DNA from: a virus
Lineage: Duplodnaviria; Heunggongvirae; Uroviricota; Caudoviricetes
Reading direction: 5' to 3' (one strand)
Length of the DNA stretch: 64,000 nucleotides
IMG/VR virus record: IMGVR_UViG_647533160_000003
Below, in pieces: positions 1-64,000 of this stretch. The notes under the pieces were generated by a model. It had not been told where the DNA came from. It did not search any database and worked only from the letters and a program-made list of their open reading frames with translations. The translations under genes were made by a program, and so were the position numbers. How positions within the stretch are numbered: position 1 is the first letter of the stretch; each line of letters starts with the position of its first letter.

Positions 1-4
1 GGGA

Positions 5-3000
5 ATGTCACAAAACGTAGAGTTTATCCTGTCGCTGGAAGACAAACAGTTTACAGCGTCAATCGATCGTGCGGGGAAACTGCTTACTCGATTTGGTGAG
101 CAGGTAACAAAGCCTGCTCAAAAAATCCAAACCTTTGAACGCTCTTTGGGTTCGGTCGCCCGTATCATTGGCGTTCTGGAAAGCAAGCTCGATTCTACGG
201 CAGATAAACTACAGGATGTAGCTGCCGGTTTTGAGCTTGCTTCAGATGCTACGCGTAAAATGCGTGGTAACATCACCAGCCTCAATTCTGGTCTTAAAGC
301 CCTGATTGAGCGCGTCGATACGACAACTTCTTCAGTAGATAAACTCACCGCGTCATTACGTAAAGTGCAATCAGAGCTAAATGATTTCTCTGATTGGGCG
401 ACCTATGCAAGCAAAAGCGCAAGCCGCTTTGGTACGGAGGTCAAAGAAGCCTCTGCGTCCGTGAGTGGCATGAATACGCGCCTTAATACCACGACGAAGC
501 GACTCAGTAATTGGGGTGTCACAACGACTCAGGCTGCCGAGGGACTGAAAAAGGTTCGTGAGCAGATGGACGAAGTTATCGGGCGTCAGCAACTGATTAG
601 CAAGCCGGTACGTGTTCGTACATCTGGAAGTGGTGATGGTGGTAGCGGTAGCAGGCAGCGTAGCGGCGCTTCTGGCCATAGCGGTAAAAGTAACGAAGGA
701 GGTATGTTCTCTGGCCTTCGTGGCAACATTTTCCTGCTTGGCGAGATCGGAGATGCAGCCAGAACGGTTACTGACATCATGTTTGGGTGGCAGAAGCCTA
801 TTGTTGAAGCTGCGGCCGAAATGGAACGTATGCGGGTGATGCTTCGAGGGTTGAATAAGGAGAAGTCCAACCCTGGCCAGGCTGCCGCTGATGATATGAA
901 GTACATCGTAGACATGGCTCAAAATGCGCCGTTCGCGATGCAGGCGTTAACAGACTCCTTCGTGAAGTTTCGTTCTGCTGGCTTAGATCCAACCGATGGT
1001 TCTCTGAAGGCGCTGGTGGACTCCGTTGCTCGTTTTGGTGGTGATAGTGAGCTGTTGAAACGTGCGGCTGTGGCCGTTCAGCAGATGTCCGGTAAGGGCG
1101 TTGTGTCAATGGAAGAGCTACGTCAGCAATTAGGTGAAGCCGTTCCTAACGCGATGCAGGCAATGGCAGACGCCGCAGGCATCACTATGGGGGAACTAAC
1201 TAAAGCCGTTGCCAGCGGTACGGTTGAGGCAAAGCAGGCGTTGTCTCTGATGTTTGTTGGTCTGCGTGCGGAGAACGAGAACGCAGCGAAAGACATGATG
1301 CAAACCTACACAGGTGCGCTGGCGCAACTTCAGACGTCATTCACGTTATTTGCTGATCGAGTTGGTCAGGCTGGATATCTGGATTCTCTATCAAAGGGGA
1401 TGAAAGAACTGGCTTCAATCATGAATAGCGCCGAAGGGATTTCGTTTGCCAATTCTTTAGGTTCGGGGTTAACGACGGCAATCGATGGGTTGCGTCAGCT
1501 TGCTCAATGGTTAGCAAAGAACCAAGAGCTGGTAATTAATCTCGGTAAGGTCGTGGCCGCGATGGTTGCGTTCAAACTGATGCGAGCAGGGATCATGGGA
1601 GTAGTTGGCGCAGGCAGCCAGATGGTTAGCACCTTTGCCACGATGGCGACCGCCATACAGACTCCATTTAACCTCGGCGCTACAGCAGTAACTCGATTCA
1701 ATCGTGCGGCACGTATGGGGTTGGCTCCGATCCCCTCTCTTATTTTCGCCATCCGTGGGGCGATTACGGGGCTTAAAGGCGCTTTTGCAGGATTAACGGC
1801 GTTCATTGCAGCAAACCCTATAGGGGCAGCATTTACAGTTGCCACTGTAGCTGTTGCTGGCCTAATCACGTACATGACCATGCTCCGCAGCGAAACTTCA
1901 AAGGTCGTTGACGAGATTAGGAAAATACCAGAAGCGATGACAGCGGCCAAACGTGCACAGATGGCGGAGTATAAAGCGCGTCTTGAGCAACAAATCACGC
2001 AAAAGGAACAAGAGTTAAAATCTGGCGAAAAGGTGGTTTATGGGCCGGGTATGGCCGGAACTACAGTAAAGATTAATCAGGATGAACGTAAGCGTATAGA
2101 AAATGAGCTAAATGACCTTCGTAAGAAACGCGATAAAACTACTGGGGCAATTGAACGCGGAGACATTGCTGTAGCCAAACGTCTTGCAAAAGATGCGGCA
2201 GAATCACAGATAGAGAAAATACGGGAAGAGAATAGAGACTTTGCGGCAACATTCGCTAAAGCTCGTCAAGAGGCTCTGGAGAAGATCCAAAAAATCAATG
2301 ATGACGATTCACTTTCTGATGACGAAAAGAACAAACTATTGGCACCGTTACGTGAAACGGTAAACAAAAGCTATCTGGAGCCTGCGCAAAAACTGGTTGA
2401 TTCACTTTCTTCTCGTAAGAATGCTACCGAGAAGCAAATAGCGACTCTTAATGATCAGCTTGAAAAAGCGAAAAAGGAAGGAAACACCGAGCAGATCAAG
2501 AAACTGCAAGGCAGTATTCGTGGTTATCAGGAGAATTTGGAAGTCGTCGCTCAGGAACTGACTCAGGCAGAGTTCGAGAGAGATAACGCTGCCAAAACTG
2601 GTAAGGGCGTAATGTCAAACCAGGGGACTGTTCTTGGGTTAGGTACAACTGATAAAGCTGCTCAGAAGGCGTTGGCGCAATATATGCGAAACCAGATGGA
2701 TTCTGCGACTTATCAGCGTACTTTGCCTGACGGCACTCCGATGATGGACTTCGAAGGTAAGCCGATTATTGGGCCTAAACAACTCAAGACGCAGCTTAAT
2801 TTGCAGAAAGCATCCAGTGCCAGCTCTCTGGAGAAAATGAGCGATGAAGAGCGTGCCGCAGCCATTGCTGCACTGACTAAAGCTCGTGAACAGGATGCAG
2901 CAGCTGCCGAGAAAGCAGCCCAACGATCAGCTAACGCCTCGCAGCGTGCGGCCAAGAAGGAACAGGCAGCGCAACAGAAACTGGCAGCCGGATACCAGAA

Positions 3001-4570
3001 GGCTCTGGACAAAGCCGATCAGCTTATGGGGCAAATGGGTGAAAGCTCTAAGGCTACGGTATCGTTTGATCAGTCTCTTCGCGATACAACAAAATCGCTA
3101 ACTGATTTGGCTAATGCGGTTCCTAACGAGTTCATCACTCAAGAGATGATCGACAAGGCGAAAAAACGTCTTGAAGACCTCAAAAATGCGACACCTGAAT
3201 ATCGCGAGATGTTTAATCGCCGCAATGTTGAGCAGATGATCTCCACTTGGGCACCGGAGGCGGATTCCATTATTAGTGCTGGCTATACGCCGTCTCGTGA
3301 AGAGAAAGTTGCTGATTTCGAAGACACCTACAACCGCAATCTCAAAGCGTTGATAGAACTTCGTGATAAGGCGTCTGATCCTAAAGTCGTGGCGCTTTAT
3401 ACAAAGAAAATCAATCAACTTATTGCTGCTGGCAATACCGCGCTTATTAAAGAGACGGGGACTGCGACGCAGAAGTTGGCACTGGAATACGAAAACCTGG
3501 CAGAGCAGATCGAAAGCACCTGGACTGATTTGTTTAGTGGCTTAACTGATGTCCTGACTGATTTCGTTATTAACGGGAAGATGAGCTTCTCCAGCCTGTC
3601 TCAGTCCATTTTGAAAGATATCACCAATATGGTCGTGAAGTCGCAGATCACGCTGCCTCTAATGAACATGTTGGGGATGGGAACCACCGCAGCTGGTAGT
3701 TCACAGAGTGGTAATTTGCTGACCGGGGTTGCTTCCGCCGTTGCCAATCAAGGGGTACGAATGGGCAACACTGTTAACGGCGACAAGTCGGTAGGAGAAG
3801 CCACGAAGGAGACGTCCAGTTCGGTAACTGGATTGGGGCAAACGACACAGCAGACCACCAGCGCAATTGGCACAGCAACAAATGCGATTGGTAGCTGGGT
3901 ATCAGGGCTATTTGATAGCACCGAAGCCAAAGATGCTGAGACAAAAGCAGTGAAGGATTCCATCTTCTCGATGCAGAACCTCAGCTCTGTTACCGGTGCT
4001 CTGTCTGCCGCGTTTGCAATGCTTGGAGCTAATGCTTCCGGCTCTGGTAATAAGTGGTTGAATTTCGGCGCGACAGTTGCATCTGGGTTGGTTTCAGTAT
4101 GGGCAGGTGGTGGTTTCGACAGTGTGACATCAAGCTCTGCTAAAACCGCAACTAGCAGTGTGGCTGACGGAACTAAAGGCATTCCTGCAATCCCGAAGTT
4201 TGCAAATGGAGGAATATTCGGAAAAGACGGCGTGATCCCGCTCCGGGCATACCAGAAAGGCGGTATTGCTAACTCACCTCAATTAGCGTTGTTTGGGGAA
4301 GGTTCTATGAATGAGGCGTATGTTCCATTGCCTGATGGCCGAACAATCCCTGTAACGCTCAGTACCGATGGTATGAGTGGAGGCGGAAATGTTCTTTCTC
4401 CTGTATCAATTGAGATCAACGTCCATAGTGACGGTAGCACGACAGAATCCGGCGATACAGAAAGCATATGGAACAATGCTGCTAAACGGGTGAAAGCCGT
4501 CGTACTTGAGACTATCGCTCAAGAAAAACGCCCTGGCGGATCACTCAACCCAAACACTCAACGTAACTAA
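5..4570 (+). CDS. tail tape measure protein (1521 aa)
   Basis: Very long ORF directly upstream of lambda-type tail-tip genes; coiled-coil-rich composition with central hydrophobic segments and Gly/Ser-rich C-terminal part. ATG at 5 is at the window edge so upstream context is unseen. Confidence 0.8.
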   Translation: MSQNVEFILSLEDKQFTASIDRAGKLLTRFGEQVTKPAQKIQTFERSLGSVARIIGVLESKLDSTADKLQDVAAGFELASDATRKMRGNITSLNSGLKALIERVDTTTSSVDKLTASLRKVQSELNDFSDWATYASKSASRFGTEVKEASASVSGMNTRLNTTTKRLSNWGVTTTQAAEGLKKVREQMDEVIGRQQLISKPVRVRTSGSGDGGSGSRQRSGASGHSGKSNEGGMFSGLRGNIFLLGEIGDAARTVTDIMFGWQKPIVEAAAEMERMRVMLRGLNKEKSNPGQAAADDMKYIVDMAQNAPFAMQALTDSFVKFRSAGLDPTDGSLKALVDSVARFGGDSELLKRAAVAVQQMSGKGVVSMEELRQQLGEAVPNAMQAMADAAGITMGELTKAVASGTVEAKQALSLMFVGLRAENENAAKDMMQTYTGALAQLQTSFTLFADRVGQAGYLDSLSKGMKELASIMNSAEGISFANSLGSGLTTAIDGLRQLAQWLAKNQELVINLGKVVAAMVAFKLMRAGIMGVVGAGSQMVSTFATMATAIQTPFNLGATAVTRFNRAARMGLAPIPSLIFAIRGAITGLKGAFAGLTAFIAANPIGAAFTVATVAVAGLITYMTMLRSETSKVVDEIRKIPEAMTAAKRAQMAEYKARLEQQITQKEQELKSGEKVVYGPGMAGTTVKINQDERKRIENELNDLRKKRDKTTGAIERGDIAVAKRLAKDAAESQIEKIREENRDFAATFAKARQEALEKIQKINDDDSLSDDEKNKLLAPLRETVNKSYLEPAQKLVDSLSSRKNATEKQIATLNDQLEKAKKEGNTEQIKKLQGSIRGYQENLEVVAQELTQAEFERDNAAKTGKGVMSNQGTVLGLGTTDKAAQKALAQYMRNQMDSATYQRTLPDGTPMMDFEGKPIIGPKQLKTQLNLQKASSASSLEKMSDEERAAAIAALTKAREQDAAAAEKAAQRSANASQRAAKKEQAAQQKLAAGYQKALDKADQLMGQMGESSKATVSFDQSLRDTTKSLTDLANAVPNEFITQEMIDKAKKRLEDLKNATPEYREMFNRRNVEQMISTWAPEADSIISAGYTPSREEKVADFEDTYNRNLKALIELRDKASDPKVVALYTKKINQLIAAGNTALIKETGTATQKLALEYENLAEQIESTWTDLFSGLTDVLTDFVINGKMSFSSLSQSILKDITNMVVKSQITLPLMNMLGMGTTAAGSSQSGNLLTGVASAVANQGVRMGNTVNGDKSVGEATKETSSSVTGLGQTTQQTTSAIGTATNAIGSWVSGLFDSTEAKDAETKAVKDSIFSMQNLSSVTGALSAAFAMLGANASGSGNKWLNFGATVASGLVSVWAGGGFDSVTSSSAKTATSSVADGTKGIPAIPKFANGGIFGKDGVIPLRAYQKGGIANSPQLALFGEGSMNEAYVPLPDGRTIPVTLSTDGMSGGGNVLSPVSIEINVHSDGSTTESGDTESIWNNAAKRVKAVVLETIAQEKRPGGSLNPNTQRN

Positions 4571-4612
4571 CTATCGACTGCCCCGGTCGGGGCAGTCTTA
4601 CAAGGATGTGAG

Positions 4613-4948
4613 ATGGAAAGACAAACGTTTAATTGGTATCCAGATTACGAATCTGAAAAAAGCGTAAAACCGAATGTAACGGTACTTAATTTTGGTGATG
4701 ACTACGAGCAGCGACAGGCTCAAGGTCTTAATCGTATTAAAGAAGAATGGTCGTTAACCTTTACCAGATCATACAACGAAATTAATGCAATCGATGACTT
4801 CCTGACTGAGCGATCAGGCGTTGAATCGTTCTATTGGGTTAATCCAAGAGGCAAGCAGATTGTAGTTGTATGTGACAGTCATACGGTCAAGCGATATCAG
4901 GGGTACTGTGTCTTAACAGCTACATTCAGACAAGTATTTGAGGCTTAA
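4613..4948 (+). CDS. minor tail protein, lambda gpM-like (111 aa)
   Basis: Size and position after tape measure; FGDDYEQR motif recalls lambda M (FGDGYSQR). Confidence 0.6.
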   Translation: MERQTFNWYPDYESEKSVKPNVTVLNFGDDYEQRQAQGLNRIKEEWSLTFTRSYNEINAIDDFLTERSGVESFYWVNPRGKQIVVVCDSHTVKRYQGYCVLTATFRQVFEA

Positions 4949-5030
4949 GTATCTGGATAAGTAAGTACTAATTTACTATCATTGTGGCGCTGACAGGATG
5001 TTAGCGCCTACTTATTTCAAGGATGAAACA

Positions 5031-5729
5031 ATGGGAATTAAAGCTGATATTCAGAGCTTATCTCCCTCTGCACTCATTGAGTTGTTCGTACTGGATATGT
5101 CGAACACAACTTCAGGGGGGAAGCTATTCTTCCACGCCGGAACAAACGAACTGATGCAACCGGTCGTCTGGCAAGGAGTGACATACGAGCCGTGGCCAAT
5201 CAAAGCATCAGGCTTTGACAAAACTGGCCAGGGAACGTTGCCACGTCCAAAAATTCAGGTATCGAACTTTGCCGGAACCGTCTCTGCGGAAGTTCAAGCG
5301 AACGACGATCTTGTTGGCTGCCGCATTATTCGCAAGATGACGCTGGCTCGCTTCCTCGATGCCGTTAATTTTAAAGACGGCAACCCAACAGCAGATCCAA
5401 ACCAACATTTCCCGGATGAAATGTGGTTTATCGAACAGAAAACTCTCGAAACTCATCAGGTTGTCGAGTTTGAATTGTCCAGTGTGTTCGATTTGATGGG
5501 GGTGCAACTGCCGTATCGTCAGATCATTAAAAACACCTGCCCGTGGAAATACCGAGGGCCAGAATGCGGCTATACCGGTCCATATTTCGACAAAAATAAC
5601 CAGCAGACGTCTATGTCTGGTGCGGATTACTGCACAAAACGTTATGACGCCTGTAATGCGCGTCGGAATTATTTTGCCGACGGTGTGATCCATTTTGGCG
5701 GGTTTATTGGAGCTACGCGGTATGGGTAA
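5031..5729 (+). CDS. minor tail protein, lambda gpL-like (233 aa)
   Basis: VVWQGVTYEPWPIKASGF, ARFLDAVNF and CPWKYRGPECGYTGP blocks match lambda L as recalled; ATG at 5031 with AAGGA upstream preferred over the track start at 4998. Confidence 0.75.
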   Translation: MGIKADIQSLSPSALIELFVLDMSNTTSGGKLFFHAGTNELMQPVVWQGVTYEPWPIKASGFDKTGQGTLPRPKIQVSNFAGTVSAEVQANDDLVGCRIIRKMTLARFLDAVNFKDGNPTADPNQHFPDEMWFIEQKTLETHQVVEFELSSVFDLMGVQLPYRQIIKNTCPWKYRGPECGYTGPYFDKNNQQTSMSGADYCTKRYDACNARRNYFADGVIHFGGFIGATRYG

Positions 5730-6519
5730 TAAAGCAATCCCTGAGCTTGGCTCTGACGTTATGCAGCAAATCTATCTCTGCGCCATAAATCGCTACCCTA
5801 ATGAAGCGTGTGGCTTTCTGGTTAGAACTAATGGCGACAAATATCGCTTTATGGAAGCGCGGAATGTTTCGGAGAACCCGCAGAACACTTTTGTAATGCA
5901 CGTTGACGACATTATGGCGGCAGAGGATGCGGGTGATGTTATCGCAATCTGGCATTCACATACTGATGAATCAGTAGAAGCATCTGATGCCGATCGTGCA
6001 GGCTGCGAAGCGACGGAAGTTCCGTGGATGATTCTGGCTATTCGCAAGAATGTTGAGGGAGACGCCACTTTCCATTTTAGCGAGATGAATGTGATCACAC
6101 CTGATGGTTTCGAAATGCCATACCTGGGCAGACCGTATGTATTTGGCGTATTCGATTGCTGGATGTTGTGTCGGGACTATTTGAAGCGTGAGTTTAACGT
6201 CGAACTAAACCCGAACGCACATCTGCATATTCCATCGTGGTACACCGGCGATAAAGACATTCTCGACCAGAACTACCGAAATGAAGGATTGGTACGGCTT
6301 GCGCCCGGAACAGAGCCTCAACGTGGGGACATCTTCTTTATCCAATACGGGAAAATGCCTGACCACTGCGCTGTTTATATCGGCGATGGAATGATTCTTC
6401 ATCACCAGATCGACCGCCTAAGTTGTCGTGCTTATTACGGCGGAATGTATCAGAAACATACGACGCATCACTTGCGTCACAGAGACTTGCTCAAGGGAGA
6501 TGAGACGTGTCTGAGTTAG
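5722..6519 (+). CDS. tail assembly protein, lambda gpK-like (JAB/MPN plus NlpC/P60-like)
   Basis: HSHTDESVEASDADRAG (JAB/MPN-like metal site) followed by a Cys/His-containing C-terminal half; position between L and I. Start 5722 ATG chosen over in-frame TTG at 5695. Confidence 0.65.
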   Translation: MGNKAIPELGSDVMQQIYLCAINRYPNEACGFLVRTNGDKYRFMEARNVSENPQNTFVMHVDDIMAAEDAGDVIAIWHSHTDESVEASDADRAGCEATEVPWMILAIRKNVEGDATFHFSEMNVITPDGFEMPYLGRPYVFGVFDCWMLCRDYLKREFNVELNPNAHLHIPSWYTGDKDILDQNYRNEGLVRLAPGTEPQRGDIFFIQYGKMPDHCAVYIGDGMILHHQIDRLSCRAYYGGMYQKHTTHHLRHRDLLKGDETCLS

Positions 6520-7100
6520 TTCATGTGCAGCTTGGCGGCCCTATGGCCAAACATTTTGGCCGCCACTGGCATCTAAAGGTTCGTAATACAAAACAGGCTA
6601 TGGATTTAATTGAGGCCAACAAGCCTGGGTTTAAAGCATGGATGAAGCGCAATATCAAAACCTATGACAGATACCACATCCAGATCACCAATAAACAGGG
6701 CCACAAGTGGTCTGTGGACGAGAGTGAATATCAGATGATGGGGCAGTCTGAAAACATTGCCAAAATTCGCATTACCCCTGTTCCGCGAGGAAGCGGCGGA
6801 TCTGCTTTTGGGTGGTTTCAGACGGTTGTTGGAGCCACTTTATTGGTGGCATCTTTTTTTGGCTTGCCCGCTCTTGCCCCTCTCGGTTTGTCACTGATGA
6901 TGGGCGGTATAGCGCAAATCATATCTCCGCAAGCCACTAACGAAAGTGTGAGGCAGGCGGATAACTCGAACTCTTATTACTTCGATGGACCTCAAAACAC
7001 AACAAACCAGGGGAACCCTGTACAGCTTATCTATGGCGAGGAAATTTTAGTTGGCTCACAGGTCGTGAGTTCTTCTATCACCATCGACCAGCTTATGTAA
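6507..7100 (+). CDS. tail assembly protein, lambda gpI-like (197 aa)
   Basis: Position between K-like and J-like genes; hydrophobic C-terminal half; GTG start with AAGGGAGA upstream. Confidence 0.5.
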   Translation: MSELVHVQLGGPMAKHFGRHWHLKVRNTKQAMDLIEANKPGFKAWMKRNIKTYDRYHIQITNKQGHKWSVDESEYQMMGQSENIAKIRITPVPRGSGGSAFGWFQTVVGATLLVASFFGLPALAPLGLSLMMGGIAQIISPQATNESVRQADNSNSYYFDGPQNTTNQGNPVQLIYGEEILVGSQVVSSSITIDQLM

Positions 7101-7117
7101 TCAAGGATTTTTTGGAC

Positions 7118-10100
7118 ATGGAACAGTTCAAGAAGAAAAAATTACCGCTTCTTATTGCCGGTGCTGGTGGCAAGAAAAGTAAAAGCTCCAGCCGTACCCC
7201 GGTTGAAGCTGATGATACTGTCAATTCTCGTGCTATGGCAGCCATCCTCGACCTTCTTGGCGAGGGGGTTATCGGTGGCCTGGTAAATGGCGCAAAGTCG
7301 ATCTTCATCGACGATTTACCGATCTTGAATGAAGATGGCTCTTCCAACTTCAGCGGTATTACATGGGATTTTCGTGACGGCTCACAAGACCAGACGCCAA
7401 TGGCTGGTTTTGATTTTGTTGAAACGCCTAAGTCCGTAAATATTCAGCTCAAAAAAACACACGACGTTACGGTTTCAATCGATAACGATGAAGCTGATCG
7501 CGTTCGTGTCATCATGAAATTCCCCTCTTTACGTAGCGTTGATAAAAGCTCTGGCGATACAAATGGCACTACGGTGAAGTACAAATTCCAGATCGCCAAC
7601 GGAGACGCAACATTTTCTGATGTAGTGGCAGAAGGTGAGAAAAGCGTTGATATCACGCTAACGGCAAAGAAAACCGGCGTGTATTACCGTAGCTATGAGC
7701 TGAAACTGCCTAAGCCTGGTCGTGCATACAAGGTTAGGGTGATTCGTCTTACAGATGATAACAGTAGCCAGTACCTCTACAACGACACATGGGTTGATTC
7801 CATCGGTGAGATTGTAGATACACCCATGAACTACCCTAACTCTGCACTTGTTGGCTTAAAGGTCAATTCAGAGCAGTTTGGTAGCACAATGCCTTCTCGT
7901 TCGTATTTGGTACGCGGTATCAAAATTCGAGTGCCGTCAAACTACAACGAATACACCAATACTTATGTCGGCGTATGGGACGGTACTTTTAAGCTGTTGT
8001 CTTCTTCAAACCCTGCGTGGATTCTCTACGATTTGCTTACCAATACTCGGTATGGTCTTGGGCAATTTGTGTCGGAATCCATGATTGACCTCGGCCAGCT
8101 CTACCAGATTGGTCGATATTGTGACGAAGAGGTCGATGATGGCTTTGGGGGTAAAGAGAAACGCTTTGCAATCAATACGCAGATCACCAGTCGACAAGAC
8201 GCATACCGATTAATTCAGGATATTGCTGGTGCATTCCGCGGCATGGTGTTTTGGGCTGGTGGCATGGTTAACATCATGCAGGATAGCCCATCAGATCCGG
8301 TAATGATGTTTACCAACTCCAACGTCAAAGATGGACTGTTTACCTATAAAGGTTCTGCGCGTAAAGATCGCCCATCCGTTGCGCTCGTAACCTACAACAA
8401 CAAGGAGGACGGTTATAAGCAAAACATCGAGTACGTTGAAGATCAGGACGCAATGCGCCGTTATGGTGAGCGTAAAACAGAAGTCGTAGCATTTGGATGT
8501 ACAAGCCGAGGCCAGGCTCACCGAGTTGGTTTGTGGCTTTTGTATACCGCCAGAATGGAGTCGGATGTAATTACATTTACTGCCGGCTTAGACGCCTCAT
8601 TTCTGATGCCTGGTGAAACCGTTCTGATTCAGAACAAATATCGTGCAGGTAAACGTAACTCCGGTCGAATTGTGGAGTTTACCAAAAACAGCATCACTCT
8701 CGATGCGCCTGTGTCGTTAGCTAAAAGCGGCAGCTTTATTCGGATATTGAATCAGGAAGGCAAAATCGTTGAACGCGATGTTCTTGAAACTGGCGAAAAC
8801 ATAACAAAGGTTACGTTTTCAAAAGCCCTGTCGTCAGCGGAAACGCCTGTTTTGAACGGTGTCTGGACAATTACAGAACCAGATCTCGAACCTATGCGCG
8901 TTCGCATCGTTAACATCGCTCAGGGGGAAACGTCGGGTAGCTTTGACATCACCGCTGTTGAAAACAATCCGTCTAAATATGAGGCGATCGACAATGGTGC
9001 AACGCTTATCCCGCAGAATACGACGGTATTGGACCCGACTTACTCCAAGCCGTCTAATTTGCAAATCACTGAAGGGACTTACCTCTCAAGCCCGGGTAAC
9101 CTGTCAGTAAAACTGACTGCAACATGGGAAGGGAAATCTCCAGAGTATTGGATCAGTTGGCGACGTTCTGATGAAAACAATGTATCGAACTGGAAATCGG
9201 CGCGTGTAACCGAAGAGCAATACGAAATTGTTAATGTCGCGGAGAATGGACGCTACGACTTCCAACTGTATGCGGTTTCATTCAACGGTAAAAAAACAGA
9301 AATTATCAGTACCGTTTATCAGGTGCTGGGCACAATGACACCGCCGGATGCACCAACGTCATTAACGGCCGTTGGAGACTATCGTAATGTGATACTGAAT
9401 TGGGTTAATCCAGATTCGGTAGACCTTGATCACATTAATGTTTACGCATCCCAGACCAATAATCTGGATACGGCGAAACTGATCGCAGAGTCTGCAAGCA
9501 CCACCTTTACACATGCTGGTCTTGGGGATAGTGAAACGTGGTATTACTGGGTTCGAGCTTCGAACAAGCGCGGCATGTTAAGTCCTCCGAACTCAAACTT
9601 GGGTACAGAGGCGACAACTCGCGATGTACTGTCGTTCCTGGAAGGTAAGATTACATCGTCTGAGCTTGGTCAGGCTCTGCTTGAGGACCTCAACAGCAAA
9701 GCCTCTCAAGAAGCAGTTGACGAGTTAAATGAGCATATCAACCAGAGCGTCGAATCTTTGGAGGGGGCGGTAAACGACGTTAAGGAAGATATAGCTGAAT
9801 TAGATAAGCAGTTCAGCGATAACCTCGCGGATTTTGAAATAAAATTCAACGAGCGTAGCGATGCTTTGGAGAACGCACAAACCGAGCTTAAAGGTGAGGT
9901 TTCGGCAACGATCGACAAGGTCAATGAAGCGTTTGAAAAAATTGATGCTACTGATGCTGCAATTGTTGAAATCGAAAACACCGTATCTGAACACGATAAA
10001 GCTCTCGCTAATACAGTCGAGGCAATAAAGGCTGCAAGAGATGAAGCGGCGGCTCTTATTGCTAAGGAAAGCGAGGCTCGTGTTGAAGGCGATGCTGCAA

Positions 10101-11842
10101 ACGCTAAACAACTGGAAGTGTTGCAGTCAACGGTAGAGGAAAGCTCCGCTGCTGTTGAAGAAATGAAAAAGACGGTTGCAGAGGTCGATCGTGCCAGTGC
10201 AGAACTGACTACGAACATTGAGGCGTTAGCCAAAACAAATATTGACCTGGCTCTTCGTCAAGATGAAGACCAGCACAAGCAGATGGTCAATAACGCGAAG
10301 ATCGCAACAACACAGAAAACCTTTGCTGATGATATGTCTGCAATGGCCACGAAGGTTGAGGAAATTCGCGTAGAAATTGGCGAAGACATTAAGGCCAGTA
10401 TTCTGGAAGAGTCCACCGCTCGTGCCGATGGCGATGAAGCGTTGGCAAAGCGTGTCACTCAGCTGCAATCTAAGTTTGAAGGAGATATCAGCGCGGCGAT
10501 TAGTACAGAGCAGGAGGCTCGTACATCTGCCGATGAAGCTCTGACGACACAGATCACTCAGCTTGAGTCGAAAGTAAGCAACGATATCGTCGCAGCTATT
10601 AAGGAAGAGCAAGAAGCCCGAGCAACGGAAGATTCGGCTCTGGCAAGCCAGATCACCCAACTTCAGGCAAAGGTTGATGATGATATTTCTGCTGCAATAC
10701 GTAGTGAGCAGGAGGCTCGAGCAAGCGGGGACTCTGCGTTAGCCAAACAAATAAACCAGCTTCAGTCAAAGGTTGACGGTGATATATCCGCTGCCATCAC
10801 TCAGGAGCAGGAGGCCAGAGCAAGTGCTGACCAGGCGCTCTCACGAGAAATTAACAGCCTGCGAGCACAAACCGGAACTGATATTGCCGCAGCGGTTGCT
10901 GTAGAGACAAAGGCAAGGACTGATGCCGATAGTGCATTGTCCACTCAGATTTCGTCTCTTACAGCAAAAGCTAATGATCTCGAGGCATCTCTTGCCAGAG
11001 AAACAACGGCTCGTGCAGATGGCGATACCGCTTTAACAAAAGAGGTTTCAAGTTTAAAAGCACAGACTGCGAAAGATATTAGTGCGGCCGTTGCAGTGGA
11101 AACGCAGGCTCGAACTGATGCTGACTCGGCGTTGTCATCTCAGATCACCAAGCTGACCTCTCAATACAAAGAGGATATTAAAGCGGCTGTAGCAACCGAA
11201 ACGAAAACGCGTACAGAGCAAGATGCGGCATTGGCGACTCAAATCACAAAATTAGAGTCTCAAACAGCAGCCAACATTTCTGCGGCGGTCACAACTGAAA
11301 CGACAGCGAGAACGCAGGCAGATAATGCTCTAAGTGGGCGAATCGATACTCTGAAAGCAGAGGTGGATGGAAATACCGCGACAATTCAACAGCAGGCAAC
11401 AGCCATTGCTGATACCAACAAAAAAGTCTCAACCGCGTGGACGTTGAAAATGGAGACTTCAACGAGCGGAGGGCAGAAGTATGTTGCCGGTATTGCGCTT
11501 GGTATCGACACCACCGGTCTTTCTCAGTTTTTGGTGCAGGCGGACAGATTTGGTTTGGTCAACTCTGTTAACGGGAAGATCACCACGCCATTTGTTATCG
11601 AAAACAGTATCGCCTATATGAATGGTGCGTATATCAAGGATGGCACAATCACCAATGCAAAAGTAGGCGATCTGCAATCTACCAATTTTGTTAGCGGTAG
11701 ATCTGGATGGCGGTTCGGCAAAAATGGAACGCTTGAGATCAACGGTAATAGCGGCGGCAATGGGCGATTGGTTATAAATGGTCAGCGGATTGACGTTTAT
11801 GACGATAACAACGTCTTACGAGTAAGAATTGGCCTTCTGTGA
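7118..11842 (+). CDS. host specificity / central tail fibre protein, lambda gpJ-like with inserted coiled-coil repeat stalk
   Basis: Blocks YPNSALVGLKVNSEQFGS, RYCDEEVDDGFGG, AFGCTSRGQAHRVGLWL, FLEGKITSSELGQALLE and GGQKYVAGIALG match lambda J as recalled; about ten tandem ~33-aa helical repeats (approx 10440-11350) lie between the last two blocks. ATG 7118 preferred over TTG 7112. Confidence 0.8.
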   Translation: MEQFKKKKLPLLIAGAGGKKSKSSSRTPVEADDTVNSRAMAAILDLLGEGVIGGLVNGAKSIFIDDLPILNEDGSSNFSGITWDFRDGSQDQTPMAGFDFVETPKSVNIQLKKTHDVTVSIDNDEADRVRVIMKFPSLRSVDKSSGDTNGTTVKYKFQIANGDATFSDVVAEGEKSVDITLTAKKTGVYYRSYELKLPKPGRAYKVRVIRLTDDNSSQYLYNDTWVDSIGEIVDTPMNYPNSALVGLKVNSEQFGSTMPSRSYLVRGIKIRVPSNYNEYTNTYVGVWDGTFKLLSSSNPAWILYDLLTNTRYGLGQFVSESMIDLGQLYQIGRYCDEEVDDGFGGKEKRFAINTQITSRQDAYRLIQDIAGAFRGMVFWAGGMVNIMQDSPSDPVMMFTNSNVKDGLFTYKGSARKDRPSVALVTYNNKEDGYKQNIEYVEDQDAMRRYGERKTEVVAFGCTSRGQAHRVGLWLLYTARMESDVITFTAGLDASFLMPGETVLIQNKYRAGKRNSGRIVEFTKNSITLDAPVSLAKSGSFIRILNQEGKIVERDVLETGENITKVTFSKALSSAETPVLNGVWTITEPDLEPMRVRIVNIAQGETSGSFDITAVENNPSKYEAIDNGATLIPQNTTVLDPTYSKPSNLQITEGTYLSSPGNLSVKLTATWEGKSPEYWISWRRSDENNVSNWKSARVTEEQYEIVNVAENGRYDFQLYAVSFNGKKTEIISTVYQVLGTMTPPDAPTSLTAVGDYRNVILNWVNPDSVDLDHINVYASQTNNLDTAKLIAESASTTFTHAGLGDSETWYYWVRASNKRGMLSPPNSNLGTEATTRDVLSFLEGKITSSELGQALLEDLNSKASQEAVDELNEHINQSVESLEGAVNDVKEDIAELDKQFSDNLADFEIKFNERSDALENAQTELKGEVSATIDKVNEAFEKIDATDAAIVEIENTVSEHDKALANTVEAIKAARDEAAALIAKESEARVEGDAANAKQLEVLQSTVEESSAAVEEMKKTVAEVDRASAELTTNIEALAKTNIDLALRQDEDQHKQMVNNAKIATTQKTFADDMSAMATKVEEIRVEIGEDIKASILEESTARADGDEALAKRVTQLQSKFEGDISAAISTEQEARTSADEALTTQITQLESKVSNDIVAAIKEEQEARATEDSALASQITQLQAKVDDDISAAIRSEQEARASGDSALAKQINQLQSKVDGDISAAITQEQEARASADQALSREINSLRAQTGTDIAAAVAVETKARTDADSALSTQISSLTAKANDLEASLARETTARADGDTALTKEVSSLKAQTAKDISAAVAVETQARTDADSALSSQITKLTSQYKEDIKAAVATETKTRTEQDAALATQITKLESQTAANISAAVTTETTARTQADNALSGRIDTLKAEVDGNTATIQQQATAIADTNKKVSTAWTLKMETSTSGGQKYVAGIALGIDTTGLSQFLVQADRFGLVNSVNGKITTPFVIENSIAYMNGAYIKDGTITNAKVGDLQSTNFVSGRSGWRFGKNGTLEINGNSGGNGRLVINGQRIDVYDDNNVLRVRIGLL

Positions 11843-11935
11843 TGGTAGAAAAAAATATTTATATCGGTAAAAATAAGTAGGTACTTACTTAATGGTGGGC
11901 AAGGATAGCCCACCAAATCAAGGAGCATATTCAAC

Positions 11936-14900
11936 ATGTGGTACAGGGAAGGTACTATCACATTTACACAGGGTAGTAATACTCTGGTTGGGGTTGGGAC
12001 AGCCTGGAACGTAACAGCTAATGGTGTGTTGCCGGGGATGATCGTCATTGGCCCCGACAATAAGCTGTATGAGATCAAGCGCGTAACAAGCGATACGAAC
12101 ATTGTTCTCTCAGAACCTTATACCGGTGAAACTCAGTCTGAAGTTCCGTGCCGAATCATTACTACCTATGAAGGCGACTTAACACAGTTTAGCGCGCGCT
12201 TTACCGCGCTAATGTCGCGTATGTCGGCTGATTCCAAGTCCATGCGTAGTTGGTTGACTGCTCTGGATGAGGTGACAATCGAGCGTGAAGACGGTACAGA
12301 AGTGACCGTTAAGCCGCTGATGCAGATCGTCAACGAGCACAACGAAAACGTTGAGTGGTATAAAAATAACACTGACGCGATTGATGCCGCTGGTGACAAA
12401 GCTCGTGAGGCGGCGGCCAGTGCTGCCGCAGCAGCAGAAAGCGCCAATACCGCTGGAGAAAAAGCATCTCAAGCGTCTCAAAGTGCATCCGCTGCGGCAT
12501 CCTCACAAAGTGCCGCAAGTGCGAGTGCAACTGCTGCGAAAAAATCTGAAACGAACGCAGAATCAGCATATCTAGCGGCAGCAGAATCAGCGTCTGTAGC
12601 GTCGACCAAAGCATCGGAGGCAGCAACATCTGCGTCCAGTGCCTCTGCATCTAAGGATGCAGCCAAAGCATCAGAGACTAACGCTTCATCGAGTGCAAAC
12701 GCGGCTGCATCATTTGCAACAGAAGCTGAAAATTCGTCTAAGGCAGCAAAAGCGTCAGAGACAAACGCAAAAGCATCTGAAACGGCAGCCGGGCAGAGTG
12801 CATCGTCTGCAAACAGTTCGAAATCTGCGGCAGAAGCGTCAGCAAGCGCAGCCTCAGCAAGTGCGGATAGAGCTTCATCAAGTGCAACTGCGGCAGGAAA
12901 ATCTGCGGAAAGCGCGTCGTCGTCAGCGACAACAGCTACCGCAAAAGCGACTGAGGCGACGAATCAGGCTACAGCCGCTAAAAATTCAGCATCGGCAGCA
13001 AAATCCTCTGAAACAAATGCAAAGGCTTCTGAAGATAATGCCGCTTCCTCTAAAGAGGCAGCTGCTGAATCTGCAAGTTCTGCGTCTGCATCAGCCACCT
13101 CGGCATCCGCTTCAAAAGATGAGGCGACCAAGCAGGCATCAGCTGCGAAGGGGAGTGCTTCAACGGCATCCACGAAAGCAACAGAGGCGGCAGGCAGTGC
13201 GACGGCTGCATCTCAGAGCAAAGCTGCTGCTGAATCCGCTGCGACCCGTGCAGAAGCTGCCGCTGATCGTGCTGAAGAGATTGCCGGTGCCGTTGCGATG
13301 GAAGACGCAAGCCTTACCACCAAAGGTGTTGTGAAACTTAGCAGTGCTGTCGACAGCACCAGTGAATCGCTGGCCGCAACGCCAAAAGCAGTTAAAGCAG
13401 CCAATGACAATGCGAATAGCAGGGTGCCATCTAACCGAAAAGTTAACGGTAAAGCACTGACTGCGGATATCACATTAACGCCGAAAGATATTGGTACTTT
13501 AAATTCAGTAACGATGTCTTTCTCTGGCGGGGCTGGGTGGTTCAAACTGGCTACGGTTACCATGCCACAAGCGAGTTCCATCGTTTACATCGCATTGATT
13601 GGTGGCGCTGGTTACAACGTCGGCTCCCCACATCAGGCAGGCATTTCAGAACTGGTTCTACGAGCAGGCAATGGAAACCCCAAAGGGATTACCGGTGCTT
13701 TGTGGAAGCGGACAGCCGTCGGATTAACGAATTTCGCCTGGATCAACACATCCGGCGATACATATGATATTTACGTTGAGATTGGCAATTATGCGACTAG
13801 TGTAAATATCCATTGGGATTGTACTGCAAATGCGACAGTTTCTATTTATACATCGCCAACATATTCAGCGAGTAAGCCTTCCAGCGTTACCGATGGTGTT
13901 GTTTATACGATGTATAGCACACATCAGAAACCGACGCCGTTAGATATTGGAGCACTGCCAACAACCGGAGGAACAGTTTCAGGTCCGTTGTCTGTTACTG
14001 GTGGGATCACCGGAACATTAAATGGTAATGCAAGTACAGCAACGAAATTGCAGACGGCAAGATCTATCGGTGGAGTTGGTTTCGACGGTTCTGCAAATAT
14101 CAACCTTCCAGGTGTAAATACTACGGGTAATCAGAACACCACTGGTAATGCTGCAACTGCTACAAAACTTCAGACGGCAAGAACTATCGGCGGCGTGAGC
14201 TTTGATGGTACTGCGAATATTAATTTGCCAGGTGTTAATACGACTGGTAATCAGAATACAACGGGCAACGCGGCTACTGCTACGAAGTTGCAGACTGCAC
14301 GTACTATCAATGGGGTGTCGTTTGACGGCTCGGCAAATATTTCCTTGTCGCCAGCAAATATAGGTTGCCCGGCATCTCCTACTGGTTGGTTAACTACAGG
14401 AAGTAATGGCGGAGCAATAACAACAGCACAGTTAGTGACGTTATTGCAAAATAATGGAGCATTTAACACAAAGTCATGGATTGCTCGATGTGCGTGGGCC
14501 TATGCCAATAGTGCAACCATACCAAACAGTGAAACTGGTTGTGGCGTTATTCCATTGGCAGGAGCTGTTATAGAGGTATTTAATAACGGTAGTAGCTCAA
14601 ACAATTATACGATCCGTATAACAACGGCCACAACGACGAGTGTCTCTGGTGCTCTCACTAATGCGGAGTTTATCTATGTATTTAATGGCACAGATTATTC
14701 TCCGGGATGGCGAAGAGTATATAACACGAAAAACAAACCAACAGCCTCTGATGTCGGTGCATTACCTCTTACCGGTGGTACATTATCTGGAGGTTTGACA
14801 TCTTCTGGCGAGATCATTTCAAAATATGCAAATGGTTTCCGCATTGCTTACGGTAGCTTTGGGTTCTTTATCCGTAATGATGGATCGAACACATATTTCA

Positions 14901-16093
14901 TGCTAACAGCATCAGGAGACACATTAGGTTCATGGAACGGTTTGCGACCTATTACAATTAATAATACCAGCGGTGCGGTATCAATTGGTAATGGACTAAA
15001 TGTGACTGGTGGCGTAAATGGTAGTTTGAACGGTAATGCTTCAACAGCTACGAAGTTGCAAACAGCGAGAAACATCAATGGTGTTAAGTTTGATGGCTCA
15101 GGCGATATCAACATTAATACACTGGTATCTCGTGGCCGAGTTACGGCATTAAGCGGCTCTACTCAAGGCACTGCTGGCATTCAAATGTACGAGGCGTACA
15201 ACAATAGCTACCCGACCACGTATGGCAACGTATTGCACATGAAAGGTGCGAGTGCTGCTGGTGAGGGCGAGTTGCTTATTGGCTGGAGTGGTACGAGCGG
15301 TGCACATGCGCCAGTTTTCATTCGCTCACGAAGAGATACCACAGATGCGGCATGGTCAGCGTGGGCGCAGCTATATACTGCTAAGGATTCAATCCCTGGT
15401 GTGAATACAACCGGTAATCAGAATACTACTGGTAATGCCGCAACAGCCACAAAATTGCAGACAGCAAGGAAAATTGCTGGTGTGGCGTTTGATGGCTCTG
15501 CCGATATTACTTTGACTGCGGCTAACCTTAATGCTTATACGAAAACAGAGGTAACAAACCTTCTAAGTTCCTATGCAAGCAGATCATCACTGACAGGCTA
15601 TAGTGGCAACCTGGATATTATTGCTGAAACACTGGTTGTCAAATCAGGCGGTAGTGGAGGGTTTGCTATATGGGATATTGGCACAACTACTAGCGGTGCC
15701 AATATGTACATTGATCCAAACCCTGGTATCAATACAGTTTGGCGTTCAACATCTTCAAGGCGCTATAAAAAGGATATTGAAACATTACAAGATCGATATG
15801 CTGATGAACTTTTGTCATTAAGACCTGTTTGGTATCGTTCAATTTGTCGAGGTGACCGAAAGGATTGGGGGTATTACGGCCTTATTGCTGAAGAGGTTGG
15901 TGAGATTGCCCCGCAATATGTCCATTGGCGTGAACCAACAAATAATGATTCTCCAGAAGATATTTCCTCAAATGGTATGGTCGCTGAAGGGGTGATGTAT
16001 GAGCGTTTGGTTGTACCACTCATTCATCATATTCAGCAATTGACCAAAAGGGTTGAGGAGCTTGAAACGAAGTTAAATTCACCTAAAGAATAA
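11936..16093 (+). CDS. long tail fibre protein with Ala/Ser-rich low-complexity region, repeated NTTGNQNTTGNAATATKLQTAR units and C-terminal intramolecular chaperone-like domain
   Basis: Ala/Ser/Lys/Glu-rich region approx 12400-13300; at least five copies of a ~40-aa unit (approx 14020-14350, 15000-15110, 15400-15500); C-terminal segment resembles the autoproteolytic chaperone domain of tail fibres/endosialidases; hairpin 16103-16125 downstream. Confidence 0.75.
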   Translation: MWYREGTITFTQGSNTLVGVGTAWNVTANGVLPGMIVIGPDNKLYEIKRVTSDTNIVLSEPYTGETQSEVPCRIITTYEGDLTQFSARFTALMSRMSADSKSMRSWLTALDEVTIEREDGTEVTVKPLMQIVNEHNENVEWYKNNTDAIDAAGDKAREAAASAAAAAESANTAGEKASQASQSASAAASSQSAASASATAAKKSETNAESAYLAAAESASVASTKASEAATSASSASASKDAAKASETNASSSANAAASFATEAENSSKAAKASETNAKASETAAGQSASSANSSKSAAEASASAASASADRASSSATAAGKSAESASSSATTATAKATEATNQATAAKNSASAAKSSETNAKASEDNAASSKEAAAESASSASASATSASASKDEATKQASAAKGSASTASTKATEAAGSATAASQSKAAAESAATRAEAAADRAEEIAGAVAMEDASLTTKGVVKLSSAVDSTSESLAATPKAVKAANDNANSRVPSNRKVNGKALTADITLTPKDIGTLNSVTMSFSGGAGWFKLATVTMPQASSIVYIALIGGAGYNVGSPHQAGISELVLRAGNGNPKGITGALWKRTAVGLTNFAWINTSGDTYDIYVEIGNYATSVNIHWDCTANATVSIYTSPTYSASKPSSVTDGVVYTMYSTHQKPTPLDIGALPTTGGTVSGPLSVTGGITGTLNGNASTATKLQTARSIGGVGFDGSANINLPGVNTTGNQNTTGNAATATKLQTARTIGGVSFDGTANINLPGVNTTGNQNTTGNAATATKLQTARTINGVSFDGSANISLSPANIGCPASPTGWLTTGSNGGAITTAQLVTLLQNNGAFNTKSWIARCAWAYANSATIPNSETGCGVIPLAGAVIEVFNNGSSSNNYTIRITTATTTSVSGALTNAEFIYVFNGTDYSPGWRRVYNTKNKPTASDVGALPLTGGTLSGGLTSSGEIISKYANGFRIAYGSFGFFIRNDGSNTYFMLTASGDTLGSWNGLRPITINNTSGAVSIGNGLNVTGGVNGSLNGNASTATKLQTARNINGVKFDGSGDININTLVSRGRVTALSGSTQGTAGIQMYEAYNNSYPTTYGNVLHMKGASAAGEGELLIGWSGTSGAHAPVFIRSRRDTTDAAWSAWAQLYTAKDSIPGVNTTGNQNTTGNAATATKLQTARKIAGVAFDGSADITLTAANLNAYTKTEVTNLLSSYASRSSLTGYSGNLDIIAETLVVKSGGSGGFAIWDIGTTTSGANMYIDPNPGINTVWRSTSSRRYKKDIETLQDRYADELLSLRPVWYRSICRGDRKDWGYYGLIAEEVGEIAPQYVHWREPTNNDSPEDISSNGMVAEGVMYERLVVPLIHHIQQLTKRVEELETKLNSPKE

Positions 16094-16153
16094 ACAACTT
16101 CAATCGGGGCTGGAACTAAACCAGCCCCTGCTTAAAAGTATAAGGATATATTT

Positions 16154-16408
16154 ATGAGCTATGGTGCACAGGTATGGTCGCCATCAAGACAGGAGATGGT
16201 CGATGCGTTGGCCCCTGTTTATTACCTCGATTATTTTACTCCCTCTGGTTCTGGAAGTAGAACATATGAGGTTGAGGCGGGATTGGGAATCGACTATTAC
16301 ATAATGGACGTAACCAATGGGAAATACACAAGTCTTACGGTTTCTGGAAATACCATTTCATGGTCTGGAGCTAGTGGCAATTTAAACATATTGGTTTTTC
16401 AAAAATAA
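16154..16408 (+). CDS. hypothetical protein (84 aa)
   Basis: ORF with ATG start after tail-fibre hairpin; no recognisable motif. Confidence 0.4.
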   Translation: MSYGAQVWSPSRQEMVDALAPVYYLDYFTPSGSGSRTYEVEAGLGIDYYIMDVTNGKYTSLTVSGNTISWSGASGNLNILVFQK

Positions 16409-17016
16409 TGTACGGAAGCAAGATATATCGATCTGACGGGAAGGTCTGGATGTCTCCTTCTTTGTCTCCTATCGTTTTTCAGAGAAAGCAGGTTGTTTCT
16501 TTGTCTGGCGGGACAGAGTTTAACACCCAAATATCTCCAGATCGTTCACCGATGATTTTTGTTGCCTATTCGAAAGCTGTTTCATTAATAGCCAACAGAA
16601 TAGTGCGTAACAACCAGGTGATTTACAGTTTCGGAGGTCAGGGTAGCGATTCTAGTGCCACGATATACGTATTTTCGAAAGGTATAGCCAAAAAAGAAAC
16701 TTGGGGCATGAGTTTTTTCAATGCGCGAGGAGAGGAGATCTATAATACGGCAAATATCCCACTTTCATTTACCTTTCTTAATAATACGGAGTGGAACAGT
16801 TCTGGAGGGCATGTTTTTGATTACCCGCCAGCGATAATCCCAACATATGCAAATGTGTTCGCGGTTCCAGTACCGGGCGGGGCCATGACAATGGTTTATG
16901 GATATGCGGCATATGGAAATACTGTTAGCTCGATATTCGTAAACCAACTTAATGGCGGCCATAGTTTTAGCGTAAATGGCAGAGTACCGGTAATAAATAG
17001 AAATCTGTATAACTGA
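16408..17016 (+). CDS. hypothetical protein (202 aa), possibly tail-fibre associated
   Basis: Start overlaps preceding stop (ATAATG); lies between tail fibre and lysis genes; no motif recognised. Confidence 0.4.
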   Translation: MYGSKIYRSDGKVWMSPSLSPIVFQRKQVVSLSGGTEFNTQISPDRSPMIFVAYSKAVSLIANRIVRNNQVIYSFGGQGSDSSATIYVFSKGIAKKETWGMSFFNARGEEIYNTANIPLSFTFLNNTEWNSSGGHVFDYPPAIIPTYANVFAVPVPGGAMTMVYGYAAYGNTVSSIFVNQLNGGHSFSVNGRVPVINRNLYN

Positions 17017-17023
17017 TGAGTAA

Positions 17024-17257
17024 ATGATGAAAAGATTATTTCTAACAATAGCTGTTGTTCTCTCTCTTACTGGCTGCCAGAAATTGCCGACACCTATATG
17101 TTACGGTGAGGCTATCATTGGTGGACAGGAGACAGTCATACCCATATATGCTGTTAAAAAAGTGAACGACTATACCTTATACAAAGCGGGTAGCATCTAT
17201 AACTGGCGATGGGTAGGAGTAGGTGCTTTCTCATCAGTTCGTTGCAATGCTGAATGA
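17024..17257 (+). CDS. small lipoprotein (77 aa)
   Basis: Signal peptide with lipobox (LSLTGC) at the N-terminus. Confidence 0.5.
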   Translation: MMKRLFLTIAVVLSLTGCQKLPTPICYGEAIIGGQETVIPIYAVKKVNDYTLYKAGSIYNWRWVGVGAFSSVRCNAE

Positions 17258-17338
17258 TAGGTAAGTACACACCTACAACAATAGGGTGAAATGTGATATA
17301 AATCCGCCATCCCGATTTGACTTTTCATGGAGGAAAAC

Positions 17339-17662
17339 ATGTCGAACGAGATGGCGAGCGTTACAACAGAGCAAGTTGAGCGTATTGCCGCGATCGTTGC
17401 TCGGGAGGTTGTTGGCAAATTAGGTAAAGAGCTACGTGAAGAAATTGGCCAGGAGGTCAATGATCAGCTGAAAACCTACTTTGGTGATATGACCCCGGCG
17501 CAACATAGTATTCAACACTCCAATCTGGACAAACTCCTTAACCGGTTAGATTCCATCTCCAGTGGGTTCTTTGGCGGCATTGTTTCTAAAATAACGTCGT
17601 TCATTATTACTGCACTGCTTTTGGGGTTAGCCGCGTATGGCGTAAAAAATGGACTGCAATAA
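17339..17662 (+). CDS. putative holin-like membrane protein
   Basis: Single C-terminal TM helix (ITSFIITALLLGLAAYGV); first gene of lysis-like cluster; ATG 17339 with GGAGGA upstream. Role inferred from position only. Confidence 0.35.
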   Translation: MSNEMASVTTEQVERIAAIVAREVVGKLGKELREEIGQEVNDQLKTYFGDMTPAQHSIQHSNLDKLLNRLDSISSGFFGGIVSKITSFIITALLLGLAAYGVKNGLQ

Positions 17663-17675
17663 CAGGAGATCAAGG

Positions 17676-18368
17676 ATGAAGACTCCGAGAGGCATTCGTA
17701 ATAATAACCCCGGTAATCTTGATAAAGGATCACCGTGGCAAGGTCTGGTTGCGAATCCAGACGAACCGCGCTTTTGCACGTTTAAAGACCCTGTTTGGGG
17801 GATTCGTGCGCTGGCGGTGACTCTAATTACCTACCACGACAAACGTCGCGCAAAAGACGGCTCAAGTATCGATACCATTCGTGAAGTTATTGAACGTTGG
17901 GCACCGCCGAATGAAAACAACACTGACGCCTACATTAATGAGGTGTCTAAAGCCGTTGGTGTAACCGCAGACATGATCATCGATCTGCATGATTACGACA
18001 TTCTTCGACCTTTGGTTGAGGCAATCATTCGCCATGAGAATGGGCGAGGTCCGCTAAAAACGCTGAACACCTGGTATGCGGCAGAAGTTATTGAGGAAGG
18101 TCTGCGTCGAGCTGGCGTCGTTAAGCCGGTGAAAACCGTGAAGGCTGTTCCTGTAACTAAAGAAACAGCAGGCGCAACTGTTACAGCAGGTATTGGTCTG
18201 GCGCAGCTGGCCGATGTTATGCCGCAGGTTTCCGCTGCTATGGATAAAGCACAAGGTCATATCTCTAGTGGGGATACAGTACGCATCATCTTCGGTATTG
18301 CCACTATTGTTGTGGCTGGATTTATCGCCTGGTCGCAGGTAAGAAGACACCAGAAAGGGATGGTCTAA
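17676..18368 (+). CDS. putative cell-wall hydrolase / endolysin candidate with C-terminal membrane anchor
   Basis: Sits between holin candidate and Rz/Rz1-like pair; RGIRNNNPGN motif near N-terminus; C-terminal hydrophobic helix; AGGAG upstream of ATG 17676. Enzymatic class not established. Confidence 0.4.
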   Translation: MKTPRGIRNNNPGNLDKGSPWQGLVANPDEPRFCTFKDPVWGIRALAVTLITYHDKRRAKDGSSIDTIREVIERWAPPNENNTDAYINEVSKAVGVTADMIIDLHDYDILRPLVEAIIRHENGRGPLKTLNTWYAAEVIEEGLRRAGVVKPVKTVKAVPVTKETAGATVTAGIGLAQLADVMPQVSAAMDKAQGHISSGDTVRIIFGIATIVVAGFIAWSQVRRHQKGMV

Positions 18369-18369
18369 T

Positions 18370-18621
18370 ATGCTAGGCAGCCTGATGACAAAGCTAAAAG
18401 TTGCTTTGATTACGCTGGCTGCCGTTCTTTTCGTTCTGGTCGGCGCTTACACGATGGGCGGAAATGCGGCGCGACGAGCAATGGAAGAGAAGGCAAAACA
18501 GGAAGACAGGAAACGACTTCAAAGCACAGTGGATGTCAAAAATGAAACACTTGATGAGTTACGGCGCAAAGATGCTTCTACTGTTCATCATGAGTTGCAC
18601 AATAAGTGGTTGCGTGATTAA
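18370..18621 (+). CDS. Rz-like inner-membrane spanin
   Basis: N-terminal TM helix followed by charged helical periplasmic region; overlapping out-of-frame lipoprotein ORF. Confidence 0.5.
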   Translation: MLGSLMTKLKVALITLAAVLFVLVGAYTMGGNAARRAMEEKAKQEDRKRLQSTVDVKNETLDELRRKDASTVHHELHNKWLRD

Positions 18622-18772
18622 GCCTCAATCCTCTGGTGTGCTTTTCTGCGATGCGGCTACACCGCTATACATCAGCCGTGATGATCTCATGACCGAAGAG
18701 ACTGAAAGGGAAGTACTTTTTCACAATATGATAGGGGAGCGATTGTGTGGATGGGGCAGAAAAGTGCCATAA
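18533..18772 (+). CDS. Rz1-like outer-membrane lipoprotein spanin (overlapping frame)
   Basis: ORF in a different frame overlapping the Rz-like gene 3' end; lipoprotein signal with lipobox (ISGC); the overlapped architecture is typical of Rz/Rz1. Confidence 0.45.
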   Translation: MSKMKHLMSYGAKMLLLFIMSCTISGCVIKPQSSGVLFCDAATPLYISRDDLMTEETEREVLFHNMIGERLCGWGRKVP

Positions 18773-18946
18773 TAAAAGCGGAATTTTCTAACATAAAATT
18801 TGCATATTATTAGAGCACAAGGTAGATTTGAAGCATGGATGTCAAGTAAATCATACCTTGTTTTAATAAATCGACGCATACTCGTAGCCTCTAAACCGAC
18901 AAGGTCGCCGCTATGACATAAAGTTATTACCGGCTAAGGTGGAAAC

Positions 18947-19345
18947 ATGCATACTGCACTTAACGCATCTCGTTCTATTCAGACGATAAGAGACTGTACC
19001 AAGATGATCGCATCGGTTCCGTTGCGGCATTGGAATGACTCGCTCCAAATTCGTGAAATGAACAAACCGGGTATGCTTAAGGATCAGCGTTTCATCGTTA
19101 ACCTTAAAAGTGACGTTGAAGAAGGCAAGTTTACCATCAAATTGTTTGCAGAAATGATGGTGCTCAACAATCGGTTACGTTTTCTTGTTAAGCCAGAAAA
19201 ACAGTTTCCCGATGTTGTGCGTTGTGAACAGGATGCTTTCTATGAGATTGAAAGCAAAATAGCTAAATTTATCAAAGATAAATACCGCGTAGATGTTAAA
19301 ATAGCGAAACTGGATTCATCTACGGATATGCGGCTTGCGAACTAA
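18947..19345 (+). CDS. hypothetical protein (132 aa)
   Basis: ORF with AAGGTGGA upstream; no motif recognised. Confidence 0.4.
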   Translation: MHTALNASRSIQTIRDCTKMIASVPLRHWNDSLQIREMNKPGMLKDQRFIVNLKSDVEEGKFTIKLFAEMMVLNNRLRFLVKPEKQFPDVVRCEQDAFYEIESKIAKFIKDKYRVDVKIAKLDSSTDMRLAN

Positions 19346-29658: not shown

Positions 29659-30129
29659 GTGAAAGCTGATTTGTCAAAAATCCCTTCTATTTCAGGAAAT
29701 AACGGTTATTCACTTCGTTGTGAGGAAGTAAAGATAAACGGTGAGTCGGCATATTGCAGCTACTCCGTTTGCCAGCACACCATTCTTGCCTTCAAAGAAA
29801 ACCGTCTTCCTCGAACGTCTTTCCAGTCGTGCGCAACCGCTATTAAAGCAGGCAAATGCAAGGCGTTAAAAATGATGGTTGAAGAGATTCGTAAAGGAGA
29901 ATCTCTGTATTACGAAGATATGACCGCACTCATTAAGGAGGTTGAAGAACGGAATAAACAAGCCAGAACTATAAAACGAAAACGTGACAGTGTAACGATT
30001 AATAGCATGGTTAAGAAGAGCGCCACATCACAAACAGCGATCACTGACGTGTATGCGGCGTTGATTGAAGAAACAACAAAAGAAACACATGAGCAAATCG
30101 ATCAACATATGGAGGCAAAACAACAATGA
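29659..30129 (+). CDS. hypothetical protein (156 aa)
   Basis: ORF whose stop overlaps the ligase start; Cys-rich N-terminal part. Confidence 0.4.
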   Translation: MKADLSKIPSISGNNGYSLRCEEVKINGESAYCSYSVCQHTILAFKENRLPRTSFQSCATAIKAGKCKALKMMVEEIRKGESLYYEDMTALIKEVEERNKQARTIKRKRDSVTINSMVKKSATSQTAITDVYAALIEETTKETHEQIDQHMEAKQQ

Positions 30130-31448
30130 AAAAGTTGATCGCACTTAAGCATAAGCTGGACGAAATGAAAGCTATGGGAACCAATGCAAAAAAAGAGGCA
30201 TTGGCCAACATGGATGACTTTGAACAAAGCATGGTTTCATTGATGCTCAACCCTTTCATCCGTTTTGGGGTAAAGAAATACAAAGTGGCAGAGCCGCTTA
30301 GTGAGTCCGTCCCAAGTGACGAAAAAGCCATTGATGTACTGAATAAGCTGGCCTCTCGCGAGCTGACGGGGAACGCAGCAATAGCTGCTGTTGAGTCTAT
30401 CGTGGCGTCAATGTGCGCCGATGGGCAGGACGTCTTCCGTCGTTTCCTCTTAAAAGATCCGAAAGCTGGCGTTGGGATTAGCCTATGCAACAAGGTTTTT
30501 GAAAATCCCATTCCGAAATTCGAGGTGCAGCTGGCGTCACCGTATAAAGAAAAAGGCGACAAATACCCCTTCAAGCCAAACCCTAAAGCAAAATGGCCGA
30601 TGATTGGCAGCCTTAAGCTCGATGGTTTGCGAGTAATTTGCGAGGTTATTGTTGACGAAGAAGAGGTTAACTTCCTTTCTCGTACTGGTAATCCAATCAC
30701 GTCTCTCGATCACCTAAAGCCAGCCATGCTCGAATTAGGCAAACTTTCAGGCCACAAACACATCTTCTTCGATGGTGAAGGCACAGCCGGTTCATTTAAC
30801 CAGTCCGTATCTGCATTGCGCAAAAAGAACGTGCAGGCAATTGGCGCTATTTATCATGTTTTCGACTTCTTCCTACCGGAATGGCGAGCACAGGCTAAAT
30901 CCAAAGAGTATGCAAAGACAGGTATGAAGCTGAAAGAGCGCCTGGCTATGCTCGTGGCGTTGTTCAAAAACGATCGCAGTGAAGGCTACGCACAAGACAT
31001 TCACCTGCATCCGTTCTACATCATCCATAGCCACGAAGACTTCATCGAACGCTTCATGAAACGCCTGGACGATAACGAAGAAGGGGAGATGGGCAAAGAT
31101 CCGAACTCTGTTTACGAGTTTAAACGTACCCGCAGCTGGTGGAAGTTAAAAGACGAAGATTCAGAAGATGGTGAAATTATCGATTTTGAGCCGGGCGACC
31201 CGGACTCTGGTTTTGCCAACACGCTTGGGAAAATTGTTATTCGTCTTGAAAACGGCGTCATCGTTCGTGCGAGCGGCATTAAGCATAAATATCTGGACGA
31301 GATCTGGAACAACAAAGAGAAGTACCGTGGTCGTATTGTCGAGGTTCATTGTCACGAGAAAACACCTGATGGCAGCTTACGCCACCCACGACTGAAATGG
31401 CCGCGTTGCTTACGCGATACCGAAGATCGAATCGGAGATAAAGAATGA
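30126..31448 (+). CDS. ATP-dependent DNA ligase
   Basis: Adenylation motif I KxDG (SLKLDGLRV), motif III-like IFFDGEG, motif V-like WWKLKD. Confidence 0.75.
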   Translation: MKKLIALKHKLDEMKAMGTNAKKEALANMDDFEQSMVSLMLNPFIRFGVKKYKVAEPLSESVPSDEKAIDVLNKLASRELTGNAAIAAVESIVASMCADGQDVFRRFLLKDPKAGVGISLCNKVFENPIPKFEVQLASPYKEKGDKYPFKPNPKAKWPMIGSLKLDGLRVICEVIVDEEEVNFLSRTGNPITSLDHLKPAMLELGKLSGHKHIFFDGEGTAGSFNQSVSALRKKNVQAIGAIYHVFDFFLPEWRAQAKSKEYAKTGMKLKERLAMLVALFKNDRSEGYAQDIHLHPFYIIHSHEDFIERFMKRLDDNEEGEMGKDPNSVYEFKRTRSWWKLKDEDSEDGEIIDFEPGDPDSGFANTLGKIVIRLENGVIVRASGIKHKYLDEIWNNKEKYRGRIVEVHCHEKTPDGSLRHPRLKWPRCLRDTEDRIGDKE

Positions 31449-31660
31449 TCGTATTAAGTAAACGGGAGAAAGAAACGCTTCATGAAATAAGTAAGTGGCC
31501 GGAGTTCCCTGAGTACTGGAAGCCTAAAACGCGAGCTAAGTTAGAGCGTTTAGGGTTGGTTGCAAACGTTTCTGAAACGTGGCGCTCGGCCAACTACCAG
31601 TTAACTGATAAAGGGAAATTATTGCTACAGCAATTAGTAGAATCAGGAGCCTTTAAATGA
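31445..31660 (+). CDS. hypothetical small protein (71 aa)
   Basis: Start overlaps ligase stop; no motif recognised. Confidence 0.35.
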   Translation: MIVLSKREKETLHEISKWPEFPEYWKPKTRAKLERLGLVANVSETWRSANYQLTDKGKLLLQQLVESGAFK

Positions 31661-31805
31661 TTCCATACATCCCATTGGCTTTTATGGCTGGCTTCCTTAT
31701 CGGCTTCGGCATCTGTCATGATTTGATTAAGCAGGAACTTAAAACCAAAACACTGTGCATCGGAAAGCGCGTGTATCGAGTAGTTCATGAAACAAAGGTG
31801 AAAAA

Positions 31806-32096
31806 ATGAGCATGTTAACTTCTTGGGAATGGTGGTTGGTCACCTATTTCTTAGCGGCCGGAGTCGCATTCGCCTTTTACGTAGGTCAGTTAGTCGTAAA
31901 ACTGTTGCTGATTAAATTTGCTAGTCATAAACGTATCGATGATGGTCTGTGGCGTCTTGGCACCCTGGTGGAAACTCGCTACGGGCAACTTAAGGAGAAC
32001 GAAACCATTACTATCCAAGCGAAACAATTCACTGCCACCATCACAAGAACACCTAGTCGTAGAGTGGCCTTGATCAAAAAAGTCACAACCGAATAA
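31806..32096 (+). CDS. hypothetical membrane protein (96 aa)
   Basis: N-terminal hydrophobic helix; last + strand ORF before the noncoding/tRNA region. Confidence 0.35.
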   Translation: MSMLTSWEWWLVTYFLAAGVAFAFYVGQLVVKLLLIKFASHKRIDDGLWRLGTLVETRYGQLKENETITIQAKQFTATITRTPSRRVALIKKVTTE

Positions 32097-32106
32097 AAAT
32101 ACAATA

Positions 32107-32131
32107 ATAAGTATTTACTTACCTATCTTTT
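32107..32131 (+). promoter_or_regulatory. copy of recurrent intergenic dyad motif (ATAAGTA..TACTTACCTATC) upstream of noncoding/tRNA region
   Basis: ATAAGTATTTACTTACCTATC, same family as the motif found upstream of many genes in this window; here it precedes a region with no protein-coding gene. Confidence 0.3.
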
Positions 32132-32873
32132 ATGTATAAGATGACTTTGTTTTCGTTGAGACGCGACTGTTTGAACTTAAATACAAGTGCAAACGAAGAA
32201 GTCTATCTGGCAGTAGCCTAATAAGCCAAACACCAGCGAGGTCAGTTTCCAGCCTCGTTACCGAAATGGGACACACTGAGCGAGTGTGATTGCAGAACGC
32301 AGGAGGGAACATGAGAGTTCCCTCCGATGAAGTAACAGAATGGGCGGTCAGTATATTTTCAACTCATATACGACTCCCGGATTCTTAGCCAATGACCGCC
32401 CATCCTGTTACGTCATTTTGTTCAATTATGTCGTTTATACTGGGTTAAAAAGCGGCGACGTAGCCCGGCTGGTATGGTTAGCCAGCACACAACGTTGAGG
32501 CCATTATATTTTTATCAATTCTAAGGTTCTATTCACAGAGATACCGGCGAGCGTTGATATGTAACATGTTGGGCAAACATTCAATCGGAGTAGTGGCCTC
32601 AACGTTGTGAAGACAGGATTGTTGTATAGGTTTAACCACTGTTGCCATTAGTGCCTGTTTTCACAACAAATGATTCCATACATCACATTGTATAAATTAC
32701 AAAGTAGGTGCTGTCCTCAGAAACATCATCTACTTAAAGATTTTGCCTTCTATTGAGCGAAGTCGAAAACGTCTGGCACTAACGGAAAGTGCCAGTAGCG
32801 GTGTGTTTCCTGGCAGAAACTAACACCGCCGCGATTGGCACTGTTGAGTAATAAATACTGGCAGTGCTGAATT

Positions 32874-32948
32874 GATGGTGTAGCTCAGCGGTAGAGCAGT
32901 TGGCTGTTAACCAACTGGTCGGTGGTTCGAATCCACCCACCATCGCCA
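32874..32948 (+). tRNA. tRNA-Asn (anticodon GTT)
   Basis: Cloverleaf by hand: acceptor GATGGTG/CACCATC, D-arm GCTCAGCGGTAGAGC, anticodon stem GTTGG/CCAAC with loop CTGTTAA, T-arm GGTGG-TTCGAAT-CCACC, encoded 3' GCCA. Confidence 0.8.
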
Positions 32949-32953
32949 ATTTA

Positions 32954-33040
32954 GGGGAGTTAGTCCGTAGAGGTAGCGGGACAGACTGTAAATCTACTGT
33001 CATTGCGACTCGGGTGGTTCGACTCCATCACTCCCCACCA
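32954..33040 (+). tRNA. tRNA-Tyr-like (anticodon GTA), long variable arm, imperfect anticodon stem
   Basis: Acceptor GGGGAGT/ACTCCCC, loop CTGTAAA, long variable arm, T-loop TTCGACT, encoded CCA; anticodon stem has two non-Watson-Crick positions, so it may be atypical or a pseudo-tRNA. Confidence 0.55.
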
Positions 33041-33044
33041 AATT

Positions 33045-33120
33045 GCCGGTTTAGCTCAGTTGGTAGAGCGCCTGCCTTGTAAGCAGGATGTCAGCGGTTC
33101 GAGTCCGTTAACCGGCACCA
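33045..33120 (+). tRNA. tRNA-Thr (anticodon TGT)
   Basis: Acceptor GCCGGTT/AACCGGC, D-arm TAGCTCAGTTGGTAGAGC, anticodon stem CCTGC/GCAGG with loop CTTGTAA, T-arm AGCGG-TTCGAGT-CCGTT, encoded CCA. Confidence 0.8.
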
Positions 33121-33344
33121 ATACAACGATAAGATCATTACGGTTAATCGTCGTTCATGTGCACAATGACTGGTCGAAAGGTAGTGATCTTACCGTTGTG
33201 GTGGATTCGCAGACTGATGCGATAGCTTTCTTGGATGTTAGGGAAATGCGGCCGCAAATCTTCCCTTTCGCGAGCGGTGATCGTCCGTAGTCCTAATTGG
33301 CTGCACCGTATGCCGGAGATTCAGTACCGGCCACCACAACGGCC

Positions 33345-33431
33345 GGAGAGTAGGGAGCATGGTGCTCAAGCGGTCTTGAAAATCGTCCCATTGTGCAAAC
33401 GATGATGGTTCGATTCCATTACTCTCCGCCA
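33345..33431 (+). tRNA. tRNA-Ser (anticodon TGA), class II with long variable arm
   Basis: Perfect 7-bp acceptor GGAGAGT/ACTCTCC, anticodon stem GCGGT/ATCGT with loop CTTGAAA, long variable arm, T-arm GATGG-TTCGATT-CCATT, encoded GCCA. Confidence 0.75.
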
Positions 33432-33588
33432 GACACAGCGTTGAGCGGTTTGGCCTTTTAATCAACTCGATTAAGACTCCGCTAACATAAACCAGACCGC
33501 TCAACGCTGTGATTGACAATTACGGCAGACGTTCTTAACCATAGCTTGCTAACATCCTAGCAACACTTTTTTTCAGCGCAATATTCAA

Positions 33589-33608
33589 AGGGGCTTCGGC
33601 CCCTTTTC
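33589..33608. terminator. GC hairpin with TTCG loop, probable bidirectional terminator
   Basis: AAGGGGCTTCGGCCCCTTTTCTT; on + strand follows the tRNA cluster, on - strand lies right after the stop of the 403-aa gene (33610). Confidence 0.55.
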
Positions 33609-33609
33609 T

Positions 33610-34821
33610 TCAAAAAAGTTTTATAAATTCATAATTCTGGTCAATTAAGGATTCAATACACACCATGCAAAAATCTACATCGTTAAAATCAGGTGTGTAA
33701 TATTCATCCTCATAACATTCATTTAGACCTTCAATCAATTTTTCTTTAAAAACTCCCCACGTTTCAATATGAACCATTTCCATATAAGGCGCATGTGTAT
33801 GTACTTGCAATACATCCCAGGTGTCTATAACCTCGATCCGCGGCTTGCAATTAATTTTTTCTAAATATGCCCTCCCAGAATTGTAAATTTTCGACATTGA
33901 TGCCCCAAAACCTGATGGTTGGTAATGAGTGTAAATGTCATAAATTTTTTGTCCTATTCTAGGGAGTTGAGAAGCATTGGATATTTGTGGCGAATGAAAG
34001 TATCGCTCTATGGAAGAAAACGCAGAAACATTAACTAGAGTAATCGTATATGGTGCTAAAGTTCTCTCGTTCAAATTTCTACATAAAATAGCAAACCCAT
34101 GGCTATTAGTCTTTTCACCGTCTGAGGACATTTTTGCCATGCTGGCTTTAATAACATTCAATTTCGAATGTAAACGAGAAGTGGAAGTCGGTTGATTATA
34201 CATTTCATCATCATACAAACATATATGAAACCCGCCAAGATGACGAAATGAGAACTTGAGTGCTTCTTCCGCAATAACTAATTTATTAATATCTAAAGGA
34301 GTAAGTGATACGTTACCTTGTAAATCATAGCAAGGTTCTAAACATAGAAAGTTTTTCTTCTGCCACACGATCATATTAAAAATAAAGTGTCTAACCAAAG
34401 GTGGCCAGTCAGGTGATATAAGTACATTGGTAATATCTCCATCAGACAAGTATGACAAGTAACTTTTTAGTTCCGCAGCATATGCCACTAGCTCAGTTCC
34501 AGCTTCCCTTGTTGGTGTTGAAAAATTTTTTAACTCAATAAGAACTAAGGATTCATTCTCTGTTGAATAAGCAACGACATCAGGTCTTAATATCTCAGAT
34601 TTTGTTGCTGAGATATTCTCATCATCTGTCATTAAATGTAACAATGTTATGTTCTTTAAACAAAACTGATAACTCTCCTTAATTTTTTTCTCTTCGGGTC
34701 TTTTCGGATTAAATTCATTTAATTTATCAATATTGATGATTGAATTATATAATCCATCTTGATCAGATAATTTGTCAATTATCCAATTTTGCATTTCCTT
34801 TTCGCTTAAAAATATTGACAC
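33610..34821 (-). CDS. hypothetical protein with N-terminal PD-(D/E)xK-like nuclease motif (403 aa); second gene of AT-rich accessory operon
   Basis: Motif RPDVVAYSTENESLVLIELK (aa ~79-99) fits a restriction-endonuclease-like core; hand-counted sample lines are about one-third G+C versus about one-half in neighbouring core genes; 26-nt gap to upstream gene on same strand. Confidence 0.55.
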   Translation of the reverse strand: MSIFLSEKEMQNWIIDKLSDQDGLYNSIINIDKLNEFNPKRPEEKKIKESYQFCLKNITLLHLMTDDENISATKSEILRPDVVAYSTENESLVLIELKNFSTPTREAGTELVAYAAELKSYLSYLSDGDITNVLISPDWPPLVRHFIFNMIVWQKKNFLCLEPCYDLQGNVSLTPLDINKLVIAEEALKFSFRHLGGFHICLYDDEMYNQPTSTSRLHSKLNVIKASMAKMSSDGEKTNSHGFAILCRNLNERTLAPYTITLVNVSAFSSIERYFHSPQISNASQLPRIGQKIYDIYTHYQPSGFGASMSKIYNSGRAYLEKINCKPRIEVIDTWDVLQVHTHAPYMEMVHIETWGVFKEKLIEGLNECYEDEYYTPDFNDVDFCMVCIESLIDQNYEFIKLF

Positions 34822-34847
34822 TAATTAGGCTCCCGTTAAACCAAAAA

Positions 34848-35669
34848 TTAAAAATCTTGCTTTACTTTATCCATGGTCAGAATTTTGCTAATAATTGAAG
34901 ATTCAAATCCATCTAAACCTGAGAGAAAGTTAATTAGCTTTTGGATATGTTGTTCTTTAGGTATAAGTATATATTTTATATCATTGAACTCAAAATCAAT
35001 GCCAAACTTTGAAAATTTTGAGCTAATTTTTGCTTTGTCATCAGAAGTGATAACACGCTCCAAACTCAGACTAGGCCATAAATCACCAATAAAAGGAGCT
35101 GGCACATAACGCCACTCTTTCTCGTCTGCATATATATAATTCTCTATTGTTTTATTATCTTTTCGCTCTAGCTTGCCTCTGTAATTTTTCATATAACGCA
35201 GTAAATTATATAGATCAGAATATTCTGCTTTCAATTTCTCAAACTCTATTCTGTTTTTGGTATCTAAATTTCCTCTAGCCTTCCAAAGCGGCACCAACTT
35301 ATTTTTAATAAGTCGAATTCTGGCATTGTATTTAGAAAATATTTCACTACTCTTATTCATATATAGAACTGGGTGTAGACCTTTCTTTTCCGCCCAAGAC
35401 TTAGTTAGCCCAAGACCGAATTCTCCATATTTTCCGCTATGATCTCTGATTTGTGATAGTTTTATGTCACAAAACGATACCATTGGTACTGCAAACCTCC
35501 TGCGTCCCCCGACTCCTCTTATTTCCTCGCGAGCAAGAAATGGTTTAAAATATTTCTCAGCCAATATGCTATAGAAAGCATCTTCGTTTTTTGTAAAATG
35601 AAACAACGTGGTTGGATGAAGACTATAAACAGATTCAACATTCGCATCAGGATTTTCAAGGATAGTCAT
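34848..35669 (-). CDS. hypothetical protein (approx 273 aa); first gene of AT-rich accessory operon
   Basis: AT-rich ORF co-oriented with the nuclease-motif gene; probable start at Met16 of the track ORF (MTILENPD); no motif recognised. Confidence 0.5.
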   Translation of the reverse strand: MTILENPDANVESVYSLHPTTLFHFTKNEDAFYSILAEKYFKPFLAREEIRGVGGRRRFAVPMVSFCDIKLSQIRDHSGKYGEFGLGLTKSWAEKKGLHPVLYMNKSSEIFSKYNARIRLIKNKLVPLWKARGNLDTKNRIEFEKLKAEYSDLYNLLRYMKNYRGKLERKDNKTIENYIYADEKEWRYVPAPFIGDLWPSLSLERVITSDDKAKISSKFSKFGIDFEFNDIKYILIPKEQHIQKLINFLSGLDGFESSIISKILTMDKVKQDF

Positions 35670-35958
35670 TTTACACCTTGTGGAAAGCCAGTTTAGTTCT
35701 GTAAATAGTATCACACGACAGGCGGCTATTCTTCTATCAATAAATGATAGGTAAGCACTTACTTTTTACGCACGTTAACTGTATAGTTCTTTCGGATACT
35801 CACTTGAAAGGACTCAATATGGGAAATAAATGTAAACATGCGCGTCGCGCATCTCGTCAGGTGCAGAAGTCAAATCCATACATTCACGAGCACTACCACC
35901 TCAGCTCTTTCACTAACCGCTACACGTTCCCCAGCGAAGCGCATAACGAGGCAAAGCA

Positions 35959-36204
35959 ATGACGATCACTATCTATGGACGAGATAACTGCTCATACTGC
36001 AAACGTGCGGTCGAGCTGGCGAAGCAGCTTCACGGTCACGGTTTTGGCGATTACGAATACATCGATATTGTGTCTGCTGGGATAGACAAAGAGAAATTGA
36101 GCGCCCTGGTTGGCAAGCCGGTGGAGACCATACCGCAGGTGTTCGTAAATGGCGAATCTATCGGTGGCTATACGGAATTCGCCGCTCTGGTGAGTACATT
36201 ATAA
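35959..36204 (+). CDS. glutaredoxin-like protein (NrdH/Grx-like, 81 aa)
   Basis: CxxC active site (CSYCKRA) near N-terminus and GGY motif near C-terminus; thioredoxin-fold size; G+C like core phage genes. Confidence 0.75.
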   Translation: MTITIYGRDNCSYCKRAVELAKQLHGHGFGDYEYIDIVSAGIDKEKLSALVGKPVETIPQVFVNGESIGGYTEFAALVSTL

Positions 36205-36209
36205 TTAAG

Positions 36210-36229
36210 AGCCGCTTAGGCGGCTTTTT
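36210..36229. terminator. rho-independent terminator
   Basis: AGCCGCTTAGGCGGCTTTTT after the glutaredoxin-like gene. Confidence 0.65.
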
Positions 36230-36371
36230 ACATGAAAGTGTGCGCTCAAATCAACTATATCTATGAAAAGGACAGTTATAAATATTAAAAATATCTAAAA
36301 TCCCTTCCGATATATGAATTATCAGATTAAAATTTCACACAATGTGCTTTTAATGAGTTATTATTTCACCT

Positions 36372-36996
36372 NNNNNNNNNNNNNNNNNNNNNNNNNNNNN
36401 NNNNNNNNNNNNNNNNNNNNNNNNNNNNNNNNNNNNNNNNNNNNNNNNNNNNNNNNNNNNNNNNNNNNNNNNNNNNNNNNNNNNNNNNNNNNNNNNNNNN
36501 NNNNNNNNNNNNNNNNNNNNNNNNNNNNNNNNNNNNNNNNNNNNNNNNNNNNNNNNNNNNNNNNNNNNNNNNNNNNNNNNNNNNNNNNNNNNNNNNNNNN
36601 NNNNNNNNNNNNNNNNNNNNNNNNNNNNNNNNNNNNNNNNNNNNNNNNNNNNNNNNNNNNNNNNNNNNNNNNNNNNNNNNNNNNNNNNNNNNNNNNNNNN
36701 NNNNNNNNNNNNNNNNNNNNNNNNNNNNNNNNNNNNNNNNNNNNNNNNNNNNNNNNNNNNNNNNNNNNNNNNNNNNNNNNNNNNNNNNNNNNNNNNNNNN
36801 NNNNNNNNNNNNNNNNNNNNNNNNNNNNNNNNNNNNNNNNNNNNNNNNNNNNNNNNNNNNNNNNNNNNNNNNNNNNNNNNNNNNNNNNNNNNNNNNNNNN
36901 NNNNNNNNNNNNNNNNNNNNNNNNNNNNNNNNNNNNNNNNNNNNNNNNNNNNNNNNNNNNNNNNNNNNNNNNNNNNNNNNNNNNNNNNNNNNNNNN
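36372..36996. other. run of 625 N (assembly gap or masked sequence)
   Basis: Uninterrupted n characters; ORFs translated as X across it are artefacts. Confidence 0.99.
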
Positions 36997-37760
36997 GAAA
37001 TGTTTCTACCACGGTGATAATCCATTCCATAAACCGAATCAATTCCTGAGTTCACTATCTTCATCTGAATTTCAAAAAAATCATTATTTAAATCAAAGTA
37101 AACAATAGGGACCTCATATCTTCTGCTAGAAAAATCCATTGGTGATAGATAGTTAAGACCATTTGCACTGACCTTCACTTGAATTCCAGCCTGTATACCT
37201 GAATTCGACGTTGGAGCAGAAATAAGTAATTGAGAAAGTGGGTCTCGTTTGTCTATCCACACAATGTCCCGTTGAGTATCATTAGGTTGATATTTAGTAG
37301 GATAGTTAATTTTCGTATAGTTGAGTCCAGTCCCAACAGCTTTATAATTAGACAAACTATCTGTGAAAGGGGTATATCTCTTTGCTAATAATGCCCAGTT
37401 TTCATTTTGTTTCGCGTTTTTTTCACATTCTTCAACAATGAGTGCTTCCGCAATTTTACCTAATATTCTCATAGTTGTTTTATGGGGATCTAGTTCGATA
37501 ATGATGTTTGACTTGATCACTCCTTCTTCATTAATACCAACAAGACCTAACTCTTTATCCATGAGTTCAAATAAATTTTCCCCATGCTCAATTGCTAACA
37601 AAGCTGAAGGTCGTGATAATAATGAAGAGTTATTCCAATCTCCGAGGGAGATATCCAGACCTAAATCAATACCTTTAGTCGTCACTACTAGCTGAGGTTT
37701 GGGAGGCGTAGCCCCTAATAACTCAGATAGCGTGTTGACTTCCGGTGTCTCTTTTATCAT
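36997..37760 (-). CDS. hypothetical protein, 5' portion only (3' end lost in N run)
   Basis: AT-rich minus-strand ORF starting MIKETPEV at 37760 and running into the N run after at least 254 codons; no motif recognised. Confidence 0.45.
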
Positions 37761-38034
37761 TTTTCTTATCCTGTTGCAGCGATCGCATGACAATACTATA
37801 AAACCAGCCATTTTCAAGTAAATCAATTACCTTTTAGGTGATGAAGATAAAAGTGAAGCCAACCCCTCCGTTCGAAAAGATAGATTCAAAAAAATCGCCC
37901 CCCAATGATTCCATACCTACTATGTATGGAATCATTACTGAAAATGAGTTACTTTTACTCTTGATCCTATAAGAATCTATGCCTAATATACTGTTTACTT
38001 ATACAGTGCATCGGCGTAACTCGGTGATTGTCAT

Positions 38035-39138
38035 ATGAAAAATAGCTTTGACAGAGCACGCGCTGCGGAGAACACCTCAAAAGAGGCGATTGAGTATCTC
38101 GAAAGAGCATCTCAAATGCAGGCCGTTATGATCTCCCAGGTCAGCAATGACATGAGATTCTCGGACGCATTCATGTTATTCACTCGCTTATCTCTGCTGA
38201 TAACAAGACGTCGGCCAGAGATCGCTGTTCATTGTATTTTGATACATGTTTTGCCGCACATTGCCGATGTAAAAGTAAGTGATATTAATAGGTTCATGGT
38301 GAACCAACTGGTCAACCCACTAATACTGGATGGCAAAATTGTTATGGGTCGCCGCGTTTTCTCTCTGATGAAGCAGTTCCTCAGCTGGTGCGCCTTCCAG
38401 GGGATGATCGACGTGTCACCGTTAAACGATATGTCACTTAACAAAGTTGCCGGTGGCGCAAAGCCCACACCTCGCGAGCGGAAGCTGACCGACGCAGAGG
38501 TATGGGTGTTCTGGAATATATGGGACTACTTCAATGTGTGTGCTGGTACAAAATGGGCGGCCAGGCTATGTCTTGTATCCGCAAGACGACCTGACGAAGT
38601 ACTGCGGGCTAAAAAAAGTGAGTTCAATCTTAAGCGTGGGGTTTGGAATCAAGGCAAGAGGAACAAATCTGCCCGTGAGCATTCTCTGCCTTTAAGCTCA
38701 TTAATGCGCACATGTATTGAAGAGTTGTTCGAATATGGTAAAGACAGCCAGTGGCTCGTGCCTTCGAATAAAAAAATCGGGAAAGACCTTCCTATGTCTA
38801 AAGTGGCAATAGCCCAGGCATTACGTCGTATTCTGGAACGACCAGAACTGATGGAGCTTGAGCCATTTACACCCCGAGATTTGCGCCGTACTGCGCGTAG
38901 TTACTTCCCAGCATTAGGCATAAGCCAGGAGGTATCACGTAAAATCATGAACCACAGTCTTGAGGGGATAGATCGGGTCTACGACCGGCACGATTATATG
39001 GACGAGATGCGAGACGCCTTAGAAAGTTTCTCGACGTACATCGCATCAATCGTAGAGCAACCGGATTTAGACGAAATTGACCACAAATTTAAGGGAGATC
39101 GTCTATCAACAGAGCTTATTCGTGTAAATTTTTCATAG
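38035..39138 (+). CDS. int: tyrosine recombinase / integrase (P4-like family)
   Basis: C-terminal catalytic blocks: R in VSARRPDEV, FTPRDLRRTARS (box II-like), NHSLEGIDRVYDRHDY containing the likely Tyr nucleophile. Confidence 0.75.
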   Translation: MKNSFDRARAAENTSKEAIEYLERASQMQAVMISQVSNDMRFSDAFMLFTRLSLLITRRRPEIAVHCILIHVLPHIADVKVSDINRFMVNQLVNPLILDGKIVMGRRVFSLMKQFLSWCAFQGMIDVSPLNDMSLNKVAGGAKPTPRERKLTDAEVWVFWNIWDYFNVCAGTKWAARLCLVSARRPDEVLRAKKSEFNLKRGVWNQGKRNKSAREHSLPLSSLMRTCIEELFEYGKDSQWLVPSNKKIGKDLPMSKVAIAQALRRILERPELMELEPFTPRDLRRTARSYFPALGISQEVSRKIMNHSLEGIDRVYDRHDYMDEMRDALESFSTYIASIVEQPDLDEIDHKFKGDRLSTELIRVNFS

Positions 39139-39525
39139 AGACTTTATGGCCTCAACAACCTTTTGTGATGCGCCTTTCTCTTTACCGAATCGCTCGTTAT
39201 ATGCAGCAAGAACCTGTTTTTCGTCCTCGTTAAGAGGAGCAGTGCCTTCTTTGTATAAAAATGCTGCGAGTTCGGGTTGGCGTTCTTCCAGCACCATCAT
39301 CATAAGACGACTTGGCTCAATACCCAGTGCCAGCGCCAGCGGACGAACCTTATCGATAGGCAAAGGAATTTTGCCGCTTTTAATTAAAGAAAGGTTGTTG
39401 GCGTTTTTATACCCAATTGTTTTGGCTATCTGGGCCTGGCTCATAGGTGAGGATTCAATCAACCCTGCGATAAAAGCAGCGTAGCGACTTTCTATAAATT
39501 CAATCTTGTTATCAGACATGGTCAC
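39133..39525 (-). CDS. HTH (XRE/Cro-CI-like) transcriptional regulator
   Basis: Helix-turn-helix segment SQAQIAKTIGYKNANNLSLIKSGK; convergent with and overlapping the integrase 3' end by 6 nt. Confidence 0.6.
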   Translation of the reverse strand: MTMSDNKIEFIESRYAAFIAGLIESSPMSQAQIAKTIGYKNANNLSLIKSGKIPLPIDKVRPLALALGIEPSRLMMMVLEERQPELAAFLYKEGTAPLNEDEKQVLAAYNERFGKEKGASQKVVEAIKSL

Positions 39526-39770
39526 AACCTTTGCGCGTTCAATTCTCTCTGGTAAGTGCTTACCGATATTACATCAAAGGTTAGGGTTGTAAAGCTATTA
39601 TCATTTTTTTCGATAGGCACTTAAAAGACCGGTTAAAGGCCATTGCACGGAGAAAAATTAGCCCAAAATAGGTAAGAAAAGTAACTTGCATATGATATGA
39701 ATGTATTCAGTATTGATACAAATTTTAGTAGTATTCCTTACCATAGTATAAGTTAGAATGGATTGATTGA

Positions 39771-39983
39771 ATGAACACCACTATTTCCAGCCTAATCGCT
39801 CTTGAGATCGGACACGTACAAAAATTAGCTGTTGAGTGTGTAACAGACATCCTTACCGATCTACCGAATGAGCAGATTCAGGTTGGTGTGAATGACACCA
39901 CTGGCTTTATATTCGAACTTAACAACAAACGCTTCACGCTTCTCAATACCGGCTCCGGGTCTTTAGCCGTCAGAATCTGTTAA
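39771..39983 (+). CDS. hypothetical small protein (70 aa)
   Basis: ORF with ATG start; no motif recognised. Confidence 0.3.
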   Translation: MNTTISSLIALEIGHVQKLAVECVTDILTDLPNEQIQVGVNDTTGFIFELNNKRFTLLNTGSGSLAVRIC

Positions 39984-40081
39984 CCCCTCTTCTCCCTGCG
40001 CGAATGGCTTAGTTCCCTGTTCGCGCAGTGCTACATTAAACACACTAGTAAATAATTTGTTTTCATAACAAAGGATTAGCC

Positions 40082-42190
40082 ATGTCTAAAAAACGTTCCA
40101 TCAAAGAGGTTCAGGACTTCCGTGACAGTGTAAAACGAGTAGTCGCTCTCCTTTCAGGTAAAAACATCCCTGTTGCAGAACGAGGGGACGACGCTTATGT
40201 ACGCTATAACGATGATGGAGAGCCAATTCTCGTAAACATCCCATCAATCCCGGATAACGCAACACCGGCATTGATGAATGCTGTGCGCGGATTTCTCGAT
40301 CATGAGGTTGCTCACATTTTGTTTACCGATATTCGTGTGTCCAACAAAATGAGAGAAAAAGGACGCGTTCCTTCCTGGTCGCTATGGAATGCCTTAGAAG
40401 ACGTGTTCATCGAGCGAAAAATGGGTCAGGTCTTTAACGGAACAAGACGTAATCTGATGGCAACTCAGCGCCTTATAATCGAAAAAGTCTTTAAACCAAA
40501 GGCTTCAGAGGCTATTGCTTATTGTGGCAAAGATCAGCGCGCGCTTTTTCTAAACTTCTTTCTCTGTCCGGTTGTAAGAGCCTGGGATGGCCAAGCACCG
40601 TTCGTAGATTTCATGGATGAATACTGGCCTGTCATTGAGAAACCAATTTCATTATTAAAAGAACATGGTATCGATGTGGCCGTGCGTAACATGTCCTGCA
40701 CCGAGGATTGTGTAAAGGTGGCTGCGACCATAGCTAAGATCCTCAAAGACACTGAAAGTGAAAGCAAAGGTAAGGAGTCAGCTCCGGGAAAAACTCCCGA
40801 TCCTTCAGACGCTGACCAAGCGGATTCCTCTGGAGAAAGTAATGAAGACAATGAAGATCACAAGACACATGAGATGCTAGATAACCACATATCTATAGAT
40901 GATGACTCACAAGGTAAGTACATACATGATAATAACGATAGTGATGATTCAGATAATTCTGAATCATCAGAAACAATATTCGATGATACAAAAAATGATA
41001 AAGAGGTATTAGATTCTGATACTTCCAATAGCGCGACGACAGAAGCAACTACCTCGGATCACGAAAAAAGAAAAACGGCAGAAGACGGCTCTTCAGACAT
41101 TCCCACTCCGTCCAAAATGAGTCTGGAAGAGGCTTTAGAGGAGCTTGATAGCATGGAAGATGAAGTCGGAGGCATGACAGAAGATGCACTATCCGAAACG
41201 ATTAAAAGCGAGTTAACAGAAAGCTCGAAAAGCGAATACAGGCCATACAATCGCTCATACGACTTCATCGGTTCGATTGATCAGGCAGAAGCCCATATCA
41301 AACGGCTTATTAAAACATTCTCCGATATTGATTTAGGTGGATATCCAATCAGCCGTTATCGCATCGTTCCTGAAGGCAACCAACTCTTCGACAAATATAT
41401 TGAAAAGCATCTTTCGTCAGGTGTTTCGTCGACGCTGGCAAAAGACCTGGAGCGTGCAATTGCAAGCAGAAACAGAGTTCAGTTTATACCGGGCCAGCGT
41501 CGGGGGCGCATTCATGGTTCTAGTATCTACAGATTAGCAATGAATGATGATCGCGTGTTTCGTAAAAAAGAAGAATCTAAGGCCGTTAACGCCTGTGTTC
41601 AACAAGTGATTGATTTATCAGGTTCAATGAGCGGCGAAACGATTAAACTGGCTCTTGCAAGTGCATATACCATCGCCGATGCGCTTGATCGAATAAATGT
41701 TCCCAACATTATCACCGGCTTCACAACATTTGGTAGTCATATGGCAGCAGGAGAGCTTAAGGCAATCAAGTATGAGTTCTCTCGCTTTGAATCTTTAATG
41801 CTACCTATCATCAAAAATTGGAATGAAAAGGCCAATTCTCGCGAAGTTCGCTCACGTATGGGGTGCGTAGGCTACACATTCCCACTTCTTAATAACGTGG
41901 ATGGTGAAAGCATAGCCAGCCTTGCATCGTTATTTTCTGGTCGCATGGAGGACAAGAAGATCATGCTTGTTCTAAGCGATGGCGCGCCGTGGGCTGTTGG
42001 GAGAGGTTTTGACGCTCATTTGCGTTCGGTTGCGAAGCAAATTGAAACGCAGACTGACATTGATTTGATGGCAATTGGCATCATGACTGACGCACCGGAG
42101 AGATTTTACGCAAACCATGCCCTGGTAACGAGCGTTGATAGTCTTGGTTCATCTGTAGTTACTGAACTATCTCGTATCATTTTGAAGTGA
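40082..42190 (+). CDS. von Willebrand factor A domain protein with acidic disordered linker (CobT-like)
   Basis: C-terminal vWA MIDAS motif DLSGSMSG; long Asp/Glu/Ser-rich central region; followed by AAA+ ATPase gene. Confidence 0.65.
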   Translation: MSKKRSIKEVQDFRDSVKRVVALLSGKNIPVAERGDDAYVRYNDDGEPILVNIPSIPDNATPALMNAVRGFLDHEVAHILFTDIRVSNKMREKGRVPSWSLWNALEDVFIERKMGQVFNGTRRNLMATQRLIIEKVFKPKASEAIAYCGKDQRALFLNFFLCPVVRAWDGQAPFVDFMDEYWPVIEKPISLLKEHGIDVAVRNMSCTEDCVKVAATIAKILKDTESESKGKESAPGKTPDPSDADQADSSGESNEDNEDHKTHEMLDNHISIDDDSQGKYIHDNNDSDDSDNSESSETIFDDTKNDKEVLDSDTSNSATTEATTSDHEKRKTAEDGSSDIPTPSKMSLEEALEELDSMEDEVGGMTEDALSETIKSELTESSKSEYRPYNRSYDFIGSIDQAEAHIKRLIKTFSDIDLGGYPISRYRIVPEGNQLFDKYIEKHLSSGVSSTLAKDLERAIASRNRVQFIPGQRRGRIHGSSIYRLAMNDDRVFRKKEESKAVNACVQQVIDLSGSMSGETIKLALASAYTIADALDRINVPNIITGFTTFGSHMAAGELKAIKYEFSRFESLMLPIIKNWNEKANSREVRSRMGCVGYTFPLLNNVDGESIASLASLFSGRMEDKKIMLVLSDGAPWAVGRGFDAHLRSVAKQIETQTDIDLMAIGIMTDAPERFYANHALVTSVDSLGSSVVTELSRIILK

Positions 42191-42285
42191 TTAGAATAGC
42201 CTTAATGATAAGTAATCACTTACGATATTTGATGGTATATTTATATAAGAAGTTGAAAGCTCATTAGAAAACAAAGGAAAAACGC

Positions 42286-43521
42286 ATGACTACTACTGCA
42301 CTGCAAAATGAAAAAAATCCTTCTGATTACCTTGTTTGCAAGTGGTGCGGAAAATCATTTCACTATTTTAAGTCCCATGTAGCCAATGGTAATTGCGAGG
42401 GCATTCCTGAGTCAGTAAAAGATGCCGATCCTGACACCGTACTGAAAATGTACACAACGCAGTTTCCAGATGAGCCAACGCTATCGAAAAAGGCACTTGA
42501 TGCAATTCAAGCTAAACGTGCCGAGCAAAAAAGCGAAATGGCCAAATCATCTGGCGTGACCAATAGCCCAGGCTATACAGGCACAGTTGAGTACAAGACA
42601 GATCTGGTCGCAGCTCACGAACTGCTAAATGTAACGGTGAAAGAACTCGGAACAAAACGTGGGACGCCGCTCATGGTTAGCGTCAACGTCAATACGCCGT
42701 TTCCAGAGTTCGTTCCAGAAGTGAAGAAGGGATACGTATATGGCGACTTCGAACTAATCAAAGACATTTTCATGATGCTTGAACTTGGCATACCAGGCTA
42801 TTTGTGGGGTCATGCAGGAACAGGCAAATCTTCATTGCCTACACAACTATGTGCTTTGCTCAATCGTCCGTTAATCCGTGCCCAACATACAGCATCAATG
42901 GAAGAGGCTCATGTTACGGGACAAATTCTGGCGCGTGATGGCTCTACGTATTTCGAGCCTGGCTTGCTTGCGCTCGCAATGAAGCATGGCTGGGTTTACC
43001 TCGCGGATGAATACGACTTTGCGTTTCCACAGATTCTTGGCGTGTATCAGCCAGTGCTGGAAGGTGAAGCGTTGGTCATCAAAGAGGCGACTCAAGAATG
43101 GCGTCGCATTACTCCGCATGAACGGTTTGCTTTCATTGGCACTGGCAACACGAACGGATCTGGTGATGAAACCGGCTTGTACCAGGGTACAAACATCCAG
43201 AACGCCGCTAACTTTTCGCGTTTTGGCATCGTTTCGAATGTGAAATACATGAGCAAAGAGGCAGAGATCAACATGTTGATAAATGCTGGCATCGTGGATG
43301 AATACGCTGAAAAGATGGTTAAGTTTGCCGGTATCGTTCGCGATGGATACGAAGAACACCTGATCAGTCAGCCGATTGGCCCTCGTGAACTTTTGTTGTC
43401 GGCCAAGATTGGAATGATGCGAGGCGACTTTGTGACAGGTATTGAGCGTTCTTTCATTAACAAACTCCCTTCAGCTTCTGCGCAAGCGGCACGTGAAGTT
43501 GTTCAAAAAATATTTGGTTAA
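42286..43521 (+). CDS. AAA+ ATPase (MoxR/CobS-like)
   Basis: Walker A GHAGTGKSS and Walker B-like VYLADEYD; paired with the upstream vWA protein. Confidence 0.7.
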   Translation: MTTTALQNEKNPSDYLVCKWCGKSFHYFKSHVANGNCEGIPESVKDADPDTVLKMYTTQFPDEPTLSKKALDAIQAKRAEQKSEMAKSSGVTNSPGYTGTVEYKTDLVAAHELLNVTVKELGTKRGTPLMVSVNVNTPFPEFVPEVKKGYVYGDFELIKDIFMMLELGIPGYLWGHAGTGKSSLPTQLCALLNRPLIRAQHTASMEEAHVTGQILARDGSTYFEPGLLALAMKHGWVYLADEYDFAFPQILGVYQPVLEGEALVIKEATQEWRRITPHERFAFIGTGNTNGSGDETGLYQGTNIQNAANFSRFGIVSNVKYMSKEAEINMLINAGIVDEYAEKMVKFAGIVRDGYEEHLISQPIGPRELLLSAKIGMMRGDFVTGIERSFINKLPSASAQAAREVVQKIFG

Positions 43522-43701
43522 TCGTGCGTAAAGGATGTTTCGGCTCTCTTATCGCTGCTTCTGAAACTGGCAAGGCTTGTCTGGTGTGTCCAGACAAGCC
43601 CGATTGTCACCAATCAGCAAAAGAAGTTGCGATTTCGATGTATGGGAAGTTCGTAGGCTTCCCCAATGACAAAATCAAAAAAACCAGAAAGGTAAAAACA
43701 C

Positions 43702-46700
43702 ATGAAGGCTCTGATGGTTCGAACTGACTTCTCTCTTGGGGAGTCGGCTCTAAAAGCAGAAAACGCGGTGAAGATTGCCAGAGAAGCTGGCTACACCGCT
43801 GTAATTTCGGCAGATAGCATGAATATTGCGAGTGTTATTCCACTACAACGTGCCGCTGGTGACGACATGGCGGTTATTTGTGGTGTGAAACTAAACATTG
43901 TTGATGATCCCACATACGAGCACCGGGCTAAACTTGCTAAAGAGTCTATGGGATGTATGGAATCATTAGAGCGTGGGCGGAACTACTCCTTTACCGCTCT
44001 AATTAAAAATGAGCAGGGATATCGAGACATCTGCGAACTAATGACGGCGGCCAACACACGAGAACAGTTCTACTTTGTACCGCGTCTCTCGCTCGAACAG
44101 TTGGTTTCTACATATGCCAAAGGCAACATCATCCTGCTCACTGCCGACATCGGTAGCGTGTACCAACGCAACGATTTTGCAAAAATCATAAGCTCACTGA
44201 TTACAGCGGGTGGAAAAAACAACTTCTATAGTGTGGTTTATCCGCACCCTACCCCATTCTACGACCAGATTAACGTCCGGGCGATGAAAGTCGCCAGCGC
44301 ACTGAAAATAGAGCCAGTAGCGTTCTATCCCGCTTATTACGAATCGATCGACGATGCAGACATTAAAGACATTGCGCACATGGTTACGAACAACATCAAA
44401 ATCGACCAGCCGCATCGTCTGCGTATCCCCCACCAGCGAGATAACGCCGTCAATGGTCGCCGCCATCTCCTTGAGGCGCTGAAAGCCTTCTCCGTTCGCA
44501 TGGATGTGCCGGTAACAGCCGCAATGGCCTCAACAACGCAGGATACCATTATCGATGCCTGCACATGGCGCTGGCATGAATTGCCACCAGCACTGCCAAA
44601 GATGGCAGACGACGAGCCTGCAACGCTGATGAAACTGGCCGTTGCTGGGCTGCGTAAACGTCTTACCACAAAAGAGTTTGGCTACACACCACCGGCTTCT
44701 GAGAACAGGGTTTATGTTGAGCGACTTAAGTACGAAATGGACACGCTTACTCGCCTGGGATTTTGTGGTTACTTCCTGATGGTACGCGATCTGATGAATC
44801 ACAGCCGTGAAACTGGCATTCCTGTCGGGCCTGGTCGTGGTTCCTCCGCTGGCTCTTTGGTGGCATGGTGCATAGGCATAACCAACGTCGACCCTATCCG
44901 TCACGGTCTTCTGTTTGAACGTTTCATCAACCCTGAGCGTCTCGACTTGCCAGATGCGGACTTGGACTTCAGCCAGGCACGTCGCCATGAGGTGATCGAG
45001 TATCTGAATGAACGCTACGGCGAAGATTACGTTGCAGGCATTCCGAACTTCACCTACCTGGGCGCGGCCTCTGCACTACGTGACACCGCTCGTATTTATG
45101 GTGTGGAGTCCGCAGATATGGCGGTATCAAAAGAACTGAAGAACGTCGAGGATGATAGCCTTCCATTGGAAGAGCTGCGCGAACAACTGGCAAGCCTCGA
45201 CAAATACGCGACAAAATATCCTGATGCATTCAATGCAGCCTGCAAGTTACAAAGCCTTATGCGTGGCTATGGTAGACATGCGGCAGGGATGATCGTAGCA
45301 GGTGTTCCTCTGACAGAACGAACACCGGTTGAACGACGTGGTGACGCGCGTTGTATCGCATTTGACAAGCGTTACTGCGAGGCTATGGGCCTAATTAAGC
45401 TGGACGTACTTGGCCTGGCGACTCTCGATTTGCTCGATAGTGCAAAACGCTACATTAAAGAGAACACAGGTGAGGATATCAATCTTGATGCCATTTCTCT
45501 TGAAGATCGCAAGGTGCTGGATGGTTTTGCTGCTGGGTACACTCAAGGTGTTTTCCAGCTTGAATCAGGCCCAATGCGCAAGCTGCTTAAAGATTTAGGT
45601 GGTGGAATTGAGCCAATGAGCTTTAAAACGGTCGTTGCTACGACTGCGCTCTTCCGGCCGGGGCCAATTCAGTCAGGCATGTTGGATGATTATGTTTCTG
45701 TCGCCAAAGGCTTTATGACGCCGGAATCATTACACCCCGTTCTTGATGAACTTACCGCAGAAACAAATGGCGTGATTCTCTATCAGGAACAGACGATGAA
45801 CGCGACTCGATTGCTTGCCGGCTTCACAATGGCTGAAGCTGACGGCGTTCGTAAAGCGATCGGCAAAAAAGACATGGAGAAAATGAAGAGCATGGGTGAG
45901 AAGTTCATCGTTCAGGCTCAAGCTGGCTGGATCGACGTTGAGCTGGAAGATGGCACTACACAGCGCATTCACCGTGCGGAACATTTTAAATGCGAAGACG
46001 GAACTCTGAAAACTGTCGAAGAGGCACTTGAGTTCGGTGCAAAACTACCTATAAACGCAGTACGCGTTACAGCGTCACATCCAGGGCTATCAGAGATGAA
46101 AGCGAAGGAGATCTGGACCGCATTCGAAAAGAATGGTGCCTACCAGTTCAACAAATCACACTCTGTTGCTTACTCCTTAATCAGTTATCAATCTATGTGG
46201 TTGAAAACTCATTATCCCGCAGAGTTTTTCGCTGCTGCTCTCACTATTCTTGGCGAAGATAAACACCAGGGGCTGGTTAAAGATGCGCTGACCTATGGTA
46301 TTCGCGTATTGCCACCAGACGTTAACGTGTCATCTAACCGAATCGAGATCCGCACGCTTGAAGATGGCAGCCAGGTGCTGTATGCGCCCTTCTCTGCTGT
46401 GAAGGGGTGTTCTGAGAATGGCTGCCAGGCCATCATGAGAGCGCGAGAAAAGGTTGGCGGCAAATTCGAGTCACTTGCGCAATTCGAAGAAGCTGTCGAG
46501 AAACGTGCCTGTAATAGTCGAGTGCGCGAATCGCTGCAAAAAGTAGGGGCGTTTGCATCCATCGAGCCAGGTAGTCTGCCAGCAACTGATCCAGAGCGCC
46601 TCCGCGACCAGGCTGAATTGATGGGAAACCTTGTCATAGATGCAGTTAAAGCCTCACGTCCGTTTGAGATGAACCCCAAACGTTCGGCTGAGATTAACGT

Positions 46701-47220
46701 GCTCATGACACGGATGGCGGCTGAAATGGGCTTAGGTGATGAACTAATCCGCCCCAGCATTGGTATTAAGCCGAAAATCATGATCATTCTGGACAATGCG
46801 AACGGCAATGATGCTCGAACCGGTTACTTTATGGAGAACGGATACGACGATTTTAAGGCCAAGCTATTGACGGCTGGAGATTTACGCATGGGCGATCTCT
46901 ATGTCACAGGCGTTTGCAAGAAGGTTAAAGACAAAGAAAAAGACTACACCAAAGACGAGATCGGCCAGTTCACCGACTTTATGCGTGAAGAGATCAATCT
47001 GGTGCGTCCGACCTATGTGCTGACGTGTGGCAGCCGGGCAACGTCGCTCTTCAACAACAAGATCAAACCATCCGACCTGGTTGGACGCAAAGAGTATCTG
47101 CCGGAGCTGGATGTGACTGTTTTCTACGGATTTAACCCGAATATTTTGTACTTTCGCCCAGAGGAAGGCGAAAAGCTGGAAGCAATTCTGGCAGAGGTAG
47201 CGGAGACTATTAGCAAATGA
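43702..47220 (+). CDS. dnaE: DNA polymerase III alpha subunit-like replicative polymerase
   Basis: 1172-aa ORF with PHP-like N-terminus and the DnaE signature region GPGRGSSAGSLVAWCIGITNVDPI ... LLFERFINPER. Confidence 0.8.
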   Translation: MKALMVRTDFSLGESALKAENAVKIAREAGYTAVISADSMNIASVIPLQRAAGDDMAVICGVKLNIVDDPTYEHRAKLAKESMGCMESLERGRNYSFTALIKNEQGYRDICELMTAANTREQFYFVPRLSLEQLVSTYAKGNIILLTADIGSVYQRNDFAKIISSLITAGGKNNFYSVVYPHPTPFYDQINVRAMKVASALKIEPVAFYPAYYESIDDADIKDIAHMVTNNIKIDQPHRLRIPHQRDNAVNGRRHLLEALKAFSVRMDVPVTAAMASTTQDTIIDACTWRWHELPPALPKMADDEPATLMKLAVAGLRKRLTTKEFGYTPPASENRVYVERLKYEMDTLTRLGFCGYFLMVRDLMNHSRETGIPVGPGRGSSAGSLVAWCIGITNVDPIRHGLLFERFINPERLDLPDADLDFSQARRHEVIEYLNERYGEDYVAGIPNFTYLGAASALRDTARIYGVESADMAVSKELKNVEDDSLPLEELREQLASLDKYATKYPDAFNAACKLQSLMRGYGRHAAGMIVAGVPLTERTPVERRGDARCIAFDKRYCEAMGLIKLDVLGLATLDLLDSAKRYIKENTGEDINLDAISLEDRKVLDGFAAGYTQGVFQLESGPMRKLLKDLGGGIEPMSFKTVVATTALFRPGPIQSGMLDDYVSVAKGFMTPESLHPVLDELTAETNGVILYQEQTMNATRLLAGFTMAEADGVRKAIGKKDMEKMKSMGEKFIVQAQAGWIDVELEDGTTQRIHRAEHFKCEDGTLKTVEEALEFGAKLPINAVRVTASHPGLSEMKAKEIWTAFEKNGAYQFNKSHSVAYSLISYQSMWLKTHYPAEFFAAALTILGEDKHQGLVKDALTYGIRVLPPDVNVSSNRIEIRTLEDGSQVLYAPFSAVKGCSENGCQAIMRAREKVGGKFESLAQFEEAVEKRACNSRVRESLQKVGAFASIEPGSLPATDPERLRDQAELMGNLVIDAVKASRPFEMNPKRSAEINVLMTRMAAEMGLGDELIRPSIGIKPKIMIILDNANGNDARTGYFMENGYDDFKAKLLTAGDLRMGDLYVTGVCKKVKDKEKDYTKDEIGQFTDFMREEINLVRPTYVLTCGSRATSLFNNKIKPSDLVGRKEYLPELDVTVFYGFNPNILYFRPEEGEKLEAILAEVAETISK

Positions 47221-47344
47221 ATAAAGAAAACACCATAAAGGAGGCCAAAGAGTTTATGAAAGTAAACAAGATTGGCGATGTGAGATAGTACAGGCTGAAA
47301 CGCCAGACCAGAGTCACTCTATCCAACATCTTGGGTAAGAAAGT

Positions 47345-47370
47345 CGCATAAATAAAAAACCCGCCAATCG
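47345..47370. terminator. bidirectional rho-independent terminator
   Basis: AAAAACCCGCCAATCGCGGGTTTCATTT between convergent dnaE (+) and the 196-aa gene (-). Confidence 0.65.
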
Positions 47371-47438
47371 CGGGTTTCATTTATTAATTGCAGATTCCGT
47401 GTAGTGATAGTTATTAATTATCTTCCGCCAATAAGACA

Positions 47439-48029
47439 TCAACTTAACTCTTTTATCTGCTTCCAAGTTTCAATACCTATTTCAGTTAAAGCATTAAAGT
47501 AATCGTTTTTTATTTCCGCATACTTGGAATCATCAAAGTTCAGATTACCATTATTTTTTTCTTCGACGCATTCCATGAAAAATTTAAGTGCATCATTACA
47601 TTTATTAAAAATAGTTTGCTGATGAGTTTTTTTAGGATTAAGCAATACAATTATCTGATTGCATTGAATCATTACAATTTTCGCCAGTTCGTCCCCAGCT
47701 TGTTGATATGTCGGGATTGCCTGCGGATTTATCGGTCGTTTTAATAAGTTGTAATTCATATCGAGATTCGCATAAAACTCACTACTTCTTGACCTTAGCT
47801 CTTGAAGCCAACGAAGTCTTTCTGCGGTAATTATAGTTGCTTTTAATTTTTTATCTTCAATAGCAGCAGCAGAATTAATTTGTTCGTTTGTGCCTCGATA
47901 TAACAAATATGCACCAATAGCAGCGCCTGCAATAGCTGATATTGAAGATATTACAGCAATCCAAATAGCAGAATGGTCAGGTTTCGTGTTCTCTGCTATT
48001 TGCTTTAATAAATTATAAATATCAAACAT
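47439..48029 (-). CDS. hypothetical single-pass membrane protein (196 aa), AT-rich, isolated on minus strand
   Basis: N-terminal TM helix (IWIAVISSISAIAGAAIGAYLLY) then hydrophilic helical domain; visibly AT-rich versus flanks; bounded by a terminator on one side and a divergent promoter region on the other. Confidence 0.5.
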   Translation of the reverse strand: MFDIYNLLKQIAENTKPDHSAIWIAVISSISAIAGAAIGAYLLYRGTNEQINSAAAIEDKKLKATIITAERLRWLQELRSRSSEFYANLDMNYNLLKRPINPQAIPTYQQAGDELAKIVMIQCNQIIVLLNPKKTHQQTIFNKCNDALKFFMECVEEKNNGNLNFDDSKYAEIKNDYFNALTEIGIETWKQIKELS

Positions 48030-48273
48030 GAGGATAATATTTCCTTTTAATTTGAATAATTAATGATAAATGCTGTGCGGAAACATGAAGATTCTATCCT
48101 TTTCAAAACCCATATTTCTTTCGATTAAATCCACGAACACAATAGGAGAAACTCCTGCAATTAACAAGCCCTAAGAAATGGTTGTTCGAGCAGATAGCAT
48201 AACGGTCTATCTTGGATTAGCGTTAATTTAAGCTCTATAATCAATACATCATGATAAGTGAGAATCTATCAAA

Positions 48274-48705
48274 ATGAGCACCAATATATACGAAAAAATC
48301 ATGTCCGATCTCGAGTTTGACCGAGACAATCTGGAAGAAGTCTGGCGTAGACAACCCCGCCTGTTGATGGAATATGGCTCAAAACTCGCCCATGCAGAAA
48401 GAAGTGTCGCAGAAGCAAAACTTAACCTTGAAGCTGTTGAAGCAAAGCTATACGACACAGAGCGTAAGAACTTGAGTATGAATGGCATTAAGTTCAACGA
48501 ATCTGTACTGGACGCTAAGGTTAAAACAAACCCACAGTATCTGTCTAAACGGCAGAAGTTGGATGAAGCACGGCACATCGCAGACATATACAAACATGCT
48601 GTCGCCGCCTTTTCGCATCGCCGAGACATGATCGTTCAGGCGTCAAAGATGGCCATCGTTGAATTAGAGCGATTAGGCTCTGAACGCTTTATTACTCCCC
48701 GTTGA
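48274..48705 (+). CDS. hypothetical coiled-coil protein (143 aa)
   Basis: Charged helical composition; no motif recognised. Confidence 0.4.
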   Translation: MSTNIYEKIMSDLEFDRDNLEEVWRRQPRLLMEYGSKLAHAERSVAEAKLNLEAVEAKLYDTERKNLSMNGIKFNESVLDAKVKTNPQYLSKRQKLDEARHIADIYKHAVAAFSHRRDMIVQASKMAIVELERLGSERFITPR

Positions 48706-48822
48706 TTTTTGATAGATAATAAGTAAGTACTGATCTATCATTTAACAGCTCGAAAGAGCCACGAATGAACGAAAGCCCAACGCGCATAGCGCCATCGGCC
48801 AAATCACAACAAGGAGAAACAC

Positions 48823-49851
48823 ATGTCTAAGACATTACTTGATTTGCTTAACAAAACTCGTGAAGACATTGCCGCCAAACGTGGTAACAACGTTGATCTG
48901 ACTCGCTTAAAAGACGGCGTCAACTATATCCGCATCTTCCCGAATAAAGACGACCCAAACGGTAAGTTCTTCCAGACTTTCGGTATGCACTACGTTAAGT
49001 ATCAGAACGAGGAAGGTAAAGAAGCAACCAACGCTTATATTTGTGAGCAACATACTCACGGTCGCGCTTGTCAGCTATGCGAAATGGTGATGGAAGGTCG
49101 CGCTCGTCACAAGGGTAACAAAGCAATGGAAGAACGCATCGGTCAAATGCGTGCCACGCCTCGCTACCTGGTCAACGGCATTCTTTCAGCTCGTGAGGAT
49201 TTCGCCGATGCAGAGAAATGCCAGTTAATCGAACTGCCTTCCACTGTATTCGATGATATCTGCAAAGCAATCACCGAAGACATCGCTGATGATATCGGTA
49301 ATCCACTGAGCAAAGAGGAAGGCTACGCATTCCTGATTAAACGTACTGGTTCTGGTCGCGATACCAAATATGACGTCTCGCCTAAGCGTAAAGTCTACAA
49401 AGGCGATATCGAAGATAAATTCTGGAATACCCAGCATGACCTGATCGCATACGCAAATCAGGCTGATGAAACTCGTCTTCTCTCGACAGTTCGCACTATG
49501 GGTCGTCTGATTGGCATCGCAGCACCAACTGCCTCTGCATCTGCACCAGCAATTTCCTCTACCGCGAAAACATCGACCGCGGCACTGCCTGGATTTGGCT
49601 CTGTCACTGGTCATACGGAGGGTGCGACTGCTGTAGCAACCGCTCACACCCCAGCTTCTGAACCAACCAGTCTGGTTGATGAAGAAATCCTCCGAGCCGT
49701 TGAAACTGAATTTAAACCAGAGGCAAGTTCCGCTGCCGTTGCCGTATCAGTCAAAGAGTCTGAAGCAGTCGCAGCGACATCTGTAGCAGCCGCATCTGCG
49801 ACGGAAGATGAAGGTCTGGATGATCTACTGAGAGAGCTTGACTCTCTGTAA
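48823..49851 (+). CDS. putative ssDNA-binding protein (gp32-like zinc motif, acidic C-terminus)
   Basis: Cys/His cluster CEQHTHGRACQLC and acidic tail DEGLDDLLRELDSL; conserved AAGGAGAAACACATG initiation region. Confidence 0.4.
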   Translation: MSKTLLDLLNKTREDIAAKRGNNVDLTRLKDGVNYIRIFPNKDDPNGKFFQTFGMHYVKYQNEEGKEATNAYICEQHTHGRACQLCEMVMEGRARHKGNKAMEERIGQMRATPRYLVNGILSAREDFADAEKCQLIELPSTVFDDICKAITEDIADDIGNPLSKEEGYAFLIKRTGSGRDTKYDVSPKRKVYKGDIEDKFWNTQHDLIAYANQADETRLLSTVRTMGRLIGIAAPTASASAPAISSTAKTSTAALPGFGSVTGHTEGATAVATAHTPASEPTSLVDEEILRAVETEFKPEASSAAVAVSVKESEAVAATSVAAASATEDEGLDDLLRELDSL

Positions 49852-49868
49852 TCCCATTACGTGACCAG

Positions 49869-49897
49869 TAAGGCGTCTACGGACGCCTTACTTTTTT
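49869..49897 (+). terminator. rho-independent terminator
   Basis: TAAGGCGTCTACGGACGCCTTACTTTTTT. Confidence 0.7.
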
Positions 49898-49912
49898 GGA
49901 AGGAATGCACCG

Positions 49913-50857
49913 GTGAATTATCTCTTCGTAGATGGCAATAGCCTAGGTTATTACCACCAACAATCTGACAAATTGCACAACGGCGAAATGGAAGTTCAGG
50001 CTGCTTTCGGCTTTGTTAAGAACGTCCGTCGTTATGCCTCCATCCTCCATGCCCGACCTATGATTCTTTGGGATGGATTTAGTGACAAGCGTCGCGACTT
50101 TTACCCGGACTACAAAGCAAATCGCGACGACGATCCTGATATGAAAAAGATGAAGGAAGGCTTTGCTGTCCAGAAGCCATACATCCTCAAAATGATGACC
50201 GCGCTTGGTGTTAACCAAATCATTGCAAAAGATGCAGAAGCGGATGATCTGGCCGGGCTGCTGGTATCCCGCATGGCACCGCAGCCAACCGTTGAACACA
50301 TCTATCTGTTAACAGGCGATAGCGACTGGCTTCAGTTAGTTCGTGAAAACGTAAGCTGGGTAAGCCTGCGTGAAGACGCCAAAAACAAGCAGGTTAATTT
50401 TGAGCAATTTGCGGAGCTGACAGGATTCGCCACGCCTCGCGCATTTTTGGAAGCAAAAGCATTACAAGGCGATAACTCGGACAACATTAGCGGTGTTGGT
50501 GGCATTGGCGCTGGCGGTGCGAAAGAGCTGCTGCATGAATGGGGAAGCGTCGCAACGATGGTGCGCGGCATTAACGACGGCTCAATAGTGGTTGACAAAG
50601 GACGCCATAAAACCGCCTTCAACAAACTAGCGAAGAATGCCTTCAACGAGAAAACAGGCTGTCGAATGCTCGAAGCGTTCAAGAGAAACATCACGCTAAT
50701 GAACCTGATTGAGACGAAGTTTCCGCCTACCGAAATCGAAACAATCAAAGGCAATCGTGACGTGAAAGCATTCGAGCAACTGTGCTACGAGCTGAATTTC
50801 CGTTCGTTCCTTGAAGACCTTGAAGTGTTTGTTCTTCCATTCGAAAGGTATTGCTAA
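49913..50857 (+). CDS. 5'-3' exonuclease / flap endonuclease (FEN family)
   Basis: Acidic catalytic clusters (DAEADDLAG, LLTGDSDWLQL) and H3TH motif LQGDNSDNISGVGGIGAGGAKELL; GTG start with GGAAGGA upstream. Confidence 0.75.
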   Translation: MNYLFVDGNSLGYYHQQSDKLHNGEMEVQAAFGFVKNVRRYASILHARPMILWDGFSDKRRDFYPDYKANRDDDPDMKKMKEGFAVQKPYILKMMTALGVNQIIAKDAEADDLAGLLVSRMAPQPTVEHIYLLTGDSDWLQLVRENVSWVSLREDAKNKQVNFEQFAELTGFATPRAFLEAKALQGDNSDNISGVGGIGAGGAKELLHEWGSVATMVRGINDGSIVVDKGRHKTAFNKLAKNAFNEKTGCRMLEAFKRNITLMNLIETKFPPTEIETIKGNRDVKAFEQLCYELNFRSFLEDLEVFVLPFERYC

Positions 50858-51123
50858 TGCTTAAATCAATTATTAATGGCGCTACAACCACCCCTGCCCA
50901 ACTGGCAAAGGAGATTGTCTTTTATCACGGTGAGTACGCTGTCATCGCGCTGCCGTCAATTCTAGGCGCTGCCGGAATGAAAGCGACAGATCGCGAGTTT
51001 GGATTAGTCAGCGAGCAGGTCGTAAAAATCCTCGCTCGTGTATCCAGACTCCTTAACCACGATGCGATTGTATTCGACGAATCCGCCGCTTTAAAACGAA
51101 TCAACGAAACAAAAGGAGCCTGA
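50851..51123 (+). CDS. hypothetical protein (90 aa)
   Basis: Short ORF between exonuclease and recombinase genes. Confidence 0.35.
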   Translation: MLMLKSIINGATTTPAQLAKEIVFYHGEYAVIALPSILGAAGMKATDREFGLVSEQVVKILARVSRLLNHDAIVFDESAALKRINETKGA

Positions 51124-51125
51124 TC

Positions 51126-52199
51126 ATGGCAAAAGGAAAATCCGCACTGGCACTTGCTCTGAAAAAGAAAATCGGTAGCAACGACGAAATACAGAAAGTA
51201 ACTCATTGGATTGACACAGGCTTTCCTCCGTTAAACAAAGCGATTTCCGGTCGTTACGATGGCGGTTTCCCATGTGGTCGTATCGTAGAAGTATTCGGGC
51301 CGCCAAGCGCGGGGAAAACCTTTTTGGCAACGGCAGCAATGATCTCCGCTCAGAAACAAGATGGTCTGGCGGTATTCCTCGATCATGAGAACAGTTTTGA
51401 CGTTGGCCTGGCTGTCGCCAATGGTCTGAACGCAGATGAAGATGACGGCCAGTGGGTATACAAGCAGCCAGATACCTTCGAAGACTCTGTGGAGTTGATC
51501 GGCACAATACTTAAATTGGTACGTGATGAAGAGCTTATCCCTGAATCAGCACCTATCTGTATCGTGGCGGACTCACTTGCGTCTATGGTTCCGAACTCCA
51601 AAGCCGAGAAGTTCGAAAAGATGGCTGAAGGCACTGCCAAAGACAAAGATCAGCTAAACATGAATGACAATACGGCGCTGGCTCGTGCGACGAGTGCGAA
51701 CTTCCCCACTCTGGCTTTGTGGGCACGCAAATACAACGCCTGCATCATCTTCTTGAATCAGGTTCGCACAAAAATCGGTGTAATGTTTGGCGACCCTACG
51801 ACGTCACCAGGTGGCGATTCGCCGAAGTTTTACGCTTCTGTGCGCATCCGTCTCGGTGCATCGGTGATGAAGGATGGTAAAGAGAAGATCGGTCAGGACG
51901 TAGGCGCAGAGTGCATCAAAAACAAAGTTGCACCACCTTATGGCAAGTGCACCTGGAAATTCTACTTCGATCCTACTCGTGGCCTCGACGTTATCGAATC
52001 GCTCGTCGAGTACATGCTGGATGAAGGATACCTGCCAAAGAACGCAAGCGGTCGAGTAGAAATTGGCGACAAGAAATACACCAAATCACAGATCGTCGAG
52101 ATGTATCGGGAGAAGCCACTAGCTGAAATAATTGCGGCTTTGCAGGCAATCGACGACCGGAGAGCAAAAGACACCCCCACCGAGTCAGTAGAAGAGTAA
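51126..52199 (+). CDS. recA: RecA-like recombinase
   Basis: GRIVEVFGPPSAGKTFLA closely parallels the RecA Walker A region (GRIVEIYGPESSGKTTL); overall RecA-core length. Confidence 0.7.
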   Translation: MAKGKSALALALKKKIGSNDEIQKVTHWIDTGFPPLNKAISGRYDGGFPCGRIVEVFGPPSAGKTFLATAAMISAQKQDGLAVFLDHENSFDVGLAVANGLNADEDDGQWVYKQPDTFEDSVELIGTILKLVRDEELIPESAPICIVADSLASMVPNSKAEKFEKMAEGTAKDKDQLNMNDNTALARATSANFPTLALWARKYNACIIFLNQVRTKIGVMFGDPTTSPGGDSPKFYASVRIRLGASVMKDGKEKIGQDVGAECIKNKVAPPYGKCTWKFYFDPTRGLDVIESLVEYMLDEGYLPKNASGRVEIGDKKYTKSQIVEMYREKPLAEIIAALQAIDDRRAKDTPTESVEE

Positions 52200-52203
52200 A
52201 CAC

Positions 52204-52228
52204 AAGGCGTCCACAGGACGCCTTTTTT
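52204..52228 (+). terminator. rho-independent terminator
   Basis: AAGGCGTCCACAGGACGCCTTTTTT. Confidence 0.75.
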
Positions 52229-52291
52229 ATCTCTTGAAAATATATAAGTACTTACTTATTATTTTCGCATAACAACCACATAGGAAAACAC

Positions 52292-52492
52292 ATGATCAAA
52301 ATCTATCTATTGGCAGTAACCACAGGCCTTTCAGTGGCTCTCATCTACGGTTTACTGGTTCCGTCGCTGATTTCTACCAAGAGTGATTTAGCCGTCATGT
52401 TTGGAATTATCGTTGGTTTTGGTGCTCCTGTAATCGGTCTTATTGCTGGTCGTAAATTTATTAACTCATTAATCAAAGCAAAGGGGAAATAA
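52292..52492 (+). CDS. small two-helix membrane protein (66 aa)
   Basis: Two hydrophobic helices; immediately upstream of SPFH lipoprotein gene. Confidence 0.45.
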   Translation: MIKIYLLAVTTGLSVALIYGLLVPSLISTKSDLAVMFGIIVGFGAPVIGLIAGRKFINSLIKAKGK

Positions 52493-52495
52493 GTA

Positions 52496-53326
52496 ATGAA
52501 GAAAGGTTTACTTGCAGTTGCTCTGGCGGCTATTTGCACAATGGGTCTTACTGGCTGTGATCGCGTGGAGCCTGGATACGTTGGCATCAAAGTAAACAAA
52601 TTAGGTGAAGACAAAGGGATTGGTGAAGTAGTTGGCGTTGGTCGCCAATGGACAGGTCTTAACACCGAACTTTACGTATTTCCGACCTTCAAACAAATGA
52701 AGACCTACGACGAGCCGTTCACATTCCAGATGAGTGACGGTACTGCTATTGGTCACAAAATTGGCGTTGCGTATCTGGTTAATCGTGACAAGGTAACGAC
52801 GGTGTTCCAGACCTATCGCAAAGGCGTAGACGATATCACCGAATCAGATCTGCGTCAGAAAATTGCCGACTCTCTAAACCGTTTGGCCAGCCGTATGACC
52901 ACTGACTCATTTATCGACGGTGGTAAGGCACAATTGCTGGACAACGCACTGAAAGATATTCAGAAAGAGATGTCTCCGGTTGGTATTGAGGTACTGAGCC
53001 TGTCATGGGTTGGAAAGCCTGATTACCCAAAAACCGTCATTGAATCGATCAACGCCAAAGTAACGGCTAACCAGCGTACTCTGCAACGTCAGCAGGAAGT
53101 TGAACAACGTAAAGCTGAGGCGAATATGCTACGTGAACAGGCTAATGGTGAAGCTGATGCTATCCGTGCTCGTGCGCAAGCAGAAGCAGACGCCATTCGT
53201 CTGCGCGGTGAAGCTCTGCGTCAAAACCCGAACGTTATGGAACTGGAAGCCATCAATAAATGGAATGGCCAGTTACCGCAGTACATGACTCAAGGGGCTA
53301 ACACTCCTTTCATTACAGTGAAATAA
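52496..53326 (+). CDS. SPFH/band-7 (prohibitin/HflC-like) lipoprotein
   Basis: Lipoprotein signal (LTGC) then SPFH-like core and Ala/Glu/Arg-rich coiled-coil tail. Confidence 0.65.
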   Translation: MKKGLLAVALAAICTMGLTGCDRVEPGYVGIKVNKLGEDKGIGEVVGVGRQWTGLNTELYVFPTFKQMKTYDEPFTFQMSDGTAIGHKIGVAYLVNRDKVTTVFQTYRKGVDDITESDLRQKIADSLNRLASRMTTDSFIDGGKAQLLDNALKDIQKEMSPVGIEVLSLSWVGKPDYPKTVIESINAKVTANQRTLQRQQEVEQRKAEANMLREQANGEADAIRARAQAEADAIRLRGEALRQNPNVMELEAINKWNGQLPQYMTQGANTPFITVK

Positions 53327-53342
53327 CTCCCCTAAAAAGTTC

Positions 53343-53368
53343 AGGCGTCCAGTTGGACGCCTTTTTTA
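53343..53368 (+). terminator. rho-independent terminator
   Basis: AGGCGTCCAGTTGGACGCCTTTTTTA. Confidence 0.75.
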
Positions 53369-53417
53369 TCGCAATTATCTTATTAAGAAAACAATTTGTT
53401 TGAAAGGATAAGAAAAC

Positions 53418-53843
53418 ATGACAGCTATTAAGAAACTCTACGATGCTGCAAACGTGGCTCTGGATGTTATTGATGATGAAGTAGCAAAAGGCTTTCCTGA
53501 ACCTGATTGGGCGCATCAGCTACGAAACGCTATCGCAGAAATGACCCCACCAGATCCAACCCCCGACGAGACAGACTGGCAGCGATTCATCCGTATGTAC
53601 GCTCAGGAAATAGGTCCAACGCCAACGGCAGAGCAGGCAATGCTGCTGAAATACTTCAAAGAGGCGGGAGAGGATTTACCAATTGATGACTCAGCATATT
53701 GGTTCCACTGCGCATGGCGTAAGTATGACGTGATATTCACACAAGGCATGGGAAGCAAAGATATGGTTGTGTGGCATCTACTCCATATAGACACAGCCGT
53801 TGACAGAGTTATTGAACAGTTTTTCCCTAAACAAGAAGATTGA
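53418..53843 (+). CDS. hypothetical protein (141 aa)
   Basis: Preceded by GAAAACAATTTGTTT element and conserved RBS context; no motif recognised. Confidence 0.45.
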   Translation: MTAIKKLYDAANVALDVIDDEVAKGFPEPDWAHQLRNAIAEMTPPDPTPDETDWQRFIRMYAQEIGPTPTAEQAMLLKYFKEAGEDLPIDDSAYWFHCAWRKYDVIFTQGMGSKDMVVWHLLHIDTAVDRVIEQFFPKQED

Positions 53844-53898
53844 TCGCCTATTCATAACTAACAAAATAAGTAAACACTAACCACAAAAGGAAAAACAC

Positions 53899-54174
53899 AT
53901 GAGAGTTTTAGTTCGAATCGTTACCAGCACTGTCTATGACGTGTTTCCGCTTTTTATGGTCAAAGCCGATGGCCTTAACGACGAAGAAACTGACGCGCTG
54001 ATCCAGCGTATTCTCGTTGAATATACAGGTCATGACGCTGATTCAGTGATGATTGATGATGATGGTGTTTGTTGGCATAACGGCAACTGTTGGTACGTAG
54101 AAGAGACTCAACAAATCAGTGATGAAGATGCCGCACATCTTGAGCGTATTTTAAGCATCAGCACTTTTGAGTGA
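53899..54174 (+). CDS. hypothetical acidic protein (91 aa)
   Basis: Preceded by conserved CACAAAAGGAAAAACACATG initiation context. Confidence 0.4.
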   Translation: MRVLVRIVTSTVYDVFPLFMVKADGLNDEETDALIQRILVEYTGHDADSVMIDDDGVCWHNGNCWYVEETQQISDEDAAHLERILSISTFE

Positions 54175-54389
54175 GTTTACAGTAAAATTTATATAAGTTA
54201 GTATCTACCTATCATGAAGATTTTTATTGAATACTTGTTACTCATCGTGTCAATAGCTTTTGTCATCGACTGCATTTTCACTGGTGTCATTCGTAAAGTC
54301 TTTTCCCCGGTGAACGACGTAGTCATAAACGCTTTGGCTATCGTGCTCGTATTTAATTCAGCATTTGATGTAATCAAAGAGGTGGCAGC

Positions 54390-54725
54390 ATGAAGGCCAT
54401 CCCATTCGCGCTGTTGTTCCTTTCTTCGATCGTTGTGGCCGACACCACTGTTTATCAGTGTGAAATGTCTGTAGCCGACGTTAAGAATGGCGCTCTTACC
54501 GACGTCATAAAAGCACCATATGGCGCGATGGTCGTAGACAGCGGCGACCAGTTCTATGTTGTGCGAGACGATCGAGTATTGTCATCCCCATATCTCACAA
54601 ACCGTAATGGCAAATTAACCGGCGTCGGAGAAGACCACTTCGTATACAACAAATACAAGGGCTTCTATGGCGTTCACGCTTCTCAGCAAAGCTACCTTTT
54701 CGATGACTGCAAGGAGGTTGGATAA
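54390..54725 (+). CDS. secreted hypothetical protein (111 aa)
   Basis: N-terminal signal peptide MKAIPFALLFLSSIVVA. Confidence 0.45.
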   Translation: MKAIPFALLFLSSIVVADTTVYQCEMSVADVKNGALTDVIKAPYGAMVVDSGDQFYVVRDDRVLSSPYLTNRNGKLTGVGEDHFVYNKYKGFYGVHASQQSYLFDDCKEVG

Positions 54726-54937
54726 TGGCATTAACACTGGCAGGTCTGGAAATCGAGAAAACAAGCGGATACTGGCGTGCTAAGGGTTTCAAGCAGCCTG
54801 GCATTCTTGAGCGTCTGGAACGTGAAGATGGGTATATCGTCCACCAGCGGCGTGAATGGCGTATGTACGATCCAGAAACAGGAAAACTGACTACAAAAGC
54901 CGGAACACTTTGGGGTCTGTTGAAGAAAATACACTAA
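54725..54937 (+). CDS. hypothetical small protein (70 aa)
   Basis: Start overlaps preceding stop; followed by 22-bp perfect palindrome at 54946-54967. Confidence 0.35.
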   Translation: MALTLAGLEIEKTSGYWRAKGFKQPGILERLEREDGYIVHQRREWRMYDPETGKLTTKAGTLWGLLKKIH

Positions 54938-54983
54938 ATGCAAACTGACTGCGGCACGTGCCGCAGTCATATTTCATAGTCGT

Positions 54984-55518
54984 CACCGCTGACAGCATAC
55001 ACAATCAACTGCCGCTGATAGCATATCGAGAGTCTATCTCACCGCTCACAGCATACTTTACTCGATTTTTTACCGCTGACAGCATACTTAAGACATTGCA
55101 TGAATAATATGTCCCGGTATGGGTATAACCAGAACAAAATTACCGCTGGCAGCATACGAAGGTCTGACATATACCATTAATTACCGCTGATAGCATATCC
55201 AAACAAAAATTCCTCAATAAAACACCGCTGACAGCATACGTTCTATCAGAGAGCAGCAGGCAATAAATGCCTTTCACTACAAGCAATCAGCGCAATGGCA
55301 ATAGAATGTTAGTGAGCGCAAACCTTTATGGAATGCACTCTTCGAGGTTAGTAACCACTGGGGAGGTATGACAGAGCATTGAGTGGTGATAGATGATTAA
55401 CCGCTCACAGCATACGTTTATCTCACTATACCGCTGGTAGCATATCTTTTAACCGTTCACAGCATACTTTTCAGGAAAATAGCCGCTGATAGCATACATT
55501 TCACCGCTGACAGCATAT
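54984..55518. repeat. iteron array downstream of repA (12 direct repeats, core ACCGCTGACAGCATAC)
   Basis: Copies start at 54985, 55012, 55041, 55072, 55142, 55183, 55224, 55400, 55430, 55452, 55482 and 55503 with irregular spacing and single-base variants (GAC/GAT/CAC/GGC/GGT); last copy abuts the repA stop. Confidence 0.8.
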
Positions 55519-56612
55519 CAAAGCAGTTTGAGACTATTGGAAAGGATCTCAATCATCTTGATATTTTCAGGCGTCAAATTCTGCGAAAGTTCAGTTATCT
55601 TGTTGATAATGTTCTGTTTAGCATCAATTTCCCCGGCTTTCTCATCTGGTTTTTTGGGTTCGATGTCTTCAGGTTTTGGCGGTGCGACTTTGAGTTTTGG
55701 ATTGCGGCTGTGAATCTGGATATAGATCGACCGCCCCCGCTTAATCTCGCTATATTCGAGATAGCCCAAATCTTGGAGAGCTTTTAAGCCGTTACGTATA
55801 GTCTGATTCTGCGAGCTGACATTCCTGCTACTCAAATTGAGTCGCGCACGCAATCGAGCAAGCGATACCGGCGCAGGCTTGGTTGGAAGACTTTCGATGA
55901 AGGTGTACAGAGCCTGTGCTGTTTCTTTGCGTGGTAGCTTATTGATAACCTTTAACTGCAAAAGAACCTTATGGTCAAAGCGATATAGTTCGGCCAGCTT
56001 CGGTTCTGCATAGAACACCACCGTATCTTTCTGCTCGTTGTAGTCCACGCTATTGATGAGGTGCACCATCAGAAGCGAGATCTTGTTAGAGCCGTCGACG
56101 TTCTTTTCTTCATACGTTCTCTGGAAAGACAGAGTTGTACGCATGATCTTCAAAAGACTGTTTGTAAGCCGGTCGCGGAGTGTTTTGCGGATCTGTGACG
56201 ATGGATAGCCACAAAACTTCGCAAATTTCGTGATGCTTAACTCGACACGACCGTTAGGTTCGCCGTATTCTGCCAGCGAACGCACAACGCCCACCCACGT
56301 TTTGAAATCATGATCCATGTCGAGACGAGGACCGGTTATCTTGATATCGGAATAGCCTTCAGAACGGGCTACTTCGAGCTGAACAAGCTCCTTTGAAGCA
56401 TCGATCTCATTTGGCTTGTTACGCTTGCTGTATTTTGTCCCCTTGAGCGTGGGCACGAACAACCCCAGCCGCATCAACGCAATTGGTTGGACTGTATTGT
56501 TGCTATTAGGGACAAGTTCCCCTGTGTACAATTCAAGGGAACCTTCTTCAAAGTTGTCGAGATTATCTTCTACTTCTTTGTTATTTTTACCTTTTTTATT
56601 TTTTGTGGACAT
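55518..56612 (-). CDS. repA: iteron-type plasmid replication initiator (RepA-like)
   Basis: Minus-strand gene flanked on both sides by the same direct repeats and by a GATC/DnaA-box region; start set at Met41 of the track ORF (MSTKNKKGK) because the upstream 40 codons read through the iterons. Confidence 0.6.
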   Translation of the reverse strand: MSTKNKKGKNNKEVEDNLDNFEEGSLELYTGELVPNSNNTVQPIALMRLGLFVPTLKGTKYSKRNKPNEIDASKELVQLEVARSEGYSDIKITGPRLDMDHDFKTWVGVVRSLAEYGEPNGRVELSITKFAKFCGYPSSQIRKTLRDRLTNSLLKIMRTTLSFQRTYEEKNVDGSNKISLLMVHLINSVDYNEQKDTVVFYAEPKLAELYRFDHKVLLQLKVINKLPRKETAQALYTFIESLPTKPAPVSLARLRARLNLSSRNVSSQNQTIRNGLKALQDLGYLEYSEIKRGRSIYIQIHSRNPKLKVAPPKPEDIEPKKPDEKAGEIDAKQNIINKITELSQNLTPENIKMIEILSNSLKLL

Positions 56613-56632
56613 GTGGACACCTTTGTCATTCA

Positions 56633-56734
56633 ACCGCTGACAGCATACTTGATTTGCCGCTGGCAGCATACCAAAAACAGTTGGCAGCATACGGCGAACC
56701 GTTGACAGACTATCAATTACCGCTGGCAGCATAC
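56633..56734. repeat. iterons upstream of repA (3 good plus 2 degenerate copies)
   Basis: ACCGCTGACAGCATAC 56633-56648, GCCGCTGGCAGCATAC 56655-56670, ACCGCTGGCAGCATAC 56719-56734, plus degenerate copies near 56681 and 56698. Confidence 0.75.
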
Positions 56735-56774
56735 ATGAACATGGCTTCAGACCAGTCGTGGCGCGGCTTACAGC

Positions 56775-56847
56775 GATCGGGGATCTTATTTGATCTATAC
56801 AAGGATCTATCTATGGATCTCTTTATTAGGATCTATCCTGTGGATAT
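56775..56847. promoter_or_regulatory. origin-like region: six GATC sites in GGATCT-type short repeats plus DnaA-box-like sequence
   Basis: GATC at 56775, 56782, 56792, 56804, 56816 and 56830; complement of 56838-56846 is ATATCCACA (8/9 to TTATCCACA); adjacent to upstream iterons. Confidence 0.55.
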
Positions 56848-56933
56848 GTGAATAATTAAAACAGGCATTTACTACCTTCGGCGCACCTGGTGAGTTATCG
56901 TTGCCTCGGCTAACAATCACAGAAAAATGACAT

Positions 56934-57578
56934 ATGGATCTAAAACGCACGCGCTGGGTTCGTCGTCTTGAAAACGGCTCCTACACTATCGAATCAAATT
57001 CCAACCTGAATAAGCAGAAGTTGCTTTGTGACATCTGCGGTATAGCGGCGAAGTGCCCGATCTACGAAACCAGAATTAAACTTGATAAGGCTGGTGTGAA
57101 CTTTCATTTAAACAGTTGCATCAGGTACGTTCCATTGCTCGCATTTCGTAAACCGATCATCGGATTGGATGCACCCTACTTCAACACACTCCGTTCAGGT
57201 GTGACGTGGCGAGATCGTTTATCACCAGACAAGCTGATTTGCCTTGTATCCGCAGACACAGGGAAAATCATCCGTTTTGGGAAAGTAGACAAGATTTACT
57301 CAGGCCCAGTAGACGAAATGTTGCGGAAACACAGCCGGTTTAATCATCTCTGTATGGGGGGTGAGAAAATCGAGAAGGTAGAAGAAGTGATCCGCAAATC
57401 CTACGGACACTTCCTGACCAAAGATAGCCTGCTCACCGCAATCTACATCAGACATGTAAAACGTGAGTTCGACCTCGAATACCACAGTGAAGAAGAGCTT
57501 AACCTTGTTGATCCACGTCCAAAAGCTGGCGTCATAAGCATAAACGCAGCGCGTAAAAAGCCCACTGACGCGCTGTAA
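56934..57578 (+). CDS. hypothetical protein (214 aa)
   Basis: ORF next to the origin; several Cys residues (CDICGIAAKC); no motif recognised. Confidence 0.4.
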   Translation: MDLKRTRWVRRLENGSYTIESNSNLNKQKLLCDICGIAAKCPIYETRIKLDKAGVNFHLNSCIRYVPLLAFRKPIIGLDAPYFNTLRSGVTWRDRLSPDKLICLVSADTGKIIRFGKVDKIYSGPVDEMLRKHSRFNHLCMGGEKIEKVEEVIRKSYGHFLTKDSLLTAIYIRHVKREFDLEYHSEEELNLVDPRPKAGVISINAARKKPTDAL

Positions 57579-57832
57579 CCCTCCAGATCGTATATTGGCG
57601 TAGATAGAATCTACGCCTCCTCAAAATAGCTCTCATAGCGTTCTACAGTGATTCTGTCTTATTTTTAGTCATACAGACAAGCAAACTTGCGCCACAATAA
57701 ATAGGTATATACTTACTTATAAATTTTGTATATTAAGGTGCTAGTTTCATTCCTAACATACCGTTATGCATAGTTGTTTACCTTCTCATTGCTCTTAGAA
57801 TTTGTATCAAAATAACCACAAAGGAAAAACAC

Positions 57833-58918
57833 ATGACTTTGCCATACGGCGTCATTTCTGACTGCCACTACCACAAATGGGATGCGTTCTCCACGACGAA
57901 CGCTGAGGGGCTTAACTCCAGACTTGAAATACAGTTGGAGGCAACGAAAGAAGCAGCCATCGCCATGAAGAAGGCCGGTTGTAAGTACATGTTGGTTGCC
58001 GGTGATACATTTCACGTCCGAGGAACTGTGTCCCCTTCTGTTTTGCATTACGTAACTGAAACGTACAAGTGGATTATCAACGAGCTTGATCTGACAGTAG
58101 TAATGCTGGCCGGTAATCACGATCTTGAAACCAACGATTCAGTATATAGCGCCAACGCAGCAGCATCGCTGAGTTCTATCGGCGTGGTAATCGTATGTGG
58201 CAAACGCCCACACTCAATAAAAATTGGTGATGTGACTGTCCACCTGATTAGCTGGCGTAACAATCATGCGGAGCTTATCAGCGATCTGAAAGCATTACGT
58301 AAGAGCGTAGAAGGTGATAATCATGACGTTGTTATCCATACATCCATTAACAAAGCCATACCAACAATGCCTGACGTCGGTATCGATGCGCAGGAGTTAA
58401 AGGATATCGGCTTTCGTCTCGTGCTTAGTGGGCATTACCACAACCACAAAGAGGTCATTCCTGGAGTTATCAGTGTCGGTGCACTGACTCACCAAAATTG
58501 GGGAGATGTTGGATCTCTGGCTGGCTACATGATCGTAAACCCGGACGGCAGTTTCAGTCACTACGAAACCAGTGCGCCTAAATTCATTAACCTGGAAGAT
58601 GATGTTGCTGATGACCAAATTCGCGGCAACTACGTGCGTTTCCGCGCCGTAATTGAGAACGATGAAGAAGGCATTAAGTACCAGAACATCCTCAAAACAA
58701 TGGGTGCAAAAGGTGTCGTGTGCAACTTCATCCGTAAGTCATCAATGATGGAAGGGACAGCCAGCACAACTGAAACCAGCAAAATCGATAGCCTGGGAGA
58801 GTCGGTATCTGCTTATTGCAAGATTGTCCACGATACTGACGGCGGATTTGATTTGAGCAAGTTGGATATTTTGTGTCAGGAAATCCTCACCGAAGCGGAG
58901 AGTTCGGAGGCTGTGTGA
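57833..58918 (+). CDS. sbcD: SbcD/Mre11-like nuclease (calcineurin-like phosphoesterase)
   Basis: Motifs in order: DCHYH, VAGDTFH, LAGNHD, GHYHNH; conserved AAAGGAAAAACACATG initiation region; SbcC-like gene follows. Confidence 0.75.
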   Translation: MTLPYGVISDCHYHKWDAFSTTNAEGLNSRLEIQLEATKEAAIAMKKAGCKYMLVAGDTFHVRGTVSPSVLHYVTETYKWIINELDLTVVMLAGNHDLETNDSVYSANAAASLSSIGVVIVCGKRPHSIKIGDVTVHLISWRNNHAELISDLKALRKSVEGDNHDVVIHTSINKAIPTMPDVGIDAQELKDIGFRLVLSGHYHNHKEVIPGVISVGALTHQNWGDVGSLAGYMIVNPDGSFSHYETSAPKFINLEDDVADDQIRGNYVRFRAVIENDEEGIKYQNILKTMGAKGVVCNFIRKSSMMEGTASTTETSKIDSLGESVSAYCKIVHDTDGGFDLSKLDILCQEILTEAESSEAV

Positions 58919-59147
58919 AGCAAAGTCGTTATGGGAGCTTTCGAGACTTTGCCATCACGATGAAAAGACTTGAACGAGGCCAGACGGTGATGTTTCACAA
59001 GCCCTACCCGCCACAAGGAAATCCCGTAGCGTTTTATCTTGGAAGGTTAACAAGAAAAGGCGTATTGAGGCGCAGATCCTTCCCGGCGCATACGGAGTTC
59101 AGATTGAAAGAAGGCCAAAAGCTAACACACGGTATCAGAGGTGTTAT

Positions 59148-64000: not shown

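Follow-up and report, generated by a model that had tools for sequence, protein, structure and literature searches.

SPFH (Band 7) scaffolds have recently been shown to form cages that enclose membrane clients. Prohibitins and HflK/HflC form cages that hold FtsH-type proteases and face the intermembrane space or the periplasm, and the NfeD-linked proteins QmcA and YqiK face the cytoplasm. The E. coli HflK/HflC-FtsH cage (PDB 7vhp, 7vhq, 7wi3, 9cz2) is built from an SPFH body, a wall helix, a roof helix, and a C-terminal tail, with an inner-membrane anchor and the SPFH domain in the periplasm. The prohibitin 1/2 complex (PDB 8rrh, 9o9z) likewise has its domain on the trans side of an energy-transducing membrane, but it is a eukaryotic, mitochondrial hetero-oligomer with neither a lipoprotein signal nor a small partner gene. 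In the QmcA-YbbJ and YqiK-YqiJ operons, a membrane partner is co-transcribed with the SPFH scaffold, and the solved partner lies inside the cage (PDB 8z5g).

In the literature we searched, SPFH proteins of phages appear in remarks in genome annotations (PMC13239085, PMC10269572, PMC1524935). A 2026 paper calls the purpose of such a gene in a phage genome unclear (PMC13239085), and speculation about HflK/C has already accompanied such genes in genome papers (PMC10269572). Our literature search found no functional study of genes 19 and 20 of coliphage N4, of the related pair described here, or of any phage protein shown to belong to the family; the pMT1 and Y. pestis literature yielded nothing relevant to the pair, and phage gene-essentiality preprints made no mention of SPFH or band 7 proteins.

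Locus, orthology, and transcription signals

The window, by which we mean the whole 64,000-nucleotide stretch that was analyzed, belongs to an SSU5/Cyrano-type E. coli phage-plasmid of ~110 kb, in which the gene pair lies between recA and a DUF7238 gene. Both open reading frames appear in the window's ORF list at exactly the coordinates claimed for them in the initial annotation (52292-53326). They share a reading frame, with TAA GTA alone between them and a spacer of 3 nt, a tight linkage of membrane partner gene and SPFH gene that resembles SPFH-NfeD operons. Both genes are kept in hundreds of records, far above chance, and we conclude that both are genuine and correspond to genes 19 and 20 of coliphage N4.

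Table 1. Positions of the gene pair, its signals, and its encoded features in the window
Feature	Position	Strand	Details
Intrinsic terminator closing the upstream RecA unit	52204-52224	+	AAGGCGTCC-ACA-GGACGCCTT then T run; terminator scan
Cassette promoter, sigma-70-type	52234-52262	+	-35 TTGAAA, 17-nt spacer, -10 TATTAT
Perfect 10-bp palindrome in promoter spacer	52245-52254		TAAGTACTTA; read in promoter
Ribosome-binding site of partner gene	52282-52285	+	AGGA; read from sequence
Small partner gene	52292-52492	+	ATG, 66 aa
SPFH/Band-7 lipoprotein gene	52496-53326	+	ATG, 276 aa; N4 gp20 ortholog
Lipoprotein signal peptide (residues 1-20), lipobox LTGC, and Asp22 at +2	52496-52561	+	Cys21 codon 52556-52558, Asp22 codon 52559-52561; read from sequence
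SPFH domain proper, residues 23-209	52562-53122	+	Pfam envelope; model secondary structure
Long helix 179-243 and short helix 245-255	53030-53260	+	AlphaFold model; alignment to cage subunits
C-terminal family motif KWNGQLP	53258-53278	+	Family alignments
Intrinsic terminator closing the cassette	53343-53362	+	AGGCGTCC-AGTT-GGACGCCT then T run
Holin-endolysin-spanin cassette	17327-18772		

In BLASTP comparisons, the 276-aa protein is 64% identical to N4 gp20 (E 2e-130) and the 66-aa protein 39% identical to N4 gp19 (E 4e-7). The same two products match PHROG 200 “lipoprotein” (E 3e-108) and PHROG 1130 “membrane protein” (E 1.2e-25), respectively, in the order found in N4. Judged by sequence, the pair is orthologous to N4 gp19/gp20, with which it shares gene order, tight coupling, the lipobox, the partner loop motif, and a C-terminal KWNG-LP motif. 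N4 differs in being strictly lytic and in carrying the pair among its middle genes, whereas the phage-plasmid pair has its own promoter and terminators; in addition, gp20 has Tyr at the +2 position where Asp occurs here. Homologs of the SPFH protein were found in 413 phage records, including rV5-like, FelixO1-like, LUZ24-like, phiCbK, crAss-like, and Lak phages, which to our knowledge make no lysogeny decision. Many of the phage groups with SPFH homologs are strictly lytic. The cassette is also kept on Y. pestis pMT1-type plasmids.

The transcription signals that flank the pair are conserved among related elements. The cassette promoter matches the consensus at 10 of 12 positions, and 9 related phage-plasmids show little or no variation from the -35 element through most of the -10 element, whereas the flanks vary. 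The stem of the upstream terminator is kept in 9 relatives, with compensatory changes in the Y. pestis copy, and both flanking terminators have the stem GGCGTCC/GGACGCC, which occurs twice in the window against an expectation of 0. We conclude from these predicted signals that the pair makes up a separate transcription unit, served by a conserved promoter and bounded by two similar terminators. The palindrome in the promoter spacer belongs to a family that is over-represented in the window (10 copies versus 1.6 expected) and is also found in the promoters of phage replication and tail genes, which suggests that the cassette is controlled by the phage program. In the phages examined, SPFH homologs are found among early or middle genes: the pair occupies the middle-gene region of N4, after the RNA polymerase II genes, an early operon in 186/P2-like phages, and a leftward operon adjoining xis/int in lambdoid prophages. 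The pair may thus be switched on together with phage early or middle genes.

A promoter and terminators of its own give the pair a moron-like build that, like its retention on Y. pestis plasmids, would suit a lysogenic-conversion factor, that is, a lipoprotein made in the carrier state to the advantage of the bacterium rather than the phage, for example by being displayed on the surface or on vesicles and sensed by host immunity. A precedent is an HflK/C-like protein of a Pasteurella multocida prophage, possibly from an unrelated family, that was reported to be a virulence factor working through TLR1/2 (PMC9872710). However, strictly lytic phages bear the pair too, and its promoter shares the palindrome with replication- and tail-gene promoters. 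Moreover, the P2-like and lambdoid prophage copies lie in early operons, which are repressed in lysogens. We therefore consider a conversion factor highly improbable.

Fold and predicted membrane placement of the lipoprotein

The 276-aa protein falls in the SPFH/Band 7 superfamily, matching Pfam Band_7 (PF01145) over residues 23-209 at E 2.6e-30 and 106.2 bits (cut-off 23.6). Its N terminus, MKKGLLAVALAAICTMGLTGC-DR, is a standard lipoprotein signal in which MKKGLLAVALAAICTMG-LTGC fits the lipobox pattern [LVI][ASTVI][GAS]C and is kept in close homologs. We conclude that the gene encodes an SPFH protein, predicted to be made as a lipoprotein precursor. In an AlphaFold2 model with a mean pLDDT of 88, an SPFH beta/alpha body (residues 21-176) is followed by a 65-residue helix (179-243) and a second helix (245-255). 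The initial annotation had described an SPFH-domain lipoprotein with a coiled-coil tail and had named absence of the fold on modeling as grounds for abandoning that description. The Band_7 match, the lipobox, and the model bear it out: the fold is present, and the tail is real because the model contains both helices. Aligned structurally with cage subunits, these helices are the counterparts of the wall and roof helices (CC1/CC2) of SPFH cages. Close to them, in the C-terminal KWNGQLP motif, W256 is invariant and G258 and P261 are nearly invariant across family alignments.

Comparison with solved structures places the protein nearest to cage-forming SPFH proteins. Foldseek matched the model at probability 1.00 over ~260-300 aligned columns to HflC, HflK, PHB1/2, erlin, stomatin, flotillin, and QmcA, all showing the SPFH alpha/beta fold followed by long helices; the best matches were HflC, PHB2, HflK, and PHB1 (about 1e-13 to 1e-14). 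Sequence profiles ranked prohibitin 1/2 first (E 8e-10 to 3e-8), with the best match covering nearly the whole of a protein of similar length, followed by HflK/HflC (1e-6). The structural comparison proposed earlier thus gave a full-length match to HflK/C, and QmcA was weaker both by sequence (5e-5) and by fold (1e-7). We conclude that the full-length predicted architecture, comprising SPFH body, wall helix, roof helix, and C-terminal tail, is of the cage-forming SPFH type.

Part of the earlier description of the protein as HflK/C-type therefore stands, as its nearest solved relatives are prohibitins and HflK/HflC, but it is an ortholog of neither HflK nor HflC. Its NCBIfam scores fall well below the equivalog cut-offs (18.7 bits against 159.4 for TIGR01933 [HflK] and 30.2 against 134.4 for TIGR01932 [HflC]). 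HflK and HflC are encoded by two adjacent paralogous SPFH genes, whereas the phage has a single SPFH gene whose neighbors encode the 66-aa membrane protein and the DUF7238 protein. The phage lipoprotein is also only 16-18% identical to HflK/HflC, has a lipid anchor rather than a transmembrane helix, and has a dedicated two-helix partner.

The residues Cys21-Asp22-Arg23 include Asp at +2, the Lol-avoidance signal in E. coli, and Cys-Asp-Arg is shared by 96 of 120 close homologs and by all full-length enterobacterial loci at ≥73% identity. Work on Lol avoidance indicates that an Arg at +3 may make inner-membrane retention by Asp at +2 less effective. In more distant phage homologs, position +2 is occupied by Tyr, Glu, Ser, Asn, or Gly, among others. 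Among 150 family representatives, ~117 have a lipobox-like signal and at least 13 are anchored instead by an ordinary N-terminal transmembrane segment that lacks the Cys. In N-terminal fusions of the partner to the SPFH protein, described below, two helices, a positively charged linker, and a third helix would leave the SPFH domain outside. Together, the anchor types and the fusions predict an inner-membrane location with a periplasmic SPFH domain, and we infer that the lipoprotein is retained at the outer face of that membrane. This placement agrees with the orientation of HflK/HflC and of prohibitin 1/2.

The small two-helix partner

Residues ~4-24 and ~33-53 of the 66-aa protein are hydrophobic, and its C-terminal tail is basic. 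Its inter-helix loop, LVPSLISTKSDLA, is conserved, and an N-in/C-in topology is predicted. Values of dN/dS between 0.09 and 0.21 against four relatives indicate purifying selection, so the short ORF is a real gene; together with the two hydrophobic stretches and the PHROG 1130 match, this upholds the earlier description of a 66-aa two-helix membrane protein directly upstream. All enterobacterial lineages examined have a small two-helix ORF directly before the SPFH gene, with a gap of 3 nt or an overlap of 1-20 nt, as do loci where SPFH identity is only 53% and 34%. It is absent beside some distant homologs (Pseudomonas phage TL, Erwinia phage phiEa104, and phiCbK), where other small neighbors occur.

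The two proteins are sometimes joined. A partner HMM built from free-standing partners detected in-frame fusion to SPFH in 13 of 150 representatives (E 5e-14 to 4e-5), with the partner module N-terminal to SPFH in 12 and C-terminal in 1. These fusions were identified in protein representatives; related-locus searches with single fusion proteins returned none or one partial locus. In alignments, even the “fusions” all keep the lipobox Cys, so some of them may still give rise to a separate lipoprotein from an internal start or by cleavage. As a lesser possibility, signal peptidase II might cleave the “fusions” as polyproteins at their internal lipobox.

Compared with phage Cyrano, the partner gene is only 74% identical (dS 0.68), whereas the SPFH gene is 100% identical (dS 0.03). 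The contrast could be taken as a hint of diversifying selection on the partner. However, the divergent patch also takes in the 3′ end of RecA and the spacer, and incidental recombination, with no arms race behind it, may be its source.

The initial annotation had likened the pair to SPFH-NfeD operons. Were the small protein a truncated NfeD in a regulatory relationship with the scaffold, in either direction, as YbbJ is with QmcA, then the gene order (membrane partner, then SPFH), the tight coupling, and the position of the partner inside the QmcA-YbbJ cage (8z5g) would all be accounted for. The domain content of the partner refutes membership in the NfeD family: the protein matches no Pfam family at E up to 0.1, NfeD (PF01957) included, and nearly all of its 66 residues lie in two hydrophobic helices, so an OB-fold domain cannot fit. 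In addition, the predicted periplasmic topology of the phage SPFH domain is opposite to that of cytoplasm-facing QmcA, which is also a weaker match than PHB or HflK/C. A classical SPFH-NfeD pair is thus extremely unlikely, and the NfeD likeness drawn earlier did not survive the comparison.

Two transmembrane helices, an N-in/C-in topology, and a basic tail are also gross features of class II holins, and N4, which bears the orthologous pair, shows lysis inhibition (bioRxiv 10.1101/2025.11.12.688109). The pair could accordingly serve as a lysis-timing device, in which an SPFH cage sequesters a holin- or antiholin-like partner and so delays or tunes permeabilization. Against this, the partner matches PHROG 1130 and no holin family, the window's own lysis cassette lies 34 kb away, and the pair is found among early or middle rather than late genes. 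In N4, moreover, lysis and its regulation have been attributed to gp60-63, with no mention of gp19 or gp20 (bioRxiv 10.1101/2025.11.12.688109). We consider a role in lysis timing very unlikely; identity of the partner as a class II holin or pinholin is ruled out by its family match and its location off the lysis cassette.

Possible roles of the pair at the inner membrane

Our tentative reading is that the pair constitutes an early-expressed two-gene membrane module that fences a patch of the inner membrane around its own partner protein. Extrapolating from monomer models, the lipoprotein would oligomerize into a closed cage or ring over the patch, while the helical hairpin of the partner would sit in the patch or at its rim, with its conserved loop P-x-L-I-S-A-x-S/D toward the scaffold. 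Such a module might condition or guard the inner membrane of the infected cell by enclosing a patch of it, or a client protein, and the enclosure could exclude DNA or damage from other phages or keep the membrane tight until lysis. Cage-and-client precedents exist among the solved fold matches, namely HflK/C-FtsH, QmcA-YbbJ, and stomatin with aquaporin-1 bound. If a host client exists, host FtsH would be the leading candidate.

An analogy by function is offered by the early superinfection-exclusion proteins Imm and Sp of T4, one a small two-helix inner-membrane protein and the other a membrane-anchored periplasmic protein. These have no sequence or fold relationship to the SPFH pair, and the T4 genes are non-adjacent. 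Superinfection-exclusion proteins are usually narrow in distribution, unlike the SPFH phage family, which spans phyla. In a scan of the anti-phage defense and exclusion systems in PADLOC-DB at E up to 0.1, we found no match for the SPFH lipoprotein, the 66-aa protein, or the DUF7238 protein. Also counting against exclusion, a Cor-like exclusion gene is encoded elsewhere in the same phage.

We also considered whether the lipoprotein mimics HflK/C, enclosing host FtsH from the periplasm or joining or displacing HflK/C, which would change how quickly phage regulators, sigma-32, LpxC, membrane proteins, and other FtsH substrates are turned over. The ranking of prohibitins and HflK/HflC at the top by both profile and fold is consistent with this idea, as is the predicted periplasmic facing, and FtsH is universal, fitting the breadth of the family across phyla. 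The FtsH inhibitor cIII of lambda is encoded in the leftward early operon, and it is there that lambdoid prophages carry the pair. On the other hand, the HflK/HflC equivalog cut-offs are missed by a wide margin, identity to HflK/C and PHB is only 15-18%, and the fold ranking is non-specific because erlin and stomatin score almost as high. Furthermore, the existence of a dedicated partner suggests that the primary occupant of the cage is phage-encoded. On balance, mimicry of HflK/C, and with it altered turnover of FtsH substrates, seems unlikely.

The suggestion that the pair acts through FtsH on a lambda-style lysis-lysogeny decision is weakened, given that the pair corresponds to N4 gp19/gp20 and has homologs in lytic groups. 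A lysogeny role is inapplicable to the many carriers that are lytic, and we regard a role in setting lysogeny frequency as less likely than the membrane-fencing module proposed above.

Extended to the whole family, the fencing module could represent a general viral device, in which an early periplasmic SPFH cage encloses host FtsH or the site of DNA entry and the fast-evolving two-helix subunit provides specificity or a trigger. We think this generalization improbable, but, if true, it would mean that a membrane-fencing mechanism of take-over or exclusion is common to lytic and temperate phages across bacterial phyla. This version of the scaffold is compact: one gene encodes it, it has a lipid anchor, and its 66-aa partner is in some relatives fused to it. 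It is present in hundreds of phages, and the model phage N4 has the same pair. Because the pair is small, portable, and found in genetically tractable phages, it should be convenient for addressing both the function of SPFH cages and the early effects of phages on the host inner membrane.

The comparisons made here also correct some annotation habits, namely unsupported labels for the lipoprotein and an overlooked partner gene. The lipoprotein is often annotated as “serine protease,” “transposase,” or “HflK/HflC,” none of which is supported, and the partner gene is often left without annotation, as in phiP27.

The two genes, their products and their relatives

Both open reading frames lie exactly where the initial annotation had placed them. 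They share one reading frame and are separated only by a TAA stop and a GTA triplet; because they are in frame and three bases apart (window 52490-52498), loss of a single stop codon would fuse them.

Positions of the SPFH cassette, its signals and other features in the window
Feature	Position	Strand	Product	Remarks
Lysis genes	17327-18772
RecA-like recombinase	51126-52199			directly before the cassette
Terminator of the recA unit	52204-52224			precedes the cassette promoter
Sigma-70-type promoter	52234-52262			TTGAAA, 17-nt spacer, TATTAT; 10/12 matches
Small partner gene	52292-52492	+	66 aa
SPFH lipoprotein gene	52496-53326	+	276 aa
Second terminator	53343-53362			after the SPFH gene
DUF7238 gene	53418-53843			PF23885, E 5e-38; directly after the cassette
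Copies of the TAAGTACTTA-type palindrome	52245-52254, 4962, 11878, 20156, 32108, 35752, 48724, 62390

The 276-aa product matches Pfam Band_7 (E 2.6e-30, far over the curated cut-off) and PHROG 200 "lipoprotein" (E 3e-108), and it begins with a typical lipoprotein signal, MKKGLLAVALAAICTMG-LTGC-DR, in which Asp comes directly after Cys21. In an AlphaFold2 model (input alignment of 110 sequences, mean pLDDT 88), a beta-rich SPFH1 part (residues 21-95) and an alpha/beta SPFH2 part (residues 97-176) lead into a helix of 65 residues (179-243), a second, shorter one (245-255) and a C-terminal tail of low confidence. An SPFH-domain lipoprotein with a helical tail, as first proposed, is thus borne out. 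So is the two-helix membrane protein upstream: PHROG 1130 "membrane protein" matches the 66-aa product (E 1.2e-25), whose two hydrophobic stretches are accompanied by a basic tail (GRKFINSLIKAKGK). Its gene is under purifying selection (dN/dS 0.09-0.21), which marks it as real. The further suggestion that this partner is NfeD-like had to be dropped, since it has no match at all in Pfam and, at 66 aa, no room for the NfeD OB-fold.

We compared the SPFH lipoprotein with solved structures, as the initial annotation had suggested for HflK/C and QmcA. By sequence profile, its best solved relatives are prohibitin 1 (E 8e-10), prohibitin 2, HflK (1e-6), HflC and QmcA (5e-5). A fold search recovered the SPFH fold with HflC (3.5e-14), PHB2, HflK and PHB1 at the top and erlin, stomatin, flotillin, vault protein and QmcA (1e-7) close behind, all aligning across nearly its full length. 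The margins between matches are small; the comparison establishes a cage-type architecture without singling out a specific client. Against the equivalog cut-offs of HflK and of HflC, the protein scores more than 100 bits too low.

The pair is the counterpart of coliphage N4 gp19 and gp20. N4 gp20 is 64% identical to the SPFH lipoprotein (E 2e-130) and gp19 is 39% identical to the partner; the gene order is the same, and the two genes overlap in N4. In a translated search, SPFH homologues occurred in 413 of 50,697 phage records, including N4-like, rV5/PVP-SE1-like, FelixO1-like Erwinia, LUZ24-like Pseudomonas, phiCbK, crAss-like, Lak and Bacillus phages, as well as the temperate P88 (P2/186-like), phiP27 and Stx2a phages. 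BFVD contains many more Band-7 proteins from viruses, all named without reference to a function, and an exhaustive representative search yielded 2,816 clusters at E<1e-3 (195 at E<1e-30). Short fragments of the enterobacterial gene also turned up in assemblies of unrelated organisms, namely a 399-bp Rhizobium contig (L012, 100% identity), a metagenome-assembled genome labelled archaeon (L017, 61%) and Vagococcus (L027, 72%); these more probably reflect contamination or mis-binning than true presence of the gene.

Annotations of the genes go back years, under the names N4 gp19/gp20 or "SPFH domain-containing protein"; several records give the lipoprotein the wrong label, "serine protease" or "transposase". 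Speculation on HflK/C and lysogeny has already been published for another phage (PMC10269572), and a 2026 paper calls it unclear why a phage carries a gene of this kind (PMC13239085); our literature search found no functional study of the pair. The module as a whole, in which a single-gene SPFH scaffold, predicted to be lipid-anchored and to face the periplasm, is joined by a dedicated non-NfeD two-helix partner, fused to it in part of the family, seems to be undescribed. The pair is of interest as a compact and widespread module that is present in a tractable model phage, N4.

Transcription unit and carrier element

Flanked by two terminators and preceded by its own promoter, the cassette is a transcription unit of its own. 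The stem GGCGTCC/GGACGCC is common to both terminators (52206-52222 and 53344-53361) and occurs in the window only in these two copies, with none expected from shuffled sequences; it may be a trace of cassette insertion or duplication. The Yersinia pestis terminator stem carries compensatory changes (GGCGCCC/GGGCGCC). From the -35 hexamer through most of the -10 hexamer, the promoter is invariant or nearly so in nine related phage-plasmids, while the sequences on either side vary. Its spacer contains a perfect 10-bp palindrome, TAAGTACTTA, which occurs in 10 copies in the window (at most one mismatch) against 1.6 expected. For several copies, a TATCAT comes 2-12 nt later, and these same copies precede the SSB, ParA, ribonucleotide reductase, tail-fibre and minor-tail genes and the SPFH cassette. 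These copies look like a phage-specific promoter/operator family, reminiscent of the P1 late promoters, which carry a palindrome near -22. Given the family's other positions, the cassette seems to be tied into a promoter or operator family that spans the phage and not to be a constitutive add-on.

Escherichia phages CMS-2020a, PhiR41_1 and Cyrano (~108 kb) match the region at 94-98% identity. Cyrano is annotated with siphovirus structural genes, ParA, RepA, toxin-antitoxin pairs, an integrase and cobalamin genes, and the carrier element is an SSU5-type phage-plasmid. A stretch 100% identical to the cassette is found on a 111,271-bp E. coli plasmid, and 195 of 5,426 complete E. coli genomes contain the cassette over at least 80% of its length, in most cases on a plasmid of ~100-115 kb. 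Yersinia plasmids of about 95-102 kb have kept it too, in 62 records (H106-H110; L006) that include one from Y. pestis CO92, with 79% nucleotide and about 94% protein identity to the window. We take these plasmids to be pMT1/pFra, which is not an active phage.

Farther upstream of the cassette lie an exonuclease and a gp32-like SSB. PF01145 and PF23885 occur together in a database protein, P0018 (303 aa), in which the neighbouring SPFH and DUF7238 genes have probably been read through as one owing to a frameshift or misassembly. Elsewhere in the window, the tail-fibre gene is separated from the lysis cassette by three small envelope genes (16154-17257), which match PHROG 557 "outer membrane protein", PHROG 425 "membrane associated protein" and PHROG 1119, the last (E 2e-30) corresponding to a Cor-type superinfection-exclusion protein.

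Adjacency, fusion and predicted topology

Every enterobacterial lineage examined has a two-helix ORF of 62-78 aa immediately before the SPFH gene, at a 3-nt gap or with an overlap of 1, 4 or 20 nt, and partners are also found upstream at loci where SPFH identity falls to 53% and 34%. These partners share an inter-helix loop motif, (L/V)P-x-(L/M)-(I/V)-S-(A/S)-x-(S/D). In phiP27, the 62-aa partner gene (L109 4816-5004) exists but is unannotated in the RefSeq record. The distant homologues in phages TL, phiEa104 and phiCbK have other small neighbours. An HMM built from twelve free-standing partners picked up the module within the SPFH protein itself in 13 of 150 family representatives (E 5e-14 to 4e-5), 12 times at the N-terminus and once at the C-terminus. 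Fusion on either end, together with conserved adjacency, provides strong comparative evidence that the two proteins act together physically, and the proposed partnership with a small membrane protein holds on this ground. One N-terminal fusion, in a model with pLDDT 80, begins with a helix (3-30), a four-residue loop and a second helix (35-63), followed by a linker, a third helix (71-96) and the SPFH body. The lipobox Cys is invariant in 18 fused relatives, fusions being known at the protein level (P0157, P0184 and P0162 among them); a separate lipoprotein may therefore still be released, through an internal start or through signal peptidase II cleavage of a polyprotein at the internal lipobox.

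We infer from the Asp+2 lipobox, the interchangeable transmembrane anchor and the positive-inside fusions that the SPFH domain is periplasmic, on the inner membrane. Cys-Asp-Arg occurs in 96 of 120 close homologues, and Asp at +2 is what retains a lipoprotein in the inner membrane of E. coli. Within the family, the lipid anchor is interchangeable with a plain N-terminal transmembrane anchor: of 150 representatives, about 117 carry a lipobox-like signal, and at least 13 begin with an uncleaved helix and no Cys. In N-terminal fusions, the positive-inside rule places the hairpin loop and SPFH domain outside and the basic linker inside. HflK/C and the prohibitins have this same topology, and QmcA and YqiK the opposite one.

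Possible functions of the pair

Wherever examined, the pair is among early or middle genes: it follows the RNA polymerase II genes in N4, lies between cox and the replication gene in the P2/186-type early operon, and adjoins xis/int in a lambdoid leftward operon. The pair would be made in the early or middle phase of infection. On the periplasmic face of the inner membrane, the lipoprotein would oligomerise into a ring or cage, by analogy with every solved full-length SPFH protein, with the partner inside or at the edge of the enclosed membrane patch. We propose, with modest confidence, that the pair is an envelope-conditioning module that fences an inner-membrane patch of the infected cell. 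Such a fence could protect against the DNA of other phages or the damage they cause; alternatively, it could keep the membrane sealed until the cell lyses.

The chief competing reading is that the pair acts on FtsH in the manner of HflK/C, and both the predicted topology of the SPFH lipoprotein and its nearest solved relatives favour it. A dedicated role in the lysis-lysogeny decision, raised in the initial annotation, is unlikely as a general function because many carrier groups are, as we assume, strictly lytic; lytic carriers likewise make lysogenic conversion unlikely. The pair could instead control the holin, but the lysis cassette lies 34 kb away and a study of N4 lysis (bioRxiv 10.1101/2025.11.12.688109) does not involve gp19 or gp20, making this role improbable too.

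Comparison with Cyrano (L001) bears on the fencing proposal. The partner gene is 74% identical (dS 0.68), whereas the SPFH gene is 100% identical, with no difference in its protein (dS 0.03), and the surroundings otherwise match at 96-100%; this faster change of partner than of scaffold is a hint towards the proposal. The divergence forms a sharply bounded patch (window 52100-52500, 72-86% identity, with flanks mostly at 92-100%) that spans the whole partner gene but also the recA 3' end and the spacer, and so may be an incidental recombination tract.

The RecA-like recombinase itself has 357 aa in the window and 779 aa in Cyrano (L001 3961-6300). Residues 65-357 of the window protein match the C-terminal part of PHROG 9666, a profile of 779 positions, which would fit an intein or another large insertion in Cyrano RecA that the window phage lacks.

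Follow-up and report, generated by a model that had tools for sequence, protein, structure and literature searches.

A P1-type iteron replicon that is very probably the plasmid-mode replication unit of an SSU5-like Escherichia coli phage-plasmid

The window, by which we mean the whole 64-kb stretch of viral DNA that was analysed, contains at 54940–56900 a gene for a replication initiator, repA, flanked on both sides by arrays of direct repeats (iterons). A GC-rich spacer, a cluster of GATC sites and a pair of DnaA boxes follow the array upstream of repA, and a palindrome borders the array downstream of it. The features and the basis on which each was assigned were as follows.

54947–54968, unstranded: perfect 22-bp palindrome GACTGCGGCACGTGCCGCAGTC (24 bp with the flanking T/A), from sequence symmetry and fold
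54986–55239, plus strand: seven distal downstream iterons, from iteron matches and the information profile
55240–55400, unstranded: iteron-free gap of 160 bp that splits the downstream array, without any iteron match
55401–55518, plus strand: five proximal downstream iterons, from iteron matches and the information profile
55518–56612, minus strand: repA, replication initiator of 364 aa, from Pfam Rep3_N, phrog_775 and homology to P1 RepA
56604–56620, minus strand: tandem TGTCCACA TGTCCACA, degenerate and DnaA-box-like (2 mismatches each), straddling the repA start codon
56634–56734, plus strand: five origin iterons (incC-like), from iteron matches and the phasing of P1 incC
56665–56673, minus strand: candidate extended -10 (TGgTATGCT) inside iteron 2, read by eye from the sequence
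56746–56774, unstranded: GC-rich spacer CCAGTCGTGGCGCGGCTTACAGC separating the iterons from the GATC repeats, from alignment with P1 oriR
56775–56833, unstranded: six GATC sites (four GGATCT, one TGATCT, one CGATCG) in AT-rich sequence, from a motif scan
56839–56855, minus strand: two tandem DnaA boxes, TTATTCACATATCCACA, at the outer end of the origin, from a motif scan and alignment with P1

The repA product was 46% identical to the RepA protein of phage P1 over 278 residues (E 4e-86), residues 32–309 being the homologous part, and a tblastn search with it matched the repA genes of P1 and P7. It also matched the Pfam model Rep3_N over residues 118–239 (E 3.9e-9; 37.5 bits, cut-off 22.4) and phrog_775 (E 4.6e-133, residues 11–310), and by sequence it is classified as a Rep_3-family (PF01051) initiator. 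Neither RepA nor its three neighbours matched any NCBIfam entry, no initiator structure in the PDB was matched by RepA or by a six-sequence profile, and a single-sequence AlphaFold2 model of RepA (mean pLDDT 39.7) was not good enough to search for related folds. The start codon was assigned to the ATG at 56612 rather than to the beginning of a longer open reading frame at 56732. In RefSeq the start codon of RepA is over-extended, and the database protein is too long. Comparison of repA with its Klebsiella homologue gave identities of 0.89, 0.98 and 0.44 by codon position, which indicates purifying selection on the gene. Relative to P1 RepA the protein has approximately 12 extra N-terminal and approximately 55 extra C-terminal residues. 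In the alignment this C-terminal tail (residues 310–364) was seen only in SSU5-type elements; it is missing in P1-type RepA and common to SSU5-type initiators only 47% identical to one another.

The iteron, (A)CCGCTGACAGCATAC, is 15–16 bp long and is present in 17 copies in 1.75 kb, all in the same orientation; by the information profile, conservation extends over about 16 bp. When up to three mismatches were allowed, the core CCGCTGACAGCATAC was found 20 times in the window, against 1.19 ± 1.20 times in 100 shuffles (largest 4), and 16 of the 20 matches were plus-strand copies within 54986–56734; the 17th copy, at 56699, has four mismatches. Downstream of repA the iterons start at 54986, 55012, 55042, 55073, 55143, 55184 and 55225 and then, past the 160-bp gap, at 55401, 55431, 55453, 55483 and 55504, the last of them extending 1 nt into the repA stop codon. 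Upstream they start at 56634, 56657, 56678, 56699 and 56720 (spacing 23, 21, 21 and 21 bp, or about two helical turns). An earlier note on this DNA had described twelve direct repeats downstream of repA, and exactly 12 were counted; its 'three to five' upstream iterons are indeed an array, whose number is now settled at exactly five, two of them degenerate.

The gap that splits the downstream array had no match in Rfam, nor did any part of 54300–57600 at E values up to 1, so no known antisense or control RNA is indicated there. A promoter-like match in the gap (55368–55397, plus strand) was at consensus level but not above shuffle expectation. The iteron cores are kept in the Klebsiella phage pJN2-26, while the spacers between them have diverged. 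The first three distal iterons are deleted in phage PhiR41_1, which retains nine control iterons, and these three are therefore dispensable. Gain or loss of iterons in the control array (12 versus nine copies) is a possible route to a change in copy number. An inverted iteron-like site inside repA (56257–56279) was considered as a regulatory RepA site and rejected; it departs from the iteron at two near-invariant positions, and in the Klebsiella homologue synonymous changes destroy its likeness to an iteron.

Beyond the origin iterons the base composition shifts from 58% GC over 56735–56765 to 35% GC over 56766–56860. The six GATC sites, at 56775, 56782, 56792, 56804, 56816 and 56830, span 59 bp, in agreement with the earlier claim of six sites in 60 bp, and make up the richest 75-bp segment of the sequence; the runner-up holds three, and the mean for the window is 3.9 per kb. 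A six-site cluster was also found in Cyrano, SSU5 and pJN2-26. The DnaA-box-like site reported previously, ATATCCACA, is present on the minus strand at 56839–56847, and a second box that had been missed, TTATTCACA, abuts it at 56847–56855 and matches the relaxed TTATNCACA consensus. In P1, JK004 and the Klebsiella relative, a better right-hand DnaA box occupies the position of the degenerate pair that straddles the repA start codon.

Comparison with the annotated oriR/incC-repA-incA map of phage P1 (AF234172) revealed the same order, element for element: incA at the repA stop codon, repA, five iterons, GC spacer, Dam sites and DnaA boxes. The module made up of the spacer, GATC sites and DnaA boxes was 72% identical to P1 oriR, whereas the iteron block was only 42% identical. 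Within this module, 21 of the 29 positions of the spacer and 15 of the 18 positions of the annotated P1 DnaA-binding site were identical, and the six GATC sites align with five annotated P1 Dam sites, P1 having GGACCT at the sixth. The origin iterons are phased 23/21/21/21 here and 22/21/21/21 in P1 incC, and iteron copy 9 of P1 ends at the final base of the repA coding sequence, comparable to the overlap with the stop codon seen here. The sequence of the iteron is unrelated, CCGCTGACAGCATAC here and GATGTGTGCTGGAGG in P1, so that specificity and incompatibility should differ from those of P1. The downstream array here, divided by the 160-bp gap, has 12 iterons compared with nine in P1, and all of them share the orientation of the origin iterons, whereas most incA iterons of P1 are inverted. 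P1 has an adjacent parABS locus, absent here, where the neighbours are the hairpin and a convergent cra gene.

Repeats of GATC are a feature of P1-type origins, and a P1-related RepA between iteron arrays on both sides is also found in the RepFIB replicons (P307, REPI of pColV-K30). Gammie and Crosa are said to have described in 1991 an effect of adenine methylation on RepFIB-type replication. Several database homologues of RepA are named 'RepFIB replication protein A'. The likeness to RepFIB is drawn from descriptions rather than from sequences, and the carrier differs, a non-mobilizable phage-plasmid here and a conjugative IncF plasmid for RepFIB. In common with the locus studied here, the oriS/RepE replicon of the F plasmid (incB-repE-incC) has iterons on both sides of the rep gene and DnaA boxes; its initiator is a Rep_3 winged-helix protein and its copy number is controlled by handcuffing. 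Membership of the Rep_3 family is common to RepE and, by the Rep3_N match, to the RepA studied here, but no sequence similarity between RepA and RepE or other solved initiators in the PDB was detected.

The earlier reading of the locus, a plasmid replicon of the iteron type whose copy number is controlled by a downstream array, is borne out by the Rep_3-family initiator, the homology to P1 RepA and the P1-like order of elements. We conclude with high confidence that 54940–56900 holds a P1-type (RepFIB-class) iteron replicon, with which an SSU5-like E. coli phage-plasmid replicates in its plasmid mode. As part of this best explanation, and with P1 as the model, it would be a theta-type, low-copy replicon that serves plasmid maintenance.

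Elements of the SSU5/Cyrano (pLF82) kind, typed as IncFIB(pLF82-PhagePlasmid), have a phage-plasmid backbone in common with the element studied here. The Cyrano sequence was 98.2% identical to the window up to the cra stop codon and 94.6% identical from 56746 onwards, and the flanks (cra and a 214-aa open reading frame), the six-GATC cluster and the extended C-terminal tail of RepA are shared. In contrast, the Cyrano RepA was only 47.9% identical to the RepA found here, and the SSU5/Cyrano iterons are of a different type, CTATCCACTGTAGTG, with some of the downstream ones inverted. The 1.8 kb at 54938–56745 is a specificity cassette swapped relative to Cyrano. The same architecture was found in pJN2-26, SSU5, JK004 and RCS47, each with an iteron sequence of its own.

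By its position in the sequence, the palindrome marks the left edge of the 1.8-kb cassette that is swapped relative to Cyrano/pLF82. That a perfect 22-bp palindrome borders the array had been noted before, with no function proposed, and holds, at 54947–54968, one base to the right of where it had been placed. The convergent cra-like gene (54725–54937, plus strand) stops 9 bp before it. A terminator scan picked out the palindrome on either strand; its stem is 10 bp long and includes seven GC pairs, the loop has 4 nt, and the folding energy of the RNA is -19.8 kcal/mol. Most probably it acts as a terminator-like hairpin after cra, at the border of the cassette and outside the origin. It may instead be bound by a dimeric protein (it has a CACGTG core) or be a recombination site used in cassette exchange. 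The perfect symmetry over 22 bp, the uniqueness of GACTGCGGCACGTGCCGCAGTC in the window (0 expected), its place at the left breakpoint of the cassette and the weak U-tracts of its tails on both strands, TATTTCATAG and GTTTGCATTT, are consistent with such a site. However, the central G is replaced by T in p503440_100 and PhiR41_1, which breaks the symmetry and leaves a 9-bp stem, and in Cyrano and SSU5 the place after cra is taken by a GC-rich hairpin of unrelated sequence, so that structure rather than sequence appears to be conserved. The Klebsiella relative has no strong hairpin at this position. We therefore consider the protein-binding or recombination site improbable and retain the terminator-like hairpin.

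A further possibility is that the RepA-iteron unit is a relic or an accessory, with maintenance provided by the phage-type replication genes (DnaB-like helicase, DnaE and toprim protein) at another origin. The backbone does carry replisome components of its own, and PhiR41_1 lacks three distal iterons. Against this, purifying selection on repA is strong, and all relatives examined have kept the five origin iterons, the GATC cluster and the DnaA boxes intact. The unit is located on plasmids only, no other plasmid-type initiator is annotated in two stretches that cover approximately 87 of the 112 kb of a near-identical record, and the deletion in PhiR41_1 affects control iterons only, with nine remaining. 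This makes a relic or accessory very unlikely, and the unit is best regarded as the plasmid replicon. The record of the Klebsiella phage pJN2-26 (MZ779062) labels two 20-bp repeats flanking the rep gene as attL and attR, as in an integrated element, but the two are among 13 copies of one iteron at that locus, lie on circular plasmids rather than at chromosome junctions and occupy the positions of the RepA-binding iterons of P1, and this copy number and arrangement refute the label almost beyond doubt.

Identity at the locus was 98–99% across more than 120 plasmid records. Of 5,426 complete E. coli genomes, 119 (approximately 2%) carry the replicon, always on plasmids and in no case in the chromosome. 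The carrier plasmids in these records are approximately 100–115 kb, non-mobilizable, and have phage tail and replisome genes. The sequence anatomy of the replicon, the homology to P1, the conservation among relatives and the exclusive location on plasmids are direct observations. Judged by sequence, the replicon type is very probably IncFIB(H89-PhagePlasmid) of PlasmidFinder. RepA was identical at 362 of 364 residues to the RepA of pAVS0575-B (NZ_CP124485), and repA with the downstream array was 98.2% identical to that plasmid, which is highly similar to IncFIB(H89-PhagePlasmid) plasmids and to pECOH89 (PMC12838234). The RepA of pECOH89 is 48% similar to that of pLF82 (PMC3999498), a figure that agrees with the 47.9% found here against Cyrano. 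A literature search found no published experiment on this replicon and no paper linking 'iterons' with SSU5 or phage-plasmids.

The biochemical steps of the mechanism that we propose are all modelled on P1 by homology. RepA monomers would occupy the five phased origin iterons (56634–56734), the putative monomer binding sites, and host DnaA would bind the tandem boxes at 56839–56855. Together, RepA and DnaA would open the AT-rich GATC stretch at 56775–56833, the presumed Dam-methylated unwinding region, which would need methylation to fire and whose hemimethylated form would be a target for sequestration by SeqA. A dependence on Dam and DnaA, as the earlier note suggested, is a well-founded expectation from the homology to P1. 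By the same homology, replication would also need DnaK, DnaJ and GrpE, and loss of the downstream array would raise the copy number. Genes for a DnaB-like helicase, DnaE and a toprim protein are present on the element itself, so its host-factor needs may differ from those of P1.

Iteron-bound RepA would also repress its own promoter, the origin iterons being the likely site of this autorepression. In P1, PrepA is located in iterons 10–12. A consensus scan of the minus strand detected no canonical sigma-70 promoter within the origin iterons, and autorepression of repA therefore rests on analogy with P1; the extended -10 within iteron 2 is a possible repA promoter. The 12 downstream iterons (54986–55518) would lower the copy number in two ways, through titration of RepA and through contacts with the origin iterons as pairs ('handcuffing'), and would also set incompatibility; the distal seven are presumably part of this incA-like array. 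The hairpin at 54947–54968 probably shields the cassette from transcription units of cra, the operon that converges on it.

The RepA tail could couple plasmid-mode initiation to the DnaB-like helicase or DnaE of the element, or to the lysis-lysogeny switch. The block made up of the hairpin, incA, repA and the iterons could be a discrete exchangeable cassette that recombines at the host-factor module and at the post-cra hairpin; if so, near-identical phage-plasmids could escape incompatibility. The two ideas taken as a pair, the tail as an adaptor to the element's own replisome or lysis-lysogeny switch and the block as an exchangeable specificity cassette, are speculative, and we would give them only a small chance of being right.

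The replicon is an ordinary representative of a well-known kind, with a nearly textbook phage P1 build, and it discloses no new mechanism. Its minor novelties are the C-terminal tail of RepA, limited to SSU5-type elements, and the over-extended RefSeq start codon, and the map corrects database annotations in which RepA is over-long or iterons are labelled as att sites. SSU5-like phage-plasmids are common in E. coli, and some carry blaCTX-M-15 (PMC3999498, PMC12838234). A map at base level, covering origin, control array and initiator, can guide the design of mini-replicons and of incompatibility-based curing. As their iterons are unrelated, H89-type and pLF82-type elements are predicted to be able to coexist in one cell.

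The sequence from 54300 to 57600 was read directly and its ORFs were listed. The sole long gene, repA, is on the minus strand and ends at 55518. When up to 3 mismatches were allowed, the 15-mer CCGCTGACAGCATAC gave 20 matches in the 64 kb window, compared with 1.19±1.20 (maximum 4) in shuffled sequences, and 16 of the 20 were plus-strand copies inside 54986–56734. A 17th plus-strand copy, at 56699, had 4 mismatches. In the information profile of the 17 copies, the conserved unit spanned about 16 positions, (A)CCGCTGACAGCATA(C/T), and the flanks carried no information. The 12 iterons that the earlier note placed downstream of repA were all found, in two groups separated by a 160 bp iteron-free gap, while its three to five upstream iterons proved to be exactly five. 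The cluster of six GATC sites was also present, in the densest 75 bp window of the sequence, and other windows of this size hold at most three. The DnaA-box-like site that had been noticed was found as ATATCCACA, but as only one of two boxes, the abutting TTATTCACA having been missed. A promoter scan of the origin iterons detected no canonical promoter; origin iteron 2 contains only a candidate extended −10.

Features of the replicon and their identity to P1 (GenBank AF234172, which includes a detailed plasmid-replicon annotation)
54986–55239, plus strand, distal group of seven downstream iterons
55401–55518, plus strand, proximal group of five downstream iterons
Starts at 56634, 56657, 56678, 56699 and 56720, plus strand, five origin (upstream) iterons, 23, 21, 21 and 21 bp from start to start
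56633–56734, iteron block, 42% identity to P1
56746–56855, whole host-factor module, 72% identity to P1 (pairwise alignment)
56746–56774, GC-rich spacer, 21/29 identical to P1
56775–56833, GATC block, six GATC sites, 39/59 identical to P1
56839–56855, DnaA boxes, 15/18 identical to P1
56839–56847, minus strand, DnaA box ATATCCACA
56847–56855, second DnaA box TTATTCACA, abutting the first

Read from the ATG at 56612, RepA is 364 aa long. It matched Pfam Rep3_N, the WH1 domain of iteron-plasmid initiators, above the curated cut-off (E 3.9e-9) and phrog_775 over residues 11–310 (E 4.6e-133). The RepA proteins of P1 and P7 were found by tblastn against phage records, and direct BLASTP with P1 RepA gave 46% identity over 278 residues (E 4e-86). 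In the RefSeq annotation (bases 5618–6832 of record L001), RepA is 404 aa with a start equivalent to 56732, inside the origin iterons. The true start probably lies 120 nt further downstream, because the 40 extra codons (56613–56732) run across the five origin iterons without substitutions of a coding type, and the ATG at 56612 has a Shine-Dalgarno sequence, AAAGGTG, ahead of it. Identity to the Klebsiella homologue by codon position was 0.78/0.85/0.72 in the extra codons, with no codon periodicity, versus 0.89/0.98/0.44 in the repA body. The C-terminal tail of about 55 residues (310–364; 55518–55685) is outside the phrog_775 profile; in it, a Pro/Glu/Lys-rich linker leads into two predicted helices. 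Alignment showed that it is common to the SSU5-type RepA of pJN2-26 and SSU5 and absent from those of P1, JK004 and RCS47. Using tblastn, the tail was found in 485 plasmids, 471 of them non-mobilizable, and most of the matches listed were about 100–115 kb; its carriers are almost exclusively non-mobilizable plasmids in the range of about 100–126 kb.

In P1, the incA array comprises nine iterons and finishes on the last base of repA, and the five incC iterons, 22, 21, 21 and 21 bp apart, contain PrepA. A stretch of about 55 bp holds five Dam sites, and the DnaA-binding site is 18 bp long. The window has both iteron arrays, repA, the GATC cluster and the DnaA boxes in identical order, and its last downstream iteron likewise shares one base with the repA stop codon. 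This order and the relationship of the two RepA proteins support the earlier reading of the locus as an iteron-plasmid replicon. There are also differences from P1. The window has 12 rather than nine downstream iterons, which all point the same way as the origin iterons, unlike the mostly inverted incA iterons of P1, and its array is split by the gap. The sixth GATC is GGACCT in P1, the RepA tail is not found there, and no par operon is adjacent in the window. Four other elements are arranged in this way: Klebsiella phage-plasmid pJN2-26, SSU5, Cronobacter phage JK004 and P1-like RCS47. Each carries DnaA boxes and a GATC cluster, then origin iterons, of which four or five were detected under the mismatch limits applied, then repA and, from its stop codon on, a downstream array. 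SSU5, JK004 and RCS47 each have their own iteron sequence, and pJN2-26 alone shares that of the window. Two of the 13 iterons in pJN2-26 (GenBank accession number MZ779062, bases 1378–1397 and 2648–2667) are annotated as attR and attL; most likely, a prophage-finding tool mistook these direct repeats for attachment sites.

Control-array length varies among near-identical elements, as an 87 bp iteron-to-iteron deletion in phage PhiR41_1 (around 4047–4087 of its record versus 54985–55071) has removed the three most distal copies and left nine. Separately, an inverted iteron-like site lies inside repA (56257–56279, minus strand, codons 112–119) and matches origin iteron 3 and its 3′ spacer at 18/19 positions, with a chance expectation near 6e-5 as a rough estimate only. 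Two positions that are near-invariant among the iterons are mismatched in it, and the Klebsiella homologue has not kept the site. RCS47 repA likewise holds an internal iteron-like 14-mer.

Compared with Cyrano, the pLF82 phage, the window was 98.2% identical up to the stop codon of the cra-like gene (54937) and 94.6% identical from 56746 on; across 54938–56745 alignment was limited to weak, protein-level patches. Because identity breaks at this stop codon and at the junction of the iterons and the GC-rich spacer, we infer that the exchanged unit is exactly the hairpin, downstream array, repA and origin iterons. On the same alignment, the rest of the origin, with its GC-rich spacer, GATC sites and DnaA boxes, belongs to the common backbone. 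The swapped cassette fits the two replicon types reported on phage-plasmids of about 110 kb in one strain collection (PMC12838234).

The 22 bp palindrome bordering the array is real, perfect and unique in the window, but lies at 54947–54968, one base further right than originally placed. It starts 9 nt past the stop of the convergent cra-like gene, and in a simple scan was terminator-like on both strands, with a 10 bp stem, 7 GC pairs and a fold of −19.8 kcal/mol. An unrelated GC-rich hairpin occupies this position in Cyrano and SSU5, and folding detected none there in pJN2-26. In p503440_100 and PhiR41_1 a T replaces the central G, and perfect symmetry is therefore not maintained. We read the palindrome as a putative terminator-like insulator bordering the cassette; a role as a protein-binding or recombination site seems unlikely.

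Beyond the origin, a conserved 214 aa ORF that is transcribed away from it (56934–57578, plus strand) matched phrog_2105 (E 7e-132) and had no Pfam match. Its Cyrano homologue is annotated as an ASCH RNA-binding domain protein, and in either type of replicon the ORF keeps its position beside the DnaA boxes. An SbcCD-like pair follows (57833–61064, plus strand), comprising a 361 aa metallophosphoesterase and a 638 aa SMC/AAA_23 ATPase.

The 2 kb region was 98–99% identical in 121 full-length plasmid records, mostly from Escherichia coli and E. albertii and almost all non-mobilizable, and the replicon region was also found in phages PhiR41_1 and CMS-2020a. Among 5,426 complete E. coli genomes, the unit occurred in 119, with all 183 places on plasmids and no chromosomal copies. 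The near-identical pS2-S1K81-2 encodes tail proteins, DnaE, a DnaB-like helicase, ligase, nrdAB and a phage N6-adenine methyltransferase. The carrier is an SSU5-like phage-plasmid. The methyltransferase gene (bases 20986–21579 of pS2-S1K81-2) is outside the window, about 15 kb from the origin. RepA of the window was identical at 362/364 positions to that of pAVS0575-B, a plasmid grouped with IncFIB(H89-PhagePlasmid) plasmids and pECOH89 (PMC12838234), and 47.9% identical to that of Cyrano; pECOH89 RepA is 48% similar to pLF82 RepA (PMC3999498).

The P1 replicon mechanism has been reviewed (PMC5043065) and is annotated in AF234172. By analogy, RepA monomers would bind the origin iterons, and DnaA on the tandem boxes, helped by RepA, would open the adjacent AT-rich region, with firing expected to require methylated GATC repeats. 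The downstream iterons may titrate RepA and handcuff origins, giving low copy number and incompatibility. Work by Abeles and Austin from 1987 is said to be a further source for the P1 mechanism. The replicon, which had not been dissected before, belongs to the textbook family of P1-type iteron replicons and is carried by a well-known group of phage-plasmids. Should the pS2-S1K81-2 methyltransferase be specific for GATC, methylation of the origin by the element itself could proceed without host Dam.
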